A DNA stretch of 60,992 nucleotides, filler included, from Dirinaria sp. TL-2023a (taxonomy: Eukaryota), in the NCBI GenBank assembly GCA_051941275.1. It is 14 parts of 14 records of this genome, joined end to end, with 100 filler letters (N's around TTAATTAATTAA, not from the genome) between each part and the next. Parts side by side here need not be neighbours in the genome. Positions count along the whole stretch, not along the records: positions 43,710 to 47,961 come from JAVEBF010001879.1; positions 48,062 to 52,308 come from JAVEBF010001880.1; 12 more parts are not named here. One strand, 5' to 3'. Position 1 is the stretch's first letter, and every line of letters starts with the position of its first letter. A program made the translations under genes and the position numbers. The notes under the pieces were generated by a model. It was not told the origin of the DNA and searched no databases. It worked only from the letters and a program-made list of their open reading frames with translations. Below, piece after piece: positions 1 through 60,992 of the stretch.

Positions 1-993
1 GATTGGGTTTCGAAGGTTTTTCGTGTATGAGAAACTTTTCATATGTATATGGAGTACATATAGTAGCGTACTTTGAAAAAAAAAAAAAAGAAAGGAAAAA
101 AAGGACGAACGGACGGACGGACAGCGGGAGAGCCGCAATCAAACGCGTTTTTAAGATCTCAAACCCGCTGCAGGCTGCGTTCGTGGTTGTAAGATTTACT
201 TTTTCCCACCATAATAGCCGCATCAGAAAAAAGTCTGTGTGGAGTGCAGCGCATGTCGGTAAAGTGACAGCTGCACTGATCTTTTGAGAGAGAGAGAGAG
301 CGAAAACCAGAAAAGGGCAAATAATGTCGTGGGAAACACTTCTTGCCGATTGTCGCGGTTATCTCCGAGATGCAGAAGATGCATCATCTCAAACAAAGCA
401 CTACATATGCATGCTACCAGATCCCCCAAAGTTGGTAGTGCCACGCCAGTCGGTTCCCCTGGCATACACTCTAGTATGATTAAAGCGATTCGAACACCCG
501 AGGTCTAAAAAAGCGTGACTAAGACTAGTCAACAGGTCCACATTGAGTGAGATGCCCAAGGTAATACCACGCAGCTGCTGGAATTCCTCAAACTGCTCCT
601 TTTCTCGCAATTCCACTCGACTCCTCGAAGGATAACGCCAGATCTTCTAGGTGCACCCTCCAGAAAATCCGACTTGAGTGGGCAGTAGCACGTTCAGATT
701 CTGCCCTCGACAGCTTGCTTCTAACAGCGTAAAGGCGAAATAGAGCAATGAAAAATGAAAAGAATAGAACAGTCAATACAACAGAAGTTGGAATGCCGAC
801 TCACTGACCTGATATTGGAGACAACGAATGTGGCAAACCCATCCATTAGCTTTTGTGTATCGCGTCAATGTCCCCAAGATCACACTGAAAACCATCCTCC
901 CAGAGGCAGGGCACGCTCTTCACCTAATCCTACAGCCTAACCCCTCCTCAATGAGCTCTTCGCCATTGGCTTGTGCGACGAAAACCGCGTCGC

Positions 994-3475
994 CTAATCA
1001 CTGATTCGCCATTTTTCGAACCACCTCAGATGTCTCCATTGCTGGTTCGATCCCTCCATGCCAAAGACGATGGCCCTGAACAGCCAAAATAGTCCTATGG
1101 TCACTGCGTACAAGGTCCCGTAGATAAGCGCCTCGATTCGCTTATCTCGACGACTCAATGGCCGCGTGACCCAGTCCACCAGAAAGCCCATGGTTAGGAT
1201 TGCGAAATACAGCGCCGGGTAATAATGATGCACGTACGTCACTCGGGCCATGGCCACGAATGGCATATAATGCAGCACCCATCCCGCGAGCGGGTACACG
1301 CCAGAGTAATGTATGTGGTCCACCTCCGCGTCCTTCAGATCTTCGTAACCTCTCTGCCAGCGGACGGCATACCAAGCAATCAAGGCGCCAAAAGCGACCA
1401 GCGAAAGGGTGGAACCCCAGTAGACAAGCGGATTGCCGAGCAGGAAGTACTTCACAATATGGTCATCCCAGCCACACATGCGCAGGCCGACGTTTAGGAT
1501 GGGCCATTGCCAGAACCCAGAGGCGAGGTCGTCTTGTTTGTCGGGATCTGGCACGAGAGCATTGTTGGAAGTCATCATTGCAACGTTAAGATGAATGAAG
1601 TCACGTAAGAACGGAGAGCGGTAGGATCCGGGGTCGGATGCGGGGACTGCGTGTCTTATTAGAGTAAATTAACACGGATGGAACCGATGAAATACTTACG
1701 ACGCTCATTCCAGTGCGATTCGACATTCCAATGCGTATAAACGTCTCGAGGCTTGTTCTCTTTCACGCAAGTTACTTCAATCTGCTTGAAACCCCACTGT
1801 GGAAGATTGACGTTTCCAGCGCGCAGGTAACAGCCAAGAACAGAATGTTTCAGCCGGAAAGAGGTCGTCAAAGTCCGGATCTTAGACCGATCTCTCGACG
1901 CAGCGTCGTCAACCACTTCCACCGTCCAGTGATCCTTTTCGTCGCCAATCGTGGTATTGCCGTAGCAGGAGACCTCGTGATCCGATTTCGTTACAGGAGC
2001 CGAGACAGCATGCGAATGAAGGTTGCGGCCTGTCTGGGAATGGATTAAACGAATCACGTCCTTGTCTGCGACATACTCTATCGGTGCCTCGGGATCGTAG
2101 AGGGGCTTTTCGCGATTAGGGTAGAAGAACCAGTCATTATTCGCATCTTTATGATGGTAGCACGTAATTTGCTGCTGTTGAGAGCCCTCCGGATAGGTCT
2201 GAACATGAGAATGGAGCAAGCCTCCTCCGTAGCCCATATTCTTCAACGTAGCTCGCGAACCGTAGGCGATCTCCAATGGACTGTCCTTGCCAACGTCAGT
2301 TCCCTTTAGGTTTGCCTGGAAAAGGGAGCTCATCTGAGCGTCGCCGGGTCCGCTGTTCTCCAGAACAAGGAAGTGTATCCAGAAAGAGAACATGTAGACA
2401 AGCACAGGGATGATGATCAGGCCAATGACACGGGTGACCAGGTGGGAGGCAAGTTCGACCTGAGTCCCATTAGCTTTGTTCAACCACCTCAAGGATCAAG
2501 CGAATATGATTACCTTCGGCATTTCCAGGTCACCGAACTTGTTCCACAAGTCTTCAGCCGTGTAAAGCCCAACCAGGGCAGTGCAGAAGAGGCCAACCCA
2601 CTTTACACTGCACACGCAGCCAATGCTGATTCCACTCAAGAACAGCCAAAGGAACCATTCCGGCGAGAAGCTCTCTTTCCGTAATCGATGGAACCTGGCC
2701 CAGCAGAGTGTTGTCGTAAATGTGAAAAACAGCAACATCGAGTCCAGTAGTATGAATCTGGAAATAGTGGCGTACGAATTTTCGCACAGCACCATCAGTG
2801 TAACGAGCCACACAGCCGGTTTCCGCAAGTTAAGCTCTCGCGCCGTGTAATAGGCGACGGGCACGCACATGGCACCGAAAGCCGAGTTGAAGAGACGCAT
2901 GAACGTATAATTAAGTTCTTCCGGGTATGTCTCGCCAGACTTGAATTCGAAGGAGCCATTGTAGCCTGCCATGTAGCCAGAGAGCCCGACAAGCATCTTT
3001 CCAAGGGGGGGATGAACATCAAAGTAGAACTCTCGTTTCAAGTAGTGGGAGCCAAATTTGCCGAAGCTAGAAAGGAGGGCAAGTCAGTGTGTGACAAGGC
3101 TAGAACAAGATTACCAGTATGGACCAGAGTCATTGACGTACTGAGCTTCATCCCATGTGACAATTGGAGAGAGGCCGATTTTGTACATTCGTGTAGCGAA
3201 GGCGAGGATGGTAAAGATGAGGGGGGCAATCAAGAATTCCCATTCGTCAAGGATGGAGAGGAGCGAAGTCTTGGGCTGTTCGAGATCAATCAGCAGGCTA
3301 TCACCTGTATGTGGTTTTGCTGTGTATGTACCTTCCGGCTCTTCTTGTCCTCTTCCGCCTCTGGGGCTTTGGTAATTGTGCCATTGCTGCCTCCTTGTGA
3401 GGAGACATTTCTCCTCCTAAGCTCTTGGTCATCGTGGTCTGCACCGGTCGTTTGACCCTGGCGGGTCACCGTCAT
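994..3475 (-). CDS. PMT2: Dolichyl-phosphate-mannose:protein O-mannosyltransferase, PMT2 subfamily (5 exons)
   Basis: ATG 3475, stop 994-996; GT-AG introns 3276-3331, 3067-3141, 2460-2513, 1647-1699. The spliced product contains [30 protein letters not shown], an MIR region ([21 protein letters not shown]) and the C-terminal [14 protein letters not shown] motif of PMTs. Confidence 0.95.
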
Positions 3476-4280
3476 GATAAAACGCTAGATTTCGAGTGGG
3501 AAATGATGGCGAGTTGTCAAGTAGGTATTGTAGGGGATGGAGGAATTAGAAAGTTGTAGTGCGGAAGTAAAGGGGCCACGTCAGACTAGGCTGAGCTGAA
3601 AAATGAGTGTGGAGAAAATGAATCACTTAAACCCTCTGGATGCTCAATGCATCCGGATACCGTACATATGGCGATAGTGCTCGCTAGGCTTAGAGAGTCA
3701 CTGTTGCTCGTCCGTGTAGCAGTATTAGGACTATGGAGAGCCAACGTGTCGTTAAAACACCAATAATGCATGCCCGCCTTGGCCGCAAGATCTTGCCAAG
3801 CCCGCTGAGGAAGATCAACGCTAGATAAGATTTCAGCTCCAGGAGCCTAAGCCTATTGTGGTCAGGCGTACTCTCCAGGAAAGAGCTGCGATTCACAAAA
3901 TAAGAACCCTCTGTACAAAGCATGAATAAAAAAACATCGACTGGCCAATTCCCGCGTGACTTTCCAAGTAAAGCAGCTCTGTCCTGCAAGTCAAAAGAGT
4001 CCCGTCACCAAGGACACAAAGGAATGTCTGGGAAAGCTTCATATCTAAGCTAAAGCACTCGACCTATCGTTTCCCACATTTACCTCTTGGGTAGACCGGT
4101 GTAATATCTGATAGTGCAAGCCAATATGATTTGAATGAGATGTACCTGGTTCCACAACTTTGTCCGAAGTGACACACAAGTCGATAGCTACTGCGAGCAT
4201 TCCATCCCCATCTCCCAGGTAAGTCTGCCTCAGATACTGGAGTCATCCCAATCATATCCCCCAGATAATCCCAAATCTTA

Positions 4281-4380
4281 NNNNNNNNNNNNNNNNNNNN
4301 NNNNNNNNNNNNNNNNNNNNNNNNTTAATTAATTAANNNNNNNNNNNNNNNNNNNNNNNNNNNNNNNNNNNNNNNNNNNN
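4281..4380. other. Artificial contig-joining spacer (N44-TTAATTAATTAA-N44); first of 13 copies
   Basis: Identical 100-nt spacers with stops in all six frames at 4281, 8658, 13035, 17411, 21787, 26156, 30522, 34886, 39248, 43610, 47962, 52309 and 56655. Intervening contig lengths never increase, falling from 4280 to 4238 bp. Confidence 0.99.
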
Positions 4381-4954
4381 GACTCGCCTTCCACGACGAT
4401 GGCGAGGTAGTATCTAACCTCGAAACCTAAAAAAGCTTCATGGATGAAGATATCCCGGATCTGAGAAGTCGGGATGAAGCGCGTAGTGGCCGGCAAAAAA
4501 TAGTACGGAGATATAGTACTCGTCTGAATGCCGAGAGCTCGCAGTGTGAGCAGCGATTCCTCTAAATGAAAACAAGAAAACAAAGTCAATTCCAGTCTGT
4601 CTTTACAACGCAGGACATAAAGTTTCTGCTCTCAGTCATATATTTATAACGCGTACCTATGTGAAAGCGCCGAAAGACAAGCACGAGGGCTACAGCGGAG
4701 CCAATACCGACATACAGCCACGGCACTGGTTTCAAAGTTCGAGAAAGCGCGAGCAGGGACGGAGGCGCCTGATCCAAATATTTCGCGACGACGATAAGCA
4801 AGGCTAGGACAGCGAGGAAGCTTCGAAGTGCAAGGGAAAGCCACTTCAAGCAATGGGCAGGCAGCGAGCGATGCGGTGAAGTTGTCGAGACTGTGTATGA
4901 AACCGTGGTTGGAGAAGGCCGTACCACCTCGAAGTGAGGTCGGATGGAGACCAT
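4381..4954 (-). CDS. GPI15: GPI-GlcNAc transferase complex subunit PIG-H (3' truncated at contig end)
   Basis: MVSIRPHFEVVRPSPTTVSYTVST, then two hydrophobic helices; one intron (~4562-4656); exon 2 reads EESLLTLRALGIQT...TRFIPTSQIRDIFIHEAFLGFEVRYYLAIVVEGE, the PIG-H signature. An alternative in-frame ATG lies at 4993. Confidence 0.85.
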
Positions 4955-5716
4955 GGAGCCCACTAAACGTTCATCGACGGAGGATATCGTCATTTATCAT
5001 AGTGCATTTTATTCGATTGATTCGAGATAGCTTGATGTGCGTAGCTTAGCTAGACTCCTAGAGTACTTCTAAGGTAGTCGCTGAACTTTCAAGGGCGTAC
5101 TAGGGTTCACCTAGGGGTAAGTGGTACGATTTTCACCGGTTTGTGCGCTCTGATAGAAGCGGGGCCCGACAGAGGTCTGACAGAACTCTGAATTAGGTTA
5201 GCTCATCTAGAATCCTGGGCTGAGAGCCTGAGACTGTCAATTTTGAAGCTCGAAATCTTGGACAACGTTCGTAACTCGACAGACACTCATCTAAAACCTA
5301 TATTGGGTTAGCGCGATAGGATATATTAACGGGTGCATGCTTGGCCTTGGCTGGCATCCTTGGATTCCTGTTGTTTTGCATGTTCTGGAAGACATTTTAT
5401 ACGTGACAAATGATCTACAGGCCTCGATGCTGGCGAATCGAGTCTGAGAACGACCAGCGCGAATGCTTACAACGGTTTTCTTGCGAGAGTCATTATGGCC
5501 AAAAATCATTCATACGAGCCTTTAAATCTTCAGATTTCAAGGGCCTGACTCTCAGCCTCTCATATTGCGTGTAATCAACTATTCATGGAAATCCCCTTTT
5601 ACACGGTGGGCATCCATCATGCCCGGGTAGCCGTGCATATGCAACGCCAAAGTCGATGACGCCGGGGTCAATCCGCCCCAGCACCGTATTAACATCAAGG
5701 TTACTCAAGCAACGCC

Positions 5717-8152
5717 CTATTCCTTGCGCTTGTGCTTTTTCTTCTTCTTCTCCGAGCTTCCTGCTGTCGCTGCTTCCGCCTCTTCCTCTCGCTTCCGCTT
5801 TTTCCCATCGCTCGGATCCCGATTGGTCTTCTCCGTCTTCTCCTCGCCTTTGTCCGCAGCCTTTTTAGCCTTCTTGACCTCCTTCTTGCTGATCGAGATG
5901 GGCTTGCCAGTCCCGTCGAATTTGATTTCACCTCGTTCAAGCTTTCGTTTATACCGTGTTATGGATAAGCCAGCCTGCTCGGCTAGAGCTTGATACTTCT
6001 CATCCTCTCGCACTGCTCGTTTCTCGATCTGTTGAGCTCGCTTCAACCGTTTCTCCTTGCGAGCGAGTCTTCGGGCGAGCTTGGCTTCTTTTATCGCTTT
6101 GGCTTCGCCTGATTCGCCAGACAAGCCGAGCTTACGTTCATGTCGTTCCCTCTTGCGAGCTTTCTTGGCATCTTTGGCGTTGCCAACGATAGATAATTGC
6201 CGGTTCTGCTCTTGAGGTGGGGGCGGTTCGGGGGAGGCAGGAGAATCTGCGGAAACGGTAGATATAGTCTCGGATCTGTCATCATCGTTTGTGGGAGGCT
6301 TCTCGATGTGACCATTCTTTTCGTTGATCACTGCTTTGGATGTCTCAGGTACGGTCTGAACCAGATCCTCTTCCAGAAGCTCTGGATCAATCATTTGCTC
6401 ATCTTTCAAAGTCTCCCCGCTGTCAGATTGCCCGTCATCTTTGACCTCCTCTATCAGCTTCTTGTCTTTTTGGCTGGCTTGCGAAGGTTTGATTAGAATG
6501 CCATCTTTCGGGGTGTCCTGTGAGGTTTTGGATGGAGGAGCCGCAGCAGCTGGCTCATCACCAACCAATCCGTCCGCATCAGCATTATATTTCCGTGCTT
6601 CCTTCACCTCCCATTTACCAGGTCCAGCTACCCCATTAGGCCCGATAGCGACCCCTTTGGACCGCAAAGGCTTTCCTTCCAACCCTGCAAGACGCCGCTC
6701 AATTTTTGCCCGGCCTTGCAGACCGAGAGCAGATCTTTCATCTTCTGGAATCAAATCATGCCCTTCGCCATCAACATCCCACTCGTGTAATGCGTCGACA
6801 CGAAGGCCGAGCGCTGTCTTGGTAGCGAGCATGCGCGCTATCTTGCCTTTGTTCTTACCTGTAGCTTGCCCAATCAGGGAGGAATGGTAGATCAAACCGT
6901 ATTTGGGCGTATCGTGCTTGGTCTTCAATGCCCGAAATAGAGCTTTCTCCGCACCGAGGATTTGAATAGTACTGGCAGGACTCTTGGCAAGATTCATCAG
7001 GCTGCCAGCATGTGCAATCAACCGAGCACCGACGAGGTCACCGACCAAGGCTGTAAGATTTGGCGCAATGGCAGACATCCGCGAAGAAAGATATTGCGAT
7101 AGCTGCGATCGGTATTCGGTGAAGCTGACTACTTGTTCCGCAAGGGCTTGAATATTATCGAGATCGTCCGACGTAATTTCTGTGCCCATGGAGACCTCAG
7201 CAGCAGACTTGACAGCTGCCTCAATCTCTTCTGGTAATATCTCTGCCAAGTCTGCATTTGAAGCATTAGATCGCATTCCCATTTTGAGTATCACGCGTGC
7301 GTATGCCAGATTGTCATTCACTATCCGCCCCATTTCTGGGAAATGCCAGCCATACCACTCCTTTACTCGCATTGCGTAAGTGTTGAGCTCTTTATCCAAA
7401 TCATCGAGAAGCGCAATTGCCTGCACTATCATTGTGTCGACCTTGTCAGGTGAGAACTTAAGCTTGTGCCTGGATAACGAATGTGAAAGGCCTAATGACA
7501 TTGTTGAGATATCTTGAGGCAGGAGACCAGGGATGAGTGAGGGTAGATGGTTACGGATGGCACGGTACAAGTCAGAGGTAGAGGAATCGGAGACTAGCTT
7601 CAAAGACATCTGTGGTAGCTTATTGATAGCGCTGGCTTGGGAAGAGTCAGCGGAACATTCACACTCTCATGACTCTGGTTTTTATACCAAGCTTTGGATC
7701 GGCTACCGCCAATGAAGCTTTCTTTTCATCTTTGATGCCCGCGAGAAGGGTCGATAGGCGCGGTGTGACCTTGCCTTCTACGAGAGCGGCGGTCTGTTCA
7801 AGGGCTGCAGATGTTAGCCGGGTTAAAGCTAGGAATTATCAATGCAAAATGGCTCACCAGTTGCGGCGCTATCGAATTTGTGGAAGTCCTTCAACTTTAA
7901 CCTGTTCAGCGTGAAATGTGGTCAGTCGACAAGGTCCAGGCATGGTCTCTAACCCACGCAAGACTAGTAGAGCACATACAGGTTACATATGCCTTCAGCA
8001 GTCTCGTCATCACCCATACTCTTGTCTTCCTTGAGAATCTTGGAGCTCTTTGCCTTGAGGAGGGCATACCCCACGGGGGTTTCTCTGGGCAGTGATTAGC
8101 ATTTCGAAATGCTTGAGACGGAAGGCACATACTGGAGAATGAAAAGACCCAT
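5717..8152 (-). CDS. NOP58: Box C/D snoRNP core protein Nop58 (5 exons, ~734 aa)
   Basis: [19 protein letters not shown] start; introns 8085-8132, 7902-7979, 7805-7857, 7636-7687; Nop domain motifs [25 protein letters not shown] and [34 protein letters not shown]-rich tail. Confidence 0.96.
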
Positions 8153-8374
8153 GATGAGGAAGGTACGCGGCCTTTTTCCAGCTGCGGTTGGACAAATTGA
8201 GAAAGTAATTGCTCCTGCTCAAATTTCTTGTGCCTGCCATTGAAGAAATTCCGAGTCTTCGCTAAAAAACAGGTGCTTGGACAGTTCCGGTTTAGCGTTA
8301 ATTTTGCTGGGATCATGCTGTTCTTGCGGCCTGTGGCCACTCTCTTACATCTGTATCTCATCTAGCATTACACG

Positions 8375-8657
8375 ATGGAAGGCTTGTTCTACAATGTGAA
8401 TGGGGGGTAAGCTACGTTGATTTTGCTGTCAGTTTACAACCTAATTACTGATATTTACAGCTATGTCGAGGGTATAGTCCGGGGATATAGGAACACTCTT
8501 CTCACTGGTCAAAATTATAGCAACCTGACACAATGCGAAACTATCGATGGTACCGTGCTCATTCTCTCGTCCTATAGCTCTAAAGCTGATTGCGATGCAG
8601 ATGTCAAGCTTCAGCTCTCTCCTGCCTATGGCGACTTCCTTGCCTCCCTCCCACCCC
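8375..8657 (+). CDS. VMA6: V-ATPase V0 subunit d, 5' part only
   Basis: Spliced reading MEGLFYNVNGG/YVEGIVRGYRNTLLTGQNYSNLTQCETID/DVKLQLSPAYGDFLASLPP across two GT-AG introns; cut by the spacer. Confidence 0.93.
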
Positions 8658-10041
8658 NNNNNNNNNNNNNNNNNNNNNNNNNNNNNNNNNNNNNNNNNNN
8701 NTTAATTAATTAANNNNNNNNNNNNNNNNNNNNNNNNNNNNNNNNNNNNNNNNNNNNGGGGGCTGCTGTACATACATGTACCTATAGATCGGATCGTGTC
8801 CATGTCCACGGAATCAACCCGATTCTATACGAGCGAGACAACAACCCACAACCCGCATTCATCCCCTACAAGTGATGTAGTGAAGCTCAAAGGGTAGATG
8901 AGCTAGGGAAGTAAAGTAGGTAATAATCCAAGCACATGCAGTTTTGGAGAAGGGGAGAGACTGAGAGAGTCAACCCCGGTCTCTGGCTCTCGGCGAATTT
9001 CACGGAGTATTTCCATCATACCACAGGTAAGGTCAAGTACCTTTAGTACAGTACAGCACACACTACCGAGAGTACTTGAAGTATGTCTCATTACCTTATT
9101 ATGGTCTCTTCCACTGGTGGGTGATGCCAAGCTGGCCAAGGCCCGGTTAAACCAAGCTCCCACCACTGTCCCAAAGAGGTGTAGGGGATCTTGAGCGAAA
9201 GCCCGCCAAGCTGGTGGCCACCCCCGGTAGTGGTAGTAGTAGTACTCCGTAGTAGTGCGGCTTGCGCGCCTTACGGTTCGTGTCCCTTCTTGGTCAACCA
9301 AACCAAAAAAAAAAAAAAAAAACGCCCGTGAAAGCGTGAAACGACCACAATCCACCCTCTTTCGCTTTTTACTACTCGGTGCAGCTTACATTATCCTTCT
9401 TTCCACCATCCTGGGTCTCATTTGACCCAATCCGTTCCCCCCTTCCAGGCTTGATTGCATCACTGATTGGTAGCTGCTAATCTGCACAAACCGCCTGTCC
9501 TACCACATCTTCGTCAAGCCATTCAATTCAAGTCGGGATCCACCTGTCAGATCCTCGAGGTAGGTAAGCTTTTTTCGCTAAATTCAGGATGCATCTCTCG
9601 CCCGAGATGAAAGCGGTCTGACCCATGGCTGCTGCGAGCGACCGTTTCGAGAGTATTGAGGCTGACCCAGAAATTGCTCCTTTGCCAGGGAGAAAAAAAG
9701 ACTCTTCCCCAACGGCACCAGCACCACCAGCAAAGGCAAAACTAGGCAACTTTGGAGCTGCAGCCCCTCACCCCACACCTCCACAACTTTCCCATCTGCT
9801 TGAAACGCTCTTCTCAAGCCAGACCGGACGCGCCGGCCCCTCTGACTGGTCGGCTTCGGATTGCAATCGATCCGTAGGTGTCTTGGGAACCAAGTAGTTG
9901 CAGGTTCGGCGACCCTATCGAATTGATCCCTGCTTACGCCTCGCTGCCAGCTCGTGCTCCTCGTGCACGAAAATTCGGTCACAGTCACAGACCTCAGCAA
10001 AAAAAAGCTCCACTCGGCAGCAATACATCAGTGATACTACC

Positions 10042-12476
10042 ATGGGTCGGTCGCTCTTCCCGTTTCGTTCCCATTCTCTACTGAGCTAGTGGACCCCCGG
10101 GCGCCTTATGAGCCCTCGACTGCCACTACTAGCTGCTAAGTTTTGACATGTCCCCTATCGTGATTTTTTTGGTTTCCCGGCTTACTGGGAAACACTTGGG
10201 AGCGCTCACGTTCTGACTCCAGATTCAGCAGACGTTTACCGCCCACACACTGTAAGTCCCCACACTATTTCATTGACTAGTTGTGACTCTTGACCTCGAT
10301 GATGCAACCCCCTCGCGTTTTCACCTCCCGGATTCTTCCCGGCAGATCTTCACAACTAGTCCCAAGCCGTCCTCTATCACGCATATCTGGTGGCTAAAAA
10401 ATTTATCTGTCTTCCCTGATCCGGTCCTTCGAATCTGGAAGGAAATAGAGCAGGTAGCAAGCGCTACGTCCACTATATGACATCACTTTCAGAGTATTAT
10501 CTCTCGATAGCTGACAGGATCTAACACACTGCAGCGGGAGAGGTCCCGATCGCCCCGACGTCGTTCGCGCAGCCCTCGTCGTAGCCGCCGCTCGTATTCC
10601 CCTCGAAGCCGCTCTCGGAGCCGTGACGACTATCGTAGAAGTGATCGCCGATCTCGTTCACCCATGAGCGGTGCAGCGGGAGGCTATTCAGGGTCAGGCT
10701 ACGGTCGTGGAGCGCCACCTCCACCTCGAACCTTTGAAGAGCGCGCTCAAGCCAAAGAGCAAATGATGGCCTCTGTTCGAGAGTCGTCGCAGCAAGACCG
10801 CCGTGTCTACGTGGGGAATCTCTCTTACGACGTGAAGTGGCACCACTTGAAAGATTTCATGAGGCAAGGTAAGCCCGTCCCAGCGTGCTACTCGTCGAAG
10901 CTGCTGTTAAATGATTTGTTCGCAGCGGGGGAGGTCCTGTTCGCCGATGTACTGTTGCTTCCGAATGGAATGTCGAAGGTGGGCGCCTACGTGTGATGGC
11001 TGGTTTCTTGGTTTATTCTGCTGGTTGTTGGACGTTGGATTGACGGGTTGGGACATTGTCCGCGGGCTATGTAGGGATGCGGGTAGGTGTCTTCAAATGG
11101 TTTCTTGCACCAAGAGCGAGCTAACTGGTCTGGAACAGGATTGTGGAATACGCAACGAGAGACCAAGCACAACAAGCCGTGAACACGCTATCGAACCAGA
11201 ATCTAATGGGTAGACTTGTATTCGTTCGAGAGGTAGGATCTCCCAACAACGCCCTGGATCGCGAACGAGCTCGGCTTCGACCAATATTGAAAGTCGCGGT
11301 TTGGCTAACAGTTCATCTTTTGTCAGGACCGCGAACCCGAACCTCGGTTCACAGGACCGCCTGCTGCTCGTGGAGGCTACGAAGGAGGCGCCGCCCGTGG
11401 AGGGTATGGCGGTGGCGGATACGGCGGCTCACCTGCCTCATCCAGTTCACGTCAAATCTTCGTCAACAACGTCTGTGTTTTTAGTGCTGACTATGATGCT
11501 GAAGCACGGCTAATCGAGTGATCCTAGTTACCTTACACTGTTGGCTGGCAAGACTTGAAGGATCTTTTCCGCCAAGCTGGTATGTTATCACTTTCCACTA
11601 ACATCATTCGTCGTTGAGAAAATCCGCTTTGGAGCTTCAATTGATGGTACGTTTTCACAGCCCAACAAGGTGCAGTTATTCGCGCAGACGTTCATCTAGG
11701 TCACGATGGCCGTCCGAAGGGGTCCGGTATCGTTGCCTTTGAGAACCCAGAAGACGCCCGCAATGCGATTGCGCAATTTAATGGCTACGACTGGCAAGGC
11801 CGAATGCTCGAAGTCCGCGAGGATCGCTTTCCTGGTCCTCCAGGTGGAGGATACGGTCGCGGTGGCTTCGGAGGTGGCTTCGGTGGCCGTGGAGGCTTTG
11901 CCGGTCGAGGTGGCTTTGGGCGTGGGGGTTTCGGAGGTGGTTATGGGGGCCGTGGAGGTTACAGTGCCAGCGTGGGCGGTGCCCCTGCAGCAGCTGGATA
12001 CGGTGCCGGCGCTGCTGCCACGGCTGCGCCAAATCCGTTTACTGACTATGCTTCATCCGGTGGTGAGCGTAGCGAGACCATCTACGTCCGCAATGTGAGT
12101 AGTACTCAGTCCACACTCCGCTTTCACTGACATTTTCCAGCTCCCGTGGTCTACAAGCAATGAGGATCTAGTCGAGCTCTTTACTACAATCGGCAAGGTC
12201 GAGCGTGCGGAGATTCAGTACGAGCCTAATGGCCGCTCTCGTGGCACCGGTGTGGTGCAATTTGACAATGCCGAGAACGCAGAAACTGCCATCTGTACGT
12301 CCCCCCTCGTCTTCTGGGCTTTGCTTGGTACTAATCCCAGTCCAGCGAAATTCACCGGCTATCAATATGGCGGACGACCACTCGGCCTTACCTTTGTCAA
12401 ATACATGAACGCTAGTGGTGACGCTATGGAGGGCGAAGAGGCAACTGGCGGCATCACGCAAGACCAGATCATGTGA
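10042..12476 (+). CDS. GBP2: SR-rich, 3-RRM RNA-binding protein (Gbp2/Hrb1/SnxA-like), 11 exons, ~476 aa
   Basis: Exons 10042-10045, 10229-10251, 10535-10868, 10926-10978, 11075-11082, 11139-11232, 11327-11470, 11528-11579, 11661-12094, 12141-12294 and 12346-12476 join in frame. RS dipeptide N-terminus; RRM motifs [45 protein letters not shown] linkers. The 4-nt first exon is the least certain part. Confidence 0.9.
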
Positions 12477-13547
12477 ACGAAAGTTTCGTATCCGCAAATG
12501 GTCGATGCCTCGCCACAGCCTCCGCTTCCCGAAGAGTTTGTCGTCCTGAAACACTCTGCATCTAGAAAAGTTATGTCGTTGCATTGTCCGGGTTCATCTT
12601 CCAAGATCAATTATGCTGAGCATGTTGCTGCTTGAGAGACACCATCTTAGATTGACATTCCCCAAGGTGTATTACTAAAGAGCATTTCGCGGGTACATAT
12701 TCAACCATTTGAGGCTTGCTTTGCTGGTGTTCATCATCTTCACAGTTCGCATGCGGGTAGTAGATAGGAATGCAAAAAATCTGTACTAGGCAACTTCTTT
12801 CGATGCTTGCTTGCTTCTCAAATTCCGCCCCCTGAAGACGGAGCTGTGTGAAGTTGTTTCTATAATATATGAACACGAGGTCTTACGATTGCACTGACAA
12901 TTTCAACAGAGACGATGACTGAAAGACCACATGGCCAGCAACGCTGAGGCACTACTTACACCACTGACGAGGAAAATAAGATCCATCCCCCTGAAGCCGA
13001 CAAACACCACGCGCCCCCCACCCACGGCCAATGTNNNNNNNNNNNNNNNNNNNNNNNNNNNNNNNNNNNNNNNNNNNNTTAATTAATTAANNNNNNNNNN
13101 NNNNNNNNNNNNNNNNNNNNNNNNNNNNNNNNNNGGGAGTTTTAAAGTAGGATAAGGTGAGGTAGAGCTGGAGTGAAATTTAATTCCCCCTTTTTCTTTA
13201 AAAAAAAAAAAAAAAAGATTTCTAAGAAGAAAAAAACTTAAAGAAAAAATAACTTTGATCAATGTAGATATCTTCCTTTCTGCTTCTGCTTCTGGCTTGT
13301 ACATACATACAGGCATACATACATCCATACATTAGACTATCTTAAGAGTTTCCCCTCCCTCCCTCGCTCGCTACCTGATCTGCTTAATTGCTGAACCAGC
13401 GCCATCTCTCTTGCGTATGCTTAGGCACTACTCAGCTTTGAAAAGGGGGCTCATTCATATATTTCTTTTGCTTCGCCCGAGCAACAACAAGCACACTTCT
13501 TAATGAAGAATGAAGAAGAAGAAAGATTGATTAAAAAAAGTAAAAAG

Positions 13548-13578
<31 letters not shown>
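13548..13578. repeat. (TGA)10 microsatellite
   Basis: Ten perfect TGA units read directly, downstream of the 402-aa ORF stop. Confidence 0.95.
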
Positions 13579-13579
<1 letters not shown>

Positions 13580-13626
13580 GGAAGAGAGAATGGGCAATGG
13601 TAAAAAAAAAAAAGGGGAAAAGGGGT

Positions 13627-14835
13627 TCAATCGCTCAAATCCGGGTTCGCAACGAAGAGCCGTCCTCCACCCAGACTGCCCATGGTATTCGCTCTCTCAT
13701 CCACGCTGCCCCGCCGCCGGAGTTCTTCCGCGCTCTTGCCTTCCTCCGCCCGCCTCATCGTCGTCGTCGCCGCCGTCGTCTTCGAAGGAGGAGCCTTCAA
13801 CTGTCCGACGTGGCCGAAGCGCGCTTCTTGCTCCGACGAACTGTCGCTGTTGCCCTCGTTGTTGTTATTACTGCTGTTGCCTTGCTTTGGCGTGAAGTAG
13901 TCGCCTTTGGCTGAATCGTGGTGATTGTGCGGGACGGGCGTCTCTTCGAGTTCGGGGATGTCGCCGTTCGGACTGTATTCCAGCCCGCTCGTCGGCGTGC
14001 TCCCTTCGCTGTACCGGTGCGTCGACTGCCGCTGGTTGTTGCTGCTGTTGTTGTTCACGCCGAGATACTTGTTGGTGCTGCCCATCGAGCTGCGCCCGCT
14101 CCCACTCCGGGCATGATGGCCCGCTGCAGCCGCACGCAAGCTATCATCGTCCCGGCCGAGCCCATCGTTCTCCACTTCGTTGGCACTCAACCGCATCGGT
14201 ACCCCGCCACCCACCAGGTTCGCGTAACTGTAACTTGACGCTTTCGGGATCCCGTGGTGCCGGATCTTGCTCCGCACGCCGAGGCTACCGCTGCCCATGC
14301 TCCCGCTTGTGCTGGTGCGTCCTTCCTGTGGGTTCTGCCCATTCACTTCCCGCACTGCGCGGGCTTTGGCTGCTTTTTGCTGTGCTAGCAGACGTGGGTC
14401 TTGGTGCTGCGAGCGGTCACACCAGACAGTGGCTTTTTGCTTGCGCATCAGTGCTACGTAGCTCGATGGTGTGGTGGAGGCGCCGGAGCGAGTCGAGGCA
14501 GTCCTGCTGAGGGCGGCGGTGGAGGAAGAGGATAAGGTACGGGAAGGCCCGCCTGCGGTCGATGTTGTGGAGGTCGAAGGGGTCCGACGTGAGAGGTTCA
14601 TGGCATTGGTGTATTGTGGTTGTGATGGGGAGTTGTAACTCGTTTTACGGGCGAGGGTGGAGGTAGTTGCTGTCATTTGCTGAGGCCCAGACGGCGGTAG
14701 TGCTACGTCGGGAACAATCTTGGTCAAGGGATGGATCCGATCTCTGCTGTTTGGGGATATTTGGGTTGTCGAGAGTAGAGGTTTGCGGTGACTGAACTGA
14801 TAGGCGCCCGCAGGCCGATAGTCGGCCATTGCCAT
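13627..14835 (-). CDS. Conserved-looking fungal hypothetical protein (S/T-rich, disordered), 402 aa
   Basis: Uninterrupted ORF with low-complexity S/T/N tracts and ordered islands (YVALMRKQKATVWCDRSQ...DPRLLAQQKAAKARA; RLFVANPDLSD at the C-terminus) that I recall from Pezizomycotina hypotheticals. Confidence 0.8.
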   Translation of the reverse strand: MAMADYRPAGAYQFSHRKPLLSTTQISPNSRDRIHPLTKIVPDVALPPSGPQQMTATTSTLARKTSYNSPSQPQYTNAMNLSRRTPSTSTTSTAGGPSRTLSSSSTAALSRTASTRSGASTTPSSYVALMRKQKATVWCDRSQHQDPRLLAQQKAAKARAVREVNGQNPQEGRTSTSGSMGSGSLGVRSKIRHHGIPKASSYSYANLVGGGVPMRLSANEVENDGLGRDDDSLRAAAAGHHARSGSGRSSMGSTNKYLGVNNNSSNNQRQSTHRYSEGSTPTSGLEYSPNGDIPELEETPVPHNHHDSAKGDYFTPKQGNSSNNNNEGNSDSSSEQEARFGHVGQLKAPPSKTTAATTTMRRAEEGKSAEELRRRGSVDERANTMGSLGGGRLFVANPDLSD

Positions 14836-15855
14836 GTCAATGACTCAATCGAGATGGTGTTCTTGAGACGTTGTGGGGAGAAAGAAGGTCCAAGGTAGGT
14901 CCTTGGGAAATATCAATCAATTAATTACTCAGGGATGGAAGCAATCATCGAAGGTCTTTGGAGATGACAGCTCTAAGCTTCTTGAATGATTGATAGGCGG
15001 ATTTGCCAAGGAACAAGATGGTCAGGTACCGAGAACAGGAATAGCTGATTGTTAAAGGTAAGGCGTGTGGCAGATCAGCTACTCAGAAATGGCAAATGGG
15101 ATTGGGGCATTTCGTCATGCACCGGGCTTGACAGCGAAGACCAGCTTCGACCAGTAGTGGTGTTGTTTTTTTTGGGGGGTTGGTCGGGATGATGGAATGG
15201 AAAGCGAGAACGAGAGAAGCTGAAAGGGAACCGTCGAAAACGGGTTTGTTGGGAGTCGGAGACACGATTGGTGGAGAGATGCCTGACTAGACCTTTTCTG
15301 GACCGATTCACAAGGAAGTGCCCCTAAGCCTTAATGTGCACAGCCGAGCTTCAATGGTCATAGACACATAGTGGCTCGAGTGGCTCCGCTACTGTCATCT
15401 TCAAGCATTCATTGGGAAGGAACCTTGATGCTATGCAACGATGAAGATGTAACGCGAGAAAAAGCTTCGCGATTGACTACATTACCTTACCTTACCATAC
15501 CTTATTTCACTGCTACCCTACCAATAGCTTGATGCTATCTTCCGAGTGCGCCACACCTTCGGCTCTGCAGCTGCTTCTATATTCGACCCTGGTCCAGACC
15601 TGCTAGAACTCTTCGTGGCGTGACATGCGCAAGCCACCATTTCACCAATACCCTAAGCTAATTAACGAGAGACCGATATGCGGCATGATTTCAGACTTGA
15701 GCCAAATTCATAGACATGAAATGTTGGGAATATCTTCGTATTGCTAAAAGGAATGACCTGCGAGGACTGGCACAAGAAGGAATCCAGGAAGCCCCTAATT
15801 GCACTTGAAATATGACCGAATCCGAGCACGAGCTCCCGCCTTACTGTTCACAAGC

Positions 15856-16891
<1,036 letters not shown>

Positions 16892-18122
16892 GATGTCCAC
16901 GAATAGGTAAGGTTGTATACGAAGGCAAGCTAACAGAATCGATTGCTACTGTAAGGGAGCTGTAGCTGAAGGCACTTCCGTCATACTACATGTAAGAATA
17001 CGGTACTCGACGACTCCTACGAGGGTTCAAGTATTCCAGGGTTCGTTTAATCTAAAATTAGAGCATCCCTCGATCCAATCGACAAAGCGCGGAAATTGGC
17101 CGATAGAACTACTGTACCCTAAGGTACCCTGTCCCTGACCTACTTCTATCCGAACCTTAATCCCTACCTTAAGAAGTTAAGATACTCTCGCTCCCTCGTA
17201 CGAGGACCGACTGATTATTACGCGCGATTAAGGCCCATTATGATATTGGTGCGTTTGATCGGTTGTTGACCCGGTTCTGCATATGATCGACCACTAATTC
17301 TATTGCCCGTGGTGCAGCCTTTGATGCTTGCCAGGAAGCAGCTCCGAAATCCCCTCACCGTCCTGACCAAACCCAATCAGTGCGAGGCAGCACATAGAGA
17401 TGGCGAGAATNNNNNNNNNNNNNNNNNNNNNNNNNNNNNNNNNNNNNNNNNNNNTTAATTAATTAANNNNNNNNNNNNNNNNNNNNNNNNNNNNNNNNNN
17501 NNNNNNNNNNAGGCAGGATCTCTGTCTCAATCTCATCGAGCACATTACCTGGCGGCTATTGGTATTGCATGTCATGTTAAGAGAAAAATTGTCAGAGCCA
17601 TTCATGATTGTTACCTACGCGCAAGAAATAAGAAGAAAGATAGAGCAAGCATCTGCATATTGACAAGGTCGTTCATTCAAGAAGAAAAACACAGAAAGAG
17701 AGAGTGTGTGGCTAGCTTAGTTTTTTGGTTATCGGGAAGAGGTAGACGGGTTTTCTCCACGGGATAGTAGCTAGAAATATGGATTTGGGGATTGGATAGA
17801 TATGTTGGAGGAAATGCGTGGAAATTGGTGTGCAAAACATTTAGGCGCCTGTCGAGGGGATGAGCGAGCACGACTGTATGCATGGATTATGGATGAATGA
17901 GGATTCTTTGAAGTCTTTCAGATTAGATGAAGTTCCTTATGAGTAAGGTAATCTTACCTTAGGTCCCGCACCAACCCCAAACAGGCATAACGTACTACCT
18001 TATTTCAACGCCTCGATGCCAAGACTTCGGATGCATTCCGCGTTCGCGATTCGTCCTCGCGTCTTTATTTGAAGTTTGGCTTTGGTCAAGAATCCTCTGC
18101 GCAGCTTTGCCATGTGCCCATT

Positions 18123-21100
18123 ATGATCCCAGATCCACCAACTCCGTCGCTATGCCTATTCAAGGAGGTCCGTGTCGACGTCAACCCCGAAGCATTCGAC
18201 TCAGTAATTCAGTTTCGGGCCCCATCTACAAGCATCATACCTAGTCGAAATTCGCAACCAAAACGCTACATACCCAAGCACCCACCCGTCTTTAGGACTG
18301 AGGAAGATTTCACACGGTGGAATATTGCGTCGGAGAGCTCGATCCATTTTGGCCGCTCCGATTGCTACCCGCGGAGCTTGTTATGGCGTGTTCTGGATTG
18401 TGGACGAGTACTACGGATACAATCTGTGGACCTAAGCAAGAGCTCGGGGCCAAAGAAACTGGCAAATATAAGCCACGAAGAGGATAACGAAGCTAGATTC
18501 GTGCTCCAATTCCATTTCCCTGGTCCTTTGAGGCGCGGCGGTGTAGCATTTGCGGACGCCGATGACGGGGATAGTCTCCATGTCTTTGTTTTATCAGCAT
18601 CGAATGAACTGTATACGTTAGCATTGAAGAGGTCTTTCTTCGGCTCTACGTCCGCTTCAGAAGCTGACATCGAGGGATGGTGTCAGATCTATAAGCCAGC
18701 GTCTCTCAATTTCACCACACCGCATTCGTTCTTCGCAAGAAGTGCGCTTGAGCTAATCATAGGACTGAACGACGGCAGGCTCGTGCGTTTGACTAGAAAG
18801 GCGGGACACAATGGGTCAACATGGCATGAGGTTGCCTACAACGACGGCAAATGGGGCTCATCTCTGCGAAGCCTTGTACGCTGGCAAGGAATGAACACGA
18901 TTGCATTTGATGGAATTACTTTGGAAAAGAATACGGTACAAGCCATTGGACCTTCGCCTGACCAAAAGCATCTTTGGGTGGTTTGCTTGGATCATACTCT
19001 AAAAGCCTGGAATCTTGAGCAAGGCAAGACCGTCTACGTGAATGATCTCCTTGGTGTTGCAAGGGAACCCCAGGATACCGTCAAATATTTGCTTGACCCT
19101 CACAATCATAACTTGATGCAGATTCTTCCTGTGGAGGAGACTGCCGAAGGGGACCATTATTATGTAATGACCTACTCTCCGCATGATCTAGGGCAGTTCA
19201 AGGTATGGGGTGTTCGCAATGCTGATGCAGCTGATCGCGGCATACGGGATCTTTATCCAGATGATGCTCTGCGGCCGCCAGATCCCGATCCAAATCCTGA
19301 GAGCAAGGCAATCTGGAAGGTGGTCGACTTCAAGGCCAAGATTGCCAAAGATGGTCACCTCAAGATATGGCTTCTTATGAGATCTCAGAGGAATTACAAA
19401 GTCTACAACCTCGACTTGCCTGCCGAAGATATTGGGCGTTCTTTGAATATTATTTGGAGACGTTCATGGACAATTTCAAACAGAGAGACTCTTCACACAG
19501 ACCAGCCGCCCAACACCTCGGATGCAGGTGCTGAAGGAGTAATGGAATCGTGGGCGAATTTCCTCCTGGATCCCACAAGGTACCCTGATCGTCTTATCGA
19601 AATGGCGTTGAGAAGCTACATAGCAACGCGCAAGCTAAACATCAGCCTGGACCCGAAGGCTTCACCCAGGGTCCAAGCACCACTTGCAATATCGAGCAGT
19701 GTGCGCTTGCAGCGGCGTGCATCTGACGACACGGACTTTGACAATTACCGCCTAGCATTGGAACAGGAGTGGACAATTCTTTGGCAGGAGATCAGAGATT
19801 TGGACAGCTCTAGGTGTGATGTACTGTCACTCGCCTACGATCATGACGTGGACTACCCATGGCTTGTTTTCACGGACGCCTGCTCTGCCATTCGAAAATG
19901 CGGCAAGACTGAAATCATAATCCATAATGACAAAGATATTCTCAGCTCAACACAGAGCCTTCTGCCTACGCCATCGATAGAGAACGGCAGAGTCCCAATT
20001 CTCCCTGACGAGCTCTCAGCAGTGGTCGCAGCAGCTGCGACTTTGAGGCAGAGCTTCAATGATGGACTGCGTCGAACATGTGGTTCAGTACTTACCACGG
20101 AGCTTTGGCAAGATTCATCATATTCAGTGGCAGCGCGTATGGAGGACATCTACCAACGCTGCGATTTCGCGAATGAAATCGACGAGGATGGTTTATCGCG
20201 CGCGGAATCGAAGCTGCCAAAGGACTCTTCACGCCTAGGAAAGCTTCAAAACAGCCATTTCGAAGACATAATCAAGGACCTACCGCGCAGCATACCAACA
20301 AACGACTCATCTTTAAGGTTTACTAAATTTGGTCTCAGTATCGTTGTTAGGGGAGCCCAGGAGATGATCAAAGTACACGAGCAGATCTTGACCGACTTGT
20401 TGGTTCTATTAATTATCCTCCAAGAGGAGTTTAATTTACCAGAGAAACCGATGTTAGACTTTAAAGCTGCGAGTTTATTCTTGGAGCTATCGCGCCTGCT
20501 GAAGGAAACTCAGCTTATGCAATGGACTGTTCGGGCGACTCGCCTGGAGTCAGCCCCAATACAAGCAGGCCCCAGATCAAACAAATCCTCCAGCGAGACA
20601 CAGCCTCTGAAGCCAATATCCATCCTTGAAGGAGTCTTTGCAAAGGACGTCAAGTCTCGATCATGTGACGACCAGTCCCAAAGCGAAACGCTACTTCAAG
20701 ACATCCAAGATGTTCTAGTCTACGTTGTGGGGGGGAATGGCGAACCACTAACACTAGACCCGCCAATCGAGAGCATTCTCTGCAACCTCCTCAGCCACGG
20801 GAATATTGACCTCGCAACAGATTTTCTCCGGTTCGTGCCGTCTACAGCCTGGGCGGTCTACCTGAAAGGTCGCCTTCACCTCCTAAAAGGTGAATATACA
20901 GAAGCAGCAATTGCTTTCAAAAGCGCTTCGTTCAAACTTTGTAAGCCAAATCCGTCGTCTCAGTGTAATTCTCCCCGCTAATCACCATGCGAAGCTCTGC
21001 CTACTGATCTCGACTACGCTGTTGCCTCCCACAACCTGCTCTCCACCACCGAAGCCTCCTACCTCGGCCACGGCCTCTCCGCATATTATACACACATCCA

Positions 21101-21786
21101 AACCCTCTTCCAAGCTTCCAAGTGCCACAGCTATGTCGCCGAATTCGCTCGTCTGATCCTCCAATTCACGCAGGACCCTTCTGAACAGACGTCCGCTCTA
21201 ACAACCCTCTTCCACGCCTCGATCGCCGTATCCACATTTCCTTCCGCGTTCACAGCTTTAACCCGTGTCCCTCCCCGCACCGCCGCAGAGCTCATCCCCA
21301 CTTTCCTGAGCGCCCTACTGGCGCAAGAAGACTTCAAGCTCGCCCTCTCCCTTCCCTGGCCCCCTTCCCTACGAGCACCTATCGACACCTTCCTGACCTC
21401 CAAAGCCTCCTCCTCATCATCAACAACCCTCACCAACCCCACCGCGGCGCAGCCGCAATACCACAAACTCCTCGCCGCGTGGCGCCTGCACCACCAAGAC
21501 CCCCGCGGCGCCGCAGCCGCTTTCGTAACCCATCTCCACCGTATCCGGAAATCCTCCTCTTCCTCCGCTGCCCGCTCCATCTCCACCTCCTTTGCAAAAC
21601 CAAATCATGCCCCCCATCATCATCATAATAATAATAATCAAAACACCGACACGGATGAAGTCCTGGCGACGTATCTGCACGTCATCAACTTGCTCGCCTG
21701 CATGGGCGGCGGCGAGGAGGAGGCGTGGGTGTTGACTGATGCGGTTTTCACCCCTGCGACCAAGGGGAAGGGCGGTGGGAAGGAGA
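18123..21786 (+). CDS. NUP120: Nucleoporin Nup120/Nup160 family (3' truncated)
   Basis: Long ORF with a beta-propeller-like N-terminus (LFKEVRVD, YPRSLLWRVLD, VCLDHTLKAWNL, YSPHDLGQFKVW) and a helical C-terminus; intron 20941-20994, then an in-frame exon running to the contig end. Confidence 0.85.
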
Positions 21787-24384
21787 NNNNNNNNNNNNNN
21801 NNNNNNNNNNNNNNNNNNNNNNNNNNNNNNTTAATTAATTAANNNNNNNNNNNNNNNNNNNNNNNNNNNNNNNNNNNNNNNNNNNNCTTCTTTCCACTTT
21901 CTTCGTCATTCTGCGCGGGCCCCCAATCGATATGTAGGTTCGACGTGTTCTGCTTATCCAGAACCCTACCCCTGTTTTCCCTAGCTCTTTTGGGGATGGT
22001 ACTCTTGAGGTGAGGCAGATCTCTCAACCCAGAGTCAATTGAAGTTTGCTTCTTAAGCATGTAGCAACAGCATGCTATCACCGTAGCAATAGTTCTGTCT
22101 CTATACACATCGACATGCGCATCCGTTCTCTCGAATCATACAGACGATGTCATGACTGTGACATGATCACATTCTCAACGAACATTTCGAGGTCAGAGCT
22201 CATTGAAGAGATGAGATCTCAAAAGATCAACTCGTCGCCGTCATTATATGTCTCGCCCCGCAGTAGCAATGAATGCTACTGTTTCGCGATATCTGTAGAG
22301 CTGTCGCTATGACAGACCGATCATGTCTTGCAAGAGATTCCGTCTGCTACACTCACGTCGGCAGTGTAGTTCGGTCGTCTCTTACTAATCAAGCTCTTAT
22401 CCCCTCTAGTGCTAGGACGATACCACATTCACAGTTACCTTCACACTCAGTAGCTGCTTCGGGTCTCAGTACGAATGAGATAGTCATCTAGAGGTTTCTT
22501 CGCCCTCGCCGCTTCGCTCTCGCCGGAGCTGTGACGATCTCAGAGCAGATGTGAGCCCAAGGGTGTTCTGTCGCGTGTATAGATAAACGATATCACGTTC
22601 ACTGAATAATAAGTTCAGCTTCGGGTCTGAGTACGAGTCAGGTAAACAAACGCGTCGGATGGTTTTCGTATGCCAGTATCTCTTGTAGACAACTCGACAG
22701 CGTTGCGCGTTGTGAGATCATTTGGCTCTGCTGTATACCGTAGTAACAACAGGTTCGTAGCCGGCACCACGTACAGGTAGACCTCGTCGCCGACCCGTAA
22801 AAAAGGTTTAGTATTCCTTCCCGTTCCTTTTTAAATCATTGCGAAGCAAACACCCTTTTCGAAGGCCTCCGCCAGCGGAAAGTTCTGCTATAACACCTCC
22901 CCGCGTAGCACATAGTGGCCCCCTCCCGAGACTAGAAGGCACATACCTATAACCTCTTACTGGAGCTGAAGCTCAGTTATCTAAAAACTCTCTTTCTTTT
23001 TCTTAGAGAAATCATATTCGATTCAAGAGCCAGGGAATGAGATTTATGCGAGAGATCTGCATATGAAGCACGTACCAAGTAAGTACCTGCAGTACCGACG
23101 TTCCACGAAAATCTACTTGATTCACAGCTACCTCACTTACAAAACCACACTCTTGATCGCCCCAGCACCGTGCTCCAAGGAAAATGCCTAGTTCAGCACA
23201 CGTAGCGGGACTGAGAATCGTCATTGACGTTTGTCTACACCACCAAAGCGGTCTTCGATTTGGTTTCCAGAAGCCGAATGGAACTATTTTGCGCAGCTGT
23301 TGCATGGTTTTGAAGAGGCTACCTACCATAAGACTAGGTAGCCCGAAAATGTGACCATAGCAACATGGCAAGATATCGTGAACTCATTTGAATCTAAGGC
23401 TGGGATGTAGCACAGCCAAAGTTAACTCCCTATTAACTCTCTTCTTCGGAAAGCAACGTTCATGCGAAAGGGAGGGGTCACTATCGGAGAAGGTGATAGA
23501 AAAAGAGCTCCGATGTCGAGCAAAACTCAACGTGCTCTATGCATCTTACGAGTACTAGAGACCTATTAGAAGGCACGAGATATCGCAAGCCAAGACTTGA
23601 GTAATTACTTGGTCGACTAGGTGTAGCTGAAGATATTTTCGTGGTATTACTAGCAACGACTATCGTTGCCAGCACGAGCGCATCATATCTCAGGTACGTA
23701 AGGAGGTATTTGTGTAGAACAGCCACCAGATTGTATGAGAGGATATCTTAACTCTGCCTCAGTATTTTTCGGGTCCTTTTCCGGAAGAGTATTCAAATAA
23801 TTGTACTGTCAGGATTCAAGGTCTCTTTGCGGTGTTGCTTAGCGCTGAAGGTCCCAAAGATCTCCTCTTCGAACAAGCAGCTGGTGATCCAGGGTTCATG
23901 TTAATTATATGTTTCAATGAATACCTTCTCGCTGTAGCTCTTTGCTAATTGATCTTCTCATATCTGGTAAGATCATACACGGGAGCTTTGAGCTAAGCAC
24001 ATCGTGACCTCAGCTGGCTGGAGCACTTCATTACTGCTGAACGGCCACTGACTCGAAAATGCTGGCTGTTGATTTGTGGATAATATCCGCGATACGATCT
24101 GTGACTGGTCATCGAACAAGATAATGACATACGATATCCTCTGCACTGGGTCACTGGGCGTAAATGCCCTTACCATGCCTCGATTCATCCTCACTAGTGC
24201 ATGGAGTAGAATAGTACTATCACACCGTTATTAACGCGGCAAAAGGTACTACCTTCGGGAAAGTTGCATGAATCCTCCCCGATTCCTTTATGACTCCCTA
24301 CGTAGCCTGAGCCCCGCATAAGTGTCTCTATCCACCACTTCCTTCTCTACCACAATACCGATCACTAGAAACGTTACGAAAAAA

Positions 24385-25077
24385 ATGTCGGCTGCATGGG
24401 AGGTACTAGCAGTGATCGATATGACAGACGAGGAGATTGAAGCATTGCCTAAAGATCAGCGTAGGTCGCCTTAGGAGACTCGAAAGCCTACAGTAGCCAT
24501 GCACTAACGTACAATAGAAATGGAGATTTTCTTTAGCATGCATGAACGAGAGGTGTTTGGGCGACCTCCCCAGCTTCCCAAATGCCACAAACACCTGAAA
24601 GATAATGTTCGGGCATACGACCTGCGCATTGAACAGACTGCTGTACTTGTACGTCTGGCTGCCTCATATATGATGGACCAGAACCGGAGGCACTGGCTTT
24701 ACTTGCATGGGCTCAAGCATTTCGACGATGTCGATGATCATAGAGTCTGCACTAGGTCTGAGAGCCGGCAGCTGGGCCCCTGGATCGCCAATTACCAGGC
24801 TATGGTAGCTGCGGAATTCCAGGACGATGTCAGAATCGCGGAGATGGCAAAGGACATTCTGTTTGCGCTCTACGACTTCCGCAAACAGCAATGGAATGAA
24901 ATGTACCCTGATGCTGGAGAAGAGAGTGAAGAGGAAGATGCCACAGCAGGCGCTTTGGAGAAGGACTGGGAGATTTGCAACTCTGTAGTGGCAAGGAGTG
25001 TGAAATCGATTCCGGAATCGATTCCTGACGATTCTAGATATCGATTCGTGATTCCTAGATTTTGGACTAGGTCCTGA
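24385..25077 (+). CDS. Hypothetical protein, 2 exons, ~211 aa
   Basis: ATG 24385 (MSAAWEVLAVIDMTDEEIEALPKDQ); intron 24461-24517 (GTAGGT...CTAAC...TAG) joins in frame to ORF 24520-25077. No family recognised. Confidence 0.65.
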
Positions 25078-25610
25078 GATCCACTACAGAGGTCTCGTAG
25101 TGAACAGCTTTGGATAGCAATATCTTGGATGTACCGAGGTCGGAGGTATCTCCGGGCAGCTCATATGAGTTCCCGGAACCTCGGAGCCAAACTCGCCCGA
25201 CCACTGCCATGAATTCCCCGAGGCGCTCCCTTGAATTAGCCAGTCTTTCCCCATTCGGTTTAGCTTCCCCGAGGGGGGCGAGCTGAGAAAAACCCTCGTA
25301 GGTTTGAGAACTTCCCCTCTACATCTCATCACCCCTCGCCCCCATCGGCCCCGACCGTGATGTAAAGTCCACCTCCTTGGAATTTTCCATCAGTCTCCAC
25401 GGACCCTATCAGTCCCAGCAGGTCAAGGCTTGCAAGACCGCGGGTCCTTGCAGTCTGGGCCAAAACTCCTGCAATTTGACAGTTTCGGGTGTCGGACGAC
25501 TGGACGATTCTACTTTGCGACGGAGGAGACTGCTGACTAACCATCGCAGCTGCCAAGCTTTCATTGCTCACGTGAATGCTCACGTGCTCTTCAAAGCCCT
25601 AATTGCCAAG

Positions 25611-26141
25611 ATGCCGGCTATGCTGGAAGACCCAACGGCGCCCGTCATTTACCGAACCTCGGGCGCACCCCCTTACCCGACACCTTCCGATCCACAGATA
25701 CCAATCACCATCGTCCCTCGCCAGGTCACTCTTCGGGACCGCATCACAGTTGCCACACTGATCCCTTTCACCTCTGCCGCCCAGGTACCACCTACGCTCC
25801 TTGCCTACCTCTGCTCGCAGATGAACCTTGAGATCGAAAAAGGAGACACCTATCCAATGCTCGGGCCTATGCCCCTCAGCTCCTTCGGCAAGTACTGGTT
25901 TCAGAATTTCGGCGCTGTGATGTTGTTGGGAGGTTTGAGCAGCGTGGAGGATGTGCAGAGGTTGGAGAGAGCGAGGGCTGATTGGGAGAAGGTCTGTCTG
26001 GGGAGCTTCTACATCAAACCCAATTACCCAGGCAGATCGAGTCATGTCTGCAACGGGGGTTTCTTGGTCACAGACGCGGCGAGAAATCGGGGTGTAGGGA
26101 GGCTGATGGGGGAGGGGTATTTGGAATGGGCGCCGAAGTTG
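25611..26141 (+). CDS. GNAT-family N-acetyltransferase, Spt10/Mpr1-like (first exon; truncated)
   Basis: MPAMLEDP start, EIEKGDTYPM and LGSFYIKPNYPGRSSHVCNGGFLVTDAARNRGVGRLMGEGYLEWAPKL (acetyl-CoA-binding RxxGxG motif); GTATGT donor at 26142, then the contig ends. Confidence 0.88.
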
Positions 26142-26826
26142 GTATGTCTGTCTTCNNNNNNNNNNNNNNNNNNNNNNNNNNNNNNNNNNNNNNNNNNNNT
26201 TAATTAATTAANNNNNNNNNNNNNNNNNNNNNNNNNNNNNNNNNNNNNNNNNNNNAGGGAGTTGAGGGGGCCGAGAAGGTGGAGGGTGACGGAAATTGGC
26301 TTGGATGGGATTTTGTCGAGGGTATGAATAGCATTGAAATGCTACTACCTAGCTGCAGTGACTGAGGCACTCGTACATCAAATACCTATATTCTGTTGTA
26401 CCTGAATGACGTCGAGGAAGTTTGACCGAAGATCTGCCGTCACGCTCCGCAGTCGGACGCATGTTGAACGCTTTTCAACGGTCGATCATAAGAGTCACGA
26501 TCGGTAGGATCTGGCGCTTACAATCGGCTCACAGGTACCTAGGAATATTCTAGTAAGGCAACATTGTCCAGAACATCATTCCCCGGGTGGTACTTTACAC
26601 AGTCAAGAAAAGCTCTGCGTCAATTGTCTCGGTAAGTGCTTTGTTCACGGAATTGAACCACTTGTGGCGAATGTGGAAAAGGTTAATGACTGCTTCAGAA
26701 ACCTCGTTCCAATCTTTCTGAAAGAAGAACAAGAAACTCTACTTGTGGACCAAGCCTAGGCTAAAGCCCAACACTGCACCCTCCAATTGAGAAGGCCTGC
26801 AGGCCATTCTGAAGCCAGTCGTAGAC

Positions 26827-27819
26827 ATGATCGACGACATTTCTGTCAACGGCCATGGGCCCACCACCGACGGTCAAAGCAACTCGTCGAATTTCACGGT
26901 GAAAGCCGGTTTGGCGCAGATGCTGAAGGGTGGCGTCATCATGGACGTTGTCAATGCCGAGCAGGCAAGGATTGCGGAGGAAGCGGGCGCATGCGCAGTC
27001 ATGGCCCTGGAGCGAGTACCCGCCGACATTCGTGCTCAGGGCGGCGTAGCGCGGATGTCAGACCCCAAGTTGATTAAAGAGATCATGGAAGCAGTCACCA
27101 TACCCGTGATGGCCAAGGCAAGGATAGGCCACTTTGTCGAATGCCAGGCATGTACAGCTACCAGCCCGTCTTCCGTACTTTCGCCTGCTAATGCGCGAGC
27201 GTTGTAGATTCTTGAAGCGCTCGGTGTCGATTACATCGACGAGTCTGAAGTGCTCACTCCGGCCGATGCGGTCCACCACGTTGAGAAGCACCCTTTCCAA
27301 GTGCCCTTCGTTTGTGGTTGCCGGAACCTGGGCGAGGCACTTCGCCGTATATCTGAGGGTGCAGCGATGATTCGAACCAAAGGTGAGGCAGGTACCGGAG
27401 ATGTTATAGAGGCTGTCAGGCATATGAGGACAGTGAATGCTGAGATCAGCCGCGCAAAAGGACTCAGCGACATGGAATTGAGGGTTATGGCTAAGGAAAT
27501 AGGGGCACCTTTTGAAGACCTGAGAGCGACGGCCAAGCTAGGTAGGTTACCGGTGGTCAATTTCGCCGCAGGGGGTGTAGCGACACCGGCCGATGCAGCC
27601 ATGATGATGCAATTGGGGTGCGATGGGGTGTTTGTAGGCAGTGGAATCTTCAAGAGCGGTAACGCTGCCACAAGAGCCAAGGCGATTGTACAGGCAGTGA
27701 CGCATTTCCGCGACCCCAAGGTGTTGGCGGAGGTGAGCACAGATCTGGGAGAAGCAATGGTTGGATTGACTGTCGACAAGCTTGTGGATGGCGAAAAGCT
27801 GGCAAAGAGAGGATGGTAA
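26827..27819 (+). CDS. PDX1: Pyridoxal 5'-phosphate synthase subunit Pdx1/Snz1 (2 exons)
   Basis: [66 protein letters not shown]; intron 27148-27207. Confidence 0.97.
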
Positions 27820-28466
27820 ATTAGCATGGGATCAAGAATTTCAACATTGTACATATAACACCAAACGAGTGTCTTCGCACAGATTGCCTTGGGAAATTGC
27901 TAGGGCATCAATGAGCGGGCATAGAGAAGGCGCTCGTCGTTACTTGGAGTCAAAACGCGTGGAGAGGTGAGCTGAACTGAATTGAATATTGCGCCATCAT
28001 ATCGTAGATCGGAGATTCAGGACAGTGAAGCCAGCTAGCACCTGCGATGCGTCTAGCTAAAGCACGACCTATTGGTCGGTTGGAATTGAATTGTCTGGTG
28101 AAGTCCAGATTTCAGGCCTATATCAGAGCTGTGAGTGAGAGAGAAAGCGAGGTTGGCTCAGCTGGCCGACAAGTGCATACTGTGCATTTAATACATACAG
28201 TATCGGGACCGGGGTGGCTTCACTAGCGCGCTGTCGATGTGGCCTTTTTAGTTTCTGTTTTCGCGAAACACACTCAACGCTTCTACAGATTATTTATTCG
28301 AGCAGAGTCAGCAGACCCACCACATTTCGGTCATTTCTTCTCCCTCCATAACCTCCCATAGATCTGGAGAAAGAAGAGCGGAGAAGCGGTTGCGACATAT
28401 TTCCGCGCAACTTCGATCTACCGCAAGCCCAACGCCTGAAGTCCGCGTAGCGGCACCAGTACCACC

Positions 28467-30174
28467 ATGAGCGGCCGTGAGTGAGCCCTTAGCTTCATTA
28501 TTGGGAGCTTTTTCCTGTACACAAAATCATGTGGATCATATCGCTTACAATGAACTCGCAACAGTACGCTTCTTGGATTTGATCAAGCCCTTCACACCTC
28601 TACTTCCAGAAGTGGCAGCCCCTGAAACCAAAACACCCTTCAACCAAAAGCTGATGTGGACTGGGGTGAGTTGCAGTGAAACTTAAAGGGAGAACAGGGT
28701 TTCGAATAGCTTTTGCTGACTGGCGAACTCAGTTGACACTACTCATATTCCTGGTCATGAGCCAGATGCCCCTGTACGGCATTGTGTCGTCGGATAACTC
28801 AGATCCATTGTACTGGCTGAGGATGATGTTGGCCAGCAATAGAGGTACATTAATGGAGTTGGGTACAACGCCAATCATATCTTCTGGCATGGTCTTCCAG
28901 GTATCTATTTGACCACACGTCCGCCTCCAGGGGCGTTCGCTAACCTGGAAGCAAGTTACTGGCAGGAACCCACCTCATCGATGTCAATCTGGATTTAAAG
29001 ACCGACCGCGAGCTTTACCAGACCGCGCAAAAGCTTTTCGCCATCATCATCTCCTTTGGACAAGCCTGTGTTTTCGTCCTGACAGGGCTCTATGGTCAGC
29101 CATCCGACCTTGGCGCAGGTGTCTGCGTCCTTCTGGTGGTCCAATTGGTTGTCGCAGGTCTGATCGTCATTCTACTGGACGAGCTCCTGCAAAAAGGGTA
29201 CGGCTTGGGCAGCGGCATATCGCTTTTTATCGCAACGAACATCTGCGAATCGATTATCTGGAAGGCATTTTCCCCGACTACTATTAATACGGGACGGGGA
29301 CCGGAATTTGAAGGAGCGGTCATTGCACTGTTTCATCTGCTTCTAACATGGCCGGACAAGCAGCGTGCTCTTCGGGAAGCTTTCTACAGGCAAAACCTGC
29401 CCAACATCATGAACCTTCTGGCTACTCTTGTCGTGTTCGCCGCAGTCATCTATCTCCAAGGTTTCCGTGTCGAGATTCCCGTCAAGTCATCTCGCCAGAG
29501 AGGCATGCGAGGCTCTTACCCTGTCCGCCTGTTCTATACCTCCAACATGCCAATCATGTTGCAGTCAGCCCTTGCCTCGAACATCTTCTTGGTCAGTCAG
29601 ATGATGTACTCTCGTTTCTCGGACAACCTTTTGGTCAAGCTACTCGGTGTATGGGAACCCCGTGAAGGCTCGGCTCAATTGTATGCCGCGTCTGGTATTG
29701 CATACTACATGTCTCCACCACTCAACTTTACGGAAGCTCTACTAGATCCAGTACATACGGCGATCTACATGACGTTCATTGTAGTCGCTTGCGCGATTTT
29801 CTCCAAGACATGGATCGAAGTGTCGGGCTCCGCGCCTCGGGATGTCGCCAAGCAGCTCAAAGAGCAAGGACTGGTCATGGCCGGGCATCGCGAACAGAGC
29901 ATGTACAAAGAACTGAAAAGGGTCATCCCCACGGCTGCCGCCTTTGGTGGAGCCTGTATCGGTGCACTATCTGTCGCCAGCGACCTTTTGGGCGCCTTGG
30001 GCAGCGGTACCGGAATCCTGCTTGCAGTCACGTGAGTCGAAATTTCATCAAGTTTCATCTATATCCCATATCGACAAACCTGCTGACAAAGCTTCTAGCA
30101 TCATATATGGATACTTTGAGATCGCGGCTAAGGAGGGTGATATGGCGGGGTTGAAAGGGATGGTGATGGGTTAA
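28467..30174 (+). CDS. SEC61: Protein translocon Sec61 alpha subunit (5 exons)
   Basis: [59 protein letters not shown]; introns 28477-28564, 28666-28732, 28901-28955, 30032-30098. Confidence 0.97.
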
Positions 30175-30972
30175 AAGAGAAAATGGGCAAAAAAAAAAAA
30201 AAACGGGAAAAGGAGATTGGACCGATATAAAGTCCCGTCCGGGAAATTTTGGGCTCAGAATTATGGCTGGACAGCAAGGGATGGGATACCTTTCAACGAT
30301 TTGTATCGCCCAGGGGGAAAAAAAAAGTTGTAGTTCTGCAGGGTGTGTGTACCCGCCTTCCTGTATATACGCAACGGTGTAAAAGTAATGGGGATCATAA
30401 GCTAAAAAAGTCGATAAAAGTCCGCCTGGTTCTCACTGAGGGGTTTTCAAGTCCTATAATCCCCATTGATGGTCTAGATAGACACTGCACGTTAGCCCGC
30501 GTTTATATATACCCCCAAGATNNNNNNNNNNNNNNNNNNNNNNNNNNNNNNNNNNNNNNNNNNNNTTAATTAATTAANNNNNNNNNNNNNNNNNNNNNNN
30601 NNNNNNNNNNNNNNNNNNNNNGGAGAAAAGTTATGAGTTTATTTTTTTTTCTTTTCCTTCTTATTCGACTGGCGTAATAAGCTCCATGTACTTTTTTTGT
30701 GTGTCATACTAAGTTAGAGGTGGATAGAAGTCAGCGAGAATTCTTTTCTTGAGACTCAGATACCATGGTGATATGATGAGGTTTTAGGAGTCGGATTCGG
30801 AGCGGGAGAGAGATGTGTTAAATGAGTCTTGGAATCGTAAAAGTGATTCAACCCATACTCTCCTAAATCCGCATTAGATAAGGTACTTCCTAAAAATACT
30901 TATCTTTGTATACCGCTGTTCTCCCCTCAAAATCAAACCCTTTTCCCAAATTCCTAGCCTCACCTATCCATA

Positions 30973-31338
30973 ATGACACCCTCTGAACACCACTTCATCA
31001 GCCTCGCACACTTCGCAAACTCCGCTCCTCAATCTCTAAACTCAGAAATGAATTTTCACCGACGGCACGAGATCCTCCGAATCCTTCTCGTCATCTGCAT
31101 TGTTTTCTACGTCATGACCTATATGTTCCTGACGCAGATCGCGCCGCGCAATACGCTGAAGCGGAGAGCCCAAGATCGAAGAGAAGAGGCCTTGCCGAGG
31201 AAGAGGAGGCGTGGCAAAAAAGCAAGTATTGTCGGGTTCGATGAGCGGGTCTTGGTGAGGAGGGTCAAGGATATTAGGAGTACTGCGGGAATTGAGGGAA
31301 GATTCGAGGATGCAGAGGTACTGAGGTTGAAAGACTGA
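30973..31338 (+). CDS. Putative small single-pass membrane protein (121 aa), orphan
   Basis: ATG-initiated ORF with one hydrophobic stretch (ILRILLVICIVFYVMTYMFL) followed by a basic segment; no homology recognised. Confidence 0.4.
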   Translation: MTPSEHHFISLAHFANSAPQSLNSEMNFHRRHEILRILLVICIVFYVMTYMFLTQIAPRNTLKRRAQDRREEALPRKRRRGKKASIVGFDERVLVRRVKDIRSTAGIEGRFEDAEVLRLKD

Positions 31339-32620
31339 GGTAGGTGGGGGGGAGGGCGTCTTGGAAGATGGTGAGGTTCTGTAGGGGAGATTTGGATAAG
31401 AATGTCTGCAAATGATGAGATATTGGGGGGTGAAAAGCGGATCGCATGCTAAGCAAGAAGGTGGGACATTCCTGTTGCCCACAGTGAAAAGCCAAAGAGG
31501 TTCTGTGGGAGATAGTCAAGCTTTCATCATTAACACGTCTAGATACTAACGCAGAGCACTTACCAGAGGACTATATTCACTTAAGCCCACTATTCGCTCA
31601 ATGCCGGTTCACTTATCTTGTATCAATTCCCGTGCTGGTAATCAACCTTTTTTTTGGATGGTTATCACTGGCTCACTATTGCACTATCCTGCTTTTTTCG
31701 GAAAATGTACGTATTCAAGCTCCTAGCATTGATTCTGAATAGCAGATGACTAGCATTTTCCGATCCTATAGGATTTTGAATGCTCTCGTGTTCACTGCTG
31801 TTCACTGCAGTTCACATTGACATTGTAGACGCTGTGGTTTCAGAGATCTTTGTCTCGACCTGGGCTCTTGTGTTCACTTCAGTATGAAATCTCCGATAGA
31901 TGGTCTAGCTTCGAAAAAAGAAGTGTGCTCAGCGAATCTGTACACGTTATCATGTCATGAGAATGACATAAGTTCCAAATCGATAAAGTGTTCGATATCC
32001 AGAGGGTAATTGTGAATAAATGTCAGAAAGATTCATGCGAGAGCCTTGAGTCTTTGACAAAGACACACTGTCTTACGATAGTTTAAGACATTTAGTACAG
32101 AGTAATATTGAGCACGAGAACTCATCAGACTGATCTTGTAACATCGTCATATGATGTGATACTCTCATTACTGTGTGCCAAGAAATTAACGATGTGTTCA
32201 ATATAATAATTAAGTTACGACGCAAAACGATCTACAGCATTAGTTTCGATCATCGAAGTTCTACGAATTGAAGCTTCATAGATGTTCCCCATGCTTTAGT
32301 GAAGATCTTAGTGATAAACTAGCATGACGCGGATCATAGTATTAGCACAACCGAGCATATTCGGGCGCGTCTTTCTATCACAACCTCATTATATCGCATG
32401 CCTCGAAGTACCAGATTGAAGTTCTCCATTATCGACAATATTGCGACTCCACAGACCTGCTGTTTAACAGAAGATCAATACTTCTAGTAGGCAAGCACCA
32501 GCTGTGAAGAAAATCTCACTTGCTCACTAGCATCTAGAACTCGCTGCGGCCCTCCAAAGTACAGAACGATCATCATTCACCTCAACGTTCTTGTAACAGC
32601 GAAAAGCATCAGCCGCAGCC

Positions 32621-32905
32621 ATGGAAACAGGCACGATTTTCGTCCTGGTCGCAATCCCCGTCACCACCTTTCTGATTCTCTTGCTCATCGCCGACTACCA
32701 CTGGAATTTCCTGCCTCAGTCCCGTACAGTAAATGGACTCGAGGCCAAGAGGGCTCAGCAATCCCAGCTCTTGACCGGGATGGCGATCGAGATGGCGACA
32801 TTTGGCAGAGGACATTTTACCGAGCGACCGCAGACAGGAGACACTAATACGGGCATGGTCGGCACAAGTGGTGATGGGAGCCGGTTTCCACGGAGCCGAG
32901 TATGA
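32621..32905 (+). CDS. Putative small membrane-anchored protein (94 aa), orphan
   Basis: Good start context (gccATGG), N-terminal TM segment (IFVLVAIPVTTFLILLLIA), and a GC-richer island in AT-rich surroundings. Confidence 0.5.
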   Translation: METGTIFVLVAIPVTTFLILLLIADYHWNFLPQSRTVNGLEAKRAQQSQLLTGMAIEMATFGRGHFTERPQTGDTNTGMVGTSGDGSRFPRSRV

Positions 32906-35900
32906 GCATCAGAGTCCTCGGATGGTATTATGGAGGTATGAACGCAGAGTGTCTGGTGTGGGTATGGCGTTATTCGGGCCTCGCTGGAGTGGATGAATTC
33001 TGTTGCGAGCAATTAGACGATCTGGCTCAGAAGTATCTTCTCTGACTATCTGATGGGTTGACTAGCTCCCTGAAGATGATTTGATTCCAATGTACCTTCT
33101 TCAAGTCTTCTGACGGTCTGATTAAGCTTCTCAAGTCAAAATTCGTGCCATCAACACACGAGCACCACTGCTCAACATTGACATTTCATCGCTTATGAGG
33201 CCATTCAAATATTCTCCATACGTCCGAAGAACTACGACACACATCAGCTTTTGCCAGTATCATTATTTGCACAGATTACAGGGGAGCAGAAACGCAAAGG
33301 CAACATAGCTCTGAAACAAACTTAAGCTCATCGAAGGAGTACTGTATCTTTCTAAACCTCGGCTGGAAACCCTTCATATAACTTCCCAGTCACAGCTCAT
33401 CTTAAGTAAATGGCGTATGTCTCCAGCCGATGAGAGCTGGAAATACATCCGACCTACTCTGTAAAAGATAGCATAGATGGCTCCAACTTCTCTTGGCCAA
33501 GAGTATCATTTAATCCTGGAGGCTCAACAGCGCTTGATGTTCGACTTAAGACTCGTACCAGCTTGCTTAGCGGCTGTCCTTCAGACAGACGTTGATCTGA
33601 GGATTTTCCGAGATATTCTGTGGGAAAGTCCCGGTATGACTGCGTCATATTTGTGACTATTATATTAAGGAGGGCATGTACCAGGTGTGACGGATGGTAC
33701 CACTGTGAGGTAGCACTGGGACGGATCTTCCTATACTATCTGTGACGCTTTTTCAATAGCCGCTGTGTTTCATACATTAACCAGGTCCTTGGAGATCCAC
33801 AATGACTGGCAAAACACCAGAGACCTTACCAAAAAAGATAAATCTCACCACAGCCACATTCAGAAAAATCTGGCTCGTTGGAAATCGATCAACATGCTCG
33901 GGGAACTACTTGAAGTACGAGTAATTTCTGCGCTAGCGTGGGAAATAGGTCCATCGAATAAGATGATCGAAGATCGAAAAGAAGTGAACCGCATGTTCGC
34001 CTTCATATTCTACTGGTTTAGCTGGATTTTGATTGTATGCTTCAGCATATTCGCGACTGTGCTCTTGATATTCCTCGGATATGTTGTCGATAAGCTACTT
34101 TACGACTTCGCAAAGTCCGATCCGCGATCGGAACGTGCAAGGCGCATTTGAGATGGGCTGATAAGCACAGGCTAGAGATAGAGTGAACGAGTCGGTGAGA
34201 AAGAAATGGCAGTAAATGATAGATGTATAACGAGACTGAGGACAGAACTATGAAAGAGGCGCATCGTGACAGCCGGAGAGGAACAGATTCTCGACAATCT
34301 TAGTCTCTTCTCTGGGTGGCTCACAAAGAGTGAATGCTAAATTCCTGCTAAGTAGACAATGAACTGATCAGCGAGATAATCCGCAAAGTTATTCATTTCC
34401 GTCGCTCTCTGACGCATGTGTGACAGATGAGCATAGTCGTACTTAAGATATACAATTATTGTTAAAATTACTCACTTGAGTTTGCCTTTCGTTCGCTGTA
34501 AGAAGATCGAATCTTTCTCTGTTGCAAGTGCTGTTCCTGTGAAAAGTGATCAGCGTATAATGTGTCATATTTTGAGTGCTGACTGTCGCGATAAAGAGCA
34601 TTACTAGATAGCAGTATCTTTTGTAGTATATAAAACTGGCATTCAAATTTTCCTCCTCGGTCAATGGCCTGACATCATCGAGCCGGATCATACCCGCCAT
34701 AAATACCCACAGAGAGATTTGAGGCACCATAGGAGACAGCAAGACTTAAATCAACTTCATCAAAATGTCGGAATAAATGAACTGCCAGCAACTTTATGAT
34801 TTCTACGAAAGCAGCTCGTATGTGACCGGTCCTGGACTTACAATGTTGTTGTTCCTGGCTCCATTCGGTGGAATGTTTCTGTTATNNNNNNNNNNNNNNN
34901 NNNNNNNNNNNNNNNNNNNNNNNNNNNNNTTAATTAATTAANNNNNNNNNNNNNNNNNNNNNNNNNNNNNNNNNNNNNNNNNNNNACAGCGCCAGGTTGA
35001 CGAAATTCTTCAAGCCGTTCCATTGGCCAGTGAGATTTTATGTTCAGAGTGTCTATTACAGAAATAGATAAGTCAACTCGAGATCCTTCCAGCTCAAGAG
35101 ACGTACTGTTTGTCTGCAAACAGCTATTTTCTAGGCTGGGAATGGACTGGTCGTAGAAATCAGTGCGTCCCTCGGTCAAACGTCGCTGCTTCACCAAAAA
35201 TCCTACCATGGGTTTCGCGTTCGGCTGCGGACAGTGATTAGGGGATTGAAATTTCCTAAGAATATAACAAACTCCTTGGGGCGTCTGCTTATGATCACAC
35301 AAGCGACTCTGATTGACAGAGAGTGGATATAAATATCAATCATATCTGCGAAGTGCGAACTGGGTTGTCATTGAATCTAATCTCTTATCTAAACCTATTC
35401 ATACCTGACCCACGTCTAATTAAGGTAGGTAAGTAGGTTGTCAGCTAGACTCAGAGCACGACGGAATAATCCACTTGATCTATCTATCTTTTCAACAACA
35501 AAAGATCGATATTTTAGCTTATCTTAGATATTCGCAGCATTGTCTTCTCTCTCATTTTTCTACTCACGCAATCCTCCAACGTTCGAGCAGCAGGAAAAAA
35601 TGCGTTCGCGTTCTCAAGATCTTTGGCATAGTCCCGTTCTATGTGAGCTTGAAAATGAATGTCATCGTGAAGACAATGGAACGCGGGGCGCCGGAAAATC
35701 ACGCGTTTCAAATCTTAACCGCTATCGGATGGGTCGGACTATCTGGATGTACGCCAAGAGTAGTCGCCTCGGTGACTACAGGTACTCGGTAGGCTTTGCA
35801 GAGAACACCCGCACCCTAAGGTAGGGAGCAAATGGGCGGGTTTGGCTGATACTATTAGGTGGTCTCCCGGGCGATTTTCAGGCAACCTCACAAACTGTGG

Positions 35901-37231
35901 TGTGCAGAAGTATTTCACGGTTTTCATCCATAGTCTATTGGAGCTCATTTCCCGCCCTCCTGCACAGAACGAGCAGCTTTCGCGTGTTGTCAAGATAGCG
36001 ACCTCATCTTATCTCGTTTCTATCTCTCTTCGCCTTTTCTTCGCCTTTTCGCACTTTCGCACGTCTTCTATTTACGTGTTTTGATTCGCGGTGTTTCGGC
36101 TTTGTACGTATTCTCCTTCGCACTAAACTGTACATTTCTTGCTGTTTGTGCCACACTGTCTGCTGTGCTACTTCCATGCGACCTGCTGTATACCCAGTGT
36201 CGGCCATTTAAAACACCAACAGTCCGAGGTTTTCTTACCGCAACATCTGACGCTCTGTCGCGTGTCTGTGCTTGGCAGGCCCTTCTGTGGGTGGAACTTT
36301 CAATACTCTCACTCTACATGTCTTCCATCCAAGCAACGTCAGAGGTCAGGGCCAGCGTTGGTTAGCCTCACGAAATACGAGTAGGTATACATTAACATGC
36401 AATGGCTCGAGCCTTAGACTCTATGTACAACGTCAGCTGTAATCCGCTTCTAGCCAGTGACCCTTCGTCTTTCAGCTTTCATAAAAAGGAGGCGCTGCTT
36501 GTCACCATAGATATGCAGAATTCGTTGAGAGAGTTAGGACTGTTCGTGGCACGCGCACCGCCGAATGCCCGAAATATGTACGTTGGTGGGGGCCAGTCTC
36601 ACTACATACAGTACCTTAGTAAGTGCTGCAAAAGCAAGCGGGGTTGCATTACACACGCTACAGCCGGCGCTGGGTAGAAGCAGCGTGATCCAAGCTCCGC
36701 AAGCAATAGGATGCTGCCCTTGCTGACCTCTAATTATGTACTGTAGCAACGCAATTACCTCAATAAGGGAAGGGGTTCGCACTAAAATCTTACTCATGGG
36801 TGTGGCGTTCTACGCAAGAAAACTTTGAAGCCTTCTCGGCTCTTCGCGCTCAAAACGAGTCGAGTCGACCCGAGTAAGGTATGACCAACGATGTCTCAGA
36901 CCCAAAATGGTGCTACGGAGCGCCGAGCTGACGAGAAGGATATGATACTCATGAAACTTTGGCAATGCTACTACACCGCTACTACAGAGCACGTCTTATG
37001 GCAGCCTTATTCACCAATCATGTAGGTGCACAGGCATCATTGCCATTGTTTCTGGTATACGCGACGCACAAGAGCTTCTCCCTCCTTGATCTAAAAGCCA
37101 GCTGTCTGTAGGTTCAAATCCATCTTCTATACCGCACGCGCGTGATCAAGTCCTTGCTTTGAGCTATCAAAAATCAGATGTACTTTTCAATAGAAAGGTC
37201 AGAGGCCGCTCGGCCTTGAGCGTTACAGATC

Positions 37232-38537
37232 ATGGCTCTGATGTCGCATAGCAATGACTATCCGTGGTCGCCCAAGGCAGCCAAACTTCGAGCTGCGTGC
37301 AACCAATGTCACGCTTCCAAAGTCAGTATCTTCAAGCATTCATCGCCAAAACTGAAGTTCACAAGGTTTTGTCCAGGTGCGGTGCAGTGGGGAAAAGTCT
37401 GGGTGTCTCCGCTGTCAAAATCTAGACTACGAGTGCGTCTATAGTATATCGAGAGCGGGAAGAACCCCGGGAACGCGAAACAAGAATAAGCGTGTGCGAA
37501 CCGCGAATGAACCATCTGGGTCTGATTCACCAGCATCGAGAAGCGACTCGCTCGATGAGCCAGCCATGCCTATGACTAGGGACTCGTCAGTCTCTTTCCT
37601 CCACAGTGACTCCTTCATAGACTGGGTAGACATGGGAGATCCAGGAGACATATTCCAACCATCCACTTTGGATGGCGACAAAGACACTTTCAAGACCTCG
37701 CATGATCTTATGACCACGAACGTCAGTCAGCCAGCAGGGGTCCAAGATCCCCTCCACGATCTTCTCACTGCGTCCCCTTCTGCCTTCAATCTCGATGTGC
37801 TCCAATTAGATCAGCTATCGGACACGGGCAGAAATCAAGTGAACGGCAGTTCCAGTGGCAGCAGCAGCTCACCCTCTTCTGTCTCTAGGCCCTCCACGCA
37901 GAAGAAACCGCAAAGGCCTCAATTACAATCTCGCCACAGCGCAGGCCCGACCGTTGCTAACCCCAAAGCACCGATCCCAGTACCCTTCATGACCAATCAG
38001 ACATCAAGCCCATCCCCGGTCAATCGCCAATGCATTCAAGCGTGTAGCAAGGTCATGGAATATCTGGACAGAGTCGCACAGAAGGATACTCTACCGCTCG
38101 ACGAAGTGATGCACGTCAACAAAACCTTCATCAGCGCCATCTCCCGGATCATGGCTCTCGACAAATCCGAGAAAAGCGTTTGCTGTCCGCCGCTCATCGC
38201 CATCGCCATGGATCAAATGATCAGCCTCTTCGAGTCCGTCTTCTTCAAAAACAGACCCACGGCGGAATATCCATCGAAGACCGATGTGGCGGCGGCGGCG
38301 CCCCAGCTACGCCTCGGCTCGTTCCAGATCGACGCCGAGGAGCACGCCGAGATGCGCGCTTACATCGTCTGCAGAGAACTGCGCAAGTGCAAGCAGACCT
38401 TGGAGTCGCTGGCGGCGATGCTCCAAAGGCCGGAGATGCGACGGGTCCAGAGCCTGACGCTGCATAAGCAGTGGGTAGGTGAGATGGCACGACGGCTCGA
38501 GAGCCTGGTCACGACGGTCGAAGAGACGTGGCGATGA
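37232..38537 (+). CDS. Zn(II)2Cys6 transcription factor, AflR-like architecture (2 exons)
   Basis: KLRAACNQCHASK|VRCSGEKSGCLRCQNLDYECVYS gives the six-Cys cluster after removing intron 37322-37376; C-terminal LRLGSFQID...RAYIVCRELRK block typical of this class. Confidence 0.92.
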
Positions 38538-39980
38538 GCAGCGATACGTACTTACATTTTGCATCTTGGCGAACATAATTGGGCTTAGCGGGCTGAATTG
38601 GAAAAATAGCAATTTCACTACATAGCGAAAAGGGGGGGGAAGGACCACCAGCTGGTTTGGCAATATTGCCTCCATATCTTTTTTTTTTTTTTTTTTTAAA
38701 AAAAACAACACGAAGCTATGAAAAAAAGAATTCGTAGGAGCTGCCAAAATATACAGGGCGTAAGTAAAACGTCAAAACTCCTCCCATCCAAATTTATATA
38801 ATCATAACTATATTAGAAGTCATGGGGGAAATAAACGTGTGCTATTTAGACTTAACTCAGAAAGCGAGCGGCGTGTGTAGATGATAGGAAAATCAAAACC
38901 AATGATCAGATCCTCGCTTCCTTTTTTCCTTCCCTCGTAGCCCGGTCATTGAATCTCAAGATAAAAGCGTTGAAATAAGACAGAAAAACCCCTCGCTGAA
39001 AGATCAAGTGCAGCGCACGCCAAACACAAGTAAGATACAAAGAAGCAAATTTCGCTCTCCAGCCAAAGCCTGATATAGAAACCGACTACCTTATGTTTTA
39101 AAAAACGAACGGGAACACATAAAATACCTCCATAATGTACTCTCCAACTGGTAGCTCAGCTCAGGAACCACAACCTCCCCAAAAAAGCCCATCTATCTAG
39201 CTTCTCCCAGCATTCTTCTTCATCTATCAATCTATGTAAAGTAAAGTNNNNNNNNNNNNNNNNNNNNNNNNNNNNNNNNNNNNNNNNNNNNTTAATTAAT
39301 TAANNNNNNNNNNNNNNNNNNNNNNNNNNNNNNNNNNNNNNNNNNNNGGATTTATGGTGTGATTTTGAGAGGAGGGTTTTTAAAGATTATGGGGATGGTG
39401 GTTATTGTGTTGATTCTGGAGTGTATATTGGGTTGGTTATTTTTTTTTTGTGTGTGTCTTTGGGCTATGCGATCTCCCCCGCCCTCAAACAATCGGCAAA
39501 AGAGTAGGTAGATGAATCCCAGATACCAGTAAAGGAGCGGCCTGTTTGTCCGAGTGCCATGGGCTTTCTCCTAGGATGAAAAACTTTTTTTCTTTTCTTT
39601 GAGAATTGCGTAGAAGTCGGGAGTTGATGTTGGGACTCATGAGTTGAGCTACTTTCCTGAATAAAACGAAAAAGTATCTTATATCAAAGGGTATCCTCAT
39701 GAGCCAGTACGGAGTACTGCACATTGCGAAACCCCCAGCTGCCGCATCACATAATTGGCTGGCTGTCGCGTGCTCGACTGCAGAAGCCACCCACTCCCCA
39801 AAAATCTCCTCAATCCTTCCGATCCGACGTCCAGACACGGGCTCGCTTATGCTCGCTTTCCATGCGCGATCCCAAAAATCTCCGTTACCACATTACTCGG
39901 GTCAAGCTCACCATTCCTCTCAAACCACCAAAATCTGCTCACCTTTCTTGAGAGCCTCCCTTTCCCTTCATACATACGGC

Positions 39981-40593
39981 ATGCAAATCACAGCCTCTCT
40001 TCTCATCCTCATTCTTCTCCCCGTTCCGGCATACTCCCGCATCCTCCCTCTGCCACTGAACCTCACAGCCTCCGTTCCTCTCTCCTTTTTCCACAACATC
40101 ACCACCCGCCCCTCAAGTACCTATCCATGGGAATGCTTCACGTCGCCCAATCCTCGGATCCAGCCCACGACTCTCGAAGCTTGCTTGGGTATCTCACGTG
40201 CCCTCAACGAACTCGATCCCACAGGCCTCGAAGACTTCCTGTTTTCGCCTCGCTCCGTGGCGGATATAAGGCTGCCGTTCTATCTGCGCTGGGATAACTG
40301 TGTATTGGATGTGAGGGGCATTGAGGCTGACAGTTGGGATGTTTTTCCCATAAGGTTGTTGTCGGATGCAGTCATCTATTTAGCGAGGACGTGGGTTTTA
40401 TTTTTTTTGCCTTCTTACTCGCTTTTGGGAATGATGGAGAGTCCCAGGAGGGTAGAATGCAAATACTGATTTGGGTCTCTGCAGGTGTGTGGAGAGTAGT
40501 GAACATTTAGGTGGTTGGGGAAAAGTGGGCTTTCATGGGCGCCTAGTGATGGGTCTTGTAGGAATAAGGCATTTGGAGGGGAGAGAAGAGTGA
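39981..40593 (+). CDS. Small secreted cysteine-containing protein (172 aa, 4 Cys)
   Basis: Signal-peptide-like MQITASLLILILLPVPAYS; intron 40391-40484 (GTGGGT...CTGAT...CAG) restores TCVESSEHLGGWGKVG and a stop at 40591-40593. Confidence 0.75.
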
Positions 40594-42394
40594 AGGAGCA
40601 GATCCCGTGGAAGGTTGCAGCGCTCTTTGATTGGTATGTTACCCTTCCTACCTTATTATGGTGGATAAAGCATTGTCATTTTAGCGCGATTGGGCATGGT
40701 GTCTATCAATTGCCATGGGAAAGTCTGTACTATGACCGTCGCATCAACTCACGAGTAAAGAGCGTACGATACTAAAGGTTCAGCCTGGTTGAACGCGACG
40801 TAGTCCTCGTGGAAGAGAGGAGGACCAATAGAACCAAGAGCGAGGCAAAACCCGTACTCGTCAGACCTAAACGGTCACATAGATTATTGGAACCTGAAAT
40901 AGGGTCAAGCGGCGAATATGGACTGGACTGAGAACTGCATAACTTGCACTCATGCAGCATTGGAGAGACTGCTCAGTACTTGCTCATCACAGACGGTGGG
41001 GCTTTTTTGGACGTCGTGTGTGTAACGTATGGTGCTGTGCTATTTGCAATCTTAGCACGCCGCTATTGAGCATTAGCCTAGGTTCACAGCGTATTAAGGG
41101 GAAGTCAGTATGTGTCCTTGTAATGGACTAGACCCAGGGCCAACGCATAGAAGTATGGACTGCCCGCGAACAGATACATTGGTAGTACGATGTTATTCGA
41201 GCTCTTGAACAGGTACCGGAGCCGTTTTTCTACTCTGAAAAAAGCACTTTGAGTGAGATTAGGTTGACAAGCGATCGTGCTTCGAGACAGCAGGTGTCAC
41301 GCTTGACCCCAAAAGGGACAGAGAAAGGAGGCATCAGCATTCTCAATGTACCGAGATACATCATGTTACGCACATCTGCGCCCTGTCGTCCATGTTCTTC
41401 GGAGACAAGGCATGCATGCAGCTTTCTAGGCTTCGCATTGCAGGATGCAAGACTGGCCACTCCTGTTTTGAATAGAATTGGCCCGCAAAGAACGGCTGAA
41501 ATCAACGGGCGGGACAGTATCATTTTAGAAAGTGGCGCACTGCGCATTGCGACTCAACAAATGAAATCATTTAAGGTGAGCAGAGAAAGAAAAATCATAG
41601 ATACGCGACCACCGAATCATCGATTCCAAGACCGTGTCGGCTATCGCGTTTTATTTCGGATGGGTTTAGCAAATCATCTATCGCCATTTCTAGCAACCTC
41701 ATGAGCCAAAGCCGGTGCTGGAGCTAAGAACAGCTTTGGTTAAGGTTGGAATGAGGGACTCATAAGATCGAGACACCAAAGCAAAAGGACGTATATGCCT
41801 TGCGCACGCTGCTTATCGGTTCCTCCATGTCCTGGACGAAAGTCATATAGACCAATCGAAAAATACCCCTGTAGTCAGGACACTGCATGATCAAGCCATT
41901 GTCCTTGCACGGCACCAGGAAAGAGAGAACGCTAAAGATCTAGATACTGCTTCCAGTTCTTGCGCAGACCCCTCCGGCGCCGACTGTCAGCACACACATG
42001 GTATACAGCAGTGATATAGTGCAAAAATATGGTAAGGTAGATGTTTGTAAGAAGCTGGAAGTTGAAGGAAGTGCGCCCTGCTGACTAATCAGGATGACTC
42101 TCGGCAGCGCCAAGAAAATCAGGGGCATCCAAGGGAAGGGACGGAGGCTGGACCGCTAGAGAAAGGAAGCGGGGGAGATGGAAGAACACAACAACATTTT
42201 CTGTTTTGATGCCTTCCCCGCCACGCAGAGAGACATTGGCCATTGAAACTTCCTCCTACTCGCTCTTATCATATTTCGATGATCCGCAGTCTGTCTTAAG
42301 ACCAACCTTTTCGCTCTGAGGAGGAATAATTGCAAAAGAAGCCGCGGTCGTCCCCGCTTGACGACAACCTACCATCGATTGACATTCGATTGGC

Positions 42395-43609
42395 ATGGCA
42401 TTTGCTCCGCCAATCGCCAGAGACGGCTTTCACTATAACGGAGATCTCTATGTTGAAGTGGGAAACCTCAATCGACACAAACGCGCTTCAATCCCAGAAA
42501 TCACCTCCATTCTTCGCCCCGACCTGAAGAAGCCCAAGAACGCTGCAGCTTCGTCTCCACCCAAAGATCAAGTAGGGCACTGGTACGAAGCTCAATTGAT
42601 CCACTATGGCCTGCCGCCATCGAAAGACAAAGCAAGAGCCAAGATGCGGCTACTCGAGGCACTCAACAGCTCCAAGCTAGTGGTGCCGGCTTGGATTGAC
42701 AAGTTGGAAGGGGACTTGAAGAAGGAGTACGCCGCTGCGGATCGGAAAGCAAAGGCGCAATACAAGGCAAGTATGACCGCTGCGGGCCAGAGCAATGCTG
42801 CAGTGAATACGAAGAAGCGGAAGCAGCCGGAGGCTACCACCACCACCAACAGCATCAACGTCAACATCAACTTCGGACCTCATGGGACTCCCCAATTCCC
42901 AATGATGCCGTACACCGCAGCCGCCGAGTTCGACGGCGCACATACAGATGAGGCTCCAAAGAAGAAGGCGAAGAAATCCGCAGTTACGGCATCGACCAAC
43001 GCTGGAGGTGGGAAACCGAAGGCCGGTCAGGATCCTGCACCCGAACCCCCGCGCAAAAAACAGACTGCCAAGAAGTCTTCCACTTTACCGGCCCAGTCCT
43101 CCAAAGCTGTAAAGCAACGCTTCGACGATGAGGATATCGCCGCTCAAACCGCGCTGGCCGAGATGCTCAGCCCGAAAAAGAAAGCGCCTGCCTCAAAACC
43201 GAGTCCAGCAGCAAAACCAACCGCCAACACCAAACCGACACCGAAAGCTAAAAAAGAACCCGTCATCAAGAACGAGCAGGCCCCCACAAAAAACTACCCA
43301 ACCGCAAAAGCCACATCCTCAGCAGTCAAAAAAGAACCTCTGATCAAGAAAGACCCCGACACGAAACCCTCCTCCTCCCCACCCAAAAAACTCGGCCTCA
43401 TAAACGGCTACTACACCATCACCTGCCCGACCATCTCCCAAGAATGGCCCTCCTTCGCCACAGACCTCTCTCTGATCCTCTGCCTCGACACCCCCGGGAT
43501 CTGGGGCTCCTACGACTTCGGCATGTTCTCCGGCGTCCTGCACATGCAGGAGCGACCATGGGAACCTTCTTCCCGCAACGGGATCCCCTGCCGGTGGCGG
43601 GGGCGCGAG
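42395..43609 (+). CDS. Conserved fungal hypothetical protein with K/P/A-rich linker (3' truncated)
   Basis: >400 codons open to the contig end; ordered N-terminal block HWYEAQLIHYGLPPSKDKARAKMRLL and C-terminal GIWGSYDFGMFSGVL...WRGRE. Confidence 0.8.
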
Positions 43610-43709
43610 NNNNNNNNNNNNNNNNNNNNNNNNNNNNNNNNNNNNNNNNNNNNTTAATTAATTAANNNNNNNNNNNNNNNNNNNNNNNNNNNNNNNNNNN
43701 NNNNNNNNN

Positions 43710-46528
43710 GATTCAACAAGCATGTGAGAACTGTCCCTCAATTCGACTGTGTGACGCCATCTCTCATTCGACGCGTTCTCCGATCCGAAAAAGCCGTTCA
43801 TTACGTCGAAAGTATGACGCAAATGAATAGCGATTCCTTATCTGTTCTTCTGTCGTTCATCATCCCAGAAGCCGATGATGACTTCGCAGAGCTCGACGGT
43901 TGCACAATTCTACCCCTTATGGATGGAGGACTGGGAACATTATCGCTGAGGACGGGGAACGCCCAAGCCACGAACGACCACACCTTCTTCTCCGCGAGCG
44001 CCGAGTGCCGGAGGCTCTTTTCATTCGCGCCATCATACTTCTCAGAAGACAAAGCGAACGAGGAGTTTGTGGGGAAAATTTTGGACTCTGGGCGGTTCAA
44101 TATCAAAAGGTTCAAAAAGAGTCATGTACATGTGATGTTGAAGTGCAAGAAAACTTGGGCAGCCGATACAGCATCGAAGAGGTGGCTGTTTGATTTCTGG
44201 GACTACATGAATTCGACTTCTCAAACCGCAGAGCATCCTACCGAACCAAAGGCCTTGAACCTCGAATGCCTTCAACATTTTCCACTCCTTCTTTTTCACC
44301 AAGGTTGCACAGAAACGCTGGCAAGTTTAGACTATTTTCGAAATAACCCTGCCGTTCTGAGTTCGGGTGTTGACGAACACGAGGATCTTTACACGGACTT
44401 TCCAGAGCTGGGAATTGTCGACTCTAGAACCATCCCCAAGAGCTACTGCGAGGCTGAAAAGTCCTTGTCGAGTGTGAACTCAATGAATCGCTTTTTGAAA
44501 AGCTTAGAGATTCTGGCGAGGAGAAGCGCTCAAGGCTTTACTGAATTCGTGGGATCAAAATTAAAGGAAAAGAATATCAAGGTTAGTTGGCCCTATTTTT
44601 GATTAGATTGAACCGTGCTGAATTCTGGGTGGAAGGTTTTGCGGACTATCCTCATGAGTCTCACGCTTCAGATTGCTCCCTCGCTGTGCGTCGCTACAAA
44701 TGATCTTCCCGTATGGCGGCGTATCGCGTCTAGGAATGGGTACCTGACCGCCAGGGAAGCTCTTGTGGCCCAAGATCCAGCATTCGTGGTACCATGGATG
44801 AAGGAATATCATCATTTCACAGACGGTAACAATTCGTTCCCAATTCCAACGATTGGCAGTGTGCAATTGCTAGAAGATTACGTCCTCCCAAATCTCCCAC
44901 AATGCGTCGACGAAACTACTCAAGACTCGTATATCCAACTGGTGAATGCAATACCTTATAACTCTTCGTTGAAGCAAAAGATGAACAAGAAGAAGAAGAC
45001 TCGATGTTTCATCGTCCCATTGATGGAATATCGTCTTGCAGCCGGACAGAACGGTGAACTTCGCCTCGCGTCTGCTCTTTACGATCATAGTGACGCGGTC
45101 TTTGCCGCCGCTTTTCGTTCTGAGGCTTCAGACAAGTTTTTGATGCCGGAAGTTCGCCATCACTTATCGTTCTGGCATGAAATCGGCCTTCGCCGTCGTG
45201 AGTATGGCCGATTTAAAGGGCCTGACTATCTGGCCTGCCTACACGCCCTTGAGTGCCGCTTGAACGGTCCCGCAGACCCGCATTTGGCGGCTGATACTCA
45301 GGTCGTTCTCTACCCTCTTTGCGCCAACGATAGCTCCTTGAACGAGTTAAGTCCAAACATATGGAGCGCCATAGCCAAGTTAGATATATTCCCCGTGATG
45401 TTGGTGCGGGAAAATGAGCCTGAGTATCGAAGGGCCCGAACTGAAGTGTTAGCGTTGCAAAAGAACACATTGAGCCTCGAGAACATCGTTCGACATGAAT
45501 TTGCCGCACTTTGCTGGAGCCAGACGGCCTTTGCACTTCATGAACCGTCAAGCTTGTCGATTCAAAACGGCGGATCAAAGAGTCGGCCAAACTGCGCAAT
45601 AGTGTGGGAGCATTTGATGTTTCTAGCGGAAACCGCACGGTCAATCATAGAGGCTGAAATTGAAAGCTTCGTGAACGATCTTCAGAAAACTTACGAATTC
45701 CTCCATCTCAATCTACATGAAAGCAAAGACACGTTCAGCGACACAAATGCGGCAATATGGTGGAATGCGGAGGTGACGAACTCGAATCTGATTGGTCTGG
45801 ATGTCCTTCACTCATCGTGGACCAGTCTTGAAAACCTTATATTGGACAGTCCGTGCGATGCACCGCCGCTCATGATGGTCAATGCGTTTCTGGGACGTTT
45901 CACGAGTCTGTTAAAGGAGATTGGATGCAAATCCTTATACTATCCCTCAATCGCTCTTCCCTCCTGGAATCGATCCGAAACAGCCTTTGCCGCTATACGG
46001 CAGCTGCGTGAGAAAGAAATCCTTAACGATGTGAGATTCGAGGCTGAAGGAAATGTAATCTCCGCTCACAAAGTCATCCTCGCAAGTCGATCTCTATACT
46101 GCGAGAAGCAATTCCACGGACCGTGGGCCTTTGAATCCGAAAGCAGTACGAATAACAAACCAGTCAAATTAGAAGACATGACGTACGCGACTCTCAAGAT
46201 CCTGATTGAATACTGCTACGACGATCATCTCGACTGGGCCGCTGGCATGCATGTCCAAGAGGAAGATGACTCGTCAGTAATTGCTGAGAAGCTCGATGCA
46301 TTACTCGATGTTCTTATAGCTGCCGATCGATGGCTGATGCCTGACCTGCATCTCGACGCCCATCGACAGGTGATTCGCGGCATCCGGTTCTTCGTTCGGC
46401 CCGAGAATGTCAAGCAAGTGGGAAAGGTAGCTGACGAGGCAAATGCAGAGGAATTGAGGAAGTACTGCGAAGAATATAGCATCGAAAATGCAGAGGCGGT
46501 TTTATTGGCAAGTGTGGAGGATGGATGA
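43710..46528 (+). CDS. Large sacsin-like repeat protein with C-terminal BTB/POZ domain (5' truncated)
   Basis: Two long ORFs joined in frame by intron 44582-44635. BTB motif DVRFEAEGNVISAHKVILASRSLYC...LKILIEYCY...LIAADRWLMPDL. Upstream motifs (ILPLMDGGLGTL, LRLASALYDHSDAVFAAAF, FWHEIGLR) resemble fungal sacsin-like proteins. Confidence 0.75.
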
Positions 46529-46959
46529 ATGGAGTCAACGACAACGCAGGGAATTTGCATTCTTGGCTCAATGTGTCTACTACATGAATCTGCTCCTCGT
46601 ATGCACACTCTCTATCTTCAGAATCTTGCAATAAACACAAGCACTTCATTCAGAACACTTCCTTTCCGAACGTGAAATATAGGATTCGGCCCGCGCCGCT
46701 GTGAAGTGCTTCAAAGAACCTTCTAGAGCCATTATCAGGCCGCTATTTTCGAAACGTGGGCCACGGTTGAAGGTAGCCACTGGGCCTAAATTAGGTAAAG
46801 CTTCACTATCTAAAGTGGCTAGAATTCTTTTCGATAACTTAAGGACTACCTACGGAGACTCAGCAACCATTCAGATAGATCGAAGATGTCCACTTTCCAT
46901 ACACCTAACACTTTGCGGTCCTACTGTTTTCGTGATAGCGACGTGCTTGTCTAAAGACT

Positions 46960-47686
46960 GACGAGATCCACTTCTGTTCATGCGTGTCGTACTGAGCCTT
47001 CCTATCGCAATGCGCATGGCCTTGACATTCTCAATATTCCTGTCGACAGTTTCTTTCTATAAAAACTTCATAAGATCGACTGCAAAATCTTCGACATCGC
47101 GAGCGACTTCATGAAGAGTTTCCGCGAAGGCTGAAAGTTTTACGTATAATTCGGCTGTTTTCGCGACGATAATCTGTCTTGTTTCATGGTTTCGAGTGAC
47201 GTACATCTCTTGAATGTAATGAACGAGCTCGTCAGATGGCATTTTGAATTGCAGTTGAGATCTGAGCAATCAATTCAAGAGCAAGTATTTTCAGACCTTT
47301 TATTTTGAAACGACGCGCAAGGGAAACCACTGTTGAATTTATAAGTACTTCAGGTTCGTCATCAAAGACGTGAGTTCAGTTCTCTGCAAACTCCAAAATT
47401 CTCGAAATCTACCTATATCATCAAGAGTTTCTGTAGGCGATATGGAATAACTCTCCTCATACATATACTAAAAGACCCTTCAATGCGAATACACACTTTT
47501 TTCGCCGCTGATGGATCGAATAAATAGTATCTTTGCCTCTGAACACAGCACGAGAATATTGTCTATGAGAGAACTAGATCGAGCAAGAATTATTCTGTGA
47601 GCAAAAAATTCTATTCACGTAGAAAGAAATCAAACTCTAATGTCAGAGTAATTAACGATGTTAAAAAATATCATAAAAATCAACAT
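46960..47686 (-). pseudogene. Degenerate BTB/POZ-domain gene
   Basis: Hand translation of the minus strand: FFNIVNYSDIRV*FLST*IEFFAHRIILARSS...H*RVF*YMYEESY...DDEPEVL...VVSLARRFKIKGLKILA (frameshift) ...HYIQEMYVT...RQIIV...VEDFAVDLMKFL*. BTB hallmarks (YSD, AHRIIL, YMY, FAVDL) with at least 5 stops. Confidence 0.75.
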
Positions 47687-48520
47687 GCGTTATGTCTACA
47701 GCAGAAGATATTAAAAAGATCTTTTAATCACATTGTTTTTAGATATCTCGAAATTAGTGAGAAAAGTCATTACTTTCTGCATTGTGATTTTATGAATGAG
47801 TTAAGTTGCTGAGTGCAAATAAAGCTGTCTTTATAGAATCTCGATTGAGCTTTGATTTAGTTTCTTTTATAGTGATTATTAATCTTCAGTCAAAAGGACT
47901 TTTGAGATAACTGAGAAACGACATTAATTAGTTTTTGGAGAATCGATAGTATGAACTCGATNNNNNNNNNNNNNNNNNNNNNNNNNNNNNNNNNNNNNNN
48001 NNNNNTTAATTAATTAANNNNNNNNNNNNNNNNNNNNNNNNNNNNNNNNNNNNNNNNNNNNATCTTCAACCACCTATCTATACATACATCTTCTCATTTC
48101 TAAAAAAAATAAAAGTCTCGACTGCTTACATCTCAAACGCCTCTTTCTCTCTTTCTCATTTTTTCGTATGTCTTTCAACGAGGTAAATATAAATGAAAAA
48201 ACAGAAGAAAAATTGCTTCGGTTCTCAGGATAGAATAAAATAGATTTCAAAACAGGAAGGGGGAAGGAGGGATGCATCGCTCTGCCGCGCCTGGGGTTTT
48301 TTGCTTTCTTTTTTTTTTTGGGTAGGGAGGGGGAAGGTTCATAACTTCGAGGGAGAGAGGATGTGATATATTATGAGAGATTAACATGGTTTGAGAGGGA
48401 TTGGTGAGTTCTGATGCTAGCAGACCAGACTAGTAGTAGATCGATAAGTCCAGGGGAATACCTCAGTGCATGTGATCGAACCGCTGAACTGAATAGTACC
48501 TATCTCAACTACCTTCCTAA

Positions 48521-51301
48521 TCATCGCTTCCGCCGCTTCCCCACGACCCTAGCCGGGCTCGTATTCTCCGTCTCCCCCCTCACATCGCCCGCCAACTCAT
48601 CGACGTCGTCGTTCTCCTTCTCTTTCGCCTTCACAGACCCGCTCCTCCCCGCGATCCCCATGGTCAAATCGTCGCCCGCGCGTTCCGCCTGCCGCCAATG
48701 CGCGAGCGCGGCATCCACCGCCTCGAACATCTCCCTCGCGTCCGCGACGACGCCGCCTTCTTCGTCTTCATCGTCTTGTTCTTCTGCGGCTTCGTTTTCC
48801 TCTCCTTCTGCGTCTACTACGTCCTGTTGTCCCTCCGTGCGCTGCTCGGGCGGGACGTGCCGCTCATTACCCTTGCTCTTCTGGCTCAAGACGGGCCCAA
48901 GACCCCTCTTCGGATCAGGGTTGAACATGACCGCGTTGGCGAAGACGCGCATCAGCTCCTTCTCCAATTGAGCGCTGTTCACGATGCCCCTGGGCGGCAT
49001 CACGTCCGCGCTGATCGGCACATGCACACTCGCACCCCCTCCATCCGCTGCACCGGCAGAAGTTGCTGTCGCGGATCCAAGCGCTCGGCTCCCCGCCACT
49101 ATGGCGCTTTTGATGCTCTTCAGGTCCTGTGGGCGGTAGATCAGCTCTTTATACCCAGGGGCTTCGCGCTCGGTCAAGGGGCGAGCGAACAAGCCCGCTA
49201 GTTTGTGGGATGAGATGTCGTTCATCAGCGTCTGGCTCGTGCGGGGGAGGTTACGCGATCCGAGCACGTACCCGCTGCGGGTTTGCATCAGGCCTGCTCC
49301 TGCTCCTCCGCCAAGCGGCAAAGCCGGTGCAGGAGTCGCAGGCGTTAGAGAAGCTGATGACGAAGGAGGAGATGCATGAGTTAGACCTGCAATGGGCGTA
49401 ACGCTGACTTCTTCATTCGTGTTCGCGCGTTTCCGCTTCGTCGACGGGGCAGTGCGCGTGGATTCTTCGGCGGCTTCGAGGCCTCGCAGCGTGTTACGGC
49501 GCGGCCTGGTCGATTTGCGAACACCACCCGTCTCGTCTGCGGTGTCGGTCTCCGCAGCGGTAGAGACAGCAGGCGTAGCGGGCTCATGCTTAACCGCGCG
49601 AGGTTCGGCAACCGGCGAGGCAAAGGACTGGCTTCGAGTGCTCGCTCGTTCTGCGGGTTGTGAGCGAGGGGCTTTGGCCCCTTTCGACGGTTTAGCGCGA
49701 GTTCTGGTACGGCTCGAGCTCGCGTCTTTCTCCTGGAGCCCTGACTCATCAGCTGGCAGGGACGGAGCTCGATCGCTGATTGGGCTTATCTCGTCTGGAC
49801 CAGGCCGGGTTGGCGATGGCTGGGGCTTGAAAGCACTGTAGTCGATGCCCTTGTATCTTGTTGACGAGGCAGATGTGATTATAGGTGAGGGCTTGGGCGG
49901 CCGTGGCTTTCCCGATGCCGTGGCTGTTGGGGTTTGTTGCGCAGACGCCGGATATGAGGGAGGATTGAAAGGGCCTTGACGAGGCGTTTGTGGGTAGTAA
50001 GATGTTTGGCCGTAATTGGAGTACTGTGGGAAGTGAAGAGGTGTCTGATACGCACTGGCGTTAGCATACGGTGGGACATGTCCCGGGTTTTGCACGGGGG
50101 TTTGATAAGGAGGGTATCCTGGATGATTCTGATACTTCGGAGTTGAGGTCTGAGGGTAGGGCTGGTAGGGATACTGCGAACGCCCATCGAAGTATGGATA
50201 GGGCTGCGGCATGTAACTGTGCTGAGCAAATTGGGCTGGCGGAGGCTGTGGAGGTGGTGGATGTTGGCTTGCTGGCTGAGTTGGCCGCTGTGAGGGTGGT
50301 GTCGGCCTCGGACGATGGGCTGCCATATCTGTTAGAGGTTCGAGTGGACCAGGCGGCGATCCGGAATGCTGCATCCCTGCTGGAGGAGGCAGAATGATCG
50401 GAGATCCTGATGCACGCTCGGGGCCTGTGTACGGGCCCTGGTTCGGCCGTGGACTCTGCGATAGAGCCAGATTTTGTCGTGAAGGATCCGATGGGATGCT
50501 TGGTCTGCCCAGTTGTGGTGAAGTTGTGGGATAATTTTGTGTTTTTGTTTGAGTCGACGGCGGGGTCGGTATCGATAGGGTGTCCTGTATGTCGGGCTGA
50601 GATGGTGCTGTTGTCACAGTAGGCTGAGTCTCGGCTACTGAGGATGGTATTGTAGGCATAGCCGGCGGCGAGACGTCTTTCTGAGGTGCTGCTTGGGCTT
50701 GCTCTTCGTTTGGCGTGGATACTGTCTTCGCTGTACCATTCGGGGGCAGCGGCGTTTGCGATAGACTGTCCCTCGACGATGGTCGGTCTTCGACTGTATC
50801 GTGCCGTAACAGAGTATTGATAGAAGACTTCCTGGTGGGAACCTCGCGTTCTGTCCGACGAATCTCATCAATTTCCTTCCTGAGCTGCCTGATATTCCGC
50901 TCTTCATCTTCGATCGCCTTGATTGCATGGTCACGGTATTGAAAATAGAGCCGGTCAAGGATTCGAGGCAGCAGATTCTTGTGCTGGATGACATCGGTCA
51001 CATTGGCCATGTGCGGACTTGGCGGCGTTTCGTGCTGAGTAGCGGTGTCACCCGCTTTTGTACTCGAGGCATTGCCGTGTAATTCAAGCTTGGCCTCCTC
51101 TTTAACCAAGCGCAAGTAGAGCTCTTGCAATGCTTCAGGCTTCAGTCGGCTTTCGTCAGAAGATGCCTTGCTCGGAAAGACAGTACTGCTTTTCAATGTC
51201 TCAGATACGGTCGGGAAGGATGGTATTTCGTTATCGAACGGGTGTAGGGTATGGAAGAGTAGGAACTTCTCGAGAGGTGTATGGGAGTCGACAGCCGCCA
51301 T
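48521..51301 (-). CDS. Bromodomain protein, BRD8-like (NuA4/SWR1-associated type), 926 aa
   Basis: Intronless ORF; N-terminal TPLEKFLLF...LQELYLRL helical block, P/Q/Y-rich middle, and a split C-terminal bromodomain (HKLAGLFARPLTEREAPGYKELIYRPQDLKSIK...LEKELMRVFANAVMFNP). Confidence 0.85.
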   Translation of the reverse strand: MAAVDSHTPLEKFLLFHTLHPFDNEIPSFPTVSETLKSSTVFPSKASSDESRLKPEALQELYLRLVKEEAKLELHGNASSTKAGDTATQHETPPSPHMANVTDVIQHKNLLPRILDRLYFQYRDHAIKAIEDEERNIRQLRKEIDEIRRTEREVPTRKSSINTLLRHDTVEDRPSSRDSLSQTPLPPNGTAKTVSTPNEEQAQAAPQKDVSPPAMPTIPSSVAETQPTVTTAPSQPDIQDTLSIPTPPSTQTKTQNYPTTSPQLGRPSIPSDPSRQNLALSQSPRPNQGPYTGPERASGSPIILPPPAGMQHSGSPPGPLEPLTDMAAHRPRPTPPSQRPTQPASQHPPPPQPPPAQFAQHSYMPQPYPYFDGRSQYPYQPYPQTSTPKYQNHPGYPPYQTPVQNPGHVPPYANASAYQTPLHFPQYSNYGQTSYYPQTPRQGPFNPPSYPASAQQTPTATASGKPRPPKPSPIITSASSTRYKGIDYSAFKPQPSPTRPGPDEISPISDRAPSLPADESGLQEKDASSSRTRTRAKPSKGAKAPRSQPAERASTRSQSFASPVAEPRAVKHEPATPAVSTAAETDTADETGGVRKSTRPRRNTLRGLEAAEESTRTAPSTKRKRANTNEEVSVTPIAGLTHASPPSSSASLTPATPAPALPLGGGAGAGLMQTRSGYVLGSRNLPRTSQTLMNDISSHKLAGLFARPLTEREAPGYKELIYRPQDLKSIKSAIVAGSRALGSATATSAGAADGGGASVHVPISADVMPPRGIVNSAQLEKELMRVFANAVMFNPDPKRGLGPVLSQKSKGNERHVPPEQRTEGQQDVVDAEGEENEAAEEQDDEDEEGGVVADAREMFEAVDAALAHWRQAERAGDDLTMGIAGRSGSVKAKEKENDDVDELAGDVRGETENTSPARVVGKRRKR

Positions 51302-51888
51302 TGCTCATGTTCGTCCCCCCTGGCACTATTGGTAGAGGAGAAGGACGGTGAGAACTAGAGGGAAACGTTGGTTATTTGTCGCGACTCCGGATCAGCGCAA
51401 GGATCATTTGGCCTCCAACGCATTCTCCAAGTTGCCAATTGCCAATATAGCACGCGGCCCTATCCCAGCTCTCGTGACGGTTCTGTTTGATTCTGTGCAG
51501 TGAATGATCAAGTCTGAGGGAATGTCGGTGTCGGTGTTTCTGTTTTTCCAGAGCTCACGTTCAGCCCTACGAGTAGCTGCTTGGAGCTAGGCTGCCAAGC
51601 AGAATACGCGCTAACCCGAACCCGAGTCCGTTGCTGTGGGGCTGAGTGGGGGTTTCAAAGCTTGCAGTCCAGCTATAATAGAATCAGATACTTCTTTATC
51701 CTCCAACACATCCTCAACTGGACTTCATGTCGCTGACTTCGCATCAAATGTCGATGCGTGCCTTTATCAAGCTACCGCCTTGAAGCCCAATCTTCCTACA
51801 AGCTATCTCATCTCTCTCAATCGCGAGCCCAACCGCCAAAACCCTGCCCCACCAGTCACCAACCAAAACCCAATTGCAATCCAGCACA

Positions 51889-52308
51889 ATGACTAGCACA
51901 AACGACAACAACGACCGGCGGACGAGCCGCAGCTCTCAATCGTATGTAAATCCCAAACCATCACCTCTCTATCTCCACTACTAACGCCGAACACAGAACT
52001 GTTGCCCGGAACTTCTCCGCCTCCCTGAACGACGCTTTCTCTATGGACAGCAATCTTGAAGGCCTCGTACAATCCGTCGAACAAAAGTACTCTCCCACTT
52101 TTTCCATATCCGGCCATATCCACCCGCACCAATCTTTCCCTTTAAACTGAGGACTAACAATTCCCGAACAGGAAAGCCTCCCTGAGCACGCAATCCGCCG
52201 AGCTCGAAGCGCTGGAGACACGCTTGAGGGAAACCGAGGAAAAATTACGGCAGAAGGCATCAAGGACTTCTTCGCCTTCGGCAAGGGTGGGTGCCTCTGG
52301 GCGGGCAG
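51889..52308 (+). CDS. Small coiled-coil hypothetical protein (3 exons, 3' truncated; absent from ORF track)
   Basis: Exons 51889-51941, 51997-52086 and 52172-end, with GT...CTAAC...AG introns, splice in frame to MTSTNDNNDRRTSRSSQSTVARNFSASLNDAFSMDSNLEGLVQSVEQKKASLSTQSAELEALETRLRETEEKLRQ. Confidence 0.8.
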
Positions 52309-55081
52309 NNNNNNNNNNNNNNNNNNNNNNNNNNNNNNNNNNNNNNNNNNNNTTAATTAATTAANNNNNNNNNNNNNNNNNNNNNNNNNNNNNNNNNNNN
52401 NNNNNNNNGCTTATTATTGTTGTGGAAGGAGAAGAAGAGCGTGGGATAAGATGCCACGAACTTGGGTACCTTATTCGGGGAAGGGTATCGATTGGCTTAT
52501 GGATTGTAGCTGGAAATGAAAATTCGAACGTGGTGAAAAGCAAGGTACGGAGAAAGATACTGCACTTTTGGAGCCTTGCTAGAAAAAGAAAGGTATTCAG
52601 ATCAATCTCTTTTTATAATTGTATGATGTATTTCGAAGGAAGCGTCAGCCATGGCGCTGGTTGCTGCTCTAGGTATCGGAATTGAACTCGCCAGCCTTAG
52701 TGTGCAGTGCGCCTCTGGACTTTCTTTTTACGATTTTTTTGGGTGATGGTGCTCGCTCGGTTTGAAACATTTTGATAGCTATCCTTATACGTTTTTTTTT
52801 TTCTTTTTTTTTTTTTTGGGTCTTTTAGGGTGGACGAAACTGTTAAAAGTATATATGAATAATGCAGTTCCGCAGGATGGTGGCCTTAGATATGCTGCAT
52901 GAGCTTCCATAGTAGACGGATTTTTAAGAGATGACACCCACAGAGTCTCCCGATTGCAGGGCTGGGTTGTGTTCGGCGCTAGGAGGATTTCAAACAATTG
53001 AGAATGGCGAACAGTGTGGAGACTACCGATAAATTCGCCACAAGAACTGTGATGGAACCTCGTTGGACGCATATCATTCTGAACCCAGGATTCATACCTT
53101 GCATGATACTGATACTAGAGTTAGATTGAATTACCATTGAGGAAGATCGCCACTTGTTGCCTTTTTGGCAGAGTATATCATGTAAGGCTCGCAAACATCC
53201 TGGATTCATTCTTAACCGCAGGCTTCGCGCGCTCCTAGAACGACCGATAAATTGAAAAGCAGGCGCTTGTGCATACGGTACCTGAGAGCATTGACGAGTT
53301 CGACTTTAGAAACGATTACCAGTAAAGCAAGCTTTGACTTCCGCCGGTGAGCGTTCAATCAGGCCGAGACGATGGGCTTTGATCACTATTCCTACCAAGG
53401 ACCATACATCAATGAAATAGCGGAAGGTCAGGAAAAGAGAATGCGGAGTCATATCTAGCAGCTTGACATCAATTAAGAATGCCGTCTGAATATTGGAAAT
53501 CGCAACAACATAACACAAACGTCAAATACAACAGCGTCGAAAATACGAGCCTGATAGCAAGCCAACATGCTCTCTCGATGAAGATAATCTAAGCTGCATA
53601 ACGTTGGGCGTCATCACAATGCATCGCCAGGGATCCGAGTACTGTGCGAAGATGCACCACGTCGCGTCCAAGAGGAGTGCGCAGCAGCGGGAGTACGGAG
53701 GAACCTCCGTTCTTGGGTATTTCACTGTCGCTGAGGCATAGGAATAAATCTAGTCGTTAAAGGCAAAAGGTTCCGGATTATGCTAATTTACAGCAGAGAT
53801 GGTCGAAGTGAAAAATTGCTTCTTCAATTCCAGTTTGGAGCATGTTTTTCTGACGAGCCTGACGGTTGGAAATCCTAAACAGCCCTGTCTGACATTAGAC
53901 GGCATCGATAACGCCTGTGGGGAGAGCACGCCCGCCTGCAAGCCACTAAGGTAAGAGCAATCTTGTCAACTCAGCGTTGGCGTGCGTCGCGCCACCTATT
54001 TAATGCGGCTAACAACCGGAGTCTGGATCACTCCCGTTTTCTAGTCTGTTCTCTAGACTCTAGTACCTTCGTACTCGTATGTCAGGTACCTGCAGTGAGG
54101 TACCTCACCTTATGTACTTTCATGATGTACCTCTAAGATAGGAAGAGCCTGCAATTTTAACCCTAAGCTAATATGGTATGCGCCGTTTGATCATCCAATC
54201 CATTCTATATTATATTTGCACACAGATCAGGACTTCGTATGTATCACGCCATCTCTACTGATGTATACCTATTTTCGATCACCTTTTCAGCAGATTGAGA
54301 CGACGGTTGTGGTAAGAAACGATTGTACCCCTAAGGTATCTTAGGGTTACAACCAAGATATCGCATTGCGGGTTAGGGTTGCAAGCCCAACCACCCAAAA
54401 AACCAGCCTGAATTCTTTAGGCAACGCACTGAAAGAACCAATGAAATATATTCCGAACCCCGCAAATAAGTAAAGTAAGGTACTCAAATGCATGTCACAG
54501 TTGAGAAAATCTGATCTGAAATCGATCGGAAACCCTTCTGGTTCTCCTTCCTAGCTCGTACATTAGTGAGCAAATCTATGATCTCGAGAAGAGCTGGTGC
54601 ACACGCCGCCAAAAACGAATGAGCTATGCTATAAGAACGATAATAGGACGCCAAGTTCTGCGGCTGTAGAGCACGACATGGCACGCGCGCCAATAATGCC
54701 ATATCACTAGAACATTTCCGGGACTTCCTGCTGGGAGCGAACCCTGTCTGTACAGGCAGTTAACGCGATACAGCAAACGACTCTTGCCAGTAACTCACCG
54801 CAAGCTGCGTCACTGGGTCATGGCGAGCGTTCGCTACAGTAGAAGTATGCAATATTCTGTTCTCGGCCTGCCCTGTTTGCTTCGCAGTTGGAACTAGCAA
54901 CCCGATCTGACAATTCCGTGCGTTTTGCCCCTGGGAGATGATTGCTGTTCCTGCTTTTGACATATCACCCTTTCCAGCTGCTGCGATATGAATATTGTCT
55001 TATTTTCTGATTTCCTCCTGTATTTTTTTTCTTTTGAATACTGTTGATCTCTCTTTTTCGATCTGTGCCACAACAAATGCA

Positions 55082-56602
55082 ATGGGTACGCAAGGGCAAA
55101 TACAACCTGCAGCGCTCCCTCCGACGGGGATGTCGTCCAACTTTGTTGACCCTCTAAATATGGGACCCAATCTCGTCGCGTGTAATATCGTGCTGCTCAT
55201 CATCGCAGTCCTCGTCGTGGCAGCACGTATTGTTTCCCGAACGGTATTGACCGATTGGCGCTTGGGCTGGGATGACTGTACGCTTCAAGCCCGTCATCGC
55301 TTTTGGTAGCTGCTCATTGGCTGATCAAATCTCTAGATACCATGTTGCTAGCCTTCGTATATGGCCCTCCTTGTTACCACTGAGTCTTTGCTGATCGCCT
55401 GCTATCAGATTGGCACCATAATATTCTCATCGTTTGTGATGACCAGTAAGTCCAGCTAGAGAAGACTATACAACTGTTCCGGAGCATTGTTGACTTGTGC
55501 GCTAGCTACCCATTATGGCTTGGGCAAGCACATGTGGGACGTCCCCATGTCAACATACTCACCACATTATCTTTGGGTAATGCATTCTATTCCACATGTG
55601 AGAATGGGTTATGAGTATGATGCTAACATTGCTGTAAAGTGGATCATGGCAACTTTCGCCGCTTGCCCAGCATCGTATTTCTTCGTGAAGATATCCATAT
55701 TATTCTTCTACCTTCGCGTCTTCCAGCTCCAGGCGAGGCTTCGATACATAATCTATGCGCTCTTCTTCTACTGCTTCGTCTACTATTGGGTTGCTTTCTT
55801 CACCATCGTCGGTCTTTGCAACGCTGAGAACAGATCCTGGGATATCACGGCCACCATGAACTGTTTCGCTTATGGCAAGCTCATTTTTGCAATCGGAATC
55901 ATGGATCTGGTCGCCGACCTGCTCGTCCTTGCGTTTCCAGTTCCCATGGTCCTCAAGCTGCAAATATCGCGGTCGCAAAAGGTCTATCTGCTGTTCGTCT
56001 TTCTCGCTGGTATTAGGTAAGTCCACTACTAAGCCCATTACTACACATATAGTACTACTTGATATGCTGACCTGAAACGCAGCGCCTCGATAGCCTGTGC
56101 AGTTCGCATCGCCTTAGGTATGAAGGCACGGGGGACGGAAGACGCTACCATGGCTCAATATAGCATCGTGACTACCTTGTGAGTGAAATTCGTTCTTGAC
56201 ATCCTTACTCGAGGAGGTCAAAACTGACAATCAACGCTTTTGCGAAGCTGCATCGAGCATTACCTCGCCCTCATTGCGGGCTGTATGCCCACTCTCGGCC
56301 CTTTCTTCCGCTACCTTCGTCCAAGCCAGTGGAGACTCAGTGCCAACGGCCACAAAAACCTGGCCGACAACCCGTCCGACGGGGTCGATAGCCCCTATCG
56401 TACTTGGGTGCACGCGAACCGGAAAACATTCCGCGACAACAGCCTAATGCAAGGATCTATCAATGTCTCGCAAACATTCGAAGTACACTCCACATGCCCG
56501 GACGACGTTCCCAAGAACTCGAAAGCCGGTGTGCAAGTGGTGGAGAATAGCCGGGTTGTGGATGGGGAGGATCTCGAGATGCAAGTTCCCAGAGCAAGGT
56601 AA
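55082..56602 (+). CDS. PTH11-like (fungal rhodopsin-domain) 7-TM receptor without CFEM domain, 7 exons
   Basis: LPPTGMSSNFVDP, RLGWDDY, YGLGKHMWDV, KISILFFYLRVF, DLLVLAFPVPMVLKLQ and IEHYLALIAGCMPTL are PTH11-family motifs; six GT-AG introns, with 20-nt (55337-55356) and 37-nt (55409-55445) exons. Confidence 0.9.
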
Positions 56603-56754
56603 AGCGCGTCACCTTCTCGGTCCTTAAATTAAAAAAAAAAAAAAAAAAAAAAAANNNNNNNNNNNNNNNNNNNNNNNNNNNNNNNNNNNNNNNNNNNNTT
56701 AATTAATTAANNNNNNNNNNNNNNNNNNNNNNNNNNNNNNNNNNNNNNNNNNNN

Positions 56755-58680
56755 CCCCCAGCCCCGCCTTCTTCCTCCCCGAAGAAAATCACCTCGACGG
56801 TCAGATCGTCGCGGTACCGTCTCGAGTACGGGCTCGGCAGCGTCAGCAGCGCGCAGAGCATATCCCTGTCCCGGCCGCCGAGGGCGTTGCGCACGAGGTG
56901 CGTGGCGGCGTTTTTGTCTTCGAGCACGAAGCGCTCGGCGCTGTTGGGGCTGCTAGTGGAGGAGGATGAGGAGGAGGGGCGTCGGATGGGGCCGCGTTGG
57001 CCTTGTTCTCCTGCGTCGTTTGTGGATGAGGATGAAGAGCAGGATGGTTCGACTGGGAGAGAAGGAGAGGGGCTGGTGAACCAGCTTTTTGGCCAAGAGG
57101 AGGAGGATGATGATGGTGATGGGAATTTGGTTTTGGTTTTGCTGTTGAGGGTCGGTTGGGATTCGAGCCATTGGCCCACGAGCCCGACGACTTCTTCGTT
57201 CGTCAGGAACTCCCACAGTCCGTCTGTGGCCATGACGACGAAGTCGCCCCTCTCGGGCTCCATTTTCGTCGTCGTCACCACCGGTTCGGCGGTCACGTAC
57301 GGAGGGGTGCGGAGCAGGGCCGAGGGGGTCCGGCCTAGGAAATGGGTCTTGATGCGTTCTTGCGTCTCTTTGCTCCATTTGTAGGATGCGTCGCCGAATG
57401 CACGGCTTGGTTCCAGGCTGCCTAGGATTCGCCCGTTTCGCACCACGTAGGGCTCGTTCGGGTGCTCGGATTGCAGCCGGGCTTCTTCGGACGGTGTGCC
57501 GCCTGTTTGGTCTTCGGAGAGCGCGGTCGCGGTCCATTTCCCGTTCGCGCTTCGCCGGCCTAGCACCGCTCGGGAGTCGCCCGTGCATGCTACGCGGAAG
57601 AGTTTGGATCGACTATCGTAGAAGGAGAGGAGGGCGCAGGATCCGGAGAGCGCAGGGGCGAGCAACTCCGCGGCTGCGCGTTTGCTGTCGCTTTTGATCA
57701 CTTTTTCTACGCTTTGATGGACGATTTCGTGGTCTAGGCGGATGAATCCCTTCTTGATGGCTGTATCGATGGCTTCGGGTGGGGGGATCGGGATGGTAGG
57801 ATTGGCAAGGGCGGTTTTGTATGTTTGGTTTAGCTCTCGAGCCACGAAGGAGATGAGGACCTGGCGGAGCTTTGCTGATGTGGGCCATCCACTATATGGG
57901 CTGTCAATTTAGCAGTCACGCAATAACATTTTTAACCCACCTGTGGCCGTCAAAGACCCCCCAGAACATCCAGTCACTGCTCGTTGAGCCATCTTGACTT
58001 GGCGTCACCGATTGCGGTACCTCCACTATCTTCTCGGCATGATCATCCTCTATTGGATTGTTGCTTGGTATTTGAACAACATCGTATCGGACTACACCTC
58101 TTCCTCGCCCGACAAGATATGACTCCTCGTTACGCCTTAACCGCTCTGTAGCTTGATCGGGCGTCAGCATCTCCAATTGTTGTTGCCGTTGTGCATCCGT
58201 CTCTTTCGACAGAGGGGCGGCATCGGAGATGTCATGGGTGTAGAACTGATCGTCCTCTACCACCAACGCCTTCCTCTGAGGGACCGGCTCTTCGCCTCCA
58301 GCAGGTACTGATGACGTCGCGGCCGTAAACACAGGATCGGCGATACCATATGCTCCAGCTTTCTGGTGCAAGCCAGGGCTGTACACTTCACTCGAAGCGG
58401 TCGCGCTGTTGACCAAGGCCGCCTTTTCAGGCTTCGAGTCGCCTATGTAGTAATAGGCTCCAGAAGCGATAAGAGAGAGTAGGGCACCGACGGAGAAGCC
58501 ACGGAGGTACATCGAAGATTGTAAAATTTGGGACAAACCATGGTTTCTAATTGTTGAAGAGACTGGTCGCTGTCCGATCCCATGGTTCGCGGCGGAGACG
58601 TGGATGGCTCGGGGAGCGAGGATCCTGCGGACTGGGGCGCGTCGAGCAGTGCGAAAGGCTTGCACAGCTGCTCGACGCAT
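56755..58680 (-). CDS. PTC5: Mitochondrial PP2C / pyruvate dehydrogenase phosphatase (3' truncated)
   Basis: Arg-rich presequence MRRAAVQAFRTARR; SNNPIEDD, FWGVFDGHS|GW (intron 57892-57940), CTGDSRAVLG, LEPSRAFGD, ATDGLWE, RRYRDDLTV. Confidence 0.93.
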
Positions 58681-58971
58681 TGGAGAAGGCCAGATGGCCA
58701 GGAATGATGGCGTGAAGTGAGGAAAGATTGGATTGAATCAAGCACTGATTACTCCCTTGTGAGGGGATGAGATCGCGTGAGGCCGTTGGACGATGGCTGC
58801 GCTAGCTCCGATTGCGGTTAAACCTCGGTTAGATGGCGGTCGACGTCATTTCTGGACATGTTGCTCATACTTTACCTTACCTCAAGGTAGTTGGCTGATT
58901 CTTTTCCTACACTCTTGTGCTTCCAATCAGCAACTGCTTCAGTTTCAAACTTACCGGATACATTCGGCGTC

Positions 58972-60992
58972 ATGTCGTCAAGAGCGTTGCGCAAGCTGCA
59001 AAGAGAGCAAGAAAGGAAGAAACAACCAGATTCATCTCATGCAGAAGAAGATGATGGTGACGAGGAAGTTGAGCTCGCGCAGAAGAAGCCATTTAACGCA
59101 TTCGATGTGTTGAATGACGGTGGCGACGATAGTACCCCTGAGCTATTGCATTCGAGCGACGAAGCCGTGGCTGCAGCAGAAGAGGAATCCGCCGATACTG
59201 AGCGAGCGCCTCCTCAGGAGAATGGTACACAATTGAAGCCTAGGAAGAAAAAGAAAAGGAAGAATAAAGCTACAAGGGCGAAAACAAATACCTCTGTTGA
59301 AAAGGAGGAGACGAACGGTCCTGGTGACGGGCAGGACGAGATTGACGCGGCTCTGGCTTCCCTTTCCATGAAAGCACAGGACGGCTCATACGCTATCTCG
59401 AACGTCAAGCATGACGAAGCTGACCTACAAATGTGTCGGCTGCTGGCCGTTGAATCGAGACATCTGAACGCAATAAATGAGATGAAGAGGCTCTTTGGAA
59501 ACGTCACTGGCGAAGAGGAAACTCCGTCTCCAGCCCGAAGGCGCGGCAGAGGCCCACAACAGATTGATCTCGGCGGAGCCTTAGCTGCAAGATACAGCCC
59601 AGTGTCCAAGGGCCAAGGTCTTTCCGGGTTGGCGCTCCGCCGAAATGTATTCATGAATGGCAAGGAAGAGTGGCCGAAAGCTACCAGTGGTGGACTAGGA
59701 ATGGAGACTGATGGCGTGCAGAGCAATGGCACTAAAAAGTATCGCTTTGTCCACAACGCAGCGTATCAGGACGTTCAACGGCAATTCGTCTCCTGCGTAG
59801 AATCGATGGATCCAGAGCGCATGATCTTGATGCTGCAATTCAACCCATACCATATCTCGACATTGCTGCAGGTTTCAGAAATTGCCAAGCAGCAAGGCGA
59901 TCATTCAGTTTCGGGAGATCTACTCGAACGCGCGTTGTTCTCATTTGGTCGATCAGTGCATTCGTCGTTCTCCACCGCTCTAGCTGAAGGCAGAGCGCGG
60001 CTAGACTTTCGACGACCAGAGAACCGCGAATTCTGGCTCGCAGCTTGGAGATATGTTGCCAACTTGGGTCAGCGCGGCACCTGGCGCACAGCGTACGAAT
60101 GGGCGAAGCTGCTGCTGAGCCTCGATCCTGAAGGTGATCCTTATTGTATCAGGATGTCGATCGACCAATTGGCGCTTCGTGGAGGACAAGCAGAGCATTT
60201 CTTGGACCTCACTAGCACCCTTCAACTCCAGAGATATACCCGAACCCGAAACCCAAACATCGAGATCTCGAAATCTCTCGCCGAATACAAGCTCAAACAC
60301 GCACAAGAGTGCCGCGCCTCGCTTGCACGTGCTGTCTCCAAATACCCCTTCATCTTCGCCCGCCTCTTCAAAGAACTCAACATTGAGCACATTCCACCCT
60401 CAATCTGGGGCAAAGAACCACGCACAGACCGCGAGACGTTCGAGTGCGAAACATACGTTGTCGGCGCAAAAGACATCTGGAACACGCCCGAACACATCCA
60501 ATTCCTAGTCGAAGTTACCGAAAGTTGTGCTCGCGGGAGCGAAACTCCGCTCTACGAGCAGGATATCCAACTATCGGAGGCGCGACATGTCCTCCTCTCC
60601 AACAACCCTCGGCTCATCGGCCTCGTCCCCCGCTCTCTGACAAGCATGCCCTCAACAGCATCCGACCCTCTCCCTCCAAACGACAGCATCAATTCATACT
60701 CCATCGATCCTCCAGCATCTGCACACGCACCTCCGCCGGCAGCTTACATCGACCCATTCGAATCCGACAACAACGCATCGGGAGCAGATACAGACGACGA
60801 CCTACCCACCGCACACCCATCTGCCGAGATCCCCTCCACTCCTCCGGAAACAACAGCACCTGCAGACGATGATCAAAGGCCATGGGGCATCCTCGCGGTC
60901 CTGAACCGGTTCATGAACTCCGCCTGGCCAAACTCCAACCCCAACATCGACGCACATCTCGACCCAAACCCACCACCCGAATTCGACGAAGA
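58972..60992 (+). CDS. RQC1: Ribosome quality-control factor Rqc1/TCF25 family (runs off window; absent from ORF track)
   Basis: MSSRALRKLQRE...KPFNAFDVLN start; core NPYHISTLLQVSEIAKQQGDHSVSGDLLERALF...RLDFRRPENREFWLA...RGTWRTAYEWAKLLLSLDPEGDPY. I found no stop before the window end. Confidence 0.92.
   Translation, partial: MSSRALRKLQREQERKKQPDSSHAEEDDGDEEVELAQKKPFNAFDVLNDGGDDSTPELLHSSDEAVAAAEEESADTERAPPQENGTQLKPRKKKKRKNKATRAKTNTSVEKEETNGPGDGQDEIDAALASLSMKAQDGSYAISNVKHDEADLQMCRLLAVESRHLNAINEMKRLFGNVTGEEETPSPARRRGRGPQQIDLGGALAARYSPVSKGQGLSGLALRRNVFMNGKEEWPKATSGGLGMETDGVQSNGTKKYRFVHNAAYQDVQRQFVSCVESMDPERMILMLQFNPYHISTLLQVSEIAKQQGDHSVSGDLLERALFSFGRSVHSSFSTALAEGRARLDFRRPENREFWLAAWRYVANLGQRGTWRTAYEWAKLLLSLDPEGDPYCIRMSIDQLALRGGQAEHFLDLTSTLQLQRYTRTRNPNIEISKSLAEYKLKHAQECRASLARAVSKYPFIFARLFKELNIEHIPPSIWGKEPRTDRETFECETYVVGAKDIWNTPEHIQFLVEVTESCARGSETPLYEQDIQLSEARHVLLSNNPRLIGLVPRSLTSMPSTASDPLPPNDSINSYSIDPPASAHAPPPAAYIDPFESDNNASGADTDDDLPTAHPSAEIPSTPPETTAPADDDQRPWGILAVLNRFMNSAWPNSNPNIDAHLDPNPPPEFDE

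What the first reader, a model, noticed from the sequence alone, without database searches (positions are those of the whole stretch)
47541..47894. CC/GG-free tracts: candidate RIP-like mutator with CpC rather than CpA target context
Seen: 47541-47894 (~354 nt) contains no CC or GG dinucleotide by manual reading, while CA and TG remain common. At roughly 30% GC, about 16 would be expected by chance. Similar depletion occurs on other contigs (32041-32280; weaker at 34320-34635 and 22040-22400). Established: canonical RIP (Neurospora type) converts CpA to TpA and depletes CA/TG, which is not the pattern here. Inference: this fungus may run a repeat-silencing C-to-T process, possibly RID/DIM-2-type methyltransferase-linked, that prefers CpC. 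Standard TpA/CpA RIP indices would miss it.
Basis: partly seen in the sequence, partly recalled or inferred. Interest (0 to 1): 0.75.

Follow-up and report, generated by a model that had tools for sequence, protein, structure and literature searches.

The report
CC-targeted hypermutation of a gene relic
A 360-letter stretch with no CC or GG is the worst-hit part of a dead gene that this fungus has riddled with C-to-T mutations aimed at C-before-C, a target unlike the textbook fungal repeat-mutation defence and invisible to its standard tests.

Summary
Window 47537-47896 (360 nt, 30% GC) has no CC or GG, against about 15.5 expected. None of 400 composition-matched simulations reached that length (longest 248). 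The tract is the saturated core of a zone of about 1.06 kb (46900 to the contig end at 47961). In this genome's lineage only, that zone took a burst of C>T/G>A changes. In the alignable flank (46900-47347), polarised with three related contigs, 12 of 29 C-before-C sites changed against 10 of 152 other C sites (Fisher p=7e-6). The neighbouring gene and spacer were spared. The minus strand of the zone is a dead BTB-domain gene. Intact homologues have Pro/Gly/Trp where the relic has Ser (TCN), Asp/Glu (GAN) or TGA stops: 11 of 12 changed codons fit CpC>TpC. Orthologous contigs in three related organisms carry G/C where the window has A/T (about 100-120 places against 40-70 the other way). Related fungi carry kilobase-scale CC/GG-free tracts, one a Ty3/Gypsy relic, with CpA as second-choice target. 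Classical RIP indices score the tract as normal DNA. Repeat dependence and the enzyme were not tested. This scan has noted the same signature at least nine times on other DNA of this genome. Four searches of the held papers and the passages read in eight papers turned up no CpC-dominant RIP.

The parts
47537..47896 (.). Saturated core: a 360-nt run without any CC or GG (GC 30%)
   Evidence: 0 against about 15.5 expected; 0 of 400 simulations. All 6 of 6 Pro/Gly codons of the closest homologue that fall in the tract are changed.
46900..47536 (.). Partly mutated flank. CC/GG observed/expected falls from about 0.9 to 0.33-0.62 towards the contig end.
   Evidence: gradient; window-lineage C>T/G>A at 12 of 29 CpC sites and 10 of 152 other C sites in 46900-47347. 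By-eye reading of the alignment finds 4 places in 47348-47459 where L002 has CC and the window TC.
46874..47671 (-). Relic of a small BTB-domain gene; the frame read from 47959 has 9 in-frame stops between residues 97 and 362
   Evidence: translation with X at stops. P0004 E=1.4e-36, 75% identity, on residues 97-198. P0018 E=3.1e-34, 81% identity. (alignments); tblastn places P0004 at 47366-47668 and P0018 at 46874-47206.
47396..47635 (-). Degraded BTB/POZ domain of the relic; overlaps the left 99 nt of the tract
   Evidence: PF00651 E=0.0043, 17.7 bits, below the 20.5 cut-off; 4 of 6 homologues with a BTB match pass the cut-off (23.7-43.2 bits).
46529..46899 (.). Unmutated spacer between the two convergent genes; marks the left edge of the mutated zone
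   Evidence: 0 of 89 C/G sites changed C>T/G>A on the window lineage.
44615..46528 (+). Intact BTB-domain gene (637-aa ORF); unmutated internal control
   Evidence: BTB E=8.5e-13; 8 of 471 C/G sites changed in 45449-46528 (CpC 1 of 78); not a close paralogue of the relic (best E=2.1).
32045..32286 (.). Second CC/GG-depleted tract (1 against 15.7 expected), centre of a depleted zone of about 1 kb (31522-32572)
   Evidence: Origin not identified (no Pfam hit in six frames).
34400..34637 (.). Third depleted tract (2 against 17.5 expected), near the contig end at 34885
   Evidence: A weak AlkZ-rel hit (E=0.0055) lies on the minus frame at about 34399-34605. No homologue found.
22030..22237 (.). 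Fourth depleted tract (3 against 20.7 expected; GC 43%)
   Evidence: No Pfam hit.

Best explanation
The tract is the most heavily hit part of a zone of about 1.06 kb (46900 to the contig end at 47961). In the lineage of this genome the zone went through one or more bursts of cytosine-to-thymine mutation on both strands. The mutation strongly preferred a C that is followed by another C (CpC>TpC, read as GpG>GpA on the other strand). The zone covers a small BTB-domain gene on the minus strand, now dead with nine in-frame stops, and about 290 nt upstream of it.

The most likely agent is the fungal premeiotic repeat-induced point mutation (RIP) machinery, a RID/DIM-2-type cytosine-methyltransferase-like enzyme, in a lineage where the preferred base 3' of the target is C, with A as second choice.

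Shown here: the depletion, the lineage-specific direction, the CpC context, which C of the pair is hit, the sharp left boundary, the gene relic, and the same signature with a CpA second tier in transposon relics of relatives.

Inferred: that the process is repeat-induced and premeiotic, and which enzyme does it. Also inferred is the trigger, either an unseen duplicate of this gene or spill-over from a mutated repeat beyond the contig end.
For: (1) Depletion beyond chance.
(2) Direction at the DNA level. With L003=L007=L002 taken as ancestor, the window lineage has 31 changes in 46529-47459, of which 22 are C>T/G>A, all at 46903-47337. The sister lineage has 15 changes, of which 4 are C>T/G>A. 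The tree assumption is supported by identities of 95.7% (window-L003), 92.2% (window-L002) and 91.1% (L003-L002).
(3) Context. In 46900-47347, CpC 12 of 29, CpA 3 of 48, CpG 2 of 53 and CpT 5 of 51 sites changed (Fisher p=7e-6, odds ratio 10). The sister lineage in the same region has CpC 0 of 15 and other contexts 2 of 145. The neighbouring coding region has CpC 1 of 78. The spacer has 0 of 89.
(4) The 5' C of the pair is the target. Only 2 of 22 transitions have a C on the 5' side. Changed prolines became TCN, TTT or CTC.
(5) Orthologous contigs laid from 4 runs of 3 studies. Divergence is 2.2% in 43710-46645 (X15, 65 of 2936) but about 10% in 46733-47874 (116 of 1142). Places with window A/T against relative G/C, compared with the reverse, number 102 against 40 (X15), 123 against 69 (X17) and 122 against 54 (X19). 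X1, whose laid pieces reach only to 47197, shows 47 against 34. In X15's first 40 listed places (43749-45289) I counted 11 against 20, so the excess lies downstream.
(6) Protein level. Against P0004, of 24 differences 15 are explicable only as homologue>relic C>T/G>A, 5 only as the reverse and 4 as neither. Against P0018 the counts are 16, 1 and 3 of 20. Of 19 Pro/Gly/Trp codons in the two homologues, 12 are changed in the relic. Eleven of those 12 are now TCN/TTT/CTC, GAN or TGA as CpC>TpC predicts. In the tract 6 of 6 are changed and in the flank 6 of 13. P0018 is 92.8% identical to L003/L007 but 82.0% identical to the window.
(7) Link to repeats, in relatives. L003 1-6058 has 6 CC/GG against 127 expected at 20% GC. 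It carries colinear weak RT_RNaseH_2, RT_RNaseH and Integrase_H2C2 hits in one frame, that is a Ty3/Gypsy relic.
(8) Continuing mutation in relatives. L003 and L007 differ at 4.3% in this tract (53 of 1220; 47 transitions at CpA 24, CpT 13, CpG 10, CpC 0) but at 0.9% in the coding part.
Against: No repeat was demonstrated for this tract. The 60-kb window holds only one copy. Each relative laid a single contig over the tract. No whole genome is held, so duplication cannot be checked. RID/DIM-2 were not looked for.

In the flank 10 of 22 transitions are not at CpC. One conserved Gly became TGA by a transversion. The roughly 225 nt of the tract upstream of the relic (47672-47896) have no identified origin.

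The per-site table was cut after 40 of 392 rows, so DNA-level contexts inside the tract itself were not seen. Inside the tract the evidence is at codon level only. The homologous proteins are cluster representatives of unnamed origin and could be paralogues rather than orthologues. The three other tracts of the window were not polarised. The five CC/GG-free tracts of relatives amount to only two genomic regions in two or three closely related genomes.
Confidence: 0.72

Rival explanations
1. This is a local hypermutation cluster made by a deaminase that does not depend on repeats. Candidates are an AID/APOBEC-like enzyme or damage to transiently single-stranded DNA, and the event happened to strike this locus.
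For: No second copy or adjacent repeat was seen for this tract. The mutated unit looks like a single-copy gene in relatives.
Against: The specificity lies in the base 3' of the target (C). The 5' base of the 12 CpC hits is G4, T4, A3, C1, read. Recalled knowledge: APOBEC-type enzymes read the 5' base and DNA methyltransferase-type enzymes read the 3' base. C>T and G>A changes are interleaved along the zone and not strand-coordinated. The same signature covers kilobases of a Ty3/Gypsy relic in relatives and keeps accumulating there. Earlier notes of this scan report it on several transposon families of this genome; I did not check those.
Confidence: 0.13
2. RIP is the agent, but the BTB relic itself was never duplicated. 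The zone is spill-over from a heavily mutated repeat lying just beyond the contig end.
For: Depletion rises steadily towards the contig end (CC/GG observed/expected 0.51, 0.38, 0.52, 0.62, 0.33, 0.08). The contig breaks 65 nt after the tract. In relatives, the first 200 nt of gene next to the Gypsy relic carry 7 of the sister lineage's 14 C>T/G>A changes in 45449-46528.
Against: The left edge of the zone (first polarised change at 46903, none in 46529-46899) falls at the 3' end of the relic's reading frame (46874). That fit suits the gene as the mutated unit. The three relatives carry the locus without such mutation. What lies beyond the contig end in this genome is unknown.
Confidence: 0.3
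3. The tract is a chance or compositional quirk of AT-rich non-coding DNA, picked out because many windows were read.
For: The window-wide CC/GG ratio is already below 1 (0.85-0.88). Each of the three lesser tracts alone is only borderline.
Against: 0 of 400 simulations reach 360 nt. The depletion is derived and lineage-specific with a CpC-specific rate. It falls on a coding relic whose homologues keep Pro/Gly/Trp. Other AT-rich stretches of the window are not depleted.
Confidence: 0.02
4. The pattern is a sequencing or assembly artefact, such as cytosine deamination damage in the source DNA or a chimeric contig.
For: The assembly is highly fragmented (contigs of about 4 kb). No run held more than 41% of the sampled words, so the source reads were not inspected.
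Against: Damage would not be confined to 1 kb, would not prefer CpC tenfold and would not stop at a gene boundary. The rest of the contig differs from relatives by only about 2-4% with a balanced spectrum. Independent public assemblies of relatives show the same signature.
Confidence: 0.02

Closest known systems
Repeat-induced point mutation (RIP) of Neurospora crassa and other Pezizomycotina (RID- and DIM-2-dependent)
   Same: Clustered C:G>T:A transitions on both strands. Specificity is set by the base 3' of the cytosine. Boundaries are sharp. Stop codons are created and genes killed. Relics become AT-rich after repeated rounds. Transposon relics are affected (shown in relatives).
   Different: The preferred context is CpC, with CpA only second. 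Papers seen as passages describe CpA as the dominant target (PMC2621366, PMC3897900). That CpC is the least used context in Neurospora is recalled, not checked. The tract scores as un-RIPed on TpA/ApT and (CpA+TpG)/(ApC+GpT). Repeat dependence, premeiotic timing and the enzyme were not tested here.
RIP-affected AT-rich regions reported in lichen-forming fungi (Cladonia rangiformis, PMC12542154; Xanthoria, bioRxiv 10.1101/2025.11.25.690456; Endocarpon pusillum, PMC3897900)
   Same: TE-derived blocks of about 16-20% GC with sharp borders next to genes, as in L003/L007/L011.
   Different: In the passages I read, those papers call RIP by GC content or by RIPper/Margolin indices. Their main texts contain neither 'CpC' nor, for Cladonia and Xanthoria, 'dinucleotide'. 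Their supplements were not read. Endocarpon repeats give canonical indices (1.47 and 0.70). The tracts here give only 1.08-1.16 and 0.62-0.77 despite 13-20% GC.
APOBEC3G-type editing of CC in retroviral DNA (recalled, not from a call)
   Same: C>T hypermutation that removes CC/GG dinucleotides.
   Different: APOBEC3G deaminates the 3' C of CC, so the 5' base decides. Here the 5' C is hit and the 3' base decides: 2 of 22 transitions have a 5' C, and Pro becomes TCN rather than CTN. Here both strands of genomic DNA are affected.
TpCpG-targeted hypermutation of repeats in Pucciniomycotina/Microbotryum (recalled, not from a call)
   Same: A RIP-like repeat hypermutation with a non-CpA context in a fungus.
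   Different: That process targets a different trinucleotide (TCG) in a different phylum. CpG is among the surviving contexts here (CG observed/expected 1.3-3.5 in the heavy tracts).

Membership tests
RIP (repeat-induced point mutation) | Clustered, nearly exclusive C:G>T:A transitions confined to a bounded segment | tested here: met
   22 of 31 window-lineage changes are C>T/G>A, all at 46903-47337. 0 of 89 sites changed in the adjacent spacer and 8 of 471 in the neighbouring gene. At codon level, 31 differences point forward and 6 point the reverse way, of 44.
RIP (repeat-induced point mutation) | The target is duplicated DNA (repeat-induced) | not testable with these tools
   No whole genome is held. 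Only one copy exists in the 60-kb window. In relatives the signature covers a Ty3/Gypsy relic, which fits this feature but does not show it for this tract.
RIP (repeat-induced point mutation) | CpA is the preferred dinucleotide context (canonical Neurospora type) | tested here: not met
   CpC 12 of 29 against CpA 3 of 48. In the tract CA/TG observed/expected is 1.1-1.2 and TpA/ApT is 0.78. CpA appears as the second tier only in saturated tracts of relatives (24 of 47 transitions).
RIP (repeat-induced point mutation) | Specificity is determined by the base 3' of the mutated C | tested here: met
   The 3' base is C in 12 of 22 transitions, although CpC makes up only 29 of 181 C/G sites. The 5' base of the 12 CpC hits is G4, T4, A3, C1.
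RIP (repeat-induced point mutation) | Dependence on RID and/or DIM-2 and premeiotic timing | not tested
   No genome to search and no experimental data. A look-up of earlier notes for RID/DIM-2 returned only the hypermutation notes.
RIP (repeat-induced point mutation) | Positive classical indices (TpA/ApT >0.89 and (CpA+TpG)/(ApC+GpT) <1.03, thresholds as quoted in PMC3897900; stringent RIPper thresholds >1.15, <=0.75 and composite >0, as quoted in PMC7882544) | tested here: not met
   Tract: 0.78, 1.43, composite -0.66, the same as ordinary contigs of the window. The heavy tracts of relatives pass the lenient thresholds in 5 of 5 cases. Only 1 of 5 (L003 1-6000: 1.16, 0.74) passes all stringent ones.
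AID/APOBEC-type editing | Target preference set by the base 5' of the deaminated C; strand-coordinated clusters | tested here: not met
   No preference at the 5' base. C>T and G>A changes are interleaved along the zone.
BTB/POZ domain proteins (the relic's gene family) | Match to PF00651 above the gathering score | tested here: inconclusive
   The relic scores 17.7 bits against a cut-off of 20.5. Its closest homologue P0004 (75% identical) scores 23.7, and P0008, P0009 and P0014 score 34.5-43.2. The relic is therefore a degraded member.

The most novel reading that the evidence does not exclude
Lecanoromycete-type fungi run a two-tier repeat mutator. A first activity, absolutely dominant, converts C-before-C and removes every CC/GG. 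A slower canonical CpA activity follows. The two tiers may correspond to two enzymes (RID-like and DIM-2-like) with different reading of the 3' base. The first tier also strikes low-copy genes such as this BTB family member. It would then silently prune gene families while remaining invisible to every CpA-based RIP detector.
Probability: 0.3. Interest if true: 0.8.

Novelty: new variant of a known kind. Interest (0 to 1): 0.66.

Why it matters
RIP is recognised in genomes almost entirely through CpA-based indices. Its dinucleotide preference is assumed to be CpA, with CpG in a few lineages.

A lineage in which CpC is the first target has three consequences:
- Lightly mutated genes and young repeats are missed by RIPCAL/RIPper-type scans. 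This tract scores like normal DNA.
- Nature offers a specificity variant of the RIP enzyme. Comparing RID/DIM-2 of these fungi with Neurospora could show what sets the preference for the base 3' of the target, which is an open mechanistic question.

This locus adds a site-by-site, polarised measurement at an orthologous gene locus. It gives a rate per context, not only a depletion.

Tried and rejected
- Whole genome: none is held. Genome-wide dinucleotide scans, repeat alignments and a RID/DIM-2 search were therefore impossible.
- Shared repeat among the four tracts: self-blastn of the 14 contigs found only poly-A/T matches.
- A relative's DNA for the tract itself: L001-L011 align to the window only up to 47347 (L003), 47366 (L007) or 47459 (L002). 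Sensitive blastn gave only E>=0.018 scraps. Purine/pyrimidine-coded alignment scored 86 against a shuffled maximum of 89, so it was uninformative. A 22-letter motif from the relatives' sequence just past 47874 matched 0 of 11 loci.
- Read laying printed only 40 of 392 differing places, all before 45290, so contexts inside the tract were not seen. X1's laid pieces stop at 47197, and I draw nothing from that lack of cover.
- Plus-strand frame of the tract (no TAA in 186 codons): no Pfam hit. Dropped once the minus-strand BTB frame was found.
- Word-indexed protein searches: near-length for the relic found none; the homologues are all under 220 aa and came. The minus frame of the 34400-34637 tract found none.
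- Relic as a recent duplicate of the neighbouring BTB gene: rejected (best BLASTP E=2.1).
- Pfam on six frames of the other three tracts: only a weak AlkZ-rel hit (E=0.0055).
- Literature: searches 'repeat-induced point mutation'+'CpC', +'lichen', 'RIP'+'CpC'+'Lecanoromycetes', 'CpC'+'TpC'+'RIP'+'transposable' and 'RIPCAL'+'CpC'+'dominance' turned up no CpC-dominant RIP. For most papers I saw only listings and abstracts.
Full report
OBSERVATION

The window is 14 whole contigs of about 4.2-4.3 kb, sorted by length and joined by N spacers. It contains no CC or GG (5.7 + 9.8 = 15.5 expected from its own base composition at 29.4% GC). CA (20 against 16.7) and TG (22 against 19.8) are not depleted, TA is low (0.70), and TC (1.59) and GA (1.37) are raised. 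The full run is 47537-47896, 360 nt. The next longest runs in the window are 134 and 109 nt.

The background CC/GG ratio of the window is 0.85-0.88. I simulated sequences that keep each 100-nt block's composition, including the tract's low GC, and the window-wide dinucleotide odds. The longest run averaged 116 nt (maximum 248), and 0 of 400 simulations reached 360.

A likelihood segmentation finds three further tracts:
- 32045-32286, 1 against 15.7 expected
- 34400-34637, 2 against 17.5 expected
- 22030-22237, 3 against 20.7 expected

Each alone is borderline. Four such segments never arose in 150 simulations (mean 0.08). Other AT-rich stretches are not depleted. The depletion therefore marks a subset of tracts.

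WHAT SURROUNDS THE TRACT

On the plus strand, 44615-46528 is an intact 637-aa ORF with a BTB domain. CC/GG observed/expected is 0.7-1.0 up to about 46860. It then falls to 0.51, 0.38, 0.52, 0.62, 0.33 and 0.08 towards the contig end. The tract is thus the end point of a gradient about 1 kb long and not an isolated island.

RELATIVES, AT THE DNA LEVEL

No genome is held for the window.

Public runs hold close relatives, at most 41% of sampled words. Contigs of four runs from three studies were laid on the contig. Three of them (X15, X17, X19) carry the gene and the tract on contigs that fit up to 47874. For X15, divergence is 65 of 2936 (2.2%) in 43710-46645 but 116 of 1142 (about 10%) in 46733-47874.

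| Run | Window A/T where the relative has G/C | The reverse |
|---|---|---|
| X15 | 102 | 40 |
| X17 | 123 | 69 |
| X19 | 122 | 54 |
| X1 (laid pieces end at 47197) | 47 | 34 |

In X15's first 40 listed places (43749-45289) I counted 11 against 20, so the excess sits downstream. The per-site table was cut after 40 of 392 rows, so contexts inside the tract were not visible. By eye, just beyond the tool's aligned part, two relatives read CC where the window has TC at 47890-47891. That is an anecdote only.

A metagenome scan with the BTB ORF gave 11 related loci. L003 and L007 (95.7-95.9% identical to the window in coding sequence) align up to 47347 and 47366. L002 (92.2%) aligns up to 47459. I took sites where L003 = L007 = L002 as ancestral.
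- Window lineage, 46529-47459: 31 changes, of which 22 are C>T or G>A, all between 46903 and 47337.
- Sister lineage: 15 changes, of which 4 are C>T or G>A.

Window-lineage C>T/G>A changes by context in 46900-47347:

| Context | Sites changed |
|---|---|
| CpC | 12 of 29 |
| CpA | 3 of 48 |
| CpG | 2 of 53 |
| CpT | 5 of 51 |

The contrast of CpC against the other contexts gives Fisher p=7e-6 with an odds ratio of 10. The controls are clean. The sister lineage in the same region has 0 of 15 CpC and 2 of 145 other sites changed. The spacer 46529-46899 has 0 of 89. The neighbouring gene (45449-46528) has CpC 1 of 78 and other contexts 7 of 393.

Only 2 of the 22 transitions have a C on the 5' side, so the 5' C of the pair is the one mutated. 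C>T and G>A changes are interleaved, so both strands were hit. In the 112 nt where only L002 aligns (47348-47459), I read four places where L002 has CC and the window TC (by eye, not polarised).

WHAT THE TRACT WAS

Reading all six frames with X at stops, the minus frame from 47959 gives a weak BTB/POZ match at 47396-47635 (E=0.0043, 17.7 bits, below the 20.5 cut-off). A profile-free search of 1.8 billion representatives with this frame found 13 proteins. The best was P0004 (115 aa, E=1.4e-36, 75% identical) on residues 97-198. A word-indexed search added P0018 (E=3.1e-34, 81%) on the C-terminal part. Four of the six homologues with a BTB match pass Pfam's cut-off.

The zone 46874-47671 is therefore the relic of a small BTB-domain gene on the minus strand, convergent with the intact gene. 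It is not a close paralogue of that gene. It has nine in-frame stops between residues 97 and 362. The remaining roughly 225 nt lie upstream and have no identified origin.

CODON-LEVEL TEST INSIDE THE TRACT

| Homologue | Differences | Only homologue>relic by C>T/G>A | Only the reverse | Neither |
|---|---|---|---|---|
| P0004 | 24 | 15 | 5 | 4 |
| P0018 | 20 | 16 | 1 | 3 |

The two homologues together have 19 Pro, Gly or Trp codons in the aligned parts, and 12 are changed in the relic. Eleven of the 12 are exactly what CpC>TpC/GpG>GpA predicts: Pro>TCN four times, Pro>TTT, Pro>CTC, Gly>GAN four times and Trp>TGA. The exception is one Gly>TGA, a transversion. In the tract 6 of 6 are changed and in the flank 6 of 13. 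None shows the products expected if the 3' C were hit (Pro>CTN with a non-C third base, Gly>AGN, Trp>TAG). P0018 is 92.8% identical to L003/L007 but 82.0% identical to the window, which again places the excess change on the window's side.

THE SAME SIGNATURE IN RELATIVES, AND ITS SECOND TIER

The related loci hold kilobase-scale tracts of 13-20% GC almost free of CC/GG:
- L003 1-6058, 6 against 127 expected
- L003 11421-13080
- L007 1-1699 and 7256-8632
- L011 274-2886

These amount to two genomic regions in two or three closely related genomes. L007 1-1640 is identical to L011, and L003 is 95.7-98.6% identical to them. In these tracts CA/TG is 0.54-0.81, CG is 1.3-3.5, GC is 1.7-2.2 and CT/AG is 1.1-1.5.

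One frame of L003 1-6000 carries colinear weak hits to RT_RNaseH_2 (1.3e-5), RT_RNaseH (7.8e-4) and Integrase_H2C2 (1.3e-3). That is a Ty3/Gypsy relic. It replaces the first 277 codons of the BTB gene in L003, L007 and L011.

L003 and L007 differ at 53 of 1220 positions in this tract (4.3%) against 0.9% in coding sequence. Of the 53 differences, 47 are transitions, at CpA 24, CpT 13, CpG 10 and CpC 0. Mutation therefore continues after CpC is exhausted, with CpA next.

CLASSICAL INDICES

The tract gives TpA/ApT 0.78, (CpA+TpG)/(ApC+GpT) 1.43 and composite -0.66. These values are indistinguishable from ordinary contigs of the window. The lenient thresholds are >0.89 and <1.03, as quoted in PMC3897900 (passages read). 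The heavy tracts of relatives pass those thresholds in 5 of 5 cases. Only 1 of 5 passes all the stringent RIPper thresholds (>1.15, <=0.75, >0; PMC7882544, passages read).

MECHANISM

The best reading is RIP-type hypermutation whose first-choice context is CpC. What fits RIP:
- transitions only, on both strands
- specificity at the base 3' of the target
- sharp borders
- gene killing
- transposon relics hit in relatives
- continued accumulation after the first target is exhausted

What is not shown is that this tract was ever duplicated, which enzyme acts, and when. The left border of the zone coincides with the 3' end of the relic's frame, which favours the gene as the duplicated unit. The gradient towards the contig end favours spill-over from a repeat beyond it. 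I cannot decide between these two triggers. A repeat-independent deaminase is less likely, because the 3' base is what is read and the strands are interleaved. It is not excluded.

COMPARISON AND NOVELTY

RIPCAL defines a CpC>TpC index but reports CpA dominance (PMC2621366, passages read). Papers on lichen-forming fungi call RIP by GC content or standard indices, and their main texts contain no 'CpC'. Their supplements were not read. Five full-text searches found no CpC-dominant RIP.

This scan's own earlier notes report the same signature on at least nine other pieces of this genome, mostly transposon relics. I did not check those notes. They agree with what I measured here on different DNA. 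They also call the organism a lichen-forming fungus, which I did not test.

VERDICT

The CpC-targeted C>T interpretation is supported. Repeat dependence and the enzyme remain open. This is a new variant of a known kind of system.

Noticed in passing
L003 1-6058, L007 1-1699, L011 274-2886 (relatives): In three related contigs the plus-strand BTB gene matches only from residue 278 onward. Its first 277 codons are replaced by a CC/GG-free block of about 6 kb at 20% GC, which carries weak colinear Ty3/Gypsy pol hits.
   Followed up: partly
L003 4780-5999 vs L007 421-1640: The AT-rich block differs by 4.3% between two genomes that are 99.1% identical in the adjacent coding sequence. Of the 53 differences, 47 are transitions, at CpA 24, CpT 13, CpG 10 and CpC 0. 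Mutation of the relic has therefore continued in both lineages, with CpA as the next target.
   Followed up: partly
window coordinates 45449-45650, as aligned to L003/L007: On the L003/L007 lineage, 7 of 14 C>T/G>A changes in the gene fragment (45449-46528) fall in the first 200 nt next to the Gypsy relic. Contexts are mixed, 2 of the 7 at CpC. This may be spill-over of the mutator into flanking unique DNA.
   Followed up: no
window 34399-34605 (-): A weak AlkZ-related hit (PF24741, E=0.0055, below the cut-off) coincides with the third depleted tract. The frame continues GC-normal to the contig end at 34885, so this tract too may be a mutated gene relic. No homologue was found.
   Followed up: partly
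window 47348-47459 vs L003/L007/L002: The region downstream of the BTB gene varies in structure among relatives. Homology to the window ends at 47347 (L003), 47366 (L007) and 47459 (L002). L007 has about 200 nt that L003 lacks before the two rejoin.
   Followed up: no
window 45721-45757: In run X15 a 37-nt piece inside the BTB gene is also matched by a contig of depth 567, against about 11 for the locus. A short high-copy sequence in that relative shares this motif.
   Followed up: no
window, around 57015-57234: The window's longest TA-free run is 344 nt. The 200-nt windows starting 56995-57035 have 0 TA against about 10 expected. The run length is not significant window-wide (18 of 400 simulations reach it).
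   Followed up: partly
L002 10381-10569 (-): A tandem low-complexity repeat that reads as YYLLFII units lies at the end of the locus.
   Followed up: no
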